NCBI GenBank assembly: GCA_944363635.1
Contig: CALVUP010000001.1
Coordinates: 16,235 to 80,234 of the forward strand
DNA from: an uncultured Bacilli bacterium
GTDB lineage: Bacteria; Bacillota_I; Bacilli_A; RF39; UBA660
Direction: 5' to 3'
Length of the DNA: 64,000 nucleotides
Shown here one piece after another: positions 1-64,000 of the stretch (the stretch's first letter is position 1; each line of letters opens with the position of its first letter). Both the position numbers and the translations under genes were made by a program. Below the pieces are notes generated by a model, which was not told where the DNA came from, did not search any database, and worked only from the letters and a program-made list of their open reading frames with translations.

Positions 1-1703
1 ATTTCATCTTAGATGAGTTTGCAAATATGCCACCTTTAAAAGATGTAACGACGATGATTACCGCTGCACGTTCTAGACAGATTCGTTTTACAATGATCAT
101 TCAAAACTTTGCCCAATTAAATCAAGTATATGGAAAAGAAAATGCGGAAACAATAAAAGGAAACTGTGGAAATATTATCTATTTAATTTCAACAGAACTT
201 GCTGCATTAGAAGAAATTAGTAAATTGTGTGGAGAAGTCAAAAGCAAAAAAGACGATAAAACAGCATCCACACCACTTGTTACAGTCAGTGACTTACAGC
301 GTATGAAACAATTTGATCAAATTGTACTTCGTATGCGTTCACAACCTTTTAAAACCCATTTTGTTCCTGATTTTCAAATCGATTGGGGAAAGAAATATGG
401 ACAAATTGGTTACCCAACAAGAGAAAAAAGACCAGTAGAAGTTTTTGATATAAGAGATTTTGTAAAAGAAAGAAAAAAACAAAAATTATTTGAAATGATG
501 AATTCAAACGATGAGAAGCCATCTGCATTACCAGGGAATAATACCTCTTCTGCACCAAATCCATTTAAACAGAGTTTGGGCAATGATCCTTTCAAGCAAC
601 CTGCACTTAATCATGCCCCAAAAAAGGATGAGGATGATTTTGATGTAGATGCTCTTGTAAGAAAAATCGACGCTAAAATAGCTCAATTAGAAGCTGAAGA
701 AAAAGCTGAAAAAGAAAAGAAAAATCCAATGACGAGTGCGTCTTTAGAACCAAAGCCAACTTTATTGAACTCTACATTTGAAAACGCTAAGTCACAAATA
801 GAGCATAAGGATAATTTAAAAACGTCACAAGAACAGAAACCTACATTATTAAATTCCACATTCAATAATGTAAAGCCAAGCGTAGATCATGAAACATCGC
901 CAGTACAAGAAGAAGAAAAACCAACCATTTTAGGATCTACCTTTACTAACGTAAATCAACAACAAAAAGAAGAAAAGAAGCCAGTAGATGTTGATTCTAT
1001 ACTTACAAAATTAGATGAGCAAATTTATGAGAAAAAGGAACCAACACCGATGCCAAAAGAGGATAAACCAACTATTTTAGGATCTACATTTACGAATACA
1101 AAGCAACCAGAAAGAAAAGACGAAAAAGAGGTTGATCTTGATACTTTATTAAATAAGGTAAATAAAAAATTACAAGAAGCAGAAGAAAAAGCAGAGCCTA
1201 AAAAAGAATCTCCAGTGGTTAAACCATCTTCTATTTACGAAGGAAAAGTAGAACCATCCGATATTCGAATTGATTATTCATCTCGTGATGAAGATACACT
1301 GGATACTTTTAAAGAAACAACAGTTCCAACAAAAGTAGAAACGAGTAAACAAGATCACGAATTACTAGATGAAATTAATACGGTTTTAAATCATAAACCA
1401 GAACCAAAAGCAAATACTTCTGATATGATGATTGAACCAAAAATATTTGAAGATACCATCGATGATAAGAAAGAGAATGTATATAATTTGGATAATACAA
1501 TGAATGATTTAAATCATAAGAAAGAAAAAAATACATATAGTAAAGAAACACCTGTTTCAAAGATTGATCAAACAAGTACACCTGAAAAAGAAACGTCAAA
1601 TTCTTCTGTTATGATCAATAATGACATTATTATTGATAAAGATTCTACCGAAGATGATGATAATTTCTTTGATGATTTCTTTGATGATGATGATTGGAGT
1701 TAG
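1..1703 (+). CDS. C-terminal part of a VirD4/TraG-family type IV coupling protein, 5' end outside the window, with a long K/E/P/T-rich repetitive tail
   Basis: Frame is open from nt 1 (FILDEFANMPPL...). Motifs ILDEFAN, AARSRQIRFTMIIQNFAQL and GNCGNIIYL match the T4CP C-terminal ATPase region. Residues from about 180 onward are low-complexity with four degenerate 'KPT(L/I)LNSTF' repeats. Confidence 0.6.
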   Translation, partial: FILDEFANMPPLKDVTTMITAARSRQIRFTMIIQNFAQLNQVYGKENAETIKGNCGNIIYLISTELAALEEISKLCGEVKSKKDDKTASTPLVTVSDLQRMKQFDQIVLRMRSQPFKTHFVPDFQIDWGKKYGQIGYPTREKRPVEVFDIRDFVKERKKQKLFEMMNSNDEKPSALPGNNTSSAPNPFKQSLGNDPFKQPALNHAPKKDEDDFDVDALVRKIDAKIAQLEAEEKAEKEKKNPMTSASLEPKPTLLNSTFENAKSQIEHKDNLKTSQEQKPTLLNSTFNNVKPSVDHETSPVQEEEKPTILGSTFTNVNQQQKEEKKPVDVDSILTKLDEQIYEKKEPTPMPKEDKPTILGSTFTNTKQPERKDEKEVDLDTLLNKVNKKLQEAEEKAEPKKESPVVKPSSIYEGKVEPSDIRIDYSSRDEDTLDTFKETTVPTKVETSKQDHELLDEINTVLNHKPEPKANTSDMMIEPKIFEDTIDDKKENVYNLDNTMNDLNHKKEKNTYSKETPVSKIDQTSTPEKETSNSSVMINNDIIIDKDSTEDDDNFFDDFFDDDDWS

Positions 1704-1708
1704 AAAGA

Positions 1709-2716
1709 ATGAAAGTTTTATTATATGCGGAAGGTGAAAAAATAATTGGGAAAAGTGGCTTAGGTAAGGCGATCAAGCACCAACAAAAAGCCTTAGAATC
1801 TTGTGGTGTAGAATATACTATGGATCCTAAAGATAATTATGATTTGATTCATATAAATACTTATGGGCCAAAGTCTTACCTTTTAGCAAAAAAAGCCAAA
1901 AAAGAAGGGAAAGTTGTTATTTATCATGCTCATTCTACTGAAGAAGATTTTAAAAATTCCTTTATTTTATCAAATAAGATATCTCCTTATTTTAAAAAAT
2001 GGATTATGAAATGTTATAATTTAGGAGATTATATTATTACACCAACACCTTATGCAAAAAAATTATTATCTTCTTATGGAATAAAAAAGCCAATCGAAGT
2101 AGTTTCCAATGGAATTGATTTATCTCTTTTTGATACGAAAAAAACCAATTGTTTTCGTCAAAAATTTAATTATACAAAGCAAGACAAAATCATTTTAGGA
2201 ATTGGTTTATATTTGGAGAGAAAAGGGATTTTGGATTTTGTGGAACTTGCGAAAAGAATGCCGGAATATAAATTTATTTGGTTTGGATATTCACCACTAA
2301 GTTTATCTCCAAAAAAGATTAAGGACGCAGTAAATACCAAACTTTCCAATTTACTTTTTGCAGGATATCAAGAGCCAGAAATGGTAAAAGCGGCTTTATC
2401 AGAGTGTGATTTATACTTATTTCCTACTTTAGAAGAGACAGAAGGAATTCCAATTATTGAAGCTTGTGCTATGAAATGTGATTCTTTAATTCGAGATATT
2501 CCTGTATTTGATCAATGGCTTATTAATGGGAAAAATGTATATAAAGCAAAAAATTTAGATGAGTTTGAAATAAAGATTAAAAAAATTTTAAATCACGAAT
2601 TACCATCTTTAACAGAAGAAGCTTATAAAGTAGCAAAACAAAGAGATTTAAAAGGAATAGGTAAAAAATTAAAAAGAATATATGAAAAAGCTTTAAAAGA
2701 AAAAGTGAATATCTAA
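1709..2716 (+). CDS. GT4-family glycosyltransferase
   Basis: Motif 'ETEGIPIIEACAMKCDSL' (EX7E) and overall glycosyltransferase pattern. Start moved to ATG 1709 (GGAG upstream), same frame as track ORF 1694. Confidence 0.65.
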   Translation: MKVLLYAEGEKIIGKSGLGKAIKHQQKALESCGVEYTMDPKDNYDLIHINTYGPKSYLLAKKAKKEGKVVIYHAHSTEEDFKNSFILSNKISPYFKKWIMKCYNLGDYIITPTPYAKKLLSSYGIKKPIEVVSNGIDLSLFDTKKTNCFRQKFNYTKQDKIILGIGLYLERKGILDFVELAKRMPEYKFIWFGYSPLSLSPKKIKDAVNTKLSNLLFAGYQEPEMVKAALSECDLYLFPTLEETEGIPIIEACAMKCDSLIRDIPVFDQWLINGKNVYKAKNLDEFEIKIKKILNHELPSLTEEAYKVAKQRDLKGIGKKLKRIYEKALKEKVNI

Positions 2717-2780
2717 AATATTCTTTTTTTTGTATAATTTTTTTATATTATTCCAAATTATAAATAAAGGAGGAATAATT

Positions 2781-3320
2781 ATGAAAAAAATAGCTGTGTT
2801 TTTAATGGGATTGTTTTTATTAACTGGTTGTACATCTTTAATGAATACACCCACAGATAAAGTAGAGGAATATTTAGATAAATATAAAACCACAGATGAA
2901 GATGTTTTAGACCAATTAGAAGATGTTGTGGATGAAGTAGGAACGATGAATGATGATAATAAAGAAAGATACAAAGAATTAATGAAAAAACAATATCAAA
3001 ATTTATCTTACAAAATTAAAGATGAAACCATTGATGGCGATAATGCTACAGTTGAAGCTGAAATAGAAGTTTATGATTATAAAAGTTCAACCGATGAATC
3101 GGATCGTTATTTGAGTGAACATAATGATGAGTTTGTAGATGATGAAAATAATATTGATAATGATAAATTTATGACTTATAAACTTGATGCTCTTGATAAA
3201 GTAACTGATAAAGTAACTTATACCATTACTTTCTCATTAACCAAAGATGCCGATGGAAATTGGAAGCTGGATGATATTTCAGATGAAGATCGATTAAAAT
3301 TACATGGATTATATTCTTAA
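2781..3320 (+). CDS. lipoprotein of unknown function
   Basis: GGAGG RBS then MKKIAVFLMGLFLLTGCTS (signal peptide plus lipobox LTGC). Start trimmed from track 2730, in frame. Confidence 0.6.
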   Translation: MKKIAVFLMGLFLLTGCTSLMNTPTDKVEEYLDKYKTTDEDVLDQLEDVVDEVGTMNDDNKERYKELMKKQYQNLSYKIKDETIDGDNATVEAEIEVYDYKSSTDESDRYLSEHNDEFVDDENNIDNDKFMTYKLDALDKVTDKVTYTITFSLTKDADGNWKLDDISDEDRLKLHGLYS

Positions 3321-3376
3321 GAAACTGGAATAGTTTCTTTTTTTTATGAATATATTTAATTGAAAGAGGGGAGATT

Positions 3377-4189
3377 ATGAAACAAATTATACCTTTTAAT
3401 AAAGATATTGCATTCAAAACCATGATTGGAGAAATACAATCTATATCTTTAGAACATACTTTAAAAATAGAGGAAGATAACAATATTAAAGGGGATTTTA
3501 TTGTTAGTGGTAGTTATAAAATGACAGAAGCTTCTACCATTGCCGAAGAATTTTCTTATAAAATACCAGTGGATATTTATATTGATGAACAATACAATTT
3601 AGAAGATGCTACGATAGATATTGATGATTTCAAATATAGCATAGTCAATGATGATACTTTAGAAGTAAAAATAGATGTTGTACTTGATCACATGCAAGTG
3701 ATTGAACCTATAAGTGATATTAGTACTGATGAAGAAGTCATTCGTACACATCTAGATAAAGAGTATTTAAAACGAAAAGAAGATCTTCAAGATGTTACCG
3801 AGCAAACACAAAATGAAGAAGAAAAAGAAGAACTACTAGAATCTAAGAAAGAAGAGGAAACTTCTATGCGAAATACGAGTGATAAACAGAATAGTTCAGA
3901 ACAAATTTATACAACAAAAAATAAAGAAATGGTAGATGAGATACAAATTCCAATAGAAACATCCGATACGAAAGAACAAGAACCTGTAGAATCTTTATTT
4001 AGTAAATTTAGTGATGAAGAAGATAGCTATGCCACTTACAAAGTATATATTGTAAGAGAAAATGATAATTTAGAATCGATTATGGAAAAATACAATGTTT
4101 CTGTAGATGAACTTAGAGAGTACAATAACATTGATGATTTAAAAATAAATGATAAGCTAATCATACCATCTCATAATGAACACGCTTAG
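3377..4189 (+). CDS. SpoVID-like protein (SPOCS-like N-terminus, C-terminal LysM)
   Basis: N-terminus resembles the SpoVID/SPOCS region and the C-terminus carries LysM ('YKVYIVRENDNLESIMEKYNVSVDELREYNNI'). Followed by a CotS/YsxE-like gene, as in Bacillus spoVID-ysxE. Confidence 0.45.
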   Translation: MKQIIPFNKDIAFKTMIGEIQSISLEHTLKIEEDNNIKGDFIVSGSYKMTEASTIAEEFSYKIPVDIYIDEQYNLEDATIDIDDFKYSIVNDDTLEVKIDVVLDHMQVIEPISDISTDEEVIRTHLDKEYLKRKEDLQDVTEQTQNEEEKEELLESKKEEETSMRNTSDKQNSSEQIYTTKNKEMVDEIQIPIETSDTKEQEPVESLFSKFSDEEDSYATYKVYIVRENDNLESIMEKYNVSVDELREYNNIDDLKINDKLIIPSHNEHA

Positions 4190-5060
4190 AAGTCTAGTTG
4201 AAAATATTGATAAAATAACTAAGCAAAAAAATAGAACCATCATACAAGCAAAGGATAAAAGGTATGTTGCAAAAGAAAACAAAAATAAAATGATTTATGA
4301 CTATTTAAGTAGTCGAGGTTTTATGTACTATTTAGAACCATTAAAAAGAAATGAAGATTATAATTTATATCAATATATCGAAGAAATAGATACTCCAAAT
4401 GAACAAAAAGCATTAGACATTATTCATATTATGGCCTTACTTCATAAAAAAACAACCTATTATAAAGAAATAAATTTAGATGAAATTAAAGAAATTTATG
4501 AAAACACCACAAATCAAATCTTATATTTATTTGAATACTATCATAATTTACAAGAAACTTTGGAACAAGAAGAATTTTTTTCTCCAAGTTCTTATATGTT
4601 GCTGCGTGAAATATCTTCAATTTATGGCAGTCTAAATTACTGTAAAGAAGAAATTGATCGTTGGTATGAAACAATAAAACAAAAAAAGGAGATACGTCTT
4701 TGTTTAGTGCATAACAACTTAGATATCTCTCATATACTAGAAAGTGAAAACAAGTATTTGATTAGTTGGTCTAAAGCGAAAAAAGATTTACCAATTTATG
4801 ATTTTTATCATTTTTTTAATAATTGTTTTGAAATGATGGATTTTTCTCTTTTATATAAGGAGTATATAGCAAATTATCCATTAACCAAAGAGGAAGAAGC
4901 GCTATTGTTTGTGTTTATTTCAATACCAGAAAAGGTTATATTAGATTTAGATGAATATACGAATTGTTTAAAAATTAAAAAATTATATACAAAATTATCC
5001 CGTGCGAATAATATTATTTTAAATCAAAGATCGAAACAACAAAAACAAGAACAACCATAA
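4176..5060 (+). CDS. CotS/YsxE-family spore-coat/phosphotransferase-like protein
   Basis: 'LCLVHNNLDISHIL...LISWSKAKKDLPIYDFYHFF' resembles the kinase-like CotS/YutH/YsxE core. 14-nt overlap with the upstream gene. Confidence 0.4.
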   Translation: MNTLRSLVENIDKITKQKNRTIIQAKDKRYVAKENKNKMIYDYLSSRGFMYYLEPLKRNEDYNLYQYIEEIDTPNEQKALDIIHIMALLHKKTTYYKEINLDEIKEIYENTTNQILYLFEYYHNLQETLEQEEFFSPSSYMLLREISSIYGSLNYCKEEIDRWYETIKQKKEIRLCLVHNNLDISHILESENKYLISWSKAKKDLPIYDFYHFFNNCFEMMDFSLLYKEYIANYPLTKEEEALLFVFISIPEKVILDLDEYTNCLKIKKLYTKLSRANNIILNQRSKQQKQEQP

Positions 5061-5231
5061 TTCTAAAACAAGGATAAATGCAACAGAACGACAAGGGTTA
5101 ATAAGACATAAAATGGATTGATACATTAAAATAATAAATAGAATAAGAATAAAAACAAGGTTTAGAAGAGAAAATCTTCTTTTTTTTCTACACATTTCAC
5201 AAAAGCAAAAGAAACCATGTTTTCGTCCCAT
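5019..5231 (-). CDS. possible small Cys-rich membrane peptide, 70 aa
   Basis: AGGTGA RBS 5 nt before ATG. 'CFCEMC' then two hydrophobic helices. Overlaps the 3' end of the YsxE-like gene. Confidence 0.25.
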   Translation of the reverse strand: MGRKHGFFCFCEMCRKKRRFSLLNLVFILILFIILMYQSILCLINPCRSVAFILVLELWLFLFLLFRSLI

Positions 5232-5367
5232 TTATATCACCTAGTATATTGTATGAAAAAAAGAAATTTGTGTTATAAGATAATTAAATAGGTATAAAAT
5301 ATTATTGTAATGACAATGTGCCCACAAAAATAAAAAAAGACATACAATAGAACTGTGAGGTGAGAAA

Positions 5368-5655
5368 ATGAATAGTATGCCAAAATCAACGAATCTAAAC
5401 ATTCGGTTAGATAAAGAATTGAAAGAACAAGCAGATAAGCTATTTAAAAAGCTAGGATTAAATATGTCAAGTGCAATTAATTTGTTTTTAACACAAAGTG
5501 TAAAAGAACAAGGAATACCATTTTTAATAACCGATAAAAAGCCAACTAAAAAGCTACAAAAAGCACTTCAAGAAGCTGATGCTATTGCTAGTGGTAAAAA
5601 AGAAACAAAAAGTTATACCAACTTTGAAGAGTTGCTTAAGGATTTGGATAAATGA
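5368..5655 (+). CDS. dinJ: type II antitoxin, RelB/DinJ family
   Basis: AGGTGA RBS. 'NLNIRLDKELKEQADKLFKKLGLNMSSAINLFLTQSVKEQGIPF' is the DinJ ribbon-helix-helix pattern. Overlaps the next gene by ATGA. Confidence 0.75.
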   Translation: MNSMPKSTNLNIRLDKELKEQADKLFKKLGLNMSSAINLFLTQSVKEQGIPFLITDKKPTKKLQKALQEADAIASGKKETKSYTNFEELLKDLDK

Positions 5656-5938
5656 ATTATCAATTAAAGCAAACTTCAATATTTAAAAAACAATTAAAAA
5701 AAATGATTAAACGAAAAAAAGACTTAAATAAAATGAGCAATATAGTAAATCGTTTACTTGCTGGTAAAACACTTGAAGAAAAATATAGAGATCATCAGTT
5801 GTTTGATGATAAAAAATATAAAAGTTGTAGGGAATGTCATGTTGAGCGGATTGGTTGTTAGTATATCAATATTTAGAAGATCAATTAATATTATTATTAA
5901 TACAGACGGGTAGTCATAGTGATTTATTTAAGAAATAA
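5652..5938 (+). pseudogene. yafQ: yafQ-family RelE-type toxin with a 1-nt deletion frameshift
   Basis: Frame 0 gives ...YRDHQLFDDKKYKSCRECHVE then RIGC*. The -1 frame continues ADWLLVYQYLEDQLILLIQTGSHSDLFKK*, matching the YafQ C-terminus (HVEPDWLLIY...RTGSHSDLF). The shift lies in 'gagcggattgg' near 5844-5852. Confidence 0.7.
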
Positions 5939-5941
5939 ATA

Positions 5942-6197
5942 TTTACAAAATTCAAATTATCCTGTATAATACGTTTATAAATGCGTTGGATTGAGGAGTA
6001 TATTTATAAGAGTTTAAGAGAGTTATCGTTTGGTGGGAGATAATACTTAAATAAATAGAAGGTAGCAATCAAGTAGAATTTTTGAGAAATCGAAAGTAGA
6101 AAATTCCGTATCTCGCGTTAAGAGAAAGAGGTTATTATAAATAATAAACTAAGGTGGTACCACGAAAGATTCGTCCTTATGATGAATCTTTTTTTAT
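5942..6197 (+). promoter_or_regulatory. T-box leader with promoter and terminator, upstream of the HD-domain gene and valS
   Basis: TTTACA (5942-5947), 17 nt, TGTATAAT (5963-5970). T-box core 'aactaaggtggtaccacg' at 6147-6164. Terminator stem aagattc (6166-6172) / gaatctt (6184-6190) plus T7 run. Specifier codon not resolved. Confidence 0.65.
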
Positions 6198-6211
6198 TGC
6201 TTGGAGGGATT

Positions 6212-6946
6212 ATGGATAAATATATAGAAGCATTTGAAAACTATGTAGCATCATTTGATCTCGAGGTTTCACAGTTAAAAAGAAAAAAAGAACATACTTA
6301 TCGGGTCATAAAACTTTGTATGGAGATTGCCAAGTCTCTACAAATGAATGATCATGATGTTTTCCTTATGAAATTAATTGGCTTGTATCATGATATAGGT
6401 CGTTTTGATCAATTCAAACAGTTTTCTAAATTCAATGATTCTGAAACATATGATCATGCTTCTAAAGGAGTAATAATTTTAAATACTTTACAAATATTAG
6501 ATGATTTAGAAGAAAAAGATTTAATTTTAAAAGCTATTGAAAATCATAATCAAATCAAATTAGAAGAAAATCTTTCTCCAAGAGAAAAGCAGTTCTGCGA
6601 GATCATAAGAGATGCAGATAAACTTGATATATTAAACTTAGTAATCGAAGGTAAAATTAAGATGAATCCTTATGATGAAAAATATAGTGAGAAAGCTGTC
6701 CAAACGATTTTGAATGGAGAATGCATCGATTTAAAAGAATATCCAAGAAAGGTCGATCAATCTTTAGTAAAAATAGGATTGATGAATGATATTGTATTTC
6801 CGTTTTCGAAACAATATATTCTAAAAAATAATATGATTGATGAGTTAATAGAAATTTATATAAAGAATAACCCAAAAGAAAAAGATACATTAGAAAAAAT
6901 AAAGAAGAAAGTAAAAGAAAGGATGAATGATACAAATGTTAGATAA
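6212..6946 (+). CDS. HD-domain phosphohydrolase
   Basis: 'LIGLYHDIGRFDQF' HD motif. Start moved from 6179, which lies inside the T-box terminator, to ATG 6212 with a GGAGGG RBS. Confidence 0.6.
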   Translation: MDKYIEAFENYVASFDLEVSQLKRKKEHTYRVIKLCMEIAKSLQMNDHDVFLMKLIGLYHDIGRFDQFKQFSKFNDSETYDHASKGVIILNTLQILDDLEEKDLILKAIENHNQIKLEENLSPREKQFCEIIRDADKLDILNLVIEGKIKMNPYDEKYSEKAVQTILNGECIDLKEYPRKVDQSLVKIGLMNDIVFPFSKQYILKNNMIDELIEIYIKNNPKEKDTLEKIKKKVKERMNDTNVR

Positions 6947-9365
6947 AAAATATAATTTTAAAGAAAAAGAAGAAAAATGGGAGAAATATTGGGAAGAGAA
7001 TAATATTTATGAATTTAAGCCTGATCATAGAAAGGTTTATTCTATCGATACCCCGCCACCAACTGTAAATGGAAAAATTCATATAGGACATATATTTTCT
7101 TATTCACAAGCTGAAATGATTGCAAGATATAAAAGAATGATGGGATACAATGTTTTTTATCCTTTTGGTTTTGATGATAATGGGCTTCCAAGTGAGCGAC
7201 TTGTCGAAAGAGAACAAGGAAAAAAGGCTCATGAAATAGGAAGAGAAGAATTCTCAAAACTTTGTTATGATACTACGAATAAATATGAAGCGGAGTTTAA
7301 AAAACTATTTAAACGTGCTGGATTTAGTGCAGATGTAGATCATGCTTATAAAACAGTAAGTCCATCTAGTTCTAAGATCAGTCAATTATCTTTTTTAGAA
7401 CTTGTAGAAAAGGGACATTGCTATCATAAAGAAAGTCCTGCTCTTTGGTGTAGTGAATGTTTAACTTCTATTGCTCAAGCCGAGTTAGAAACTAAAACGA
7501 TAAAAACAACATTTAATTACATTCATTTTTATACCAAAGAAGATCATGAAGAATTTACCATTGCGACCACTAGACCCGAACTTCTTCCAGCTATTGTTTG
7601 TGTATTTGTAAATCCAAGTGATGAAAAACATAAACATTTAATTGGTAAGACGGCTTGCATTCCGGTCGTAGAAGAAGAAGTACCAATTCTTGCCGATGAA
7701 AAAGTTGCCATTGATAAAGGTACAGGTGTCGTTATGTGTTGTACGTTTGGAGATCAAACCGATATTGAATGGTGGAAAAAATACAATTTGCCACTTAAGA
7801 ATATCTTTACAAAAGATGGGCATATTGTAGATACAGTAAAAAATTATGGTGGATTAACCATTAAACAAGCTAGAAAACAGATCATTGAGGATATTAAAGA
7901 AGCCGGATATTTAGTAAAAGTAGAAGATTTGGAGCATGAAGTACAAACGCATGAGCGATGCGGAAGAGAAGTAGAATATGCTGTTATGAATCAATGGTTT
8001 ATTGATATCATGAATCATAAAGAAGATTTCTTACGTATTGGGGATGAAATCAATTGGTATCCAAAACACATGCAAGCAAGATACAACGAATGGGTAGAAA
8101 ATATCATGTGGGATTGGTGTATTTCAAGACAAAGATATTTTGGTGTACCATTTCCTGTATGGTATTGTAAAGATTGTGGTGAACCTATTTTCGCAAGAAA
8201 AGAAGATTTACCAGTCAATCCACTTGTAGATAAACCTCCTGTAGAAAAGTGTCCAAAATGCGGATCTTCTGAATTCATAGGAGAAACAGATATTATGGAT
8301 ACATGGCAAACATCTTCTGTTACACCTTTAATTAATATGAAATATGGAGAAAAAGACAACCTAGAAGACATTTTAAAACCAATGTCCTTAAGATGCAATG
8401 CCCATGATATCATTCGTACTTGGGATTTCTATAGTATTGTAAAAAGTTATTATACCTTTCTTCAAAAACCTTGGGAAAATGTAATGATTTCCGGATTTGT
8501 AATGGCCGATAAAGGAGAAAAAATCTCTAAAAGTAAAAACAATTCTAAAATGGAACCATTTGAATTATTAGAACAGTATGGAGCGGATATTGTTCGTTAC
8601 TGGGCTGGATCTGGTAAATTAGGTACCGATATCATCTTTAATGATGAAACATTCTTAAGAGGAAAGAAATTGATCAATAAGATTTGGAATGTATCTAAAT
8701 TTATCGAAATGCATTTACAAGATTACAAAGACAAAGAAATTAAAAATTATGAATACATGGATCGTTTTATTTTAGCAAAATACAAAAAAATGGAAGAAGC
8801 TTTCTTAAAATATTTAGATGAATATGAAATTGGGCTTGCTTTAAATATTTTAGAAAAATTCTTCTGGGAATTCTGTGATAATTACATTGAAATTGTAAAA
8901 CATAGATTGTATAGGCCAGAAGAGTTTGGAGAAGAAGCACGTTATTCCGGACAAAAAACCATTTATACTTTGCTTTATAAATTGTTACAAGACTTCTCTA
9001 TTTTCTTCCCATTTATCACAGAAGAAATTTATCAAGATTTATATAAGAAAGAAAAATCTATTCATTTAACAACGATTGAGCCATTAGAAGTCTCTTACGA
9101 AGAAGAAAGAAAAAACGGTGATTTATTATTAGAAATCATCAGTGTTTGCAGAGGAGAAAAAACCAAAAACAATGTATCTTTAAAAACACCTATCAAAAAC
9201 CTTGAACTTGGTTTATCAAAAGAGTTAAATCAAGCTTTAGAAGAAGCCATAAAAGATATAAAAGCTACATTATTTATCGAAAATATGAGTCGAAAAGAAA
9301 TAGATTCTTCTTATGAAATTTATAAGATTGAATTAGATTTGGAAGAAAAAAATGGAGGAGAATAA
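6927..9365 (+). CDS. valS: valine--tRNA ligase
   Basis: 'PPPTVNGKIHIGH' (HIGH), 'KISKSKNN' (KMSKS) and valS-type editing/CP1 regions. Start ambiguous by about 9 nt (ATG 6927 or 6936). Confidence 0.9.
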   Translation: MIQMLDKKYNFKEKEEKWEKYWEENNIYEFKPDHRKVYSIDTPPPTVNGKIHIGHIFSYSQAEMIARYKRMMGYNVFYPFGFDDNGLPSERLVEREQGKKAHEIGREEFSKLCYDTTNKYEAEFKKLFKRAGFSADVDHAYKTVSPSSSKISQLSFLELVEKGHCYHKESPALWCSECLTSIAQAELETKTIKTTFNYIHFYTKEDHEEFTIATTRPELLPAIVCVFVNPSDEKHKHLIGKTACIPVVEEEVPILADEKVAIDKGTGVVMCCTFGDQTDIEWWKKYNLPLKNIFTKDGHIVDTVKNYGGLTIKQARKQIIEDIKEAGYLVKVEDLEHEVQTHERCGREVEYAVMNQWFIDIMNHKEDFLRIGDEINWYPKHMQARYNEWVENIMWDWCISRQRYFGVPFPVWYCKDCGEPIFARKEDLPVNPLVDKPPVEKCPKCGSSEFIGETDIMDTWQTSSVTPLINMKYGEKDNLEDILKPMSLRCNAHDIIRTWDFYSIVKSYYTFLQKPWENVMISGFVMADKGEKISKSKNNSKMEPFELLEQYGADIVRYWAGSGKLGTDIIFNDETFLRGKKLINKIWNVSKFIEMHLQDYKDKEIKNYEYMDRFILAKYKKMEEAFLKYLDEYEIGLALNILEKFFWEFCDNYIEIVKHRLYRPEEFGEEARYSGQKTIYTLLYKLLQDFSIFFPFITEEIYQDLYKKEKSIHLTTIEPLEVSYEEERKNGDLLLEIISVCRGEKTKNNVSLKTPIKNLELGLSKELNQALEEAIKDIKATLFIENMSRKEIDSSYEIYKIELDLEEKNGGE

Positions 9366-9813
9366 AATGCCAAAGAAAGAACAAGAGTAAGATCAAAGAA
9401 ATCGCAAAAGATCATAAAATGGTGTCTGCGGTTAAAAACATTAGTAAATTTTCCTTGGATAAAGATCAAGCAGAATTATTAAAAAATACAGTTTAAATAA
9501 GAATGTTTTACAAACTATGAGGGTGCTAGATCAAAAAGATTGTATACAAAGTTTACAAGAAGATACTTTTGATAATCAAAAATTAGAACAAGAGTATAAT
9601 AGGGCGATTGAAATAGGAACAAAACCTAAGAGTCTTAAAAAGACCATGACAGAAATGTATAGACAAAAATAAGAAAATATGCTATTCTGTATATAGATGA
9701 AGAAAACTTCATAAAATAAAAAAGGGAATGCTTAATTGGCGATTGAGCACTTACCTGTATATGGTTGCACTTAATCTAGGATTGAGTGCTGTTTTCTTTT
9801 ATAAGCTTACTTC

Positions 9814-9891
9814 TTACAAAGTAAAAAGTAAAGATATAAGTAAGAAGATAATAATGAATAACGTAAAGATTAAAAAATCTTTTTTAAACAT
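9814..9891 (-). CDS. candidate type I toxin-like small hydrophobic peptide, 25 aa (locus A)
   Basis: GGAGGTGG RBS 4 nt before ATG. MFKKDFLIFTLFIIIFLLISLLFTL. Minus-strand TGTATAAT at 9952-9959. Convergent plus promoter TAGACA-17-TATTCT at 9660-9688. Confidence 0.35.
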   Translation of the reverse strand: MFKKDFLIFTLFIIIFLLISLLFTL

Positions 9892-10051
9892 ATTACCACC
9901 TCCAATCGTTATGAATGAAGGCAAGCACTCTTATTAAACATTCCATGTTCTATTATACAATAAGTAAACCTTGATAACAATCGAACAAAAGAAAAATATA
10001 TTACCAAATAGAACTATAGACAAAAATAAGAAAATATGCTATTCTGTATAT

Positions 10052-10167
10052 AGATGAAGAAAACTTCATAAAATAAAAAAGGGAACATTCAGTTTTGCAA
10101 AGTTGAATGTCTACCCTAATTAAACTGAGATAGACATTTAAGTCAAGGACTTAAGTGTCATTTTTTT
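10052..10167 (+). ncRNA. candidate antisense RNA of TA-like locus B
   Basis: Promoter TAGACA (10017-10022), 17 nt, TATTCT (10040-10045). 5' hairpin 'aacattcag...ttgaatgt'. Terminator stem gacatttaagt/acttaagtgtc at 10133-10159 plus T7, overlapping the 3' end of the minus-strand peptide gene. Confidence 0.35.
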
Positions 10168-10250
10168 ATTACAATTATCATAATGATAAAAAGGAACAAA
10201 ATGATAGAAATGAATTTTAGAACTTTTATGATAAAAGTTTTAGTTTTCAT
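10158..10250 (-). CDS. candidate type I toxin-like peptide, 30 aa (locus B)
   Basis: GGAGG RBS. MKTKTFIIKVLKFISIILFLFIIMIIVIKK. Minus-strand TGTATAAT at 10317-10324. The paralogue at 20919-21011 conserves the peptide despite an indel in the 5' UTR. Confidence 0.55.
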   Translation of the reverse strand: MKTKTFIIKVLKFISIILFLFIIMIIVIKK

Positions 10251-10471
10251 TTTATCAAACCTCCTCTCTGTATGAGATTTGGTAGACACTCAACAACTGG
10301 TATTACCTTAATCTTTATTATACAATAAGTAAACTTTGTACACAATGAAATCAGAATGATTTGCGTTGTAAGATTTTACCAAATTTATTTTCAATTACAA
10401 ACTTTGAAAACCTTGTAAATTATATAAAAATGTGCGATAATATAAGGGATTTATGTATAAGGAGGGAGAAT

Positions 10472-12217
10472 ATGAACGATACGCAGAGTATGGATGTTAT
10501 TAATCAAATCCGAAGCAAAGTCGATATTGTTGATATCATATCGGAATATCTCCCTCTAATGCAAAGAGGAAAGAATTTTTTTGGCGTTTGTCCTTTTCAT
10601 GATGATACGCATCCTTCAATGAGTGTCTCTCGTGAAAAGCAAATTTATAAATGCTTCTCTTGTGGCGCAAGTGGTAACGTATTTAACTTTATTATGGATT
10701 ATGAACATGTATCTTTTAGAGAAGCTCTTGTGATACTAGCAAACAAAACGGGAATTGATATTGGAAATGTACATGTAAAAAAAGAAAATAATAAATATGA
10801 AGAATTTTATAAAATTTATGATCTTGCTTTAAAATTTTTTCAAAACAATATAAATACTGCCCAAGGTAGACAAGCCAAAGAATATTTAGAACAAAGACAA
10901 ATTGATGAATCCATTATTAAAGAGTTTTCAATAGGGCTTGCTTTATCTTCAAGAGATAGTCTTCTTACCTTATTAACAAAGAAAAAGTATAGCAACAAAT
11001 TATTAAATGAACTCGGATTAACAGTAAACAATTATGATAATTTTATTGATCGTATTATTTTCCCACTTTGGGACGCAAATGGAAGAGTTGTTGGATTTAG
11101 TGGAAGAATTTATCATCCAAATAGCAACCAAAATAAATATGTAAACACCAAAGAAACGCCTATTTTTAAAAAAGGGCAAACAATATATAATTACCATAGA
11201 GCACGTGATTATGCAAGACGGGATAAGAGTATCATTATTATGGAAGGTTTTATGGATGTAATTCGTGCTTATACGATTGGAGTAAAAAATGTAGTGGCTT
11301 TAATGGGGACCGCTATGACCAAAGAGCAAATTCAATTAATTAAGCGCTTATCCAATCAAGTCATTCTTTGTTTTGATGGAGATGATGCAGGGCGTAAGGC
11401 GACACTTACAAATGGTGAATTATTGGTAAAAGCAGGAGTAAAAAAAATTAAGGTAATTGCGCTTGAAAATAATGAAGATCCGGATACCTATATTATTAAA
11501 AACAAAGGGGAAAAGTTTAAAGCACTCATTGAAAATGCAATGAATTATAGTGATTATAAAATCAATTCTTTAAAAATAGGCATTAATTTTAATAGTGATA
11601 TTGAGAAAAGTAACTATATCAATCAAGTCATAAAAGAGGCTTCTATGATAAAAGATGAAATTCGTGTAGAGATTCTATTAAAAAACCTTGCAAAAGAGTT
11701 TGATTTGAGTTATAATACCCTAGAAAAAAGATTAATGGAATTCAAATCCGATGAAGAAAAAAAACAAGAAAAAATAGATATACCAAAAGTGGAAAAACCA
11801 AAGCATAATAAATATGAAAAAGCAACCTATGAATATCTATATTATATGTTGGTAAATGAAAAAGCCATTATTTATTATGATCAAGAAAATATCTTTTTTC
11901 CAATTGAAAAGGCAAGATTTTTAGCATCTGAAATATCCTATTATTATAAAAAATATGGTAGAATTACAATTGCTGATTTTTATACTTATTTACAAGATAA
12001 AAAAGATTTACTTGCTTTATTGAATATTGTATTAACTTATGATAAAAAAGAACAGATTAATCAAGAAGATATCGAAGCTTTAGCTAAAGTGATACGAGAG
12101 TATAATGTGGTCCAAGAAATAAAAAGATTAAAGGAAAAAATGAAAAATGTAATAGATCCTTTAGAAAAAGCCAAAATAGCAGATGAGATAAGAAAGTTAA
12201 AAATAGGGAGTGTGTGA
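10472..12217 (+). CDS. dnaG: DNA primase
   Basis: Zinc-ribbon '[34 protein letters not shown]' and a TOPRIM region. AAGGAGGG RBS at ATG 10472; the track's upstream TTG extension was rejected. Confidence 0.9.
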
Positions 12218-12219
12218 TC

Positions 12220-13305
12220 ATGGTACAAGAAATTAAAACTCTAGAAGAAAGAAAACAAAAACTAATTGCAAAAGGATTAGAACAAGGTTTTATTACATAT
12301 GAACAATTAGCGGAAGAATTAAAAGGGTTGGATGTAGATAGTGAAGGATTAGATGAACTTTATAACGCTTTTATGGAAAACAACATTGATGTAGTCAGTG
12401 AAAACGAAGATGAAGATCCTGATGAAGATCCTGCAAACATGAAAGTAGAGGATTTAACATTTAGTAAAGATATTAAAATTAATGATCCTGTTCGAATGTA
12501 TTTAAAAGAAATCGGTCGAATTAATTTGTTAACTTCTGATGAAGAATATGAATATGCACTACGTGCTGAACAAGGAGATGAATATGCAAAGCAAATGCTT
12601 GCAGAATCTAACTTACGTTTGGTTGTTAGTATTGCCAAAAGATATGTAGGACGTGGAATGTTGTTTTTGGATTTAATTCAAGAAGGGAACATTGGTCTAA
12701 TGAAAGCGGTAGACAAATTTGATCCATCAAAAGGATATAAATTTTCTACTTATGCAACATGGTGGATAAGACAAGCCATAACCAGAGCAATTGCGGATCA
12801 AGCAAGAACTATTCGTGTACCGGTGCATATGGTAGAAACGATTAATAAACTTGCAAGAACACAAAGACAATTAACGCAAGAGTTAAATAGAGAACCAACC
12901 GAAGAAGAGCTTGCTAAAAGATTAGGAATTACGATTGATAAAGTAAGAGAAGTCTATAAGATATCACAAGATCCTGTTTCTTTGGAAACACCAATTGGAG
13001 AAGAAGATGATTCACATTTAGGAGATTTTATCAAGGATGAAAGAACAATGTCTCCAGAAGAATACGCAACTGCAGAACTTTTAAAAGAAGAATTATCAGG
13101 TGTTTTATTAACATTAACGGATAGAGAGGAAAAAGTACTAAGACTTCGTTTTGGACTTGACGATGGACAGTGTAGAACTCTAGAAGAAGTAGGACAAATC
13201 TTTGGTGTAACGAGAGAGAGAATTAGACAAATTGAAGCCAAAGCCTTAAGGAAATTAAGACATCCATCTCGAAGTAGAAAACTAAAAGATTTCTTAACAG
13301 ACTAA
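12220..13305 (+). CDS. rpoD: primary sigma factor SigA/RpoD
   Basis: Near-identical to Bacillus SigA regions 2-4 ([27 protein letters not shown]...). Classic dnaG-rpoD order. Confidence 0.9.
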
Positions 13306-13943
13306 TGAAAATCAGTAAAAGATTACAAGCAATTGCAAGCTATGTAGAAGAAAATAGTAAAGTAATTGATGTTGGATGTGATCATGCTTTATTAGATCTT
13401 TATCTAGTAGAAAACAAGAAGAATGTTAAAGTCATTGCTTCAGATAACAAAGAAGGACCATTACAAAAAGCCAAAGAAAATATAAAAAAATACAACTTAG
13501 AAGATAAAATAGAAGTCATGCTTGCAGATGGCCTTGAAAAATTAGATACCAAAACAGATACTATAGTCATTGCAGGAATGGGGTATTTAACCATAAAAGA
13601 AATATTAACAAAAGGGGACTTATCTCATATAACTAATATGATTGTATCTACGAATGATGACTTTGATGATACAAAAGCATTCATTGAAAAAATTGGTTTT
13701 TCAATTCAAAAAGAAGAAATCGTAGAAGATCATAATAAATTTTATATCATCATAAAGGCTACAAAAGGTAGAAAAAAGTCTATAGATATAAAAAAAAGAA
13801 ATAAAGACTATCAAAAGTATTTAGAATATACTATAATAAAGAAAAGAGAGATTTTAAGTAAACTTCCAAGAAGCAAAATAAAAACTCGCTTTCAAATCTA
13901 TAAACAATTAAAAAAACTAGAAAAAGAATTAAAAAGCTTATAA
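13305..13943 (+). CDS. trmK: SAM-dependent tRNA (adenine22-N1)-methyltransferase-like, TrmK family
   Basis: 'VIDVGCDHALLDLYLVE' SAM-binding motif. Position after rpoD is conserved in Firmicutes. Confidence 0.65.
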   Translation: MKISKRLQAIASYVEENSKVIDVGCDHALLDLYLVENKKNVKVIASDNKEGPLQKAKENIKKYNLEDKIEVMLADGLEKLDTKTDTIVIAGMGYLTIKEILTKGDLSHITNMIVSTNDDFDDTKAFIEKIGFSIQKEEIVEDHNKFYIIIKATKGRKKSIDIKKRNKDYQKYLEYTIIKKREILSKLPRSKIKTRFQIYKQLKKLEKELKSL

Positions 13944-13957
13944 TTCTTTTCTAAATT

Positions 13958-14031
13958 GCCGCTTTAGTTAAATGGTATAACAAAGCCATGGTAAGGCTTA
14001 GTTACAAGTTCGATTCTTGTAAGTGGCACCA
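13958..14031 (+). tRNA. tRNA-Thr (anticodon GGU)
   Basis: Hand-folded. Acceptor gccgctt/aagtggc, D-arm gtt..aac, anticodon stem aagcc/ggctt with loop atGGTaa, T-arm acaag-ttcgatt-cttgt, encoded CCA. Confidence 0.8.
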
Positions 14032-14042
14032 CTTGTGTATTT

Positions 14043-14075
14043 AACCTTGAGAAATCAAGGTTTTTTATTTTTTAT
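14043..14075 (+). terminator. rho-independent terminator after tRNA-Thr
   Basis: aaccttga-gaaa-tcaaggtt followed by ttttttatttttt. Confidence 0.6.
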
Positions 14076-14145
14076 AAATGATTGAAATAATTGACAGATA
14101 AATTGGGTAGGAATATAATAATAATCATTTCTAGGGGGGGAAAAT

Positions 14146-14715
14146 ATGGAAAAACTAAATTTGAAAAACTGTTTATATCATGGCATTGTAGATTGGAATA
14201 ATTATACTTGTAAATTTTCAAATGATGATTTTTGTTTATCAAAGCTTTAATCTATTTTAAAAACTAGATATATTTTAAGGCCTTGTGATTTTAGAAAAAA
14301 TGGAATTACTCATGGGGATGTTGCAAATGTTTATACGCATTATTTTACTTTTGTGGCATGCCATCCAGATAGTGAATATGCTGTAAGATTTAAAAAAGAT
14401 ATAGAAGAAGATAATGGATATATGGTTGCAACAGAATATGCCCACTTTGGAATTCTACTTAGCCCTAAAATAATTAATGAGTTGCCCATATGGAATGAAC
14501 CTTTCTGTGATAAAGAAATACCGGTGGATGCAAATATATCATTGGATCAGTTTGGCCTAGGTATATATATAAATGCATCTTATTACACGTCAAAACTTTG
14601 TGAAAAAATAAGAATATTACTTGATCAATACAATTATGATTTTGATGTTATATGTTTGGATAATAAGGATAAAAAGGCCATTTCAAAATCAAACGAAAAA
14701 GTTTTAAAGAAATAA
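14146..14715 (+). pseudogene. gene under a consensus promoter interrupted by an in-frame TAA (nonsense pseudogene or possible readthrough)
   Basis: TTGACA (14091-14096), 17 nt, TATAAT (14114-14119). GGGGGGG RBS. ATG 14146 encodes MEKLNLKNCLYHGIVDWNNYTCKFSNDDFCLSKL then TAA at 14248-14250. The same frame stays open into track ORF 14353..14715, which has no RBS of its own and a GTG start. Confidence 0.45.
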
Positions 14716-14778
14716 AGGAAAATGATTAAATTTATATGTTATAATCAAACAAAAGAAATGTAAGGATGGTGAAGATAA

Positions 14779-15996
14779 ATGAGAGTATTTATCTGTGGAG
14801 GTGGATCTGGAAATGATACAACAGAAGCGACAAAAAGGTTAAACGATATCATTGATCACACAAAACCAATATTATATATTCCTTTAGCGATGGATGAAGT
14901 GAAACATCCTTATGATGGATGCTTTCAGTGGGTCACTAGTGAATTAGCTCATGTAGAAGTTCCATATATTGACATGGTTCTAAGTTTTGATGAATTAGAA
15001 ACCAAAAACTATCAAGATTATGCTGCTTTATTTATTGGTGGAGGCAATACTTTTAAATTATTAAAAGGCTTAAAAGAGACAAAATGTTTTGAAAAAATAC
15101 AGGAATATCTTCAGAATAATGGTATTGTATTCGGCGGAAGTGCTGGAGCTATTATTTTAGGAAACTATATTGATACGTGTAAATATGCAGATAAAAATGA
15201 AGTGAATCTAGAAGACTTAAGGGGATTTAATGTCATCAATAATTATTCTTTGTTGTGTCATTTTACCAATCAAGATCAAAATAAAACAGAGTTAAATCGA
15301 AAATATTTATTGGAACTATCTAAAGAAGAACAAATCATAGCTTTACCAGAAGAAGTAACCTTGTACATTGAAGATGGCAAATATAAAATTTTTGGGAATA
15401 AGCCATTTTATATTTTTGAAAAGGGAAATATAATTACATATAATTCTAGTTTTGATCGAGTAAATAAATATAATGAAATTAAAAGTGCAAATGAATTGTT
15501 AGAGTTTATGAATACCAATATTTCTTATGGATTTGTTGATGATAAAAACAATCTACATTTTAATAATTTAATCAATTTTAGAAAAGATTATAGAACCGGT
15601 TCGATTGAAGAAATATTACAAAGTGGTTTAGGAACTTGTATTGAACAAGTTAAATTAGAAAGAGATGTATTTAATAAATTGGGTGTAGAAAACAAATTGT
15701 ATTGCTATAGAGCCTATGAAAATGAAGATAATTTCGATCAAGAAGTAAGAATGCACTGTTTTGTTTTATTTCAGTTTCAAAACAATTGGTACCATTTTGA
15801 ACATTCTAACAGCAAAAACCGAGGTATACATGCTTATGGATCTATAGAGCAAGCACTCGATACAATTACAAGTCGATATGAAGAACAAGGAGATATCCGC
15901 ACATTAACAGAAATTGATTGTATACCTGATCATTTAACTTTTAAAGAATTTAATGAATATGTAAACCAGTTTGATAATAAAAAACGAACGAAATAA
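14779..15996 (+). CDS. fusion of peptidase S51 (PepE-like) with a transglutaminase-like cysteine peptidase domain
   Basis: N-terminus 'FIGGGNTFKLLKGL...GGSAGAIILG' fits S51. C-terminus 'GLGTCIEQVKLERDVFNKLGV...RMHCFVLFQFQNNWYHFEHSN' fits a TGase-like Cys-His-Asp core. Confidence 0.55.
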   Translation: MRVFICGGGSGNDTTEATKRLNDIIDHTKPILYIPLAMDEVKHPYDGCFQWVTSELAHVEVPYIDMVLSFDELETKNYQDYAALFIGGGNTFKLLKGLKETKCFEKIQEYLQNNGIVFGGSAGAIILGNYIDTCKYADKNEVNLEDLRGFNVINNYSLLCHFTNQDQNKTELNRKYLLELSKEEQIIALPEEVTLYIEDGKYKIFGNKPFYIFEKGNIITYNSSFDRVNKYNEIKSANELLEFMNTNISYGFVDDKNNLHFNNLINFRKDYRTGSIEEILQSGLGTCIEQVKLERDVFNKLGVENKLYCYRAYENEDNFDQEVRMHCFVLFQFQNNWYHFEHSNSKNRGIHAYGSIEQALDTITSRYEEQGDIRTLTEIDCIPDHLTFKEFNEYVNQFDNKKRTK

Positions 15997-16080
15997 ACCT
16001 TTTTTTCATAAAAATAGATAGACTATAAAAAAGGATAAATTATGTTATACTGTATTCAGTAAAATAAAAGGAGTGTAGAT

Positions 16081-17178
16081 ATGAATTTTTTAGAATTGAT
16101 GAATCAAGTAAATAATTTTGATGTAAAAAATAAAGAAGGAATGCTAGAAATTGTAAATAACATAAATATTAATAATGAGAATTTTAATGAATGGGTAGAA
16201 AATGTTTTTAGTGAAAAGATAAATGATTTTGATATGAATAAATTACCATATTTAATAGATACACTATATCAAACCAATGATAAAACGAAATTTATGTTGT
16301 GTTGTATGTTATTAGAATCCACTTGTGATAAATTAAGCTTTATAACTCATTTGGAAAACTATCCTTTATTTGAAGAAAAATTTAAGAGTTTAGTACCTAC
16401 GTTAGTAACCGTATATGAACAAGTTGATAATGGTGTCGCAAATTGCATGTCTTTAATCATAATGAATAAGGATCCAGAGTTTAAATATTTTAATCAAGAG
16501 TCAAAAGAAACATTAATTGAAGCAACCAAGAGAAAGCTAAACGATATTTTAGATTATTTAAAAACATCAAATATAAATCCGATCGTTTTTGATGATTTGG
16601 AAATAATTGTGGATATAGCTTGTTATTTAAAAGACAATGAGATTAGTAAAATTATAGATGAAATTGATCATCTTGGAAAAAATGGTAATGCAGATCTATT
16701 TATCATTAAGTATAAAATAATTAATAATTTGAATATTTCTAAAGAAAAAGTTCAGAAATTTATAAATGAAGATGAAAAATTATTTGTATTATATAATATA
16801 ATGGAAAAATTGCATGTAAATAATATATATTTAAAAGATGTATCCCAAGAACAAATTGCAAAATCAGATATGATTCGATGGTTAAGTTATCCTACTGAAC
16901 TTGGTTCTGCTCCTGATAAAATAGAATTGCTTGGAGAATTTATTTTTAATAATACAAGATGCTTTGCTTTTAAATTTTCAAAAGAAGACTTCCATATTAA
17001 GGGAGACTTACTAGGCGTATCAGGTGGCTATCCAATGGATAAGGTCAGTTCCATGACATCTGGTTATACTTTTTCCAAGTTTGAAGTATTATCTGAAAAT
17101 TGGCAAAAACAAGCAAAAGAGTTGGTTGAATTTATTTCTGAATATTGGAAAAATAGAGCAAACGATAATAAAAGATAA
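16081..17178 (+). CDS. hypothetical protein
   Basis: Long ORF with AAAGGAG RBS. No recognisable motif. Confidence 0.5.
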   Translation: MNFLELMNQVNNFDVKNKEGMLEIVNNININNENFNEWVENVFSEKINDFDMNKLPYLIDTLYQTNDKTKFMLCCMLLESTCDKLSFITHLENYPLFEEKFKSLVPTLVTVYEQVDNGVANCMSLIIMNKDPEFKYFNQESKETLIEATKRKLNDILDYLKTSNINPIVFDDLEIIVDIACYLKDNEISKIIDEIDHLGKNGNADLFIIKYKIINNLNISKEKVQKFINEDEKLFVLYNIMEKLHVNNIYLKDVSQEQIAKSDMIRWLSYPTELGSAPDKIELLGEFIFNNTRCFAFKFSKEDFHIKGDLLGVSGGYPMDKVSSMTSGYTFSKFEVLSENWQKQAKELVEFISEYWKNRANDNKR

Positions 17179-17337
17179 TTTTTAATATTACAAAGTTGAA
17201 CCTTTATAATTGACCTGCACTTAATCTTTCAAGTTTATATGCTTTTCTTTTCGTGATTTGCTATCTTTTCAATAATGAATAGAAAAAAACTAACCAATTT
17301 ATCATTTTGTTTACTATATAAGTGAAAGGTGATTGTT

Positions 17338-17811
17338 GTGGATAAAATTTACGATGAATATTATTACAAAATATATAATTGGGCAATCAAGAAAACAAAT
17401 AATAAAGAAGATGCGGAAGACTTAACCAATAGTGTTTTTCTTGCTATATTTGAATACTTAAATAAAAACATAAGCATCAAACAAGTGGAAAATTTAATAT
17501 GGAAAATTGCTTATAATTTATGGTGCACCAAAGCAAAAGACTATATAAAAGAAAAAAAGAATGTAACTTTTGATGAGGAATATCAACTTGGTTATGAAGA
17601 AAAAATGTTAGATAAAATTATATATAAAGAAATTGTGAATAATATAGATCATATCGGTTTGACAGGAAAAGAAAAAAATGCTTTTCAAATGTATTATCTA
17701 CAAGACCTTTCAATAAAAGAAATTAGTGAAAAACTGGGTACAAAAGAGGCAAATATAAAATATTATTTGTATAGTGCTAGAAATAAAATAAAGGAGAGAT
17801 ACCATGAATAA
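17338..17811 (+). CDS. sigma-70 family (ECF-like) RNA polymerase sigma factor
   Basis: Region 2-like 'DAEDLTNSVFLAIFEYL' and region 4 HTH 'LSIKEISEKLGTKEANIKYYLYSARNKIKE'. Start chosen at GTG 17338 after AAAGGTGA. Confidence 0.55.
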   Translation: MDKIYDEYYYKIYNWAIKKTNNKEDAEDLTNSVFLAIFEYLNKNISIKQVENLIWKIAYNLWCTKAKDYIKEKKNVTFDEEYQLGYEEKMLDKIIYKEIVNNIDHIGLTGKEKNAFQMYYLQDLSIKEISEKLGTKEANIKYYLYSARNKIKERYHE

Positions 17812-18493
17812 TTTAAATTTAGACAAATATTTAAACCTTGCAAACGAAGAAAAAAGAAAGAGGGGATTAGATACATATATTCCTTTATATCCTATGTTAA
17901 GAGTTGAAGATCACAAGATGTATATCGGTGTTTTACTTACCAAAGAAGAGGATAAAGTATGGGATATTGGGGGAAATGTAAAAGGAGAATACTGGATATT
18001 GATTGATATAGAAAGTAATAAAATTGTGGCATTCAATAAAACAGAGGAAAATGACTTTGTAGCAGGCTCTTTCATTCCTAAAAGTACTGATAACAAGCAA
18101 AAAGAAATTTCGAAATATACAGTTCAAAAGGCATTACAGTATAGAAATTACTTAATAGAAGATATTAAAAATGAGCAATTGCCATTACAGAAAAGATTGT
18201 CTGATCTATTAGGAACTGAAATGGAAATCGATGGAGAAAATGTGAATATAAATGATTATTTATTATCAAATTTAGAAGAAGAAATAAAATCTAAAGTTGA
18301 TGATTTAGTAAATATTTTGATTTATTCCAAATATGGAGCTATTACTTTCTATTATGATAAGTTATTTAGTCAAATTGTAAATAATTATAAAGAACACAGC
18401 ATTATAGATAAGGAAAAAATTAAATTATGTATTGAAATTATGAACAATTACTATGATGGTGTAATTGGAATTGATAATTTTTTTAATATTTAA
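17804..18493 (+). CDS. hypothetical protein, possible partner of the preceding sigma factor
   Basis: Translationally coupled (8-nt overlap) with the sigma gene. No TM segment or motif recognised. Confidence 0.45.
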   Translation: MNNLNLDKYLNLANEEKRKRGLDTYIPLYPMLRVEDHKMYIGVLLTKEEDKVWDIGGNVKGEYWILIDIESNKIVAFNKTEENDFVAGSFIPKSTDNKQKEISKYTVQKALQYRNYLIEDIKNEQLPLQKRLSDLLGTEMEIDGENVNINDYLLSNLEEEIKSKVDDLVNILIYSKYGAITFYYDKLFSQIVNNYKEHSIIDKEKIKLCIEIMNNYYDGVIGIDNFFNI

Positions 18494-18683
18494 TTCATCT
18501 TGAAAAATAATAAAAGATACACAAGAACATTTTAAAAATTCATGTGTATCTTTTTATTAAATTTATATTTTATTTGTTAAAAAATGCAATAGAAAGTATA
18601 AGTACCCTAAAAAATTGAACGTATATAGTAATATATGATATACTGTTAATAGTAATGTATAAAAGGATAAAGGATGTTATGCT

Positions 18684-19784
18684 ATGAATAAGTATATGAA
18701 AGTAATGTTTGGTACTACATCAGGTGCTAAAAACAATCTAAATTATAAGATTGATGAAATAAATATCGCAGACAATTGGAATCCTCGTGCAAATCATCCA
18801 TCCAAAATGGGAGGCTTTAATTTTAGTACAGAAGATAAAATATTTAGATGGCTTATTCGTGGCGATACAATTTATGACGTTATTATCCCAAGTGATTCTG
18901 AAGTAATCAATTGTCCTAGTGAGTCAGCACCTAATGGAGTCTTTAGAAGTAATAAAATAATCCTTCATAATCCTAGAGCTGTTACTGATGATTTGGCGAT
19001 GGATTTGTATATAAAATCAGATTTACCAGAAAAATCTTATTATAAAGCTTTAATAGGTTGCGCTATTAGAGGATATAGAAACACTTGTTTAAAAGTGATT
19101 CGTGATCGTGTAAACAAAAAGAATATTGATCTTGTTTTAAGTGAGGTTAATGATTTTATTACCCCATATAGAAGCAGTGGTGCTGCTAAAAGTGGTATTG
19201 AAGTTTACAATGAAGTTATGCAATATTTAGAGGAAATAAAATCTGATTTATTGATCAGTCGATTTATTGATAAAAATCCCTATATAAAAAAGATAACAGA
19301 TGATAAAGTGATTAATTTAACTGGAGAGTCTGGTAGTGGTAAATCCTATTTTAGTAAAAGATATTTAGAAGATGATCAATATATTGTTATTGATACAGAT
19401 GTTGTATTTGGAAAAGGAAAATCCAATAATAAAGAGAGTGTAGAGTTACGAGAAGTGTTTAAAGACAAACCAAAAGATGTCTTGATTTCTGACTTTGATT
19501 ACTGTTATTTGAAGATTCTCAATCATTTTAAAGGCTGTAAGAAAACAATAGTTATAGATTCTGCTCAATATAGAAATATAAAAGATTATTCTATTTTAAA
19601 AGGGAAAGTCATTGTAATAAGAACCAATATTGAAACTTGTTATGAAAGATGTCTAAATAGACGGAAAGCGATGACTAAAGATTATACGAAAGAAGACTTT
19701 CAAAATTATGCGAAGAGAAAGATGGCGATGTTTTCGTGGTATAAAAGATTAAATGAATTTTTGTTAAACGTTGATAAACGATAA
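18684..19784 (+). CDS. two-domain protein: unknown N-terminal domain plus P-loop kinase-like domain
   Basis: Walker A 'LTGESGSGKSYF' near residue 215. Downstream 'VIDTD...DSAQYRN' resembles AAA_33/zeta-toxin/PNK-like kinases. N-terminal 200 aa unrecognised. Confidence 0.5.
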   Translation: MNKYMKVMFGTTSGAKNNLNYKIDEINIADNWNPRANHPSKMGGFNFSTEDKIFRWLIRGDTIYDVIIPSDSEVINCPSESAPNGVFRSNKIILHNPRAVTDDLAMDLYIKSDLPEKSYYKALIGCAIRGYRNTCLKVIRDRVNKKNIDLVLSEVNDFITPYRSSGAAKSGIEVYNEVMQYLEEIKSDLLISRFIDKNPYIKKITDDKVINLTGESGSGKSYFSKRYLEDDQYIVIDTDVVFGKGKSNNKESVELREVFKDKPKDVLISDFDYCYLKILNHFKGCKKTIVIDSAQYRNIKDYSILKGKVIVIRTNIETCYERCLNRRKAMTKDYTKEDFQNYAKRKMAMFSWYKRLNEFLLNVDKR

Positions 19785-19942
19785 GTATTGAAAATATTTC
19801 AATAAAGTAAAATGCATATATTATGAATCAATAAAGAAAAAAATAGCAATACATAAAAAATAGTTTTCATAATTGTACTTGAATAAAATATAGTTTTCAT
19901 ATATAATGAATATACATGAGTCTAGAGATAGGAGGACATTGT

Positions 19943-20560
19943 ATGCAAAGTACAATTATTGCTTTATTAAATAAATATGGATATTTTGGAATTTTTTCTT
20001 TAATTGCGATTGAAAATATTTTTCCTCCAATTCCTTCCGAAGTTATATTAACTTTTGGTGGATTTATGACGACATATACGAGTATGAATTTATGGTTGGT
20101 TGTTTTATTTTCTACTTTAGGATCTTTAGTAGGGGCGATTGTTTTATACTATATAGGTAGAATTTTAAATAAAGAAAGATTAATTAAAATTGTAAGATCA
20201 AAAGTAGGAAAGATTTTATGTTTAAAAGAAGAAGACATTGAAAAAGCAGATCATTGGTTTGATACAAAGGGAAATAAAACAGTGTTTTTCTGTCGATTTG
20301 TACCTATTGTACGAAGTTTAATTTCTATTCCTGCGGGTATGAGTGAAATGAATATGTTTAAGTTTCTTGTTTATACAACTTTTGGTAGTTTGATTTGGAA
20401 TTTTGTATTGGTATTTTTGGGAAGTAAAGTTGGTAGTAACTTTGAAAAAATTGTGGATGTTATAGATAAATATTCTTATATTACTTTGACATTTCTTGTA
20501 ATTTTATGTATAGTATTTATAGTGTTCTTAATTCGTAGAAAGAAGAAAGAACAGAAATAG
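19943..20560 (+). CDS. DedA/SNARE-associated family membrane protein
   Basis: 'FGIFSLIAIENIFPPIPSEVILTFGGFM' DedA signature. AGGAGG RBS at ATG 19943. Confidence 0.7.
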   Translation: MQSTIIALLNKYGYFGIFSLIAIENIFPPIPSEVILTFGGFMTTYTSMNLWLVVLFSTLGSLVGAIVLYYIGRILNKERLIKIVRSKVGKILCLKEEDIEKADHWFDTKGNKTVFFCRFVPIVRSLISIPAGMSEMNMFKFLVYTTFGSLIWNFVLVFLGSKVGSNFEKIVDVIDKYSYITLTFLVILCIVFIVFLIRRKKKEQK

Positions 20561-20562
20561 TT

Positions 20563-20636
20563 TGCCCCATAGCCAAGCGGTAAGGCGCTGGACTCTGACT
20601 CCAGGAGCGTTAGTTCGAATCTAACTGGGGCAGCCA
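20563..20636 (+). tRNA. tRNA-Gln (anticodon CUG)
   Basis: Hand-folded. U1:A72 pair with G73 discriminator typical of tRNA-Gln. D-arm identical to B. subtilis tRNA-Gln. Anticodon loop cuCUGac. TTCGAAT T-loop. CCA encoded. Confidence 0.8.
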
Positions 20637-20639
20637 CAT

Positions 20640-20715
20640 GCCGAAATAGCTCAGTTGGTAGAGCAGCTGTCTCGTAATCAGCAGGTCGTAGGTTCAAGTC
20701 CTATTTTCGGCACCA
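20640..20715 (+). tRNA. tRNA-Thr (anticodon CGU)
   Basis: Cloverleaf gccgaaa...tttcggc-a-cca. D-arm gctcagttggtagagc. Anticodon loop ctCGTaa. Close to Bacillus tRNA-Thr. Confidence 0.85.
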
Positions 20716-20801
20716 GAAGAGTTTAATCTAAACATTTAGGTGTTTCGGATAATTTATAAATAGAACTTGTCAAAAGTTCTTTTTTATGCTATTATGAATA
20801 T

Positions 20802-20930
20802 GTCAAGGGAATTTGCATAAAATAAAAAAGGGAACATTCAGTTTCGTCAAGTTGAATGTCTACCTAATAAATTGCCTTATGGCACTTATTCAGCGACACT
20901 TATTCTAACGAATGAGTGTCATTTTTTTAT
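20802..20930 (+). ncRNA. candidate antisense RNA of TA-like locus C
   Basis: TTGTCA (20767-20772), 17 nt, TATTAT (20790-20795). Same 5' hairpin family as locus B. Terminator gacacttattc/gaatgagtgtc plus T7 at 20895-20930, with compensatory changes relative to locus B. Confidence 0.35.
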
Positions 20931-21011
20931 TACGACTATCATAATGATAAGGAGAAATAAAATGATAGTAATGAGCTTAAGAACTTTTATTATAAAAGCC
21001 TTAGTTTTCAT
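20919..21011 (-). CDS. candidate type I toxin-like peptide, 30 aa (locus C)
   Basis: GGAGG RBS. MKTKAFIIKVLKLITIILFLLIIMIVVIKK. 5' UTR 'accagttgttgagt' conserved with locus B. Confidence 0.55.
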   Translation of the reverse strand: MKTKAFIIKVLKLITIILFLLIIMIVVIKK

Positions 21012-21395
21012 CTTTATCAAACCTCCTCTCTATAAAGATTAGAGGTAGATACTCAACAACTGATATTCCCTATAAAAAGTATACTATTGAAGGCCTTAAA
21101 AAACAAGCAAACTACTATAATTTTAATAAAAATATTTTATAGCAAAATTTGTTATATTAGTGTTAGAATATTGCTGAAAATTATTCACTATTGTAAAAAT
21201 GTATGATATATTGTTACTGTACTAAGATGATGGTACTGATTTAATCTTGGGTTCAGTATCTAATCCCCTCAAGGCACCAGATTGATAATAAACTCGAACT
21301 TTACTACAGAAAACAATCTTTTGAGATTGTTTTTTTATGTTATAATTAAAAAAGAGAAGTATCCCATAAAACAATACATAGAGGATGTGATTTCT

Positions 21396-21989
21396 ATGTC
21401 TAAAATATCCAATGTAATTACAATGTTACAACTTTTAAGTACAGGAAAGAAATATAGTATTAAAGAATTATCGTACTCCTTAGAAGTAACCGAAAGAATG
21501 GTAAGAATTTATAAAAATGAATTAGAAAAAGCAGGGATTTATATTGATACTATTATGGGTCCATATGGTGGCTATGTACTTAGACAATCCATTAATCTTC
21601 CTATTATAAAATTACAAGAAAGTGATTATCAAGTATTGGATTCTTATATTCAAAAAGAAAAGGATAAAAAGAAAAAAGAACGCTTATTAGAGCTACAAGA
21701 TAAAATGAAAGGGATAGCATTTATTAACAAATCGAGTGTAAATTTAACCGGGGATACACTAGGTAAATACAATTGTTTAACTAGAGCGATTAAAGAAAAA
21801 AGAAAAGTAAAACTTTTATATACCTCTTATCAAAACGGTATCAACGAAAGAATTATTTGTCCTGCTTCTATGTTTTTGTTTCAAGATGGCTGGTATTGTG
21901 TTGCATTTTGTGAGCTAAGAGGGGATATGCGACAATTTGATCTAAAAAGAATTATTGAATACAAATTATTAGATGAAACGTTTATATAG
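21396..21989 (+). CDS. HTH plus WYL-domain transcriptional regulator (YafY/BrxR-like, short form)
   Basis: wHTH 'IKELSYSLEVTERMVRIYKNELEKAGIYID' then WYL-like core 'VKLLYTSYQNGINERIICPASMFLFQDGWYCVAFCELRGDMRQFDL'. Start trimmed to ATG 21396. Confidence 0.55.
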   Translation: MSKISNVITMLQLLSTGKKYSIKELSYSLEVTERMVRIYKNELEKAGIYIDTIMGPYGGYVLRQSINLPIIKLQESDYQVLDSYIQKEKDKKKKERLLELQDKMKGIAFINKSSVNLTGDTLGKYNCLTRAIKEKRKVKLLYTSYQNGINERIICPASMFLFQDGWYCVAFCELRGDMRQFDLKRIIEYKLLDETFI

Positions 21990-22041
21990 ACGATATATTA
22001 CCTACTTAAGTATTACTATATAGTTAAGAGGTGATTTTTTT

Positions 22042-22953
22042 ATGAGTGAAAAAAAAGAAGTTGTTTTTGAATTATTAATCGATAGAGTACTAGATGGACT
22101 AGAAAAAACCGATTCAGAAAGAATAAATTTTATTTTAAAAAATATAAAAGGTCCAACTCTTGTTACAGGAGTAGGGGGTTCCAGTGTAGTCAGTACTTAT
22201 CTAAGTAAGATTTTAGAAGAAAAAAATGGGATTGTTGCTATAAATAAGGAACCAAGAGATATACTTTATATGAATACAAAGCCTTATAAAAATATTATTT
22301 GTTGTAGTTATAGTGGAGAAAACTATGGTGTAGAGCTATCGTTTTCAAATAATTTAGAGCATTATTTATTTTCAAAAAAGCAAAGAGATGATGTTCATAA
22401 CTTAACCTATGTGTGTGATGAGGAAAAGAGTTTTATTTCCCTTTCTGCTACTTTATTACCTATGGCTATTGCCTTAAATTACCATTTAGATCATAATCCT
22501 AGTTTTATAAAAGAAATACTGATGTGTAAAGAGACTCCTTGCATTAAGAGCAATACTGTATTTGAAATTATGAGTGGATATGATACTTCCACAGCTTCTA
22601 CTTTTTTAGAAAGCACTTTAACAGAATCAGGAATTGCAATTCCCATCGTTCATGATAAATATGCTTATTGTCATGGAAGAAGTACAATAAGCTATAAAAA
22701 TAACCATTCTTTAATTTATTTAAATACGAATACCAAATTAGATCAACTTTTATTAGAACAATTAAAGCCGTATTATCAACAGATTATACCATTAAACTTA
22801 AAATATCAAGATCCACTGATCAATGATTTTTATTTTACATATCAAAGTATGTTATTAACGAAAGAACTAGCTGCCTTTGTACAAGAGGATTTAGCACATG
22901 TACAATATTCTCCTGTTGTAAAAAAATTATATAAATATAAAGGAGGAATGTAG
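22042..22953 (+). CDS. double-SIS-domain (sugar-phosphate isomerase/binding fold) protein
   Basis: SIS-1 'LVTGVGGSSVVSTYLSKIL...IICCSYSGEN'. SIS-2 'IMSGYDTSTASTFLESTLTESGIAIPIVHDKYAYCHGRSTI', comparable to the second SIS of GlmS. Confidence 0.55.
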   Translation: MSEKKEVVFELLIDRVLDGLEKTDSERINFILKNIKGPTLVTGVGGSSVVSTYLSKILEEKNGIVAINKEPRDILYMNTKPYKNIICCSYSGENYGVELSFSNNLEHYLFSKKQRDDVHNLTYVCDEEKSFISLSATLLPMAIALNYHLDHNPSFIKEILMCKETPCIKSNTVFEIMSGYDTSTASTFLESTLTESGIAIPIVHDKYAYCHGRSTISYKNNHSLIYLNTNTKLDQLLLEQLKPYYQQIIPLNLKYQDPLINDFYFTYQSMLLTKELAAFVQEDLAHVQYSPVVKKLYKYKGGM

Positions 22954-22954
22954 T

Positions 22955-23569
22955 ATGGAAAAAATTGTTTATGTTACTGGAAATTATGGAAAATATTATC
23001 AAGTAAAAAAACAATTTGAACAACACAATCTTGCCATTGGATTTTTTCACTGCGATTTAGAAGAACCTATGATAAATGATATAAAATACATTTCAAAAAG
23101 AAAAGTAGAACAAGCCTATCAACAATTAAATAGACCGTGTTTTGTTGCTGATTCTGGATTTTATATAGAAGATTACCCTAATCATCCAAACTATCCTGGG
23201 GCGTTTGTTAAAAGAAGTGGGGTAGCAAGTAATATAGATCAACTTTTAATGAATATGAAAGATGTCAAAAATAGAAGCTGCCATTTTGTTGATTGTCTAA
23301 CTTTTTATGATGGAATGACATATTATCAATTTTTTGGTGTTAGTGAAGGAACTTTATCTTATGAAAAAAGAGGGGATTTTCAAAAACAAGCCAAATCCAA
23401 TTTATGGTATGTGTTTATTCCAAAAAACGAGACGAAAACACTTGCAGAAATGACAGAAGAAGAAAGAGAACATCGAAAAGATGATCATACATCAGCAACA
23501 GAGCAATTTATAGAATGGTACAAAAGAGAATATAAAAAAAAGTATGTAAAAAGTAAATTTATGATATAA
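22955..23569 (+). CDS. Ham1/ITPase-family non-canonical NTP pyrophosphatase-like protein
   Basis: 'KIVYVTGNYGKYYQV' (GNxxK), 'FVADSGFYIEDYPNHPNYPGAFVKRS' and 'LAEMTEEEREHRKDDHTSA' align with ITPA/RdgB motifs. Starts 1 nt after the upstream stop. Confidence 0.6.
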   Translation: MEKIVYVTGNYGKYYQVKKQFEQHNLAIGFFHCDLEEPMINDIKYISKRKVEQAYQQLNRPCFVADSGFYIEDYPNHPNYPGAFVKRSGVASNIDQLLMNMKDVKNRSCHFVDCLTFYDGMTYYQFFGVSEGTLSYEKRGDFQKQAKSNLWYVFIPKNETKTLAEMTEEEREHRKDDHTSATEQFIEWYKREYKKKYVKSKFMI

Positions 23570-23600
23570 TTTTTTTAGTAATATATTTTAAGGAGATTGT

Positions 23601-23996
23601 ATGATTAAAGTTTATTTGAAAGATCTTGTGGCCAATGCTATCATTGAAGTGGCCAGTAGAACACAAAGGACTTATGTTACAGGACGAGAATTAAATAATT
23701 ATGGAAGAGAAGTCATAGCAAATTTAAAAACAAAAAACATTCGCGCAAAATTAGAATTGAGTAAAGAGGAAGTTTCTAAATTTAGAAACACATATCAAGA
23801 GTATTTTATTGTTTCTGGAGATGGGTTTCAATTAAATGAAAATAAAAGTATAGAGAATGTAATTGATTCCTTTAGAGGAAACATGTCTTATGAAGTTTTG
23901 CTTTCTTTAGTTGATGACCAAGTTGTAAATAAAAGTTTTAATTTATATTCTCCAAAACAAAAACACCGCATGTTAAGCCGGAAAAATAGATATTAA
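23601..23996 (+). CDS. hypothetical protein, 131 aa, third gene of the operon
   Basis: AAGGAG RBS. No motif recognised. Confidence 0.45.
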   Translation: MIKVYLKDLVANAIIEVASRTQRTYVTGRELNNYGREVIANLKTKNIRAKLELSKEEVSKFRNTYQEYFIVSGDGFQLNENKSIENVIDSFRGNMSYEVLLSLVDDQVVNKSFNLYSPKQKHRMLSRKNRY

Positions 23997-24038
23997 AAAG
24001 ATAGAGTTCTTGGTTCCAAGTTCTATCTTTTTTTTCAA
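23997..24038. terminator. bidirectional rho-independent terminator
   Basis: aaagataga...tctatcttt hairpin with T8 on the plus strand and an A/T run on the minus strand, between convergent genes. Confidence 0.6.
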
Positions 24039-26018
24039 TTAAAATTCTACATATTTCATTGTATTATAAAGTTTGCCATCAATTTCAAGATAAATAGAAT
24101 ATTTACCATGTAGTCCTTCTTCATTAATATATTTTGAAACAACAATGCCATTTTCATTTTCCTCATCTGTAAGAATATCTACACATAGAGCGGTATAAGG
24201 CTTTTTGCTGATTCGTATGTTATAGTATTTGGATATCATATTTTTATATAAAATCACATTTACAGATGTACCTTTTTTAAAACGGCCTTTTACAACGAGA
24301 CGATCAATTTCTTTTTGAATTGATATATCATGACTTGTATAATTTTGATCTATGGTTTGACTTTTCAATGTGGGAGTAAATTTTGTTTGATCTACATGTG
24401 TTTTTCCCAAACTTCCAAGCCTTTTAGCTTGTGTTGGCATAAATTTTTCACTATCTGTGTATAAATTCATTTTTTCAACACGATAGTTGTTTGTTGGTAA
24501 TTTTAATTCAAAAATTACTTGATCATTTAAAAGTTCTACTGTATCGGATAATAACGTTGTATTCTCACTAAATCCAGCAGGTTGATTGGAATTCTTTCCA
24601 TCAACATAAACAATCCCACCAGAGTGAACGATATAATGATTTTTATCTAAATAATCCACATCTGAAATATAAGGGGAATAAAAGGAACTACCTCTTTCTT
24701 TTCCATATTCCCATATTTGTTCAATAGTCATATTCTTGGTATCAATTTTATACATAACACCTCGAGTATAACTGTTTTCAGCGGAAACATAGTCTTCTTT
24801 ATTTTTTGATTTGTTGTTTCCATTATCTAATAAAAATACATAGCCTTCAGGGGTAATCATTGCAGCGTGCTGACTCCATTGCCATTCAAAATCTTTAACC
24901 AAAGAGGTAGGGGTAAAGAAATATTTTTGATATTCTTCGCTCCAATTGGTTGGATCTCCTAAAATCCAATTTAATTTTCCCGTGTTGTAATCAATATTAA
25001 TGACTGCATCTTGATGTCTTCCGGATAAAGTGATAGAATTGGTTTTTTCATCATACCAAACGGAATTATTATGAAACCAATCATAGCTAGACCAATTTTC
25101 ACTTTTTCCATCTTCCATATTTAAAATATCTTTTAAGTCAAAGGTTTTAACAATTTCTCCTGTATTGCGATCAAGTTCGACTACATAATCTTCAACTGTT
25201 CCATATTCATTATTAAAATCATCACTAGCCACTAGCAAATTTCCATTTTCCATTTCAAAATAATCATGATGGTATCCACCAGGCAGAGAGTATTCGGTAT
25301 AAATTTTTCCGAGCAAATCCATTTCATATAAACCACTCATATAATAAGGTTCATTCACTAATCTTTCGGTGCTGACAAGTAAGTGCCCATTTTTTAAACG
25401 ATTGATTTCCCATAATGCATTATTTGTAAAATACCAACGAACATCACCATTAATATCATAAGCACAAGTATAACCTTGACTTGAGGGTGTATAAAAATAT
25501 AATGGATTGTCTAATTCTTCTTTATCTGCATATACTTCACTAGGTAGAACCATATTCTCTGGTAGTGCTTCTGTTTTAATGGATATTTCTTTTTTTATGG
25601 TTTCATCATTTTCTTGATATTCAATGATGACTTTGTTTTCTTGATTAGCATAAAGTCCATAAATAGGTAAATAATGTTCTGTATTTTTTTCAAAAGTGTG
25701 TGTAAACGTCGTATGAGGATCTTTTCCTACAATAGTAACTTTTGGATTAACATCTTGCTTTGTTTCAAATAAAATAAGGGCCGTTAAAGGGGAATTCCCA
25801 TATGGATTTAAAAGAACATTTGGATTTTCAATTGTATATCCATTGATTTTAAAATTATTTTCTTTTTCTTTTTGTTCTTCAATCATACTAGATACTTGCT
25901 TTACTTGTTCATGGTTATTATTTTTTCTATTAAAAAATAAAAAGCAACCTCCTAGTATAATCAGAACAAAGAAAATTATTCCTATAAATATAAAAATTTT
26001 TTTCTTCTTTTTTGACAT
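24039..26018 (-). CDS. membrane-anchored arylsulfotransferase (ASST)-family protein
   Basis: N-terminal TM helix. 'YDWFHNNSVWYDEKTNSITLSGRHQDAVINIDYNTGKLNWILGDP' matches the ASST beta-propeller signature. GGAGG RBS. Confidence 0.6.
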   Translation of the reverse strand: MSKKKKKIFIFIGIIFFVLIILGGCFLFFNRKNNNHEQVKQVSSMIEEQKEKENNFKINGYTIENPNVLLNPYGNSPLTALILFETKQDVNPKVTIVGKDPHTTFTHTFEKNTEHYLPIYGLYANQENKVIIEYQENDETIKKEISIKTEALPENMVLPSEVYADKEELDNPLYFYTPSSQGYTCAYDINGDVRWYFTNNALWEINRLKNGHLLVSTERLVNEPYYMSGLYEMDLLGKIYTEYSLPGGYHHDYFEMENGNLLVASDDFNNEYGTVEDYVVELDRNTGEIVKTFDLKDILNMEDGKSENWSSYDWFHNNSVWYDEKTNSITLSGRHQDAVINIDYNTGKLNWILGDPTNWSEEYQKYFFTPTSLVKDFEWQWSQHAAMITPEGYVFLLDNGNNKSKNKEDYVSAENSYTRGVMYKIDTKNMTIEQIWEYGKERGSSFYSPYISDVDYLDKNHYIVHSGGIVYVDGKNSNQPAGFSENTTLLSDTVELLNDQVIFELKLPTNNYRVEKMNLYTDSEKFMPTQAKRLGSLGKTHVDQTKFTPTLKSQTIDQNYTSHDISIQKEIDRLVVKGRFKKGTSVNVILYKNMISKYYNIRISKKPYTALCVDILTDEENENGIVVSKYINEEGLHGKYSIYLEIDGKLYNTMKYVEF

Positions 26019-26094
26019 ATTTTTTCCTCCTTAATTTCATTTTAAAAAGAAAAAAGAAGAAAAACAATCAAGAAGAAGTTGAAAACTCTCAACT

Positions 26095-26811
26095 TTAGGT
26101 TGAGAGTTCATTGGTACAGCTTTCTTCTAAGGCAAGTGGAATTTTATAAGAAGTAATTTCAGAAGTGGAGTCAATAGCATCAATTTCTAAGTGTAAAGAA
26201 TTTTCTTTATAAATTTTACAAGATTTTTCATAATGATCGACTTTAAAATTAACATTTTTTAAGAATTCTTCTAAAGTGATTGATTTTTTATTTTCATAAT
26301 CATAACGACTGATTTCAATTTTATTTTTTCCACTTGTTTCATATAAAACACAATGAATGGTTTGATACTTATTATTATCATTCCCGCCACAATAAGTAAT
26401 ATTTGAAATATAAATAGAAGATTTTTTATTATCATATGCAAGGCTTCCATAGAGTTTAAAATCATCACATGTAGTGGATAAGGTTTTAAATTCAAATCCT
26501 TTTGATTCACGATTTTGCAAAAGAAAGAAAAGGCCAATCATAAGTACAATGAACAGAATAAGAAGAATTGATCCGAAAAGAATCTTTTTTTTATTTGTGG
26601 GTTTTTCTTTAGCATCTAAGAAGTCATCCAAATTCATATGATTGTCTTTACACATTTGTTTTAAAATAGAAAGATCGGGCATATTTTTTCCGTTTTCCCA
26701 TTTACTGACAGCTTGATAGGTCACTCCATATTTTTCTGCGAATTTCTGTTGGCTTAAATGTTGTTTGGTGCGGATGCTTTTAATAAACTGGGCAATTTTT
26801 TCTTGATTCAT
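26095..26811 (-). CDS. XRE-family HTH regulator with TM segment and extracytoplasmic domain
   Basis: 'LSQQKFAEKYGVTYQAVSKWENGKNMP' HTH_3, then hydrophobic 'ILFGSILLILFIVLMIGLFFLL'. Directly upstream of the ASST gene on the same strand. Confidence 0.6.
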   Translation of the reverse strand: MNQEKIAQFIKSIRTKQHLSQQKFAEKYGVTYQAVSKWENGKNMPDLSILKQMCKDNHMNLDDFLDAKEKPTNKKKILFGSILLILFIVLMIGLFFLLQNRESKGFEFKTLSTTCDDFKLYGSLAYDNKKSSIYISNITYCGGNDNNKYQTIHCVLYETSGKNKIEISRYDYENKKSITLEEFLKNVNFKVDHYEKSCKIYKENSLHLEIDAIDSTSEITSYKIPLALEESCTNELST

Positions 26812-26934
26812 ACTTCTCTTCCTTTCATCAATTTTCTTTCTTTTATTATAACATTCTTTGCTTTAGATAGTAAATAGATTAAAAAATTGGTAATTAAAGA
26901 AAAAATACGTTATAATGAAATTAGGAGGGTTTAT

Positions 26935-27696
26935 ATGTTAGAAAAAAAATATAATGTTTATAAAAACGAAGCATTCAAAGGATGGTTTTATAATCAACAA
27001 GCGCAAGGGTATCAAAGTATCGTTAATTTAGATGAGATTAATGAGTTAATTCTTAAGTTGTCACGTATAGGTATGATTAAATACCCTGATTACAATTATG
27101 ATCAAAAAAAGAAGCAGTTTAAAGTGACCAATGAAAAAGGACTACAGGGATATTTTAATTTTTTATTAGCGAGTGATAAAAAATTACTTCCTTTATTAAA
27201 AGGGTACTACCGTGCCAAAGAAACCATTTGTTTTCAAGAAGATCAAGAATATGACATTAAATTGTCTATAAGAGATCAATCCATTGATGATGAAGATTTT
27301 AATACTCGTGATATAATTGCCAATAGCAATACAGGTGTTATCTATAATTCCTCTTTTATTGGACTAGATGGATTTTATCCAAGTGGAATGACTTTAGATC
27401 AATTGTTGAAAAGGTTTCAAGAGGATGAAAACGGTAAATATGATTATCAAGATTTAAAAACTTGTGTAAAAAATCATGATTGTGATTTACAGTTAAGAAA
27501 ACAAATCTTTGATTTTGCAACTATGCGAATACTAGAAACACCTAAAAATCCGGAAATGGGATACCAAAGAGCAAAACTTTTTGTAGAAGATTTAAATAAA
27601 ATCATACCAAATTTGAAAATGTCTATTGAGGCAATAGGGGAAGAAGTACAAAAACCTATTTCCTTACAAAATAAAAAAAAGGTAAAATCAAAATAA
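26935..27696 (+). CDS. hypothetical protein
   Basis: AGGAGGG RBS before ATG 26935. The track's 26887 start is a TTG extension. Confidence 0.45.
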   Translation: MLEKKYNVYKNEAFKGWFYNQQAQGYQSIVNLDEINELILKLSRIGMIKYPDYNYDQKKKQFKVTNEKGLQGYFNFLLASDKKLLPLLKGYYRAKETICFQEDQEYDIKLSIRDQSIDDEDFNTRDIIANSNTGVIYNSSFIGLDGFYPSGMTLDQLLKRFQEDENGKYDYQDLKTCVKNHDCDLQLRKQIFDFATMRILETPKNPEMGYQRAKLFVEDLNKIIPNLKMSIEAIGEEVQKPISLQNKKKVKSK

Positions 27697-27726
27697 AAAA
27701 AGGTTATGTTTTAAGACATAGCCTTT

Positions 27727-29682
27727 TTAATTGTTTGAATTTGTCTGGGTGTCTTCTTGTTCTTCTTCTGTTTCATCAGAAGGAGGTGTTGGTGTAGTTT
27801 CTTCTTTGACGTTTGCTAAAATAATTTTTAAACTAGACATTGTTGTAATATCAGTTCCTGCCGAAACGTCTTGTGAGATTACCTGATCTTGTGTATAAGT
27901 GGAATCCACATCTTGATAAGTAAAACTTACATAAACATTATGGGCATTACACCAAGTTTCAACATCACTTTTACTTTGACCTACGAAATTAGGAAGAGTA
28001 ACTAAAGTATTTTGTGTTTCATCAGTCGTTTCATTTTCTTCTTTTTGGGAAGGCGTTGGTTGCTTATTGGTACTTGTTGTCTCTCCAGCATTAGAAGTAC
28101 TTCCACTGGTTATTTTGCCAATTGGAATGGATTCATAGTCTTCATCGATAGACCAAGAGAAAGTTTTAATCATTTCAGCATCTTGTTTTCCTAAGTTGGC
28201 ATTAATAGCATTACTTACGGCCTCAATACTTTCATCATATAATACATAGTTATATAAGTTAAGACCTGTTGCGGTATCATAAATGTATTTTCCTTCTCCA
28301 GATAAATAAAGTTGTCTGATTGTTAAACTATCGGTTACACTTTTATGAGATTGCTTAATGATGTTTTTACCTACATTATAGAAAGATAAAATCTGTTCCG
28401 TCGTAAAGTTGGTATCAATACTTCCAGATATGGTATCAAGCAAACTATACATAGTTGAAATACTTGTTATTTTTTCTCCAGCAGCATTTAAAATACCTTT
28501 GACGACTAATTGTTGATTTAATCCACGATCAATATCTCCATTGGCTAATTGTTTTCTGTTTCTTGCTAAAACCAAAGCTTCTTCACCATTTAAAGTTTGT
28601 TTTCCTTCTTTTATACAAACTTGTCCAGTTCGATTTGAATTATCTGTACATAAATCTTGTGGAACATCAACTTCAATACCACCAAGGGCATTTACAATGT
28701 TAACCAAAGCCTTAAAATTAACTTTTACATAATAATCAATATCAATATCTAAAAAATTCTCAATCGTCTCTTCCACACAAGCTTCTCCATACCATCCTGC
28801 ATGTGTAATTTTATTTTTCTTACTCATACAAGTAATATCTACATAAGAATCTCTTGGAATACTAAGCATTGTAGCACTTAGAGTATCTGGGTTAAATGAA
28901 ATAACCATTAAAGTATCGCTATTACCTGTCTCACTTGCTGAAAGTGTTTCACTCGTTGAATCGATTCCCATTAGAAGAACCGTAAAAGGTCCATCAATCG
29001 TAGAAGAGGAAGAATTCTTTTTTACTTTCTTTGCCTTTGTATAAATAATTCTTGTCTCTTTTTCAATGTTTTTATAATCATCAAGACTATCAAACATAGA
29101 AACATAACTTGTTGGTAAGAAAACAACATCTACTTCTTGACTATATAAAGCCTTAAGCAAAGCATGGTAATCATCATATTCTTTTATTTCATTATCATCT
29201 AGCAATTCTTCATCTTCTATAATTTCTAAAGCCAAAGTGTTTCCTTCATAAGAAGCAGGATCATCAATCATTCCTATAGCTGTATCTTTTACATCTTTTA
29301 TTTCTTCTAAAGAACTATCTTGTAAAACAACTAAACTGGTTGAATAATTTGTACTTGATTTATTAAATGTGTTTACTGAAGTATAAACAATAAAGATATA
29401 AATAGAAATCACTAAGAAAATGATTGTAAAGAGAATATGCAGCACACTAAACCAAACAATTTTTTTCTTTGTTCCACGTATAACTAACGTTCTGGAAATT
29501 AAGCACCTTAAAACCGCTAGAATTAAAATCGCAACAAGGATATATCGTAATATAGGTTCAATAGGTCCTAATAATAAAATATTATAAATTAAAAAAGCAC
29601 ATGTAATTGTAAATAAAATTGTAATGATATTACATAAAATTCTATTTTTTCTTATCTTGTCTTTTTGTTCGCTTCTTGACAT
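27727..29682 (-). CDS. LytR-CpsA-Psr (LCP) family protein with multi-TM N-terminus and C-terminal PASTA-like domain
   Basis: 'DTLMVISFNPDTLSATMLSIPRDSYVDI' LCP core. C-terminal 'TLPNFVGQSKSDVETWCNAHNV' PASTA-like. Start set at the GGAGGG-preceded ATG (MSRSEQ...). Confidence 0.65.
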   Translation of the reverse strand: MSRSEQKDKIRKNRILCNIITILFTITCAFLIYNILLLGPIEPILRYILVAILILAVLRCLISRTLVIRGTKKKIVWFSVLHILFTIIFLVISIYIFIVYTSVNTFNKSSTNYSTSLVVLQDSSLEEIKDVKDTAIGMIDDPASYEGNTLALEIIEDEELLDDNEIKEYDDYHALLKALYSQEVDVVFLPTSYVSMFDSLDDYKNIEKETRIIYTKAKKVKKNSSSSTIDGPFTVLLMGIDSTSETLSASETGNSDTLMVISFNPDTLSATMLSIPRDSYVDITCMSKKNKITHAGWYGEACVEETIENFLDIDIDYYVKVNFKALVNIVNALGGIEVDVPQDLCTDNSNRTGQVCIKEGKQTLNGEEALVLARNRKQLANGDIDRGLNQQLVVKGILNAAGEKITSISTMYSLLDTISGSIDTNFTTEQILSFYNVGKNIIKQSHKSVTDSLTIRQLYLSGEGKYIYDTATGLNLYNYVLYDESIEAVSNAINANLGKQDAEMIKTFSWSIDEDYESIPIGKITSGSTSNAGETTSTNKQPTPSQKEENETTDETQNTLVTLPNFVGQSKSDVETWCNAHNVYVSFTYQDVDSTYTQDQVISQDVSAGTDITTMSSLKIILANVKEETTPTPPSDETEEEQEDTQTNSNN

Positions 29683-29870
29683 GCTATCCCTCCATAAACT
29701 TATAGCAATATAATACATCATAAATTTGATAAAGTAATGAAATATTTTTAAAATCTAAGATCTTTTACAATATTTTACGGAATTTTTGTGAAAGATTTTA
29801 TCGAAATATGTACTAGACAAGGAAGAACTGTTATAATTATTATGAATAAAAATAGAAGAGGAGGGATATT

Positions 29871-31943
29871 ATGTATAAAAAAGTATTACTTGCATTGGTT
29901 TTTACATTTTTATTGTTAATTCCTTCTTCTGTTTATGCTGCCAATAAAACGGGTTATAACAACGCTGTGAATTTAACTGTACGAAAAACAGCAAGTACGA
30001 GTGGCAGCAAAGTAGGAGTATTACCAATTGGAACCAATATCGAAATTTTAGGTACTGCATCTGGAAATGGATGCAAAACGTGGTATAAATTTAAATACAA
30101 TGGATCGGATGCTTGGGCCTGTGGAATTACAACAGGTGGAGTAGAATATATAAAAACGTATACAACAACTACTTTACGTACGAACAACAGGAACCCATCA
30201 ACGGCTTATGAAAAAGAACTACAAGCTGCCGGTTTTCCATCCAGTTATTGGGATAAATTGTCAGCTTTACATGCAAAATATCCAAATTGGACTTTTGTTG
30301 CAAACAAAACAAATTTAGATTTTAATACAGCCGTTTCGAAAGAAGTAAGTGATGTAGAAACTAATTTAATTCAAGTAACCTCTTCAAATATGGATTATAT
30401 GGCTGGTTATTTATCAACAGCCAGTGGATCTTATAATTATAAAACCAATAAATTTACGGCATTAGACTCTAGTACTTGGTATTCTGCCCATAAAGATATG
30501 GTTGCTTATTATATGGATCCAAGAAATTTTTTAAATGAAAGTTTTATTTTCTATTTTGAACAATTGTCTTATAATTCTTCTTATCATACGGCAAGTGTGG
30601 TAGAAAAAACATTAGGAAGTTCTTTCTTAAAGTCTTATAAGACCAATTTCTATAATGCTGGAAAAAACAATAAAGTTTCTCCAATCCATTTAGCGACAAG
30701 AAGTATGTTGGAAATGGGAGATACGGCTTCTTTTTTAACAACAGGAGCAAGCTTTAAATATACAGCTAACTATTATAAAAATTATAGTAATATTTATAAT
30801 AAAATGTTTTCTAAATGTTTTAACTTTTATAATATTGGCGCTTATTCGGATTCAGTCTCTCCAGCTCAAAACGCTGCGATTTATGCATGTGGAGGTTCTA
30901 CTTTAAAAGAAACGAGTTATGGTAGACCATGGAATACGGCGGATAAGGCTATTAATGGAGGCGCTAATTTTTTAGGAGCAAGTTATATCAATAAAGGGCA
31001 AGATACCCTTTACTTCCAAAAATTTAATACAGCCTCTTATACAGAGACTACCAAATATTCTCATCAATACATGCAAAACATTCAAGCGCCATCTACAGAA
31101 GGATCCGATACCTTTGATGGCTATGAAGATATTGGTTTGATTAACAGTTCTCAATCATTTACTTTTGTAATTCCTGTTTATAACAACATGCCAGAAAAGA
31201 CCTCCATTCCAAATTCTAAAAACCCAAATAATTATTTATCAAAGATTACTGTTACAGCAGGAGGAAAAACGTTAACTGTATCTAATTTTGATGGTGCTAA
31301 AACAGATAATAATTATAGCGTTCAATTCTCAGGAAATGTAACAACAGCAACCATTAGTGCAACCAAGGTTGTATCTTCTGCAAGTGTTACTGTAAATAAT
31401 GGTAAAACCATTAGTTTAACAAGTACATCGACAAAAGTACCAATTAAAGTAACAGCTGCCAATGGAGCAACACGTACTTATTATGTAACTATAAAAAAAG
31501 AGTTATCAGGAATTGATGCTAAAGTAAGTAGTGCTGGTTATACTGTTAACGATTCTTATGTAAGTAAAATTAATCTATCTACAAAAGTATCGGCATTTAA
31601 TAGCAAGATTACCAAAGTAGATTCTGCTGCAAAAATTACAGTAAAAGATAAAAATAATAAAGCCAAATCAACAACTGCAACTTTAGTAACTGGAGATAAA
31701 ATTACCATTACTTCAGGAAGTTCATCAAAGACTTATACCGTTGTGATCTATGGAGATCTTAATGGTGATGGGGTTATTAATTCAGGTGATTTATTAAAAT
31801 TAAGACAGCATTTAATTGGAACGAATAAATTAAGTGGTGGTTATTCTAAATCTGGAGATATTAATAAAGACAATACAATTAATTCGGGAGATTTATTAAA
31901 ATTAAGACAACATTTGATTGGTACTAATAAAATTACCCAATAG
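29871..31943 (+). CDS. secreted surface protein: SH3b-like N-domain, large central domain, cadherin-like beta-sandwich, two C-terminal dockerin repeats
   Basis: Signal peptide. SH3_3-like 'VRKTASTSGSKVGVLPIGTNIEILG...WYKFKYNG'. Tandem 'D(L/I)NGDGVINSGDLLKLRQHLIGTNK' dockerin type I repeats. Confidence 0.55.
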   Translation: MYKKVLLALVFTFLLLIPSSVYAANKTGYNNAVNLTVRKTASTSGSKVGVLPIGTNIEILGTASGNGCKTWYKFKYNGSDAWACGITTGGVEYIKTYTTTTLRTNNRNPSTAYEKELQAAGFPSSYWDKLSALHAKYPNWTFVANKTNLDFNTAVSKEVSDVETNLIQVTSSNMDYMAGYLSTASGSYNYKTNKFTALDSSTWYSAHKDMVAYYMDPRNFLNESFIFYFEQLSYNSSYHTASVVEKTLGSSFLKSYKTNFYNAGKNNKVSPIHLATRSMLEMGDTASFLTTGASFKYTANYYKNYSNIYNKMFSKCFNFYNIGAYSDSVSPAQNAAIYACGGSTLKETSYGRPWNTADKAINGGANFLGASYINKGQDTLYFQKFNTASYTETTKYSHQYMQNIQAPSTEGSDTFDGYEDIGLINSSQSFTFVIPVYNNMPEKTSIPNSKNPNNYLSKITVTAGGKTLTVSNFDGAKTDNNYSVQFSGNVTTATISATKVVSSASVTVNNGKTISLTSTSTKVPIKVTAANGATRTYYVTIKKELSGIDAKVSSAGYTVNDSYVSKINLSTKVSAFNSKITKVDSAAKITVKDKNNKAKSTTATLVTGDKITITSGSSSKTYTVVIYGDLNGDGVINSGDLLKLRQHLIGTNKLSGGYSKSGDINKDNTINSGDLLKLRQHLIGTNKITQ

Positions 31944-31952
31944 GAGGAATTT

Positions 31953-33293
31953 ATGAGACAAATAAAATATTTTATATTTAGTTTATTGCTTTTGATGGGG
32001 ATTACTATACATCCTAATGCAGCCACAACTCTTTCTACAAGTAAATCGCAAGTAACAAAAGGAAGTAGTTTTACTGTTACTGTAAAAGCGTCTTCTGTTG
32101 CTGCGTGGAATTTGCATGTATCCGCATCAGGACCTGTAAAAGGGTGTTCACTTAATGTAGCAGATAGTACAGCAGACGCAAAAAATACAACAAAAACTTT
32201 TTCTGCCACTTGCACATCCACTGCTACAGGTACAATCACTATAAAATTAACAGGTGATACTACAAATGCAGCCGGTAGTACAAGTAATATTTCTACTTCT
32301 AAGACAGTAAAAGTTGTATCTAAATCTTCTGGAGGATCATCTTCTAGTAATTCTTATTCTGGAAATAATAGTACAAGCCAAAATACAAATTTAAGCAGTG
32401 AAAATGATCTAAAGAATTTAACAGTATCTGAAGGGAATTTATCTCCTAAGTTTGATGCGGATAAAACAGAATATAAAGTAGAAGTTGAAAATGAAGTTGA
32501 AAGCATTAAAATTAGTGCTACAGCAAGTGATTCTAATGCTACTGTAAAAGGAACTGGTGAAAAAGATTTAAAAGAAGGGAAAAACAGTTTTGGTATTGTT
32601 GTTGTAGCGGAAAATGGGAGAACGAAAACATATACAGTTGTTGTAACAAGGAAAGCAAAAGATCCAGTCTATGTTACAGTAGATGATGTAGAGTACCTAG
32701 TTATAACTGATTTTAAAGATTTGGAAGTACCTAAGAATTTTAAAGAAACAACCATTACAATTGATGATAAAGAAGTAAAAGCTTTATACGATGACATTAC
32801 TAAGTTTACTTTAGTTGCACTTCAGGATGAAAATAATAATATAAGCTGGTATATTTGTGATGTGGATACTAACACTTATACACCGTTTATAGAAGAACAA
32901 TTTACTTTAGCAAGAATTTTAATCTTAGATATGCCTTCTAAAATCATTCCAGAAGGTTATAAAAAATATACACAAGAAATTAATGGCAATGAATATGAAG
33001 TATATAAATTAAATAAAAATTCAGATTATGCTTTGTTTTATGCCTTAAATTTGGATACTGGTAATAAAAATCTTTATATGTATGATCAAGAAGAAAATAC
33101 CATTCAAAGATATACCAGCGAGAATAGTGATCGAATTCAAGAAAAATATGATCAATTGTTTTATTTAACAATTGGCTTATGTGGATTATCTGCTTTCCTT
33201 ATCCTTCTGTTATTTATTGTTATGATTAATAAAGGAAAGAAAAAGCATAAGAAAAAAGAAAAAACAGTCATAGAAAAAGAAGTAGAAAAATAA
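31953..33293 (+). CDS. surface protein with cadherin-like beta-sandwich domain and C-terminal TM anchor
   Basis: Signal peptide. 'NLTVSEGNLSPKFDADKTEYKVEV...KTYTVVVTR' cadherin-like domain. C-terminal hydrophobic helix plus KKHKKKE stop-transfer. Confidence 0.5.
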   Translation: MRQIKYFIFSLLLLMGITIHPNAATTLSTSKSQVTKGSSFTVTVKASSVAAWNLHVSASGPVKGCSLNVADSTADAKNTTKTFSATCTSTATGTITIKLTGDTTNAAGSTSNISTSKTVKVVSKSSGGSSSSNSYSGNNSTSQNTNLSSENDLKNLTVSEGNLSPKFDADKTEYKVEVENEVESIKISATASDSNATVKGTGEKDLKEGKNSFGIVVVAENGRTKTYTVVVTRKAKDPVYVTVDDVEYLVITDFKDLEVPKNFKETTITIDDKEVKALYDDITKFTLVALQDENNNISWYICDVDTNTYTPFIEEQFTLARILILDMPSKIIPEGYKKYTQEINGNEYEVYKLNKNSDYALFYALNLDTGNKNLYMYDQEENTIQRYTSENSDRIQEKYDQLFYLTIGLCGLSAFLILLLFIVMINKGKKKHKKKEKTVIEKEVEK

Positions 33294-33391
33294 AAAAATA
33301 GTATTGCAAATCAAAAAGAGTTATAGTATGATAATTCTTGCTTGCAATACTGTTTTTATTATGTAGAAAAGATAAGGAAGGGATTTGAAAG

Positions 33392-34045
33392 ATGGATTCA
33401 AGAAAAACAGAAATACTAAAACTTTCAAAACAAGCTTTAGAACTTAAAAAGAATAAGAAAAATGAAGATTTTACAATTAAAAAAATTGATGCCAATATTA
33501 AAAGTGTAGAGTCTCAATTGACACAGTTACAAGAACAAATAAAAACGAATAATGCTTATGTAGAAGAATATAATACATTAGAGATAAAAAAACAAAAGAA
33601 ACATATAAAATATTGGTGTATTTTAATGGTAGAGATTGCCATTGGTGCTTTATGGATCGCAACGACTTTATCAACACTTTCCATATGTGCAACATTAGGA
33701 ATTGTATTGACAACGGCAATATTTTATATTCATGATTTAAATGAAATTATGATCAAACAAAAAGAAGATATCTCAAGAATTCCAACGCAAAACAACGAAT
33801 TGGAAAAAAAGATGCAAAGTTTAGAAAACAAAAAAAAGCAACTTACGAAAGAAAGAAATAAGAATAGCACAATGAAACAACAAAACGAAGAAAGATATCA
33901 AGTTTTAACAGAGCAAATCATAAATTTAACGAAAGAAAGGCAAGAACTTGCTGATCAACTTTTAGAACAAGAAGAAAACCCGGTAATTCATGTGGATAAA
34001 CGTGCTAAAAGCAAGAGAATTATGGATCTTTCTAGTCGACATTAG
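33392..34045 (+). CDS. coiled-coil membrane protein (two TM helices)
   Basis: AAGGAAGGG RBS. Central hydrophobic hairpin flanked by K/E-rich coiled-coil. Confidence 0.45.
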   Translation: MDSRKTEILKLSKQALELKKNKKNEDFTIKKIDANIKSVESQLTQLQEQIKTNNAYVEEYNTLEIKKQKKHIKYWCILMVEIAIGALWIATTLSTLSICATLGIVLTTAIFYIHDLNEIMIKQKEDISRIPTQNNELEKKMQSLENKKKQLTKERNKNSTMKQQNEERYQVLTEQIINLTKERQELADQLLEQEENPVIHVDKRAKSKRIMDLSSRH

Positions 34046-34056
34046 CAGTAAAGAGT

Positions 34057-34231
34057 TTGACAGAAAAAGAAAACAGGACTATAATAAAATTGTAAGTGCG
34101 AAGACGGGATTGGACACCCCACCAGCAGTAACTTTAAAGAGATTCTTCTAGAATAAATAGGGTGGAACCGCGTATGAAAATGCGTCCCTATATTTTAGAA
34201 GTTTTTTTGTTAAAAAGAAGGAGTGAGAAAT
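34057..34231 (+). promoter_or_regulatory. promoter plus short T-box leader (likely Gly-type), upstream of orf277-glyQS
   Basis: TTGACA (34057-34062), 17 nt, TATAAT (34080-34085). T-box core 'aataaatagggtggaaccgcg' at 34152-34172, followed by gcgtccctat plus T-runs. Specifier not resolved; possible GGA at 34112. Confidence 0.5.
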
Positions 34232-35056
34232 ATGTTAAGAATGGATATGAATAGTATGAATCTTTTATTTGTAAGTGATTTTAAAAAAGTAGCTTTTAAA
34301 AGAAGAAAGGGAAAACAAATGATTTTCACTAAGAATATGAAATTAAATCCAAATATATCTACAAAAAACAATCCAATTCTACAATATTATAATCATTTGT
34401 TAGAAGAAGGATTTACGAAGAGTCATGCAGCTATTTTAGCGCTATTATTAAGACAAAAAGTAATAGGAATTAATCTAAGAGCAAAATCTGTCCGCGTTTT
34501 CTTTGAGGATAACAGTCATCTTAAAATTGATTTAACCTCTCCAGAACTTGTAGATGTTCAAGAGGAGTTGTTACATACAATTATAAATCATTATAAAAGT
34601 GAAAGAGAAAGAAGTATTCAAAAAGCGTTCCAAACGAAAAATCAAGATATTTGTTTCGAACGTAATATGCGTGATAATCGTAGTTTTAGTTACCAAAAAG
34701 AAAATCAATTGGTTTGTGAATTGATGTGTAATGAAAGGTCCCGTATGTTTCAATTCGGAGAAGAAAAAGTTGTAGAAGAAACAATTGAAAAATTTATCGA
34801 TGAAAATGATGGCCTTATCAATATCACAAAAGCAAGCAGGCAACCTACAGGCTTAAATGAAGGCATCTCTTCTTTAGAAGGCCCTATGCCAATAATTGAT
34901 GATTTTATGTTTTTACATGGAAAAGATCGTAATATAATTTTAGACGGATTGCCTTATAATATTTTAGAACAAACCGAAATAGCAGTGGATAGACACAATG
35001 ACCAAATTAAAGATTTAGAGAATACAAAGAGTTATGTAAAAACTAAAAAGGATTAA
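34232..35056 (+). CDS. hypothetical protein between the T-box leader and glyQS
   Basis: AAGGAG RBS at ATG 34232 (track 34223 is a GTG extension). No motif recognised. Confidence 0.45.
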   Translation: MLRMDMNSMNLLFVSDFKKVAFKRRKGKQMIFTKNMKLNPNISTKNNPILQYYNHLLEEGFTKSHAAILALLLRQKVIGINLRAKSVRVFFEDNSHLKIDLTSPELVDVQEELLHTIINHYKSERERSIQKAFQTKNQDICFERNMRDNRSFSYQKENQLVCELMCNERSRMFQFGEEKVVEETIEKFIDENDGLINITKASRQPTGLNEGISSLEGPMPIIDDFMFLHGKDRNIILDGLPYNILEQTEIAVDRHNDQIKDLENTKSYVKTKKD

Positions 35057-35091
35057 AAGACAAAAAAAGAATAGAAAAAGGAGAAGAACAC

Positions 35092-36462
35092 ATGAAAGAA
35101 ATAACAATGGAACAAATGGTAAATTATGCTAAACAATATGGTTTTATTTTTCAAGGAAGTGAAATTTATGGGGGCCTTGCAAATACTTGGGATTACGGTC
35201 CCCTTGGTGCACGATTAAAAAACAATGTAAAGGATGCTTGGCGCAAAAGATTTATTCAAGAAAGAAAAAATGCTTATGAAATGGATGCAGATATATTAAT
35301 GCATCCTAGAGTATGGGAAGCATCTGGACATGTAGGAAGCTTTTCTGACCCACTTGTGGATTGTAAGGAGTGTAAAACAAGACATCGTGCGGATAATTTA
35401 ATTAATGATTTTACGCATTCTTCAAAAGGAGATGCCATGAACGAAGAGGAAATGATGCAATTTATTAAAGAGAATAAAGTACCATGTCCAAATTGTGGGA
35501 AATCAAATTTTACTGATATTCGTCAGTTTAATTTAATGTTTGAAACCCAAAGAGGAGTAACGAAAGATAGTAAAAATATTGTTTACTTGCGACCAGAAAA
35601 TGCCCAAGGTGAATATGTTAACTTTTTAAATGTGCAAAGAAGTATGCGTGCTAAACTTCCATTTTCTATTGGTCAAATTGGGAAGGCATTCCGTAATGAA
35701 ATTACTCCAGGGAATTTTACTTTTCGAACGATTGAATTTGAGCAAATGGAATATCAAACCTTTTGTAAAAAAGGGAAAGATGAAAAGTTGTATGAATATT
35801 TTAAAGAATATGGAAAGAAGTTTTATATGGATTTAGGTCTTCCAGAAGAAAAGCTTCGATTTCATGATCATGAAAAATTAGCGCATTATGCAAAAGCAGC
35901 TTGTGATATTGAATATCAATTTCCTTTTGGTTGGGGAGAGATCAATGGTACCCATAATCGTACGGATTTTGATCTTTCTCGTCATCAAGAATATTCTAAA
36001 GTTTCTTTAGAATACTTAGATCCAGATACCAATGAAAAATATATACCATATATCATTGAATCCACTTATGGATTAGACCGAACGGTTTTAGCTCTATTAT
36101 TTGATGCTTATCAGGAAGAAGAATTAGAAGACCATACAAAAAGAGAAGTATTGAAATTACGTCCTTTTCTTGCGCCAATTAAAGTAACGGTACTTCCTTT
36201 GGTGAAAAAATATCATAAGGAAAAAGCTTTAGAAATTTGGGAAATGTTAAGTAAATCTTTTATGACCAATTATGATGAAACCGCATCGATTGGAAAACGT
36301 TATAGAAGAGCAGATGCAATTGGAACGCCATGGTGTATTACTGTAGACGATGAAACATTAAACAATAACACCGTTACAGTAAGAGACAGAGATACGATGG
36401 AACAAATTACTTTACCAGTGGATGAAGTAGTGGAATATATAGAAAAGAGAATTAAGTTTTAA
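35092..36462 (+). CDS. glyQS: glycine--tRNA ligase (dimeric GlyQS type)
   Basis: 'EIYGGLANTWDYGPLGARLKNN' and class II motifs. About 456 aa. Confidence 0.9.
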   Translation: MKEITMEQMVNYAKQYGFIFQGSEIYGGLANTWDYGPLGARLKNNVKDAWRKRFIQERKNAYEMDADILMHPRVWEASGHVGSFSDPLVDCKECKTRHRADNLINDFTHSSKGDAMNEEEMMQFIKENKVPCPNCGKSNFTDIRQFNLMFETQRGVTKDSKNIVYLRPENAQGEYVNFLNVQRSMRAKLPFSIGQIGKAFRNEITPGNFTFRTIEFEQMEYQTFCKKGKDEKLYEYFKEYGKKFYMDLGLPEEKLRFHDHEKLAHYAKAACDIEYQFPFGWGEINGTHNRTDFDLSRHQEYSKVSLEYLDPDTNEKYIPYIIESTYGLDRTVLALLFDAYQEEELEDHTKREVLKLRPFLAPIKVTVLPLVKKYHKEKALEIWEMLSKSFMTNYDETASIGKRYRRADAIGTPWCITVDDETLNNNTVTVRDRDTMEQITLPVDEVVEYIEKRIKF

Positions 36463-37736
36463 TGAAAGTTGGAATTTGTACTTTAGGTTGTAAAGTGAAT
36501 ACGTATGAGTCAGAGTATATAGAAAATCTCTTAAAACAGAACCATTATGAGATCAACAATTTTAATGATTATAATGATGTCTATATTATTAATACTTGTT
36601 CAGTAACCAATACAGCGGATCAAAAAAGTAGAAAAATGATTCATCGTGCCATTAAATTAAATAAAGATGCTATTATTATAGTCATGGGATGTTTTATAGA
36701 AGCCAATAAAGATTATAATATAGAAGGTGTGGATATTATACTCGGCAACAAAGATAAATCAAAAATCATTGATTTGATTGCAGAATACCAAAAAACAAAA
36801 AAACAAATTGTTCGTTTATATGATGATTTTGATGCTTGTTTTGAAGATATGCAAGTAACTACATTCGGATCTAGAAGTAGAGCTTTTGTAAAAATACAAG
36901 ACGGGTGTGAAAATTTTTGTAGTTATTGCATTATCCCTTATACAAGAGGAAAATGTAGAAGTAAAGAAAAAGATAAAGTAATTCAAGAAGTAAAGATGTT
37001 GGTTGATCATGGATACCAAGAAATTGTTCTAACTGGAATTCACACCGGCCATTATGGGGTAGATAAACATTACACTTTTTCTTCCTTATTAAAAGAATTA
37101 GAAAAGATAGAGGGCTTAAAAAGACTACGTATTTCTTCTATAGAAATTACGGAATTGGATGATGAATTTCTAGATACGTTAAAAAATTCAAAAGTTATTG
37201 TCGATCATATGCATATTCCTATGCAAAGTGGATGCGATGAAATACTAAAGGCGATGAACCGAAAATATGATACAACGTATTATAAAAAGAAAATCAAAGC
37301 CATTCGTAAAATAAGACCAAATATGGCAATTACAACTGATGTGATTGTAGGATTTCCTGGTGAAAGTGAAGAACTTTTTGAAAAAACTTATGCCTTTATA
37401 GAACAATTACAACTTGCTAAATTACATGTTTTTCCTTATTCGATGAGAAAAGGTACAAAAGCGACTACATTACCACAACAAATTGCAGAGCCTATAAAAA
37501 AACAACGTTGTAAAAAATTGATTGAACTATCCAAAGAATTAGAAAATAGGTATATGAATCGTTTTTTAAATTGTAAGCAAGACGTATTAATCGAATTATC
37601 AAAAGAAGACTATTCTCTTGGTCATACTTCTAACTTTTTACATGTAAAAATAAAAAGCAGAATACCAAAAGATAAAATGGTGCAAGTTAAAATTATAAGA
37701 AATGAATATCCTTATTTAATTGGAGAAGTTATTTAA
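36462..37736 (+). CDS. mtaB: radical-SAM methylthiotransferase, MtaB-like (MiaB family)
   Basis: N-terminal 'GCKVNTYESEYI', radical-SAM 'CENFCSYCIIPYTRG' and a TRAM-like end. Overlaps the glyQS stop. Confidence 0.7.
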   Translation: MKVGICTLGCKVNTYESEYIENLLKQNHYEINNFNDYNDVYIINTCSVTNTADQKSRKMIHRAIKLNKDAIIIVMGCFIEANKDYNIEGVDIILGNKDKSKIIDLIAEYQKTKKQIVRLYDDFDACFEDMQVTTFGSRSRAFVKIQDGCENFCSYCIIPYTRGKCRSKEKDKVIQEVKMLVDHGYQEIVLTGIHTGHYGVDKHYTFSSLLKELEKIEGLKRLRISSIEITELDDEFLDTLKNSKVIVDHMHIPMQSGCDEILKAMNRKYDTTYYKKKIKAIRKIRPNMAITTDVIVGFPGESEELFEKTYAFIEQLQLAKLHVFPYSMRKGTKATTLPQQIAEPIKKQRCKKLIELSKELENRYMNRFLNCKQDVLIELSKEDYSLGHTSNFLHVKIKSRIPKDKMVQVKIIRNEYPYLIGEVI

Positions 37737-37801
37737 CTTCTTCTTTTTCTTTACAAAGATCGGAAAAATTATTATAATGAGTATAGAATAGAAGGTGGAG
37801 C

Positions 37802-38398
37802 ATGGACAAGACAAAAGAAAATAAATCATTGAAAAAATTATCTTTATTGTTGCTTTTGCTTATTTTATTATTTGGAATTACATTTGCCATTTTTCAATAT
37901 TTGAAATTAGGAGAAAAAACAAGTAGTGTAAAAACCGGTACTTTAATTATCAATATTGATGACAGTATGGGAGATGCTATTCGTGTGGAAAACGCCTATC
38001 CGGTAACGGATGAAGTTGGAAAAGCAAGTGATCCTTATCGTTTTAAAATTACAAATAGTGGAACGGTGGATGCCAATTATGAATTACGATTGATTAGTGA
38101 TCAAGAGGCAATTAAAGAATGCGGTTGCGATCCAAAGAATACAATTGCAAAGAGTATTAAATATGAATACAAGAAAATAACAGACACTTCTTCTACCACC
38201 AGTGCTATAAAATTTTTATCATCTACTAACGATTGGACCACAACGACATTAGAAACAGGAAGAATTAATGCTGGAGATACCATTCGTTATGAAATCAGGC
38301 TTTGGATTGATGAGGATGCTACATCACAAGAAGCCAATAAACATCTACATGCGAAAGTAGAAGTAGAAGCTGTGCAATATACAGAAAATGTAAAATAA
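37802..38398 (+). CDS. secreted/membrane-anchored hypothetical protein
   Basis: N-terminal signal anchor 'LSLLLLLLILLFGITFAIF'. Confidence 0.45.
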   Translation: MDKTKENKSLKKLSLLLLLLILLFGITFAIFQYLKLGEKTSSVKTGTLIINIDDSMGDAIRVENAYPVTDEVGKASDPYRFKITNSGTVDANYELRLISDQEAIKECGCDPKNTIAKSIKYEYKKITDTSSTTSAIKFLSSTNDWTTTTLETGRINAGDTIRYEIRLWIDEDATSQEANKHLHAKVEVEAVQYTENVK

Positions 38399-38438
38399 TG
38401 AATAATATTTATTATTCATTTTTATTACGAGGAGGCCT

Positions 38439-39599
38439 ATGAAGAAGGAATTTAAATATTTAGATAAAACATTATTATTTACTACAATTCTATTATTCAT
38501 TGTAGGTTTAATCATGGTCTTTTCTTCTTCTAATATTACAGCGTATATGAAGCAAGGAGATAGTCCTTATACTTATTTTATCAGACAATTGCTCTTTTTA
38601 ATAGTTGGTGCTATTGGTTCTATAATTATTATTAAAATAGATACTAAATTTTATAAAAAAATATCCTTTCTAGTCTTAATTGTATTAACGATTGTATTAG
38701 GGATCATTTTAATCAATGGAAAAGTAACCAATGGAGCCAGTAGTTGGATTTATATAGGACCTTTTAGTTTTCAACCAAGTGAATTTATTAAAGCATTTGC
38801 TATTATATGGATGAGTTGTTATTATGAATTCAAATCCAAAAAATTAAATCGATGGGGAACTGTTATTTATCCTTTAGTGATTGTAGCTGTTGGCGTCCTA
38901 CTCATTTTTTTACAACCGGATTTGGGAACTTTAATTATTTATTTAGCTGGTATTGCTGTTGTTGTTTTACTCGCACCGATTCATAAGAAAATTAAAACCA
39001 TTTTAATTTTTGTTGCTCTTCTTGTAGTTCTTTTGGGAGGAATCGTTTTGTTTTCTTCTTCGGATAGTCTTTTAACGGCAGAACAAAGAGGAAGATTTGA
39101 TTATTTAAATCCTTGTAGTAAATTTTTGACAACGGGAAATCAAGTATGTAATGGATATATTGCTATCAATAATGGAAAATTATTTGGATTAGGGCTTGGA
39201 AAAAGCACACAAAAATATTTATATCTTCCAGAACCTTATACAGATTTTATTTTTGCTATTGTTATGGAGGAATTAGGACTTATTTTTTCCGTTTTGATTT
39301 TATTTGCTATGATGATTGTGATCTGGCGGATTTTATTAATTGGAAAGCGAAGTTTTACAATTCGTGGTGCCTTGATTTGTTATGGTTTTGCGACAATTAT
39401 ATTCATGCATATATTAGTGAATTTAGGAGGATTATTTGGATTAATTCCTCTAACAGGAGTACCTCTTCCATTTATTAGTTATGGAGGTAGTTTTACGCTT
39501 ACTTTGATTGGTATGATAAGCATCGTACAAAGGATTAACATTGAAACAAGGGAAAAAGAAGAAAAAATAAAAAAAATTAAGGAAAAAAGAGAAAACTAG
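38439..39599 (+). CDS. FtsW/RodA/SpoVE (SEDS) family protein
   Basis: Multi-TM. 'GASSWIYIGPFSFQPSEFIK', 'YLPEPYTDFIFAIVMEELG' and 'GVPLPFISYGGS' SEDS motifs. Confidence 0.8.
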   Translation: MKKEFKYLDKTLLFTTILLFIVGLIMVFSSSNITAYMKQGDSPYTYFIRQLLFLIVGAIGSIIIIKIDTKFYKKISFLVLIVLTIVLGIILINGKVTNGASSWIYIGPFSFQPSEFIKAFAIIWMSCYYEFKSKKLNRWGTVIYPLVIVAVGVLLIFLQPDLGTLIIYLAGIAVVVLLAPIHKKIKTILIFVALLVVLLGGIVLFSSSDSLLTAEQRGRFDYLNPCSKFLTTGNQVCNGYIAINNGKLFGLGLGKSTQKYLYLPEPYTDFIFAIVMEELGLIFSVLILFAMMIVIWRILLIGKRSFTIRGALICYGFATIIFMHILVNLGGLFGLIPLTGVPLPFISYGGSFTLTLIGMISIVQRINIETREKEEKIKKIKEKREN

Positions 39600-39629
39600 G
39601 AAATAATCTCTATAGGAGGTTATTTTTTT

Positions 39630-40316
39630 ATGGATGACAATTTATTGAAAAAGAAAATAATAGTTGGACTTGGTATTTTCATTGTATTATGTGTTGGTGT
39701 TTCTTTTTTCTATTCTTATTATAAGAATATGAAAGAAGAAACAAAAGAGATTATTGAGTCTCCTTTAGAAGAAATCAAAGTAGAAAAAACAGCAAAAAGT
39801 GAGGAGGAGACAATCAAGGTCGATATTAAGGGTGAAGTCAAAAAACCAAACATTTATAATGCAACAGCGGAGGAGAGAGTGATTGATATTATTGAAAAAG
39901 CAGGTGGTCTTACTAAAAATGCGGATACTTCTATATTAAATTTAAGCAAAAAAGTAAAAGATGAAATGGTTATTATTATCTATAGCAAAGAAGAAATCAA
40001 GGAATATGAAAAAACCAAAGAAAAACAAGAGCAAACTTTAGAAATATGCACGAATGATGAAATAAAAAATGATGCGTGTCTTGATTCTTCAGAAACCACC
40101 ACAGATCAAGAACAATCACCAACAGGATTAATCAATATTAATACCGCGACAAAAGAACAATTACAGACACTGCCTCGAATTGGACAAAGCAAAGCGGAAG
40201 AGATCATCCGTTATCGTGAAGAAAATGGTCCTTTTGAGAAAGTAGAAGATATTAAAAATGTAAGTGGAATAGGTGAGAGTATCTTTGATCAAATTAAGGA
40301 TTCTATTACTATCTAA
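39630..40316 (+). CDS. comEA: competence protein ComEA (HhH DNA-binding)
   Basis: N-terminal TM, SLBB-like region, C-terminal 'INTATKEQLQTLPRIGQSKAEEIIRYREENGPFEKVEDIKNVSGIG'. Confidence 0.75.
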   Translation: MDDNLLKKKIIVGLGIFIVLCVGVSFFYSYYKNMKEETKEIIESPLEEIKVEKTAKSEEETIKVDIKGEVKKPNIYNATAEERVIDIIEKAGGLTKNADTSILNLSKKVKDEMVIIIYSKEEIKEYEKTKEKQEQTLEICTNDEIKNDACLDSSETTTDQEQSPTGLININTATKEQLQTLPRIGQSKAEEIIRYREENGPFEKVEDIKNVSGIGESIFDQIKDSITI

Positions 40317-42345
40317 TTCATTTTACTTTTTTCTTTGTTTCTTAACTTGTATTTATGTTTGTATTCATATTTTTTGTCTTCAAAAAGAAACGCAAATCGA
40401 TCCAAAAACAACACAACTCTCTGGAACCATTCAATCCATTTCTTATAAAGAAGATCAAGTAAAATTAAAAATAAAAGTAAAAAAAGAATATGTAATTGGC
40501 TATATAAAAAAAGAACTTTTTCATTATGAATTACATGATTGTATTCAAGCCACTGGAACCCTAGAAATACCAAGTAACAATACAATGAAAAATTTATTTA
40601 ATTATAAAAAATATTTATATTACAATAATACTTTTTACACCATGGAAATAAAGAATTTAAAGTTAATTTCCAAAAATCAGAATCCATTTTATAAAATAAA
40701 AGCGTGGCTGATTCAAAAGATGGAAACTTACAAAAGTCGCGCTTATTTGAAATTGTTTTTATTAGGTACAACGGACGAGTTGGATAAAGATGTATATAAA
40801 TCTTTTCAAGAAAATGGGATTTCTCATTTGTTTAGCGTATCAGGAATGCATGTTTCTTTATTAGCAGGCGTTTTGCTTTTTTTCTTAAAAAAATTAAAAG
40901 TAAAAGAAGATAAGCGGTATATTGTTGTGTTTTTCTTTCTCCTTTTTTATTTGTTTTTAACAAATTATTTAGCGCCCATTTTAAGAAGTGTTGTCTTTTT
41001 TATTTTTGTGTGTATAAATAAACGATATGATTTCCATATAAAAGCCATTCATTTATTACTCATGACTTTATGTGTTTGTTTACTGATCGATCCTTATTAT
41101 TTATTTAATATTGGTTTTTTGTTTTCCTTTGTGATTACGTTTTATTTAATGTTTTTTTCTAAACAGCTCAATACTAAAAGTAAACTCAAAAATTTGCTTC
41201 TTGTTTCTTTTGTCTCTTTCTTTGCAGGACTTCCGATTAGTTTGTATAATTTTTTTAGTATCAATGTACTTAGTATATTGTATAATTTATTTTTTGTGCC
41301 TTTTGTATCTATTCTTGTTTTTCCATTTTCTCTACTTACCTTTGTTTTTCCTTTTTTAGATTCTATTCTTTTTGCTTTAACGAAACTATTGGAGGCGATC
41401 TCTCTTTTTGTAGATCAAATCGATCTTTTAAAACTTAGTTTTTCGAAACCGAGTTTGTGGATAGTCTTGTTCTATTATGCATGCATTTCTTTTTCTTTAT
41501 ATAAATTCTTTCTAAAAGATAGGAAATATTTATATCTTTTTCTTTTGGTTCTTACCTTTCATTATTATGATACTTTCTTTTTTAAAAACAAATATATGGT
41601 GCTGCTTGATGTAGGACAAGGAGATAGTATTTTGCTTCATGCGCACACAGAAAATATATTAGTTGATACTGGTGGAAAAATAACGACCAATAAAGATTCT
41701 TATTTAGCCAACAATTTGATTTCCTATTTTAAATCTTTAGGAATTAAACATTTGGATTATTTAATATTGACACATGGAGATTATGATCATATGGGAGAAG
41801 CTATGAATCTTGTCAATCGTTTTCCTGTCCATAACGTTTTATTTAATAACAATGCTTATAATAAAAACGAACAACAGTTAATAGAAGTATTAAAGAAAAA
41901 GAAAATATCATATGCAAAATTTAAGGAGGGAAGTCAACTTTCTTTAAAAGAAATGCAAATTTATTCTATTAATAAAGCATTTTCAAATGAAAATGAAAGT
42001 AGCTTGGTGCTTTATGTAAAAATAGGTTCTTATACAATTTTATTAACAGGAGACGCCTCTATTACAAGCGAGGACTATTTTGTGAATAACTATCAATTAT
42101 ACCCAGATATTTTAAAGCTAGGACATCATGGAGCAAGAACATCCACATCAACTTTTCTATTGGATTCAACAAAACCTCGCCTTGCATTAATATCTTGTGG
42201 ACTTGATAATAAGTATAAACATCCGCATAAAGAAGTACTTGATCGCCTGAAACAATATCAAATTCCTTATTTATCCACAAGTGAAGTTGGCAGTATCAAA
42301 ATCAATTTTACACAAGGAGGAACCATAGAAACTTCTCCTGCATAA
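40273..42345 (+). CDS. comEC: DNA internalization competence protein ComEC/Rec2
   Basis: Polytopic competence domain plus C-terminal metallo-beta-lactamase ('VGQGDSILL...HGDYDH...LGHHGA'). Exact start uncertain. Confidence 0.75.
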   Translation: MRVSLIKLRILLLSNSFYFFLCFLTCIYVCIHIFCLQKETQIDPKTTQLSGTIQSISYKEDQVKLKIKVKKEYVIGYIKKELFHYELHDCIQATGTLEIPSNNTMKNLFNYKKYLYYNNTFYTMEIKNLKLISKNQNPFYKIKAWLIQKMETYKSRAYLKLFLLGTTDELDKDVYKSFQENGISHLFSVSGMHVSLLAGVLLFFLKKLKVKEDKRYIVVFFFLLFYLFLTNYLAPILRSVVFFIFVCINKRYDFHIKAIHLLLMTLCVCLLIDPYYLFNIGFLFSFVITFYLMFFSKQLNTKSKLKNLLLVSFVSFFAGLPISLYNFFSINVLSILYNLFFVPFVSILVFPFSLLTFVFPFLDSILFALTKLLEAISLFVDQIDLLKLSFSKPSLWIVLFYYACISFSLYKFFLKDRKYLYLFLLVLTFHYYDTFFFKNKYMVLLDVGQGDSILLHAHTENILVDTGGKITTNKDSYLANNLISYFKSLGIKHLDYLILTHGDYDHMGEAMNLVNRFPVHNVLFNNNAYNKNEQQLIEVLKKKKISYAKFKEGSQLSLKEMQIYSINKAFSNENESSLVLYVKIGSYTILLTGDASITSEDYFVNNYQLYPDILKLGHHGARTSTSTFLLDSTKPRLALISCGLDNKYKHPHKEVLDRLKQYQIPYLSTSEVGSIKINFTQGGTIETSPA

Positions 42346-42458
42346 GATATAGTAACACTGATATTGGTGTTTAGAATAAATGGGAAGTAGGGGATCTACT
42401 TCCTTTTGTTTGCTTCTCTTTTTTATCTATGGTATACTTTTCTTAGGATGGTGATTCC

Positions 42459-44459
42459 ATGTTAGGATTTAATTTCAACAAACAAAAACCAGACGTATCA
42501 CAAGATATGAAGATTGTAAATAATATGAGAGCCTTAGGAATTGATATGATTCATGAGGCTAAAAGTGGGCATCCAGGAATTGTTTTAGGTGCGGCACCTA
42601 TTGTATATACGGTATATGCAAAGCATTTAAAATTTAATCCAAGTGATGAAAAATGGGTCAATCGTGATCGATTTGTTTTATCAGCTGGACATGGTTCGGC
42701 TTTATTATATGCGAATTTATATATGGCTGGATTTGATTTATCGATAGAGGACTTAAAACAATTTCGAAAAATTGATTCTAAAACGCCAGGGCATCCAGAA
42801 CTTGGTATGACGCCAGGAGTGGATTGTTCCACAGGTCCTTTAGGACAAGGAGTTGCAAATGCGGTAGGAATGGCAATAGGGGAAGCTTATTTAAATAAAT
42901 TGTATGCTAAAGAGAAATTAATTGATTTTTATACATACTGTTTATGTGGAGATGGGGATCTCATGGAAGGGATTAGTTATGAAGCAACTTCACTAGCAGG
43001 TAAATTAAAATTAAATAAATTGATTCTGCTTTACGATTGCAATCAAGTTTGTTTAGACGGATATACTAAAGATACTTTTATAGATGATATCAAGATGCGT
43101 TTTTCATCAATCAACTTTAATGTTTTGGAAAGTGATGATGATGTTTCTAATATTGATGCCGCTATTACAAAAGCAAAAGAGCAAACGGAAAAACCTTCGA
43201 TTATTATTGTTCATACAACCATTGGAAAGTATTCAAAATATGAAGGAACCAATAAAGTGCATGGTAGTGACTTAGAAGAAGAGGATATTAAGCAAATTGA
43301 TGAAAAATTAAATGTAAGAAATACACCATTTAGTGTATCAGATGAGGCCGTTCATTTATATAGAGAGCAAATTGAAACTAGAAATAAACCGTTGTATAAA
43401 GATTATATGAATAAAATCAAAAAATTAAGTGACGAAGAACAAGAAGAGTTAGAAGCACTAAAGAATGGGGATACAAAAATCATATTTAAAGATTTTGGAT
43501 ATGATTATCCAGAAGAAAAAATGGAATCTACAAGAGAAGCTTCTGGAAAAGTTTTAAATGGCTTAGCTTCTACTTCAAAATTTTTAATTGGAGGAAGTGC
43601 CGATTTATCAAGTTCTAATAAAACCTATTTAAAAGAGTTTGATAAATTTAATCGAGAAAATTATTTAGGAAAAAATATTTTTTATGGTGTTCGAGAACAC
43701 GCTATGGGAGCAATCAGTAATGGCCTTGCTTTGGTTGGATTAAAACCTTTTGCTTCTACTTTTTTATCCTTTAGTGATTATTTAAAACCAGCTATTCGTA
43801 TGAGTGCTATGATGCATCTTCCTGTTACTTATATCTTTACTCATGATTCAATTACAGTAGGAGAAGACGGAAAAACACATCAACCTGTGGAACAATTGAT
43901 CTCTTTAAGATCCATTCCTGATTTTGAAGTCTTTCGACCAGCGGATAGCAATGAAGTAATTGGTACTTATAAAACCATATTTCAAAATCCAAGTGCTATT
44001 GTCTTAAGTAGAAATAAAACAGCAATACTAGAAAACACAAGTATTAATGAAGTTCGTAAAGGCGCTTATATTTTAGAAAAGGAAGTTGCCCCTTTGCAAG
44101 GAATTATCATTGCATCAGGAGAAGAAGTAGAACTAGCAACAAAAGTTGTAGAATACTTCAAAAATAAAAACATTGGAATGCGCTTAGTTAGTATGCCTTG
44201 TATAGAACGTTTCTTAAAAAATGACCAAACCTATCAAGAACAAATATTACCACCAGAGGTAAACCGATTTATCATCGAAAGAAGTTCTTCTTATTCTTGG
44301 TATCGATTTGAAAACAAGCAGGAGCATTTATTTACTGTAGATCATTTTGGATATTCAGGAAGTAAAGAAGAAATTGATAAAAAAACGCATTTTGAAGTGG
44401 AAGAGATTACAAGTAAAATTGAGATGATGTTAAAGGAAGAATCAAATTCTAAAAAATAA
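42459..44459 (+). CDS. tkt: transketolase
   Basis: 'AKSGHPGIVLGAAPIVYTVY', 'GDGDLMEGISYEA' and 'THDSITVGEDGKTHQPVE'. Confidence 0.9.
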   Translation: MLGFNFNKQKPDVSQDMKIVNNMRALGIDMIHEAKSGHPGIVLGAAPIVYTVYAKHLKFNPSDEKWVNRDRFVLSAGHGSALLYANLYMAGFDLSIEDLKQFRKIDSKTPGHPELGMTPGVDCSTGPLGQGVANAVGMAIGEAYLNKLYAKEKLIDFYTYCLCGDGDLMEGISYEATSLAGKLKLNKLILLYDCNQVCLDGYTKDTFIDDIKMRFSSINFNVLESDDDVSNIDAAITKAKEQTEKPSIIIVHTTIGKYSKYEGTNKVHGSDLEEEDIKQIDEKLNVRNTPFSVSDEAVHLYREQIETRNKPLYKDYMNKIKKLSDEEQEELEALKNGDTKIIFKDFGYDYPEEKMESTREASGKVLNGLASTSKFLIGGSADLSSSNKTYLKEFDKFNRENYLGKNIFYGVREHAMGAISNGLALVGLKPFASTFLSFSDYLKPAIRMSAMMHLPVTYIFTHDSITVGEDGKTHQPVEQLISLRSIPDFEVFRPADSNEVIGTYKTIFQNPSAIVLSRNKTAILENTSINEVRKGAYILEKEVAPLQGIIIASGEEVELATKVVEYFKNKNIGMRLVSMPCIERFLKNDQTYQEQILPPEVNRFIIERSSSYSWYRFENKQEHLFTVDHFGYSGSKEEIDKKTHFEVEEITSKIEMMLKEESNSKK

Positions 44460-44514
44460 GAATTGACATAAAATAAAAAGAAAGATAAACTAAGAATAGA
44501 ATAGGAGTGAAAAT

Positions 44515-45393
44515 ATGAATTGTCCAAATTGTGGAACCCAAAATAGCGAAGGAGCTAAGTTTTGTATTGGATGTGGAAGTCCATTAGAACAAACACAAAC
44601 AAACAATCAAAACATGAACCAAATGGCACAAACAACGATGCCAAACCAAAATCAAAACATGCAAACAACTATGTCAAATCAAAATCAACAACCTATATAT
44701 AATAATACGGGAATGTATAACAATGGTAGAATTACAGGCTATATACAAGGATTTAATCCATTTTTGTTTTTAGTACAAGCATTTTTAAAACCAGTAAAAT
44801 GTTTTAAAGAAAAGGCCAGTGATATCATCGAACCTAAAAATTCTCTTGTATTAGGTGCGATTGTTACAGTTCTTTCTGTAATTTTATCATTGATTAGTAA
44901 AATACTTTCTACAGTTCATGTAAGTAGCATTTATAGTGAAACTTCTTGGAACTGGGAAGCACTCAATGATTTTCCATGGTTTAAAACCATTGGTAAAGAT
45001 TTTCTATTAATTGCTGGAATTATTTTCGGAGTTGCCTTGATTTTCTATTTAGCAGGATTGATTTTAAAGAAGGATACCAATTATTTAAAGATGGTTTCTA
45101 TAGCATCTGTTGCTTTTATTCCAACATCCTTAGGTTTATATCTATTAGGGCCAATTTTAGGTATGCTATGGTACCAATTTGAAATTATTTTTCCAATCAT
45201 CGGTATATGTTATAGTATTGTTATTCTATCAATTTTAGTAAATACAGAAATACAATTAGAAAAAGATCAAAAGATTTATTTCAACTTTATATGTTATGCA
45301 ATTATCTTTGTAATTTTATATTTCGTTATTTATCAAATGACAATAGGATCAGCTATAAATCAAATAAACAGTTCTTATTCGAGTATGTTTTAG
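44515..45393 (+). CDS. zinc-ribbon protein with Q/N-rich linker and polytopic membrane domain
   Basis: 'CPNCGTQNSEGAKFCIGCGSPL', then a Q/N/M-rich segment, then about four TM helices. Confidence 0.5.
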   Translation: MNCPNCGTQNSEGAKFCIGCGSPLEQTQTNNQNMNQMAQTTMPNQNQNMQTTMSNQNQQPIYNNTGMYNNGRITGYIQGFNPFLFLVQAFLKPVKCFKEKASDIIEPKNSLVLGAIVTVLSVILSLISKILSTVHVSSIYSETSWNWEALNDFPWFKTIGKDFLLIAGIIFGVALIFYLAGLILKKDTNYLKMVSIASVAFIPTSLGLYLLGPILGMLWYQFEIIFPIIGICYSIVILSILVNTEIQLEKDQKIYFNFICYAIIFVILYFVIYQMTIGSAINQINSSYSSMF

Positions 45394-45478
45394 AAAAAGA
45401 AAAGAAAATATTTCTTTCTTTTTTTTGTATTTTTAAATAATCAAAGAAGAAAAAACATAAGATAAATTGGTGATCCTT

Positions 45479-47401
45479 ATGTTTTTTAAACGAATTGATG
45501 CAAGAATTAAAGTGATTTTATTAATTTTAATTTTACTTTTTATTTTTATTATTGCTCGCGTTTTTTATGTACAAGTTTTTGAGTATGATAAACTGAGTGA
45601 GCTCGCAAGTGATCTATGGAGTAGGGAGTTACCGATTGCGGCCGATCGTGGAAAAATTTTAGATCGCAATGGGAAAGTACTTGCGGATAATTTAACAACG
45701 ACTTCCCTTGTTTTAATTCCAAATCAAATCAAAGATAAAGATTCCACCTCCCAAAAACTAGCGGATATTTTAGGTGTGAGTAAAGAGGAAATGGATAAAC
45801 ATGTCTTTAAAGAGACTTCTATTGAAAGAGTGCACCCAGAAGGAAGAAGATTATCTTATGAAATCGCAGACAAAATCAGTGATTTAAATTTAGATGGGGT
45901 TTATTTAGTAAAAGAATCGCAAAGATATTATCCGTATGGAGATTTTTTGTCACATGTTCTGGGATATGTAGGAATTGATAATCAAGGGTTATCTGGTATT
46001 GAGCTTGAATATGATGATTTATTAACAGGGGAAGATGGTGCGATTCAATATTTTTCCGACGCAAAGGGAAATAAGTTAGAACTTTCAGATATTTATGAAG
46101 CACCGACACCTGGTATGGATATTCAGTTAACCATTGATTATGATATTCAAAAATCATTAGAAAGAGAAATGGATAATATTGAAGAAATGTTTTCGCCAGA
46201 TATGGCTCTTGCTGTAGTCATTGATCCTAATAATGGAGAAATTTTGGGTATGAGTTCTACACCAGATTATGATCCAAATAATTATCAAGACTATGATATG
46301 GAAACATTAAGTCGAAACTTACCTATTTGGGCAAGTTATGAACCTGGATCGACTTTCAAAATTATTACAACGGCCTCTGCTGTAAATGAAGGAGTAGTTG
46401 ATTTAGCAAAAGATACATTTTATGACAGTGGAAAAGTCAAAGTATCAGGAGCAACAATTAAATGTTGGAAAGCAGGAGGACATGGACAACAGACTTTCTT
46501 GCAAGTGTTACAAAACTCTTGTAATCCAGGATTTGTAAAATTAGGACAATTGTTAGGAAAAGAAACTCTGTTTGGTTATATTGATAAATTTGGTTTTGGT
46601 GAAAAAACAGGTATTGATTTAAATGGAGAAGGGAAAGGAATTATCTTTGATTTAGACGATGTAAAAGATTTAGAACTTGTAACGACAGCTTTTGGTCAAG
46701 GTGTAAGTGTTACTCCAATTCAACAAGTGGCTGCTGTATCAGCTGTTGTGAATGGAGGAACATTATATCAACCTTATATTGTAAAAAACATCATTGAATC
46801 TTCTTCCAATTCGGTTGTTTATACCAAACAACCAACAATTAAAAACGAAAATATTATTAGTGAAGAGACCTCTGCAACGATGCGTTATGCGTTAGAAACA
46901 GTTGTTGCTCTGGGTGGAGGAAGAAGTGCCTATATTGATGGGTATCGAATAGGTGGAAAAACAGGAACAGCTCAAAAAGTAAAAGACGGTGAATATTTAG
47001 TAAATAACTATATTATGTCTTTTGTAGGAATTGTTCCTTCCAATGATCCTGAAGCTATATTATATATTGCTATTGATAACCCTAAAAAAACAGCTTTACT
47101 ATCTAGTTATACAACGACACCAATTGCTAGAAGGATTCTCTTAGATATTATTGATGCCTTAGACATTGAAAAGCAAGAAGGCGCTATTGAAAAAGACTAC
47201 GAATGGAATGATGATGTTTATGTTGAAGTACCAAATGTAATAGGTAAGAAAGTAGATGAGGCAAAAAAGATTTTAGAAGATTTTGAAATTGAATATAGTG
47301 GTAATGGAGATTATGTTGTTGAACAATCGCCATCGGCTAAAGAAAGAATTCCAAAAGGAGCTACTGTACGACTCATGTTAGGCAGTAAACAAAAAGAATA
47401 A
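45479..47401 (+). CDS. class B penicillin-binding protein (PBP2B/SpoVD-like) with C-terminal PASTA
   Basis: 'SxxK' (STFK), SxN and KTGT motifs. PASTA 'VPNVIGKKVDEAKKILEDFEIEY'. Start ATG 45479; the track's TTG extension was rejected. Confidence 0.85.
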   Translation: MFFKRIDARIKVILLILILLFIFIIARVFYVQVFEYDKLSELASDLWSRELPIAADRGKILDRNGKVLADNLTTTSLVLIPNQIKDKDSTSQKLADILGVSKEEMDKHVFKETSIERVHPEGRRLSYEIADKISDLNLDGVYLVKESQRYYPYGDFLSHVLGYVGIDNQGLSGIELEYDDLLTGEDGAIQYFSDAKGNKLELSDIYEAPTPGMDIQLTIDYDIQKSLEREMDNIEEMFSPDMALAVVIDPNNGEILGMSSTPDYDPNNYQDYDMETLSRNLPIWASYEPGSTFKIITTASAVNEGVVDLAKDTFYDSGKVKVSGATIKCWKAGGHGQQTFLQVLQNSCNPGFVKLGQLLGKETLFGYIDKFGFGEKTGIDLNGEGKGIIFDLDDVKDLELVTTAFGQGVSVTPIQQVAAVSAVVNGGTLYQPYIVKNIIESSSNSVVYTKQPTIKNENIISEETSATMRYALETVVALGGGRSAYIDGYRIGGKTGTAQKVKDGEYLVNNYIMSFVGIVPSNDPEAILYIAIDNPKKTALLSSYTTTPIARRILLDIIDALDIEKQEGAIEKDYEWNDDVYVEVPNVIGKKVDEAKKILEDFEIEYSGNGDYVVEQSPSAKERIPKGATVRLMLGSKQKE

Positions 47402-47505
47402 TGTAAATGAATTGTAAAATTTTATAAATTAAATGTTTTAAAGTTGATAAAGAGAAATATCTTTGATAAGCTTATATTATAAATAGAGAGTTAGAGGAGA
47501 GTTAT

Positions 47506-48423
47506 ATGAATAATAATGAAAATAACAATTTTATGAATATTCAACCACAAGATAATAACAACGGAGGATCTGTGCCTCCAGTAGATCCAAATGCAGGTAT
47601 GCCACAAATGGAGCAACCAACAAACCCAGTTCCAGACATGAATCAAAATATGGGAATGCCACAAATGGAGCAATCAACAAACCCAGTTCCAGACATGAAT
47701 CAAAATATGGGAATGCCACAAATGGAGCAACCAACAAACCCAGTTCCAGACATGAATCAAAATATGGGAATGCCACAAATGGAACAACCAGCAAATCCAG
47801 TTCCAGACATGAATCAAAACATGGGAATGCCACAGATGGAACAACCAGCAAATCCAGTTCCAGATATGAATCAGAACATGGGAACGGTTCCACCAATGGG
47901 CCAACCAATGAATCAAATGCCAAATATGAATCAAAATATGGGAACGGTTCCACCTCTTGGTGGGGGATTTAATAAGAAACCAAGTTTTATGAGTAAATAT
48001 GGAAAATTTATCTTTATAGGTTTAATTATAATTGCTATTGCAGCTATTGCTTATTTAGTATTTGGTGGAAAAAAGTTAACTTGTACAATGTCAGATAGTT
48101 CTTTAGGAATTGAAATATCAGGTACAGCAACATTTAAATTTTCTGGAAACACTGCAAAATCTGTTTCTATGGTTATGAAAATGGAACTTCCAGAATTATA
48201 TCAAGATCAAATGGATGCCTTAGTTGAAGAATTAGAATCTCAATATGAAGAAGCAAGAGAAGAAGGTGTCGATGTAAAAGTAACTTCAACCGATTCAACC
48301 ATTACTGTAACAGCAAATGCTAAAAATGATCAATTTAGTTTGATTGATATGGGTAATAGTAGTGATAATTCTTATGATGCTGTAAAAAAGGCTATGGAAG
48401 CAGAAGGATTTACATGTGAATAA
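47506..48423 (+). CDS. membrane protein with N-terminal 19-aa tandem repeats (P/M/Q/N-rich), one TM helix and a C-terminal extracytoplasmic domain
   Basis: Five copies of 'MPQMEQPTNPVPDMNQNMG' plus a degenerate sixth, then TM 'FIFIGLIIIAIAAIAYLVFGG'. Confidence 0.55.
   Translation: MNNNENNNFMNIQPQDNNNGGSVPPVDPNAGMPQMEQPTNPVPDMNQNMGMPQMEQSTNPVPDMNQNMGMPQMEQPTNPVPDMNQNMGMPQMEQPANPVPDMNQNMGMPQMEQPANPVPDMNQNMGTVPPMGQPMNQMPNMNQNMGTVPPLGGGFNKKPSFMSKYGKFIFIGLIIIAIAAIAYLVFGGKKLTCTMSDSSLGIEISGTATFKFSGNTAKSVSMVMKMELPELYQDQMDALVEELESQYEEAREEGVDVKVTSTDSTITVTANAKNDQFSLIDMGNSSDNSYDAVKKAMEAEGFTCE
47601..47885 (+). repeat. 5 x 57-bp near-perfect tandem repeat inside CDS 47506-48423
   Basis: Unit 'gccacaaatggagcaaccaacaaacccagttccagacatgaatcaaaatatgggaat'. 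Units 1-3 near-identical, 4-5 with a few substitutions, then a degenerate copy to about 47960. Confidence 0.85.
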
Positions 48424-48486
48424 GGAGAGTAAAATCTCCTTTTTTTAATACTTGATTTATGTTATAATGAATATGGAGGATAGAAA

Positions 48487-48960
48487 ATGAATACAGATAG
48501 AAAAGTAGAAAGTGTTAGAAAGATTGATCAAGCCAAAGCAGAAAGTTTTAAAAACAATCAATCTTTATTTAGAAATTATATGAAGGGGCTTTCTAAAAAA
48601 GTGAATAAACCACTTGTTAAAATTGCTAATGTATACGTACCATTTTCTTTAGGTACGATTGCAACAGCAGCAGGTTGCAGTTTTCTTGCTTATAATAATG
48701 ATGAAATGACATTACATGAAATGCTAAATATGATTGGTCAGACCGTAGCCATCAATGCAGCGGGTGCTTTAGGATTGACACTTGCTACCATAACAGCTGT
48801 AAGTGCTACAGAAAGTATTAAGTTTATAAACGGCTATACAAAATATCCAAAAAATATAGAGCAATTAAAACGTTTAGGTGTTTATAATCAATTGCAAGAA
48901 AAGAAAGCTTCCTTAGAAACAAAACAAGAAGTCAGTCATTCTAAGGGAGGTCATAAATAA
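48487..48960 (+). CDS. hypothetical protein
   Basis: GGAGG RBS. One hydrophobic segment. No motif. Confidence 0.4.
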   Translation: MNTDRKVESVRKIDQAKAESFKNNQSLFRNYMKGLSKKVNKPLVKIANVYVPFSLGTIATAAGCSFLAYNNDEMTLHEMLNMIGQTVAINAAGALGLTLATITAVSATESIKFINGYTKYPKNIEQLKRLGVYNQLQEKKASLETKQEVSHSKGGHK

Positions 48961-49196
48961 TGAAATATGAAGGACTCGTTTTTACTTTAGATGACGGTAA
49001 GGATTATATGGTTATTGAAACGGTTGAAATCGATGGAGATATTTATGCATATTTTACAAACGAGCACAATGAAGTTGATTCTTTTTTTGGAAAAATAACC
49101 AATAAGGATTATGATTTGCATATTGAAAATATTTCTTCTGAAGAATTTAGTGATAAAGTATTACCTGGTTTTATTGCAAAAAATTATGGTAATTAG
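48960..49196 (+). CDS. small hypothetical protein
   Basis: GGAGG RBS, overlapping the upstream stop. 78 aa. Confidence 0.35.
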   Translation: MKYEGLVFTLDDGKDYMVIETVEIDGDIYAYFTNEHNEVDSFFGKITNKDYDLHIENISSEEFSDKVLPGFIAKNYGN

Positions 49197-49339
49197 AATT
49201 ATGAAAAACAAAGAATTTTTTCTTTGCTTTTTTTTGACCAAAAATGTAAATGTTTGTATAATTTTGACAAATTAAAAGAAATTAATATTAAAATTATAGA
49301 ATTTATAGTATAATTTATTAACAGAAAAGAGGTTTTTAT

Positions 49340-50320
49340 ATGCTGACATTAACAAAAGCCGTATTTACAGTTATGATAGGTTTTTTATCCTCTATATTTT
49401 TAGGATTGATTTTAATTCCTTTATTAAAAAAATTAAATATTGGACAAAGAATCAGTATTTTTGTAGGAGAGAATCATAGAGAAAAACAAGGTACACCTAC
49501 TATGGGAGGATTAATATTTATTATTCCAACCGTGGTTATTACTTTATTGTTGGTGGCTATGCATAAATTAACTTGGCATTGGTCATTGTATTTGACTTTG
49601 CTGGTTTTTGTTTGTTATGGGATTATAGGATTCTTGGATGATTTTTTAAGTATAAAAAAGAAAGATAATGAAGGTTTAAATACTTATCAAAAGTTGTTTT
49701 TACAATTATTAGTAGCAATTGCCTTTTTCTATATTTATATCAAAAATGGTGGCTCTACTGCCTTAGTGGTTAGTACACTTCATATCAATATAGAAATGGG
49801 ATGGTTATATGGATTGTTTATTCTTTTCATTTTAATAGGGTGTTCAAATGCTGTAAACTTAACAGATGGGCTTGATGGTCTAGCTGGAAGTCTATCCGCT
49901 GTTGCTTTAGTTGCTTTTGCACTTATTTCTTTAATGGTAGGATTTGAAGATATTGGATATTTTACTTTAATTCTTACAGGAGCTGTTACTGGATTTTTGA
50001 TCTTTAATATGCATCCAGCCAAAGTTTTTATGGGTGATACAGGATCGTTGGCGCTAGGTGCTGTAATGGCTTGTATTGCTATTATTGTGCATAGAGAAAT
50101 TACTTTATTAGTTGTAGCCGGTGTTTTTGTTATTGAAACATTAAGTGTTATTCTTCAAGTCATTTGGTTGTTTGTATTTAAAAAGAAATTATTCTTAATG
50201 ACACCACTTCATCATCACTTTGAAAAATTAGGATGGAGTGAAGTGGATATTGTAAAAGCTTTCTTAGTGGTAGGCATTACTTTAGCTATGGCGGGTATTT
50301 TCTTTGGTGTTTGGTTATAG
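49340..50320 (+). CDS. mraY: phospho-N-acetylmuramoyl-pentapeptide transferase
   Basis: 'GTPTMGGLIFI', 'NAVNLTDGLDGLA' and 'MGDTGSLALG' MraY motifs. Confidence 0.9.
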   Translation: MLTLTKAVFTVMIGFLSSIFLGLILIPLLKKLNIGQRISIFVGENHREKQGTPTMGGLIFIIPTVVITLLLVAMHKLTWHWSLYLTLLVFVCYGIIGFLDDFLSIKKKDNEGLNTYQKLFLQLLVAIAFFYIYIKNGGSTALVVSTLHINIEMGWLYGLFILFILIGCSNAVNLTDGLDGLAGSLSAVALVAFALISLMVGFEDIGYFTLILTGAVTGFLIFNMHPAKVFMGDTGSLALGAVMACIAIIVHREITLLVVAGVFVIETLSVILQVIWLFVFKKKLFLMTPLHHHFEKLGWSEVDIVKAFLVVGITLAMAGIFFGVWL

Positions 50321-50425
50321 GAACTTGTTTAAGTTCTTTTTTTGTAAATAAGTGTCAAACCTTAGTTTATTTTCTTTGCGAATATCTATTTCTTATATTA
50401 TGCTATTACTATAGAGGGTGATAAT

Positions 50426-51601
50426 ATGGATAATGAAGAAATAGAAACTCTAGAACTAGAAACAAAACGAATTCGAACGATTGATCCCAGTTCAAAAGTA
50501 GAAGTCAGAACTTATAATGATGATGAAGATTATACAGTGCATAGTGAAACAACAAAAGACATTGAAGAAGGAGAATATATTCGAGTAGAAAAAGATGCCA
50601 CTACAGACGAAGATAAAATTGTTCCACATAGTGAAATTGCAATATGGAGCTATAATGATGAAAGTACGGGCTTAAATATATCCACAATTGGAGATAAAAG
50701 TGGGCCTCCGAAAGAAGGAAGTTATGTTAAGGTAAACTATGAAGATGTAGTTGTAATCAAAGAAGAGGATACGCTTAAAGCACCAGAAGTGCAAACTACG
50801 AATGCAAACGGAGTAGTAGCACAACAACAACAACCAGTACCAACAGGAAAAACAAGAGAGCAAAAAAGAAAAGAGATTCAAAAGAAAGTAAAACAAGCCA
50901 TTGCAGCAATTATTATTCCAATTGTAATTGTTACAGGTGCAAAGGCCTGTGGACCAGTAAAAGACATAGAACCAGATACAAATACACAAATTGTAAGCAT
51001 TACAGATCAAGATATTTATGCACTTATCGATGAGATGGATAATTCCGTAAGTGGCATTCGAGATGTAGTAAGAAATAGTGAAATGCAACCAGCTGCCATA
51101 GAAGATGATCAAACTTTATTAGGGCAGCCAGTAACACATACAGTTCAAGAAGGAAATCAGTTAATTATGGAAGGCAATGAACTAGCAAATGATTATGAAG
51201 GCTTTGTAGAAAAAACAAGCTCAGATCCGCAAATTACTTATGGTGAAGCCGTTGCCTATGTAGATGAAGGAATTCAAATATTAGATCGTGTAGAGGATTT
51301 CTATGAATACGATAGAGAGTTGATGGAAATTCATGCCAAGACAAATAAAGAAATTGAAGAAAAAGGGTTGCGTACGGAGGCAACCCATCATGAAGGAGAA
51401 AATACAGAAGGACAAATTGCACTCAGAACCGATCAGCTAGAACAAATCGCACAAGTTAAACAAACTTTTATTGAAGCACAACAAACATTATTAGATACAG
51501 ATCAAAAAGATTTTGATGCAATGACACAGTCATCTACTACAACACAAACACAAGTTGTACAAAATGTAGAACAAGAATCTGATGGAAAAGGGGCTAAATA
51601 A
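50426..51601 (+). CDS. hypothetical bitopic protein in the division/cell-wall cluster
   Basis: GAGGGTGA RBS. Acidic N-half, central TM 'AIAAIIIPIVIVTGA', Q/E-rich C-half. Confidence 0.45.
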   Translation: MDNEEIETLELETKRIRTIDPSSKVEVRTYNDDEDYTVHSETTKDIEEGEYIRVEKDATTDEDKIVPHSEIAIWSYNDESTGLNISTIGDKSGPPKEGSYVKVNYEDVVVIKEEDTLKAPEVQTTNANGVVAQQQQPVPTGKTREQKRKEIQKKVKQAIAAIIIPIVIVTGAKACGPVKDIEPDTNTQIVSITDQDIYALIDEMDNSVSGIRDVVRNSEMQPAAIEDDQTLLGQPVTHTVQEGNQLIMEGNELANDYEGFVEKTSSDPQITYGEAVAYVDEGIQILDRVEDFYEYDRELMEIHAKTNKEIEEKGLRTEATHHEGENTEGQIALRTDQLEQIAQVKQTFIEAQQTLLDTDQKDFDAMTQSSTTTQTQVVQNVEQESDGKGAK

Positions 51602-51825
51602 TGCAGTTAAGTAGATATGATACAGTTCGAATGAACAATAAGGAATATTATGTAATGGATATTATAAAATGTAACAATAAGCAATATGTATATATGGTTA
51701 ATTCTGAAAGTGATGAAGTTTTACTATTACGTATGGAAAAAGATGGTTTTGTAGGAGTAACCAAAGAAGAAGCCGAGAAAGTAGGGCTACAATTTAAAGA
51801 AAAATATTATCCGGAAAATAATTAA
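51601..51825 (+). CDS. small hypothetical protein
   Basis: Overlaps the upstream stop (TAATG). 74 aa. Confidence 0.35.
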   Translation: MQLSRYDTVRMNNKEYYVMDIIKCNNKQYVYMVNSESDEVLLLRMEKDGFVGVTKEEAEKVGLQFKEKYYPENN

Positions 51826-51880
51826 GAATTTATAAGTAATATTATAAATTTTTTTTTATACAATTAAATAGGTGGTATCG

Positions 51881-52969
51881 ATGAAAAAAAGATATGATAT
51901 TCTATTATTTCTTGCTACAATTGTAATTACTATTTTCGGTATTGTTATGATTTATTCAGCATCTTCTATATGGTCGGCTTATAAATTTGGAGATGCTTTT
52001 AAGTATGTCAAAAATCAAGCCTTATTTGGTATAATTGGTGTTATAGTCATGCTGTTGTTAAGAAAAGTGGATTATAAAATTTATTATAAGAAAACCAATT
52101 TCATTTTAATTGCCTGTTTTATTTTACTTATTTTAGTTTTAATCCCGGGCATTGGTAGTATTCGTAATGGCAGCCGAAGTTGGTTTGGAATTGGTGGATT
52201 TGGTATTCAACCTAGTGAAGCAGCCAAAATAGGTTTAATTATGTTTACTGCTAAATACTTAGAAAAAAGCAATAAATTTATTAAAAATTTAAAAAAAGGA
52301 GTTTTTCCTATTTTAATAATTCTTTTTTTAATTTTTGGACTTATTATGTTACAACCGGATTTTGGGACAGGTATGATCATTGTGATTAGTATTATTGCTA
52401 TGCTCTTTATTGCTGGTGTGAATATGAAATTTTTTATAGCGGGTGGCGTAATAGGTATTATAGGAATCGTTGCTTTAATTTTAATTGCACCTTATCGAAT
52501 GGATCGCATTACTTCTTTTTTAAATCCATGGAGCGATCCGCTAGGTACTGGGTTTCAAATCATTCAATCTTTATATGCCATAGGGCCAGGAGGACTACTT
52601 GGTGTTGGTTTTTTAAATTCAAGACAGAAACAATTCTATTTACCAGAACCACAAACCGATTTTATTTTTTCAATTATTAGTGAAGAATTAGGAATCTTAG
52701 GTGTTTTGCTTGTTTCTTTTCTTTTCATAACCATTTTATGGTGTGGATTTAAAATTGCATTAAATAGTAAAAATTTATTTGCCAAATACTTAGCTTTTGG
52801 TCTTACTTTTCAAATGCTTGTCCAAGCAATTCTAAATTTAATGGTCGTTATTGGAATGATCCCGGTAACTGGTGTTACATTGCCCTTTTTATCTTATGGA
52901 GGTTCTTCCTTGCTTGTTAGTATGGCTAGTATTGGAATTCTTTTAAATATTGCAAAACAACAAGAATAA
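51881..52969 (+). CDS. FtsW/RodA/SpoVE (SEDS) family protein, second paralogue
   Basis: 'GSRSWFGIGGFGIQPSEAAK', 'YLPEPQTDFIFSIISEELG' and 'GVTLPFLSYGGSS'. AGGTGG RBS at ATG 51881. Confidence 0.8.
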   Translation: MKKRYDILLFLATIVITIFGIVMIYSASSIWSAYKFGDAFKYVKNQALFGIIGVIVMLLLRKVDYKIYYKKTNFILIACFILLILVLIPGIGSIRNGSRSWFGIGGFGIQPSEAAKIGLIMFTAKYLEKSNKFIKNLKKGVFPILIILFLIFGLIMLQPDFGTGMIIVISIIAMLFIAGVNMKFFIAGGVIGIIGIVALILIAPYRMDRITSFLNPWSDPLGTGFQIIQSLYAIGPGGLLGVGFLNSRQKQFYLPEPQTDFIFSIISEELGILGVLLVSFLFITILWCGFKIALNSKNLFAKYLAFGLTFQMLVQAILNLMVVIGMIPVTGVTLPFLSYGGSSLLVSMASIGILLNIAKQQE

Positions 52970-52991
52970 TGTTTATAGAAAGAGGGACAAA

Positions 52992-53999
52992 ATGACATTA
53001 TGGGATTATTTACAAGATAGACAGGCAAAAGAAATAACATCAGTCAATGAAATCGATGCTTTAATATTCAATAAACTTACTTATCTTTCTTTTGAGGCAT
53101 TTATGAATGAAGAAGATACTCTAACTCTCCAAGAAGCGTATCAAAGAAAACAACAGAAAAACATTTTTTTTAGCGATGAAGAAGAAAGATTCTTTTCTCT
53201 TTTGTCACAACATCCTCGTTATCAAAATTTACTTCTTGAAAAAATTATCAGCAAATTGGATTATGAAAAAGAAGAACAGTTTATGGCTATGTGTATTGTT
53301 TTACCAAACAAGTCGCTTTATATTGCATACCGAGGAACCACAGAAGAGCTTGTCGCATGGAAAGAAGACTTAAATATGTCTTATATGACGATTCCTGCAC
53401 AAAAAGATGCACTGGCATATTTAAATCAATTTAAAGAAGCCAAAAAGATTTACATTGGCGGACATTCTAAAGGTGGGAATCTGGCCATGTATGCAGCGGT
53501 ATATGCAGAAAATCAGATTAAAGAGAGCATTGTTTGTGTTTATAATTATGATGGTCCTGGTTTTTTAGAATTAGATCAAAACTACGTAAAAATGAAAAAT
53601 AAAATTGTTTCTTATATTCCGAGTGATTCCATTGTCGGAAGATTATTTAAAAAAACGCATAAGACAATTGTTGTAAAAAGTACTTATCGAGGGTTAAAAC
53701 AACATGATTTAGTGAACTGGCAGATAAAAAACAATACTTTGGTACTAAGCAATTTAAGTAAGGAGAGTCATTTTATAACCGTAGCGATTGATTTATTTTT
53801 AAAAACGATTGACCAACAAGAATGGATTGCCCTTATAAATTCTATATATATAATTTTAGTAGAAATGGGAATTACAAATATAAAACAAATACGTTTTAGC
53901 GATATAAAAGAAAGGATTATTTCTTATTCTCAAATGGAAAGAAGTAAGAAAGAGTTATTGATTGCTATTATACAATACTTATTAAATTTTAATCTATAG
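52992..53999 (+). CDS. DUF2974/Mbeg1-like alpha/beta-hydrolase (lipase class 3-like)
   Basis: 'IYIGGHSKGGNLAMYAA' nucleophile-elbow motif. AGAGGGA RBS at ATG 52992. Confidence 0.5.
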   Translation: MTLWDYLQDRQAKEITSVNEIDALIFNKLTYLSFEAFMNEEDTLTLQEAYQRKQQKNIFFSDEEERFFSLLSQHPRYQNLLLEKIISKLDYEKEEQFMAMCIVLPNKSLYIAYRGTTEELVAWKEDLNMSYMTIPAQKDALAYLNQFKEAKKIYIGGHSKGGNLAMYAAVYAENQIKESIVCVYNYDGPGFLELDQNYVKMKNKIVSYIPSDSIVGRLFKKTHKTIVVKSTYRGLKQHDLVNWQIKNNTLVLSNLSKESHFITVAIDLFLKTIDQQEWIALINSIYIILVEMGITNIKQIRFSDIKERIISYSQMERSKKELLIAIIQYLLNFNL

Positions 54000-54214
54000 G
54001 ATTCATTTATTACCGTAAAAACATGAAAAGAATGCTTCTATATGTTTTTATAGAACAGGGAGTAGCCATGTTTACAACCGTTTTAAGAACAATGGAAATA
54101 GAAAAGATCAATATAAAAACAATAAACGAATAAATTTATCAGAAGATAAAATAGTAAAAGAATTATTATTAGGAAATATAAAGGATATGGTATAATTGTT
54201 TTGAGGTGAATTTT

Positions 54215-54682
54215 ATGAAAATCCTTTATGTTCATCATGCGGATAGAGATAAAAATAAAAACATCATGCAACAAGAACAAGATATAACAAAAAATGGTAT
54301 AAAAGAAGCTTCTTTATTAGCTGAAAAATTAAAACAAATAAAAGTAACAGCTATTTATACATCCCCTTATTTAAGATGTAAGCACACGGCTGAAATTTTA
54401 AATCAATATATAAAGGTTCCGATTTATGAGGAAGAACGCTTTAATGAAATGAAAAAAGAGGAGTCTTGGAAAGAACTACAAGAAAGGAACATGCAAGCCA
54501 TTGATGATTTAGTAAATAAATACAAAGAAGATGATGATTTTGTTATTTGTGTAACCAGTGGAGTGAATTTATCTGCTTTTATTTATTATTTTACAAAAAT
54601 AAAACCAAGTAATGAAAATCCATGGATACAAGCTGTGGCATGTTCTCCTGTATTGTTTTCCACAAATAACAAAATATTTTAA
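54215..54682 (+). CDS. histidine phosphatase (phosphoglycerate mutase-like) family protein
   Basis: N-terminal 'ILYVHHADR' resembles the RHG-type catalytic start. Small alpha/beta pattern. Start moved to ATG 54215 after GAGGTG. Confidence 0.4.
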   Translation: MKILYVHHADRDKNKNIMQQEQDITKNGIKEASLLAEKLKQIKVTAIYTSPYLRCKHTAEILNQYIKVPIYEEERFNEMKKEESWKELQERNMQAIDDLVNKYKEDDDFVICVTSGVNLSAFIYYFTKIKPSNENPWIQAVACSPVLFSTNNKIF

Positions 54683-54693
54683 TGAGGTGTTTT

Positions 54694-55908
54694 ATGAGCA
54701 AAGTAGTTATTGTAGGTGGAGGTGCATCTGGATTAGTCGCAGCCATCTATGCAAGAAAAAACAAGAATGAAGTACTCGTTTTAGAAAAAGAAGCAAAAGT
54801 AGGGAAAAAGATTTTAGCAACTGGAAATGGAAGATGTAATTATTGGAATAAATATCAGGACGTATCACACTATCATTCTAGAAATAAAGAACTTTTAGAC
54901 AAAATCATTACAAAAGAAAATCAAGAAGAAATACTTTCTTTTTTTTCTCATATTGGTATTCTTCCTAAAATAAAAAACGGTTATTATTATCCAAATAGCA
55001 ATCAAGCAAGTAGTGTCCGAGATGCTTTATTTTTACAGGCAAAGTTAGTAGGGGTTCAGTTTTTAACGAATGGTATGGTTTTAGATGTTGAAAAAAAAGA
55101 GGATCAGTTTATCATTACCACCCAAGATAACCAAATTTTAGCAGATAAAGTCGTTATAGCTACAGGATCTTATGCAGGAGTAAAAGAAGAAGTAAATGGT
55201 TATGCTATAGCGCAAAAGTTTCATCATACGATTATTGATGTTGTCCCAGCTTTGGTGCAATTAAAAGCCGAAGGTTCTTTCTTAAAAGCATGGTCAGGTA
55301 TTCGTTGTGATGCTTCTATTCGATTATATGAAAATAATGAGTTTGTGAAAGAAGAATTCGGAGAAATTCAATTAACCGATTATGGTATTAGTGGTATTTG
55401 TACTTTTAACTTAAGTCATATTGTAGCAAGAGGATTAAAAGAAAAGAAAGAGGAACATGTTGTTATTGACTTTTTACCACTCATAAAAACCAGTTCTATA
55501 GAAGCATTTATAAAGTGGATTGATGAAAGAAATACTTTTGTAAAGAATCGCAATTTGCTCGAACTTTTCGAAGGAATTTTAAATTATAAATTGATGATGG
55601 TTCTTTTAAAACAAAGTCAGTTGAATCCAACAAAACACTGGGAACATTTAAATAAAAATGAAAAATTTGCATTAGCAAAAGCTATAAAATATTTTCATTT
55701 AGATATCATTGGAACAAATCCATATATAAAAGCCCAAGTATGTAGTGGCGGAGTGAAGTTGGATGAATTTTATCTAGATACTTTTGAATCGAAAAAAGAA
55801 AAAGGATTGTACTTTGTTGGCGAAATTTTAGATGTCGATGGAGATTGTGGCGGATATAATTTATCTTTTGCCTGGATCAGTGGAATGAAATGTGGTAAGA
55901 GTTTATGA
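54694..55908 (+). CDS. HI0933-like FAD-dependent flavoprotein (aminoacetone oxidase family)
   Basis: 'VVIVGGGASGLVAAIYA' dinucleotide fold. C-terminal 'GGYNLSFAWISG'. Confidence 0.65.
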   Translation: MSKVVIVGGGASGLVAAIYARKNKNEVLVLEKEAKVGKKILATGNGRCNYWNKYQDVSHYHSRNKELLDKIITKENQEEILSFFSHIGILPKIKNGYYYPNSNQASSVRDALFLQAKLVGVQFLTNGMVLDVEKKEDQFIITTQDNQILADKVVIATGSYAGVKEEVNGYAIAQKFHHTIIDVVPALVQLKAEGSFLKAWSGIRCDASIRLYENNEFVKEEFGEIQLTDYGISGICTFNLSHIVARGLKEKKEEHVVIDFLPLIKTSSIEAFIKWIDERNTFVKNRNLLELFEGILNYKLMMVLLKQSQLNPTKHWEHLNKNEKFALAKAIKYFHLDIIGTNPYIKAQVCSGGVKLDEFYLDTFESKKEKGLYFVGEILDVDGDCGGYNLSFAWISGMKCGKSL

Positions 55909-57494
55909 TTCGTGTAAAACAAATAAAAGTAAGTATTGATAAAAATACTAAAGAAGAAATCAAAGAAAAAGTTATTAAAAAATTACATATTCCTCCAGCT
56001 GACGTTTTAGATATAAAAATAAAAAAACAATCCTTGGACGCTAGAGAAAAACCAAATTTATTTTTTGTTTATGATCTTTTAGTAACGATAAAACATGAAC
56101 AAAAATATTTAAAGAAGAACAGGAATAAAGATATAGTGCTTTATCAAGAAGAAACATTTGAAGTAAAAGAAATTGGATCTAAAAAAATGAATACGAGACC
56201 AATTGTGGTAGGTAGTGGCCCAGCAGGATTATTCTGCGCTTATTTACTTGCCTTTTATGGATATAAACCAATCATTATTGAACGTGGAGAGGATATAGAA
56301 AAAAGAGTGAAAGCAATAGAACAATTTTGGCAAACGAATCGATTAAATGAAAATAATAATGTCCAGTTTGGTCTAGGAGGTGCGGGTACATTTTCAGATG
56401 GAAAATTAAATACTTTAGTAAAAGACAAAAGGCATATTGGAAGGAAGGTTTTCGAAATTTTTGTAGAGTGTGGTGCCCCAAAAGAAATTATGTATGTCAA
56501 TAAACCCCATATTGGAACCGATCTTTTACGAAAGGTAATATCCACTTTAAAAGAAAAAATTGAAAGTATGGGAGGAGAATTTTATTTTCATACCTGTCTT
56601 ACTGATATTTCTATCAAAAACCACAAATTAGAAAAGATTGAAATAAATAATAAGCAATGGTTTGAATGCGAAAATTTAATTTTAGCGATTGGACATAGTG
56701 CGAGAGATACTTTTGAAATGTTATTGAAGCGAAACGTTTCTATACAACAAAAACCTTTCGCAGTAGGAATTCGTATTCAACATCCTCAAGAAATGATTAA
56801 TCGTGCACAATATGGTAAAACGGATTCTAAAGAACTAGGACCAGCAAGTTATAAGCTAACTTATAAGACAAAATCTGGTAAAGGGGTTTATTCTTTTTGC
56901 ATGTGCCCAGGAGGATATGTTATAAATGCCTCTAGTGAGCAAAATCACTTAGCCATTAATGGTATGAGTAACCATGCTCGAGACACCAAGAATGCCAATA
57001 GTGCAATTTTGGTTACTGTAGATAAAAGTGATTTTGGTATAGGAATACTTGATGGAATGTATTTCCAAAGAGCTTTAGAAGAAAAAGCTTATCAAGTAGG
57101 TAAGGGAAATATTCCTATACAAACCTATAAAGATTTTAAATCCAATCAAAAAAGTACAAATTTAGGAAAAGTAGAAGCCATTTATAAAGGATCTTATACC
57201 TTAACCAATCTACAAGAAATATTCCCAGAAAATATCAATCAGTCTTTAATAGAAGCAATCGATTATTTTGATACCAAAATAAAAGGATTTGCTAGAGAAG
57301 ATGCTCTTTTAGCCGCTGTAGAATCTAGAAGTTCTTCTCCTGTACGAATAAAGCGTGATGAAAACTATCTTTCCAATATCCAAGGTATTTATCCTTGTGG
57401 AGAAGGGGCCGGATATGCTGGAGGTATTACAACTTCTGCTATGGATGGAATAAAAATTGCTGAACAAATCATAAAAACATATCAAAAACCATAA
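55905..57494 (+). CDS. FAD-dependent protein, COG2509-like
   Basis: 'IVVGSGPAGLFCAYLLAFYG' FAD-binding. Overlaps the upstream stop. Confidence 0.6.
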   Translation: MIRVKQIKVSIDKNTKEEIKEKVIKKLHIPPADVLDIKIKKQSLDAREKPNLFFVYDLLVTIKHEQKYLKKNRNKDIVLYQEETFEVKEIGSKKMNTRPIVVGSGPAGLFCAYLLAFYGYKPIIIERGEDIEKRVKAIEQFWQTNRLNENNNVQFGLGGAGTFSDGKLNTLVKDKRHIGRKVFEIFVECGAPKEIMYVNKPHIGTDLLRKVISTLKEKIESMGGEFYFHTCLTDISIKNHKLEKIEINNKQWFECENLILAIGHSARDTFEMLLKRNVSIQQKPFAVGIRIQHPQEMINRAQYGKTDSKELGPASYKLTYKTKSGKGVYSFCMCPGGYVINASSEQNHLAINGMSNHARDTKNANSAILVTVDKSDFGIGILDGMYFQRALEEKAYQVGKGNIPIQTYKDFKSNQKSTNLGKVEAIYKGSYTLTNLQEIFPENINQSLIEAIDYFDTKIKGFAREDALLAAVESRSSSPVRIKRDENYLSNIQGIYPCGEGAGYAGGITTSAMDGIKIAEQIIKTYQKP

Positions 57495-57505
57495 AAATAA
57501 GGATA

Positions 57506-58201
57506 CTATTTGGTATCCTTATTATAGTCTACAGGAGTATTGTCAAATTCTTTTCCAATAATAAATTCGTGTAAAATTTCTTCTTCGTTTTCAACAGCAA
57601 TTTCTTCAATTCGATCCACACGACATTTTTCAGCAATTAAAATGGATTCTACTTTCAATATTGCTTCTTCAAGTTCATCATTGACAACAACATAATTGTA
57701 TTTGTTAATTTCATTAATTTCTTTATAAGCTGTTTTAAATCGGTCAATAATTTGTTCATTATTTTCAAGCCCACGAGCCTTTATTCTTTTCTTTAATTCT
57801 TCAAAAGAAGGTGCTAAGATAAAAATTAAAATGGTTTCTGGAAATAGTTCTTTGACTTGTTGTGCGCCTTGAACATCAATTTCTAAAATAACATCTTTTC
57901 CAGATTCTAAAGTCTCTTCAATTTCTTGCTTTGGTGTACCAAAATATTCTCCATAACGAACTTTCGCATATTCTAAGAAATCATTGTTTTTAATTTTTTC
58001 TTCAAATTGTTCTCTGGATACAAAATAATAATCAACGCCATCTACTTCGCCACCACGCATAGGACGTGAAGTATAAGAAATGGATAAAGTCATTTCATCA
58101 TGTTTTTTAAGTAAATGACGAATAATCGTTCCTTTTCCTGCACAAGTAGGACCTGAAATAATAATTAATTCTCCTCGTTTTCGATGTTTAATATTTGACA
58201 T
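57506..58201 (-). CDS. gmk: guanylate kinase
   Basis: 'IIISGPTCAGKGTI' P-loop and 'TSRPMRGGEVDGVDYYFVSREQFE' GMP-binding. GGGAGG RBS. Confidence 0.85.
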   Translation of the reverse strand: MSNIKHRKRGELIIISGPTCAGKGTIIRHLLKKHDEMTLSISYTSRPMRGGEVDGVDYYFVSREQFEEKIKNNDFLEYAKVRYGEYFGTPKQEIEETLESGKDVILEIDVQGAQQVKELFPETILIFILAPSFEELKKRIKARGLENNEQIIDRFKTAYKEINEINKYNYVVVNDELEEAILKVESILIAEKCRVDRIEEIAVENEEEILHEFIIGKEFDNTPVDYNKDTK

Positions 58202-58281
58202 AAGAACCTCCCTTGATTGATTAATTATAACTTTTTATCAAAAAATATTCAAGTAAAACATGAAAATATGTTACAATTCAA

Positions 58282-59208
58282 ATGGTGAGGAGTATGCTAA
58301 AAGAGGAAAGACTAGAACAAATCAAATATGTTGTAACTAAGAGTACATATGTAACAATAAATCACAAAAAGATAGAAGAGTTTGTAAATACCATGGATTT
58401 TAATTTTCATACGCACCATTTTTTAGAGGATGTTTATGATCAATATACTGAAAAGCAAAGGATTTTACTTGCCTTTTTGCTTGAATCTATAAACTTTTGC
58501 TTTTACAAGGATCCTCATTTTCAGTACAAAGATGAAAAAAACAGTAGTGCAATGTTTCAAATGTTTGTGGATAAAACATTAGAAGATAATAGACTCTTAG
58601 ATATAATGTATTTAAAAGGAATGACATATGAAGATTTTATAGCTATATTTGGTATAGAAGAAGGAAATTTAAAAAAGAGATTTCAAACCTTTATGGAAAC
58701 AGTAAACTCTATTTCTAATCATAATTTTTATGAAGAATTGTTTTCTTTAAAAAATACAGGAGAATTCTATAATTATATTGTTACCAATTTCAAATCTTTT
58801 AATGATGTAGCTATTTATAAAGGAAAAGAAATCAAGTTTTATAAACGTGCCACTTTATTAATTCATGATTTGTTTTTTGTAAGCGATACAATCAAAAAGA
58901 ATATAAAAAATGTAGATGATCTTTTAGGATGTGCCGATTATGTGATTCCAAAAGGGATGCATGCTTATGGAATGTTAGAATATACTGAAAAACTAGAAGA
59001 TAAAATCAATCGTTATGTGAAAATAGAACCATTTAGTGAAGAAGAAGTTGAAATAAGAGCGAATATGTTATGGGTACTTGAACTCATAAAGAAAAAATTA
59101 AAAGAAAAAGAAATTGTAATCAATTCTATTACATTGGATAATATACTTTGGGCGAATCTAAGAGGAAATAAAGGTATTAATCACCGTTGTGATACCATTT
59201 ATTACTAG
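58282..59208 (+). CDS. queuosine salvage protein Qng1 (DUF2419)
   Basis: Matches recalled human C9orf64/Qng1: 'GKEIKFYKRATLLIHDL', 'CADYVIPKGMHAYGMLEY', C-terminal 'LWANLRGN...HRCDTIYY'. Confidence 0.55.
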   Translation: MVRSMLKEERLEQIKYVVTKSTYVTINHKKIEEFVNTMDFNFHTHHFLEDVYDQYTEKQRILLAFLLESINFCFYKDPHFQYKDEKNSSAMFQMFVDKTLEDNRLLDIMYLKGMTYEDFIAIFGIEEGNLKKRFQTFMETVNSISNHNFYEELFSLKNTGEFYNYIVTNFKSFNDVAIYKGKEIKFYKRATLLIHDLFFVSDTIKKNIKNVDDLLGCADYVIPKGMHAYGMLEYTEKLEDKINRYVKIEPFSEEEVEIRANMLWVLELIKKKLKEKEIVINSITLDNILWANLRGNKGINHRCDTIYY

Positions 59209-59216
59209 GAGGTTAT

Positions 59217-59912
59217 ATGAAAAATTATAATGATGGGACTGTTAAAAATTTAGAAGAAATAGAAAATCCAGAACAAGCAATACATGATTTTGCAGAAGGT
59301 AGTGAAGCTTTGGAAGATTTATTAAAATTTTGTTATGAAAATGGCATTAAAACCAAAGCTTGTTGTAGAGGACACGAAAAAGATTTTTCACATCCTTATA
59401 TTTTATTTGAAGATACGGCACTCAATTATTTAAGCAATTTAGAAGAAGTAGTTGCTGTTATTGATGCCGAAATAACCTATACACCTAAAATATCTGCTTC
59501 TTGGCCTGCTCGATGTGGTGTTCACTGTAAACATAACAACCCAGAAAGTTCAGATTTATTCTTTAAAAATATAAAGGGCATTTTAGAATATACGATTGAA
59601 CAAAACGAAATACATTTACCAAAATCTTTTGAGCTCGTTGATAGAATTAATGACAATATAAATCGTTCTTTTTTCTTAAGTGGAAAAATTGCTCCACACA
59701 TTCAAAAAAATATAAAAGGGACGGATCAATATACCTATACTTTAACCACTCCTTGGGCAGCGATTGTCAATGGTAAAGATAGTACAACTTTATCTCATGA
59801 ATTAGAAGAAATAGATAACAATCGTATAAATCCTTGTCAAATGACTCTGGATATAAACGGATTAAGTCGATATGCAGAAAAAATAGAACAACTCTTTTCT
59901 AAGAAGAAGTAG
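59217..59912 (+). CDS. Cys/His-rich hypothetical protein
   Basis: AGGAGG RBS. 'KACCRGHEKDFSHP' and 'ARCGVHCKHNNPE' clusters. Confidence 0.45.
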   Translation: MKNYNDGTVKNLEEIENPEQAIHDFAEGSEALEDLLKFCYENGIKTKACCRGHEKDFSHPYILFEDTALNYLSNLEEVVAVIDAEITYTPKISASWPARCGVHCKHNNPESSDLFFKNIKGILEYTIEQNEIHLPKSFELVDRINDNINRSFFLSGKIAPHIQKNIKGTDQYTYTLTTPWAAIVNGKDSTTLSHELEEIDNNRINPCQMTLDINGLSRYAEKIEQLFSKKK

Positions 59913-59988
59913 TTCTTTTTTTTATTCAAAAAAATATTCTTTACTAAGGTATGAATACTTCATTTTTGATAATAATAGAAGGTGAAAT

Positions 59989-60210
59989 ATGTTCAATAGA
60001 TTGGCATTGTTTTTAATAGGATTTGGCCTTGTAATTATAGGTTTTACATATATGATCATGTATTTAAATTTAATGGCTATAGGCTATACTTTTATTGATT
60101 ATTTATGTTTTATTTTAAAAAGAATTGAATGTTTATTAAGTTTTATTGGACTTGGTTTTATTCTACTATCGTTTTATGGAAAGGGAGATAAATATGCTTT
60201 ACATATATGA
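59989..60210 (+). CDS. small membrane protein, 73 aa
   Basis: AGGTGA RBS. Two hydrophobic helices. Overlaps the next gene's start. Confidence 0.3.
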   Translation: MFNRLALFLIGFGLVIIGFTYMIMYLNLMAIGYTFIDYLCFILKRIECLLSFIGLGFILLSFYGKGDKYALHI

Positions 60211-60832
60211 TATATTATTAAATTTTTCGAAAGAAAAACTACTTGAATTTTATGAATGGGAAAAAGATGATAAAATCGATCATGTAAAAAAAATAAAGCT
60301 TTTAAAAATCGATTCAAAAGTTATGGATGATTTTATAGATTATACTGTAACAATTCTAGATGAAAAAAAAGAAGAAATAAAAAATGGAATGGAACTGTTT
60401 AAAAACAAACAAATTAAATCAGCTATGTTATTTACGGATGGTTATCGTGTATTAGCGATTCTTTTTAATGAACAGTACAAAAGCATAGCCAAATCCAAAT
60501 TGCTATTAGAAGAAGAACTCGATGTACTTGATATTGCTGAGAAATTAAATACTGTAAATATGGTATATAAAAAAACAGCCAAAAAAAATCTATTGTTTTT
60601 AACTAGGCGTGAATTTGAAATCAAATGTTATTTAGAAAAAGAGTTAAAAAAAGCCTATAAAAAACAAGATATCAATAAATTAACCTATATCTATATGGAA
60701 TATTTTGATGGAGAAGAAAAAGATTTTGAAAAGATGTATATTCAACTGAAAAACAGTTTACAGGAAATCAATGAAAAACATATCAAAATTTTTGATATGC
60801 TTACTTGTAATCGAAACAAACAGATTAACTAA
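60194..60832 (+). CDS. hypothetical protein
   Basis: AGGGAG RBS before ATG 60194 (track 60146 extension rejected). Confidence 0.4.
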   Translation: MLYIYDILLNFSKEKLLEFYEWEKDDKIDHVKKIKLLKIDSKVMDDFIDYTVTILDEKKEEIKNGMELFKNKQIKSAMLFTDGYRVLAILFNEQYKSIAKSKLLLEEELDVLDIAEKLNTVNMVYKKTAKKNLLFLTRREFEIKCYLEKELKKAYKKQDINKLTYIYMEYFDGEEKDFEKMYIQLKNSLQEINEKHIKIFDMLTCNRNKQIN

Positions 60833-61098
60833 AAGAAGAAGTTGTTATTATTTGGCATACCCCAGAAAAAAGGACTGGGTGCAGGGAAAAATGGTCCACA
60901 ACAAGGTCTAAAATTATTATTGTTATTGTTGTTATTTCCTATAGCATAACCAACAGCTCCACCGACCAAAAGAGGAACCCATGTACTTCCACCAAAACGA
61001 TCTTCTCTTTTTACCCATTGAATGTTGTCATTTGAAAAGTTTGGATTTGGGTTTTGAAATCTCGTATTATTTGATACAACATATGAATTAGGATACAT
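60829..61098 (-). CDS. small Asn/Gly/Pro/Phe-rich protein with poly-N tract
   Basis: AAAGGAG RBS. 'GGAVGYAIGNNNNNNNNFRPCCGPFFPAPSPFFWGMPNNNN'. Convergent with the upstream gene. Confidence 0.4.
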   Translation of the reverse strand: MYPNSYVVSNNTRFQNPNPNFSNDNIQWVKREDRFGGSTWVPLLVGGAVGYAIGNNNNNNNNFRPCCGPFFPAPSPFFWGMPNNNNFFF

Positions 61099-61152
61099 AA
61101 AAATACTCCTTTCTATTTTATTTTATGTTATAATGATAAAAGAGGTGATAAC

Positions 61153-62265
61153 ATGAAAGATGCCGTTTATACATTAGCCCATACCATTGCCAATTATTCT
61201 TTAGCTTTAAAAGAAAATGAAAAAGTTTTATTAGTAACAACTTCCCTAGAAACAAGAGATCTTTTAGAAGCTTTGATCGATGAAATAACAAAGTTAAAAG
61301 CTATTGTTTCCATTCGTATTTCCGATCAAGCCCTAGCGGCACAAATCATCGAAAAATCTTCAGAAAAAAGAATTGAACTCATAAAAAAACAAGACGCTTT
61401 TGATGTGGAAAACTTTGATGCTTTTATTAGTATTGTTTATTCGATTAATGATTATGAAGGAAAAAACATTTCTAAAGAAATAAGAAGAAAACAAGGAGAA
61501 GCTTTAAAAGAAAGTCATGAAAAGAAAATAAATGAAAGAAAATGGGTATTATTAAATTATCCATCTCCACTGGATGCTTATAAAGCAAAAATGGAATATC
61601 GTGATTTTAAAAAATATGCATTTGAAGTTATGAATGTCGATTATCAGGCTATGCATGAAAAAATGAAACCATTAAAAGAATTAATGGATAAAACCGATAA
61701 AGTACGAATTGTTGCGAAGGATACCGATCTTACATTTTCAATTAAAGGAATGCCATCTATTCCTTGTGTAGGCGATAAAAATATTCCAGATGGCGAACTT
61801 TACTCCGCGCCTATTAAAGACAGTGTAAATGGTAAAATTACATACAATACACCGAGTCCATACAACGGGAATGTATATACCAATGTTTCTTTAACTTTTA
61901 AAGATGGAAAAATTATAGAAGCCACTTGTAATGAAGACAATGATAAATTAAATGAAATTTTTAACACGGATGAAGGAGCAAGATATGTTGGAGAATTTTC
62001 GTTAGGATTTAATCCAAAAATTATAAACCCTATGGGAGATATCTTATACGATGAAAAAATATTCGGTTCTCTACACTTTACTCCAGGTTGTTGCTATGAT
62101 GATTGTGATAATAAGAACAAATCCTCAATTCACTGGGATATGGTTTTAATTCAAAGAAAAGAATATGGTGGTGGAGAAATCTATTTTGATGATGTGTTGA
62201 TTCGAAAAGATGGACTATTTGTACTTCCAGAATTAAAAGAATTAAATTTTGGTTATGAGAAATAA
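61153..62265 (+). CDS. M29-family aminopeptidase (AmpS/PepS-like)
   Basis: Thermophilic-metalloprotease pattern including 'GEFSLGFNP' and 'HWDMV'. GAGGTGA RBS. Confidence 0.75.
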   Translation: MKDAVYTLAHTIANYSLALKENEKVLLVTTSLETRDLLEALIDEITKLKAIVSIRISDQALAAQIIEKSSEKRIELIKKQDAFDVENFDAFISIVYSINDYEGKNISKEIRRKQGEALKESHEKKINERKWVLLNYPSPLDAYKAKMEYRDFKKYAFEVMNVDYQAMHEKMKPLKELMDKTDKVRIVAKDTDLTFSIKGMPSIPCVGDKNIPDGELYSAPIKDSVNGKITYNTPSPYNGNVYTNVSLTFKDGKIIEATCNEDNDKLNEIFNTDEGARYVGEFSLGFNPKIINPMGDILYDEKIFGSLHFTPGCCYDDCDNKNKSSIHWDMVLIQRKEYGGGEIYFDDVLIRKDGLFVLPELKELNFGYEK

Positions 62266-62326
62266 AATATAAGTTGCGAAATCATAAAAAAAATGATACG
62301 ATAAAGACATAGTAGGAGGGATAAAA

Positions 62327-62626
62327 ATGGCAGAAGAAAAGAAAACCAAAACAACAACGAAAAAAACAACGACAAAAAAACCAGCATCCAAAAAGACTAC
62401 AGCAACAAAAACAACAAAAAAGACAACAAGTACAAAAAAACCATCTACTCAATCTACCAAAAAACAAACAAGACCTATTGAAGAAAATAAAACAAGTGTA
62501 GTAGAAAAGAAAGTAGAAACAAAAGAAAACGATTTTGTAGAAGCAAGTGAAAGAACAAAAAATTTAGCTTACGCTTTAATTTTTATCTTACTTGCGGTTG
62601 TAGTCCTTTTATTAGCAGTTGAATAA
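62327..62626 (+). CDS. Lys/Thr-rich basic protein with C-terminal tail-anchor TM
   Basis: AGGAGGG RBS. N-terminal (K/T)n low complexity. C-terminal 'LAYALIFILLAVVVLLLAVE'. Confidence 0.5.
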   Translation: MAEEKKTKTTTKKTTTKKPASKKTTATKTTKKTTSTKKPSTQSTKKQTRPIEENKTSVVEKKVETKENDFVEASERTKNLAYALIFILLAVVVLLLAVE

Positions 62627-62686
62627 ACTGCTTTTTTTGTTTGTGTTTTTGCTTTTTATATAATACAATAAATATAGGTGGTATCC

Positions 62687-63601
62687 ATGAAAGAAATAAC
62701 ACAAATTGTGACATTGAAAGAAGAAGACGAAACGAATTTAAAAATAAATTATAAAAAAGCTTTAGAAGATTCTACGTTTAAAGAATGGATTCAAACATAT
62801 TCTATCCCATCTTCCTTAGCTATGAAATATACTTCTAGATTGCAAGAGGCTAAAGAAGAACAAGCACATTGTAAAAATTGTAAGAGTTTACTAGAGTGTA
62901 AGAATAAAATTCAAGGATTTTGTTATACGCCTAAAGTAAATAAGGAAACTATAGATTTTTCTTATGTTTCATGTCGTTATGAAAACCGTTTCTTAGAAGA
63001 TACGAAGTATCAACAGTATGTTACTTTATTTGATATTCCTAAAGAAATTAAAAACGCATCATTAAAAGAAATCTATACCGATGATAAAAACCGCTTGCCT
63101 ATTATTAAATTTATTAAAAAGTTTATAGATGAATATAAAAAAGGAAATAAGCAAAAAGGACTTTATTTATCTGGAAGTTTCGGTTCAGGAAAAACCTATT
63201 TACTTGCTGCCCTTTTTAATGAACTCGCAAAACAAAAAGTAAATAGCATTATTGTTTATTTTCCAGAATTTTTAAGAAAGTTAAAATCTTCTTTTAATGA
63301 GAATAATTATGAAGAAAGATTTGATTTAATTAAAAAAGTAGATCTTTTACTTATTGATGATATTGGGGCAGAAAACTTAACACCTTGGGGTAGAGATGAA
63401 GTTTTAGGTGTTATTTTACAATATCGAATGGATGAAAATTTACCAACTTTTTTTACATCTAATTTAACCATAGAAGAATTAGAAAAGCACTTAAGTTGTA
63501 CAAGTAGTGGTATTGATAAAGTAAAAGCAAGAAGAATTGTCGAAAGAATTAAACAGTTAACTATACCCCTTGAATTAGTAAGCAAGAATAGAAGAAAATA
63601 A
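62687..63601 (+). CDS. dnaI: primosomal helicase loader DnaI/DnaC-family ATPase
   Basis: N-terminal Cys cluster 'CKNCKSLLECKN'. Walker A 'GSFGSGKTYLLAAL'. Walker B 'LLLIDDIGAE'. Start ATG 62687 after AGGTGG. Confidence 0.75.
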   Translation: MKEITQIVTLKEEDETNLKINYKKALEDSTFKEWIQTYSIPSSLAMKYTSRLQEAKEEQAHCKNCKSLLECKNKIQGFCYTPKVNKETIDFSYVSCRYENRFLEDTKYQQYVTLFDIPKEIKNASLKEIYTDDKNRLPIIKFIKKFIDEYKKGNKQKGLYLSGSFGSGKTYLLAALFNELAKQKVNSIIVYFPEFLRKLKSSFNENNYEERFDLIKKVDLLLIDDIGAENLTPWGRDEVLGVILQYRMDENLPTFFTSNLTIEELEKHLSCTSSGIDKVKARRIVERIKQLTIPLELVSKNRRK

Positions 63602-63724
63602 TTTCAATAAATATAGATGTAACCATAGTTTACGTAAAGTGAAAAATACGTAAACTTTTTTATATAAAATTCTCGATTCGAAAGGGATAGATAGTATAAT
63701 GAAAATAGAGAGAGGAGAGTAAAA

Positions 63725-64000
63725 ATGGAAGAAAAAAAGAAAAGTAGTAAAGAAAAAACAGTTGTTATTGTAATATTGATTTTAATTATTTTAGGACTTG
63801 CAGGCTATATTGTTTATGACAAAGATTTATTAGGATTAAAAGAGAAAGCAGCTTCTGAAGAACAAAAAGAAGATAATTCAGAAACGCAAGAAGAACAAGG
63901 AACAGCGTTATCAGTAACGGATACAACAGTAACGGATTTAATGAATCAAATGAATATTTCTACAACAACAGATACGAAAAAAATGGATGGATATTTTTAT
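63725..64000 (+). CDS. membrane protein, 3' end outside the window
   Basis: GAGAGGAG RBS. MEEKKKSSKEK... then TM 'VVIVILILIILGLAGYIV'. ORF runs off the window. Confidence 0.4.
   Translation, partial: MEEKKKSSKEKTVVIVILILIILGLAGYIVYDKDLLGLKEKAASEEQKEDNSETQEEQGTALSVTDTTVTDLMNQMNISTTTDTKKMDGYFY

Follow-up and report, generated by a model that had tools for sequence, protein, structure and literature searches.

A conserved 53-nucleotide junction between a WYL-family regulator gene and genes for metabolic-type enzymes in uncultured gut Bacilli

The 64-kb stretch of DNA analysed here (the window) contains a gene for a helix-turn-helix (HTH) WYL regulator, followed by genes for a double-SIS protein (SISL), a Ham1/ITPase-fold protein and a 131-residue protein. 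The 53-nucleotide junction between the regulator gene and this payload (positions 21989–22041), newly noticed here, is conserved at the nucleotide level. We infer that a WYL-dependent promoter in this junction drives a nucleotide or sugar-phosphate house-cleaning payload, and on balance we regard the module as vertically inherited, chromosomal, inducible housekeeping in small-genome gut Bacilli, with a WYL-controlled house-cleaning or salvage payload, rather than as an anti-phage system. Discussion of WYL regulators has centred mostly on their switching of phage defence or DNA-damage regulons. One that is locked to two metabolic-type enzymes in hundreds of gut species without cultured members would give the family a wider role, and would caution annotation pipelines against labelling WYL-adjacent genes as ‘defence’ by association. 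All sequences considered were metagenome-assembled genomes (MAGs) or metagenomes. The features of the locus are as follows.

20563–20636: tRNA-Gln
20640–20715: tRNA-Thr, forming with tRNA-Gln a pair ∼680 nt upstream of the module
21308–21335, plus strand: terminator-like hairpin closing the tRNA/small-ORF region, just 5′ of the WYL promoter
21338–21346, plus strand: putative WYL promoter, extended −10 TGTTATAAT, by sequence reading (transcription start site predicted only)
21396–21989, plus strand: ORF, HTH-WYL gene, 197 aa, without a C-terminal WCX extension
21989–22003, plus strand: upstream box GACGATATATTACCT, consensus GAC-n-A-n-ATA-n-T-n-CCT, candidate WYL-binding site
21997–22041, plus strand: RNA hairpin (21997–22035) with U-run (22035–22041), terminator-like, masking the SISL Shine-Dalgarno sequence
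22011–22019, plus strand: putative internal promoter −10 region (TACTAT at 22014–22019), inside the hairpin loop
22042–22953, plus strand: ORF, SISL gene, 303 aa, divergent GlmS/FrlB-type double-SIS phosphosugar enzyme (predicted)
22955–23569, plus strand: ORF, Ham1/ITPase-fold NTP pyrophosphatase gene (predicted), 204 aa, base pocket altered
23601–23996, plus strand: ORF, 131-aa protein gene, lineage-specific operon member
23995–24036, both strands: bidirectional intrinsic terminator, common to the operon and a convergent arylsulfotransferase gene

An earlier reading of the sequence alone (the sequence-only reading) had placed the regulator gene 52 nt ahead of an operon with 1- and 31-nt spacings and a strong bidirectional terminator at its end. 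The ORF coordinates give spacers of 52, 1 and 31 nt, in agreement, and the terminator folds stably on each strand (−13.3 and −13.5 kcal/mol; z −4.7 and −5.6), with an A-run and a U-run at its sides. The hairpin upstream of the regulator gene (−10.1 kcal/mol, z −2.9) is likewise followed by a U-run, and TGnTATAAT-like elements lie 15–30 nt 5′ of most WYL orthologues. The tRNA pair to which that reading had tied the module is indeed present, but its proximity is not conserved, and the closest relatives have no tRNAs there. Of the type-I toxin–antitoxin-like locus named in that reading, what is visible near the tRNAs is a hydrophobic ORF of 26 codons, with a hairpin resembling a terminator on either side.

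The junction begins with a box of three triplets (GAC-N3-ATA-N3-CCT, at approximately −37 to −23), each of which is 98–100% conserved among 64 distinct elements. Among the 57 elements with a TAnnnT motif, that motif starts exactly 22 nt past GAC in 53, and across all 64 the −10 region is conserved at G−14 (91%), T−12 (100%), A−11 (97%) and T−7 (86%). The extended form TGnTAnnnT occurs in 46% of elements versus 6.5% in shuffles; the internal −10 of the window is without the TG that most relatives carry. No −35 element was found at functional spacing in the 64 elements. Loss of the hairpin leaves both the box and the −10 in place; the box is also kept in variants that have no 3′ arm, and at distant loci of the PfkB-SIS and Ham1 types. 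It occurs as a single copy within the window. A scan of metagenomes and viral contigs with a 17-mer box returned mostly chance matches; a true element was present at 25 of 80 loci from metagenomes and at none of the 20 viral ones scanned.

The remainder of the junction forms an RNA hairpin whose 3′ arm buries the SISL Shine-Dalgarno sequence (GAGGTGA, 22028–22034). Its structure was assessed by per-sequence folds, a hand-seeded covariance model and pair counts; RNAalifold returned no structure from the MAFFT junction alignment because the hairpin 3′ arms were misaligned in it. The window hairpin folds to −13.4 kcal/mol in the sense strand versus −7.3 in the antisense, the sense strand is the stabler one in 59 of 64 elements, and GU pairs number 109 versus 21. 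Compensatory changes were observed in 10 of the 12 hairpin pairs (none of 500 shuffles was as good), 93.8% of hairpin cells are paired versus at most 60% in slid controls, and the covariance model matches once per locus, invariably at the WYL-payload junction. The element resembles riboswitch expression platforms and attenuators in combining a hairpin and U-run with a 3′ arm that holds the ribosome-binding site, again with support from covariation. Unlike them, it has no aptamer-sized structure, its loop holds a promoter −10, and the Rfam 15 covariance models gave no match to 21989–22041 at the gathering threshold or at E ≤ 1.

The regulator is, as had been proposed, an HTH-WYL protein: Pfam profiles match both its WYL domain (2.2e-15, residues 128–190) and its N-terminal HTH (HTH_11, 8.3e-6, residues 9–60; Rrf2-like, 2.9e-5). 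It ends 7 residues past the WYL domain, without a WCX extension, and the paralogues found at Ham1 loci lacking an intact SISL gene are shorter still (158–171 aa). Orthologues share a mean identity of 68% (75 species), a conservation exceeding that of PrfB. The best match among solved structures is the WYL domain of PafBC (6sj9, 9e-6), a mycobacterial WYL activator of the LexA-independent DNA-damage regulon (6sj9, 7p5x). PafBC target promoters have a good −10 (TAnnnT) and an upstream factor-bound element in place of a usable −35, a layout similar to that of the junction. The two regulators nonetheless differ, since PafBC is a fused tandem of ∼660 aa with ssDNA as its ligand and a regulon under its control, whereas the window protein has one HTH and one WYL domain, a different box sequence and a single adjacent operon, with no second box in the window.

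The conserved box is the predicted binding site of the WYL protein, which would govern the internal promoter from there. Transcripts from the WYL promoter would terminate at the junction hairpin, and in any that read through it the SISL ribosome-binding site would stay masked; payload expression would therefore depend on the internal promoter. As the −10 of that promoter lies in the hairpin loop, RNA starting from it would be without the 5′ arm. Activation upon binding of a ligand to the WYL domain is the most likely action of the WYL protein, by analogy with PafBC at promoters without a −35. The junction would thus be a compact, testable regulatory design, with the −10 in the loop and the ribosome-binding site masked in read-through transcripts only.

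The inverted repeat in the junction might instead be mainly a DNA operator for a repressing WYL dimer, or the hairpin might only couple SISL to WYL translation, with no WYL-dependent activation. BrxR and CapW are repressors that bind palindromes, the inner arms of the junction (AAGT...ACTT, either side of the −10) are fairly conserved, and the WYL stop codon lies 10–15 nt ahead of the stem, a distance that would allow coupling. The window regulator resembles BrxR and CapW in its placement directly 5′ of the genes it would control, and weakly matches 7t8k and 7qfz; these proteins are, however, ∼290–300 aa long with a WCX domain and have defence neighbours, whereas the window protein is without WCX and sits beside metabolic-type enzymes in a core-genome context. 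We consider repression or simple coupling unlikely. The strong sense-strand bias, GU excess and compensatory changes indicate pairing at the RNA level, box and −10 outlast the loss of the 3′ arm, and no −35 stands at functional spacing. Of the three loci that have lost the WYL gene, two (L038 and L051) have not kept the box and leader, which were either replaced or deleted.

The association of regulator and payload extends well beyond the window. Among gut Bacilli MAGs, SISL was found in no fewer than 182 species, with the WYL gene directly 5′ of it in ∼73 of 80 GTDB species loci inspected (∼90%) and adjoining it in 25 of 25 further metagenomic instances where the contig allows. A Ham1-SISL fusion also lies behind a WYL gene, as does a distant PfkB-SIS fusion that has the same leader. 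In all four independent loci without an intact SISL gene, the Ham1 subfamily is next, on the 3′ side, to a WYL gene, and two of these retain in-frame SISL remnants (67 and 13 codons) between leader and Ham1. In the closest relatives of the window SISL has been precisely deleted, and the 1-nt Ham1 coupling is kept even across such deletions. Because of the remnants, the order WYL-SISL-Ham1 looks ancestral, and the window represents the complete, probably ancestral form of the module.

These counts bear out the proposed coupling of the operon genes to the WYL gene, and the regulator gene is not routinely found without the operon, which would have spoken against it. The four genes do not always travel together, however: Ham1 directly follows SISL in only ∼18 of 80 loci, and the 131-aa gene is confined to the window's species group. 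Repeated losses have removed SISL while Ham1 stayed, and Ham1 while SISL stayed, so that the two need not share one pathway. A toxin–antitoxin reading of WYL and SISL was rejected, as each persists without the other (SISL without WYL at L038, L040 and L051; WYL without SISL at L093–095 and L238–246).

SISL contains two tandem SIS alpha/beta subdomains with conserved phosphate loops in the first (G45-G46-S47 and S89-x-S91-G92), of which G45 and S47 do not vary even among sequences as little as 20% identical. Also invariant are E195, H211 and G212, which place a catalytic Glu/His pair 16 residues apart (E-x15-HG) in alignment with ‘LME...YFHGP’ of 3eua and ‘LE...FRHGP’ of 3odp. The double-SIS assignment of the sequence-only reading is thereby upheld. 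The family comprises more than 1300 clusters, is unannotated and has no model in Pfam; PF01380, the SIS model there, does not match the window protein and is reached by distant PfkB-fused relatives only. A PDB search with a profile of close homologues gave no match, whereas a profile that included distant relatives did. The closest structures are GlcN6P deaminases, AgaS, the GlmS isomerase domain and FrlB. Identity to characterised double-SIS enzymes is 10–14%, and SISL, unlike GlmS, is without a glutaminase domain. From its fold and conserved residues SISL looks like a very divergent phosphosugar isomerase- or deglycase-like enzyme.

The 204-aa protein has the predicted ITPase fold, matching Pfam Ham1p_like over its full length (9.5e-20) and PH1917 (3.4e-13); 870 clusters of homologues were found at E ≤ 1e-10. 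It shares with RdgB, ITPA and PH1917 the Ham1 fold and the catalytic motifs T8-G-N10-Y-G-K13 (TxNxxK) and D66-S-G, which align with those of PH1917. It differs from them in that the base-recognition motifs are replaced (FGYDPIF by NLWYVFIP and SHR by DDH in the PH1917 alignment), it scores under every NCBIfam equivalog cut-off, and it is WYL-linked in all loci seen. We predict that it is an NTP pyrophosphatase with an intact catalytic core and a remodelled base pocket. The 131-aa protein, described earlier as having no recognisable motif, indeed has no match in Pfam, PADLOC or PHROGs and one sub-threshold NCBIfam match (E 0.03). It has only 5 homologue clusters among 5.8e9 proteins, and its gene again lies directly 3′ of Ham1 in relatives (two of four non-identical clusters, three loci).

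The payload may serve to remove or recycle abnormal nucleotides and their sugar-phosphate products. Ham1, HD hydrolases, NUDIX, UDG-like and Nuc_deoxyri_tr2 genes occur as neighbours, as uncorrected observations that come partly from groups of related species; one locus (L005) has dTMP kinase and OGG genes, and another (L238) IMPase-family and His_Phos_1 genes. A core nucleotide-metabolic operon, named earlier as a setting that would count against an accessory module, is thus partly what is found, with Ham1, HD, NUDIX, UDG-like and dTMP-kinase genes among the recurring neighbours. What speaks against this reading is the GlmS/FrlB fold of SISL, which suggests substrates among the phosphates of hexoses or amino sugars and has no obvious tie to Ham1 chemistry.

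That fold would also suit an ordinary gene for amino-sugar or Amadori-compound catabolism (GlcN6P deaminase, AgaS or FrlB type) under local regulation, in which case Ham1 would be a housekeeping RdgB that shares the transcription unit in some lineages. The nearest structures are those named above, the distant relatives fused to PfkB sugar kinases recall the FrlD/FrlB pair (one adjoins a HAD phosphatase), and SISL and Ham1 are separable in evolution. We find this explanation doubtful. SISL has no conserved catabolic neighbour such as a transporter or PTS gene; its partners are WYL and Ham1 rather than the transporters and kinases that accompany FrlB/AgaS-type enzymes. The low identity to characterised enzymes and the missing Pfam SIS match argue against it as well, as do the Ham1-SISL fusions and the 1-nt coupling kept across SISL deletions. 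Moreover, SISL and Ham1 are each linked, independently of one another, to one shared regulator family and box, and we know of no WYL regulator of sugar catabolism.

The sequence-only reading had framed the module as a WYL-gated anti-phage defence or stress island. In such a system the SIS and Ham1 proteins would act on the nucleotide pool of the infected cell, by depleting it or by sensing it, the latter with a Ham1-like sensor of the Kongming kind. Observable grounds for it are that WYL regulators control BREX and CBASS systems, that the regulator's best PADLOC match is a CRISPR-associated WYL model (3e-29), that KomB, the Ham1-like Kongming subunit, matches the window Ham1 at 2e-8, that the Ham1 base pocket is non-canonical, that payload content differs among lineages and that mobile-element genes (integrase/Rep, Mob_Pre) lie near some WYL-Ham1 loci. 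At L242 such genes stand between hpf and the WYL gene, as an insertion next to an ancestral position. Kongming comprises a deaminase (KomA), KomB and a SIR2 protein (KomC); the likeness to the window is confined to the Ham1-like protein, and neither a SIR2 nor a deaminase gene was called within the operon or at those related loci that were inspected.

Inheritance argues for a resident chromosomal module. SISL loci are flanked, with synteny, by core genes (secA, hpf, prfB, ftsEX, hisS), GC content is flat across the region, and divergence tracks that of PrfB (identity correlation r 0.88–0.90). An anti-phage role is thus highly improbable, given this core-gene setting in so many species, the PrfB-like divergence of the module and stronger conservation of its regulator, the metabolic-enzyme active site kept in SISL, the absence from the module of an effector-type partner (SIR2, TIR, nuclease or pore protein), the lack of PADLOC matches for the three payload proteins and of anything meaningful in PHROGs, and the absence of SISL relatives from IMG/VR, GenBank phages and PLSDB plasmids. 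The suggestion that the SIS plus Ham1 pairing is undescribed appears correct, as literature searches gave no match.

Within the housekeeping reading that we prefer, a more specific proposal can be put forward only tentatively: the WYL protein would be a ligand-activated switch of a box-dependent, −35-less promoter, and SISL and Ham1 would form an unrecognised inducible pathway for breaking down a purine nucleotide that is damaged or modified and for handling the resulting sugar-phosphate or glycated compound. Gene content, folds, conserved residues, the conservation and covariation of the junction and the co-occurrence pattern are observations; that the promoter depends on WYL, in which direction it is controlled, and which ligand and substrates are involved are predictions. 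If true, the WYL switch would amount to PafBC-like sigma adaptation on the scale of one operon, SISL would found a new family of enzymes that repair nucleotides or metabolites in gut Bacilli with reduced genomes, and the 53-nt junction would be a new compact switch combining terminator, promoter and ribosome-binding-site mask.

The repeated fusion of SISL to Ham1 or to PfkB kinases offers a concrete handle for a search for its substrate. A pentose-bisphosphate-type pathway suggested by the PfkB fusions was set aside, since the kinase subfamily is ambiguous and ribose-1-phosphate kinase, fructokinase and ribokinase all fall far below cut-off. An N-extended SISL variant with an extra domain also exists, and its structure was modelled.

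The four genes under study lie on one strand as follows.

21396–21989, same strand as the other three, ORF call: regulator gene with HTH_11 and WYL domains (WYL gene)
22042–22953, same strand, ORF call: double-SIS protein of 303 aa (SISL)
22955–23569, same strand, ORF call: ITPase-fold protein of 204 aa (Ham1)
23601–23996, same strand, ORF call: 131-aa protein

Spacers calculated from these ORF coordinates are 52, 1 and 31 nt. The regulator matches HTH_11 (8e-6) and WYL (2e-15) in Pfam and the PADLOC WYL model (3e-29), and the third ORF matches the Ham1 family in Pfam (9.5e-20). A hairpin between an A-run and a U-run closes the operon. Its folding energy is nearly the same on either strand (−13.3 against −13.5 kcal/mol, with z-scores of −4.7 and −5.6), bearing out the strong bidirectional terminator proposed in the sequence-only reading. 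The other sequence features given there (ORFs, spacers, domains and a tRNA-Gln/tRNA-Thr pair, located ∼680 nt upstream of the WYL gene) were all found as well, and the 131-aa protein, described as having no recognisable motif, indeed had no significant match in Pfam, NCBIfam, PADLOC or PHROGs. We interpret the module as a WYL-regulated operon in which a SIS enzyme family lacking annotation is combined with a specialised Ham1 protein and a new, compact junction element.

The gap between the tRNAs and the WYL gene (20716–21396) contains a strong terminator-like hairpin (20895–20920; −15 kcal/mol), followed by a 26-codon hydrophobic ORF with its own Shine-Dalgarno sequence (∼20963–21042; MIVMSLRTFIIKALVFIFIKPPLYKD) and a second terminator-like hairpin (21308–21335). 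This stretch had been named a type-I TA-like locus. In locus L093, from the closest relatives, both it and the tRNAs are missing between a VTT-domain gene and the WYL gene. Elsewhere, the window encodes a 366-aa P-loop protein (18684–19784; GESGSGKS) with no NCBIfam family and weak PHROG matches (Sak4-like/ATPase, E ∼1e-3), and carries a T-box leader unrelated to the module (5977–6181; Rfam RF00230, 110.7 bits).

SISL homologues (∼300–307 aa) form 1319 clusters, none of which has a Pfam domain or a useful name. The family is compact, since searching 1.84e9 cluster representatives returned just 338 related clusters. Across members down to 20% identity, residues G45, S47, E195, H211 and G212 are invariant and G46, G92, E128, F131, H204, K206 and Y297 nearly so. 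A profile built from the broad alignment matched double-SIS proteins among solved structures at E-values of 2e-6 to 3e-5, aligning E195...H211-G212 with the ‘E-x15-H-G’ motif of 3eua (FrlB-like) and 3odp (AgaS-like). That motif carries the catalytic Glu/His pair in GlmS, FrlB and FraB-type enzymes. Given the profile match, the Glu/His motif and the retained phosphate loops (GGS and SxSG), SISL is probably a very divergent GlmS/FrlB-type phosphosugar enzyme and is predicted to be active; it shares the structural and active-site features of GlmS-type double-SIS enzymes but fails the Pfam SIS model. One subfamily (loci L039, L040, L049, L060, L068–L070, L072 and L078; proteins P0121, P0122, P0127, P0130 and P0132) conserves an extra N-terminal alpha+beta domain of ∼115 aa (motif ILxDEYIxWL...FDDxYFVHN...IDYxxFKK), which had no Pfam match and was modeled with pLDDT values of 70–93.

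When each GTDB species was scanned through a single genome, SISL relatives turned up in 182 species, all of them gut MAGs of the ‘Bacilli’, ‘Tenericutes’ or CAG type. Their genomes measure ∼1.2–1.4 Mb, and we take them to fall in GTDB order RF39; NCBI assigns one named genus among them to Bacilli incertae sedis. We inspected SISL context in 80 of the 182 species and Ham1 context in a handful of loci, all drawn from MAGs or metagenomes and not independent of each other. An HTH-WYL gene lies directly 5′ of SISL in ∼73 of the 80 loci, and clustering of all flanking ORFs in those loci revealed no other conserved neighbour. The non-adjacent cases are contig ends and WYL remnants (L051, L073), and loss of WYL with promoter replacement accounts for L038 and L040. 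In L063, a three-gene insertion (1408–5939; a 1068-aa ABC-type protein and two membrane proteins) splits WYL from the leader (the WYL–SISL junction element) and SISL, which remain intact behind it. A short HTH-WYL gene (158–171 aa, ∼42% identical to that of the window) is also found directly 5′ of Ham1 in all four Ham1 loci looked up, which were chosen for long contigs and contain no intact SISL. The proposed coupling of regulator and payload thus stands. One MAG, CAKOTU01, has two WYL–SISL pairs (L067, L071), one with a 199-aa WYL flavour and the other with a 194–197-aa flavour, implying at least two paralogous lineages of the pair.

The framing of the module as part of a defence or accessory island was not supported. 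Core genes flank SISL (csp-hpf-secA upstream, prfB-ftsE-ftsX downstream, and also hisS), and its pairwise identities correlate with those of the neighbouring PrfB (r 0.90; for WYL, 0.88). Compared across the same pairs of genomes, WYL is better conserved than PrfB (78% versus 69%). GC content is flat over the region, and no SISL relative was found in IMG/VR, GenBank phages or PLSDB plasmids. Judged by these observations, the WYL–SISL pair has the hallmarks of a vertically inherited chromosomal module and not those of a defence island. Comparison with WYL-gated defence systems likewise failed to place the module among them, and its regulator, an HTH-WYL family member, lacks the WCX domain of BrxR and CapW (repressors of BREX and CBASS) and of the mycobacterial activator PafBC. 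KomB of the Kongming defence system matches Ham1 at 2e-8, but its SIR2 and deaminase partners are both absent here, and we rejected that identity. We consider a regulated chromosomal enzyme module, rather than a defence system, the likely reading. The claim that the SIS plus Ham1 pairing is undescribed agrees with our search of the accessible literature, which found no paper linking WYL with SIS or with Ham1.

Ham1 lies directly 3′ of SISL in only ∼18 of the 80 loci, although Ham1–SISL fusion proteins are also present (P0123, P0177), and its subfamily comprises 870 clusters (E ≤ 1e-10). SISL remnants persist between leader and Ham1 as a 67-codon ORF in L242 and a 13-codon ORF in L244, both keeping the SISL start and the C-terminal ‘...KLYKYRGxM’. 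The closest, syntenic relatives of the window (L093–L095) have the operon WYL-Ham1-126aa-HD, in which SISL is cleanly deleted but the leader survives in its 5′ half. From these remnants and deletions, the WYL-SISL-Ham1 order of the window looks ancestral, with SISL or Ham1 repeatedly lost from it. Ham1 has the fold and catalytic motifs (TxNxxK and DSG) of ITPases but not their base-recognition motifs (FGYDPIF is replaced by NLWYVFIP, and SHR by DDH), and it scores under every NCBIfam equivalog cut-off. The 131-aa protein, with just five homologue clusters among 5.8e9 proteins and a position 3′ of Ham1 in both clusters with context examined, is a lineage-specific add-on. Integrase, HTH_3 and Rep genes separate hpf from the WYL-(SISL remnant)-Ham1-HD module in L242 (436–3904) and L243 (127–3595), and in L241 (1–703) a Mob_Pre gene precedes another WYL-Ham1 module; mobile elements seem to insert next to the module and not to carry it.

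The stretch of ∼53 nt that separates the WYL stop from the SISL start is conserved at the nucleotide level in species whose proteins are only 50–60% identical. It forms a 12–16 bp hairpin whose 3′ arm is the SISL Shine-Dalgarno sequence, so that pairing hides the ribosome-binding site, and a U-run follows in ∼90%. Built from 13 seed sequences, a covariance model gave exactly one match per locus, invariably at the WYL–SISL junction (in the window 21989–22041; 41 bits, E 3e-6), where Rfam has no match. Compensatory changes occur in 10 of 12 hairpin pairs; paired cells reach 93.8% versus ≤60% with slid partners, and 0 of 500 shuffles reach the observed scores, these statistics being upper bounds because the model itself shaped the alignment and the elements are related by descent. 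Of 64 distinct elements, 59 fold more stably on the sense strand than on the antisense; mean energies are −15.9 and −11.1 kcal/mol and GU pairs number 109 versus 21, a bias that argues for selection on the RNA beyond a mere DNA palindrome. The loop holds a promoter-like extended −10, its best-conserved positions being exactly the key promoter bases (G-14 91%, T-12 100%, A-11 97%, T-7 86%), and TGnTAnnnT occurs in 46% of elements versus 6.5% of shuffles. Upstream lies a box, GAC-n-A-n-ATA-n-T-n-CCT, with GAC, ATA and CCT 98–100% conserved; a second box is absent from the window, and upstream of WYL genes we found no conserved motif beyond ordinary extended −10 promoters. The GAC-to-TAnnnT spacing is exactly 22 nt in 53 of 57 elements with TAnnnT, and 23 nt in Ham1-type and PfkB-type loci. 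In L093, L238 and L240 the 3′ arm of the hairpin is deleted, yet box and −10 are kept. An independent metagenome scan, to which the model was then applied, added 25 further elements, all flanked by WYL and SISL wherever the contig permits. This compact element is new.

We propose that transcripts from the WYL promoter would halt at the hairpin and U-run, or have a masked ribosome-binding site. Initiation ∼7 nt past the loop −10 would instead yield a transcript without the 5′ arm, which would therefore be translatable. A −35-like hexamer at the box position would leave a spacer of 21–22 nt, exceeding that of an ordinary sigma-70 promoter, and the loop promoter, with no usable −35, may depend on WYL protein bound at the box. 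Such a mode of action would resemble that of PafBC, which has a similar WYL domain and acts at its −26 element; a ligand on the WYL domain may set regulator activity. Mainly the missing −35 weakly suggests activation over repression. Of three loci losing WYL, two (L038, L051) also have box and leader replaced, or deleted for a different promoter, in keeping with activation; in L073, WYL is reduced to a C-terminal remnant with box and leader intact.

Recurrent neighbours of the module include HD phosphohydrolases, two NUDIX families, a family-4 UDG-like protein and a Nuc_deoxyri_tr2 protein, with a dTMP kinase and an OGG-domain protein in L005. In L238 (5686–8569), same-strand phosphohydrolase genes (HD, IMPase/HisN-like and His_Phos_1), interspersed with two small ORFs, lie 3′ of WYL-Ham1. 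Ham1, HD and NUDIX proteins typically hydrolyse nucleotides, PfkB kinases yield phosphomonoesters, and SIS domains bind phosphosugars. From these recurring partners we propose a role in nucleotide or sugar-phosphate house-cleaning or salvage, any specific chemistry being a tentative suggestion. The PfkB sugar kinase fusions occur in more distant SISL relatives; in L089 an HTH-WYL gene together with the same leader again lies upstream of the fusion. In L092 (635–2474 and 2953–7412), where no WYL gene was called, a distant PfkB–SIS fusion overlaps the 3′ end of an 824-aa HAD (Cof-type) hydrolase gene and adjoins an NgoMIV-type restriction enzyme and a DNA methylase.
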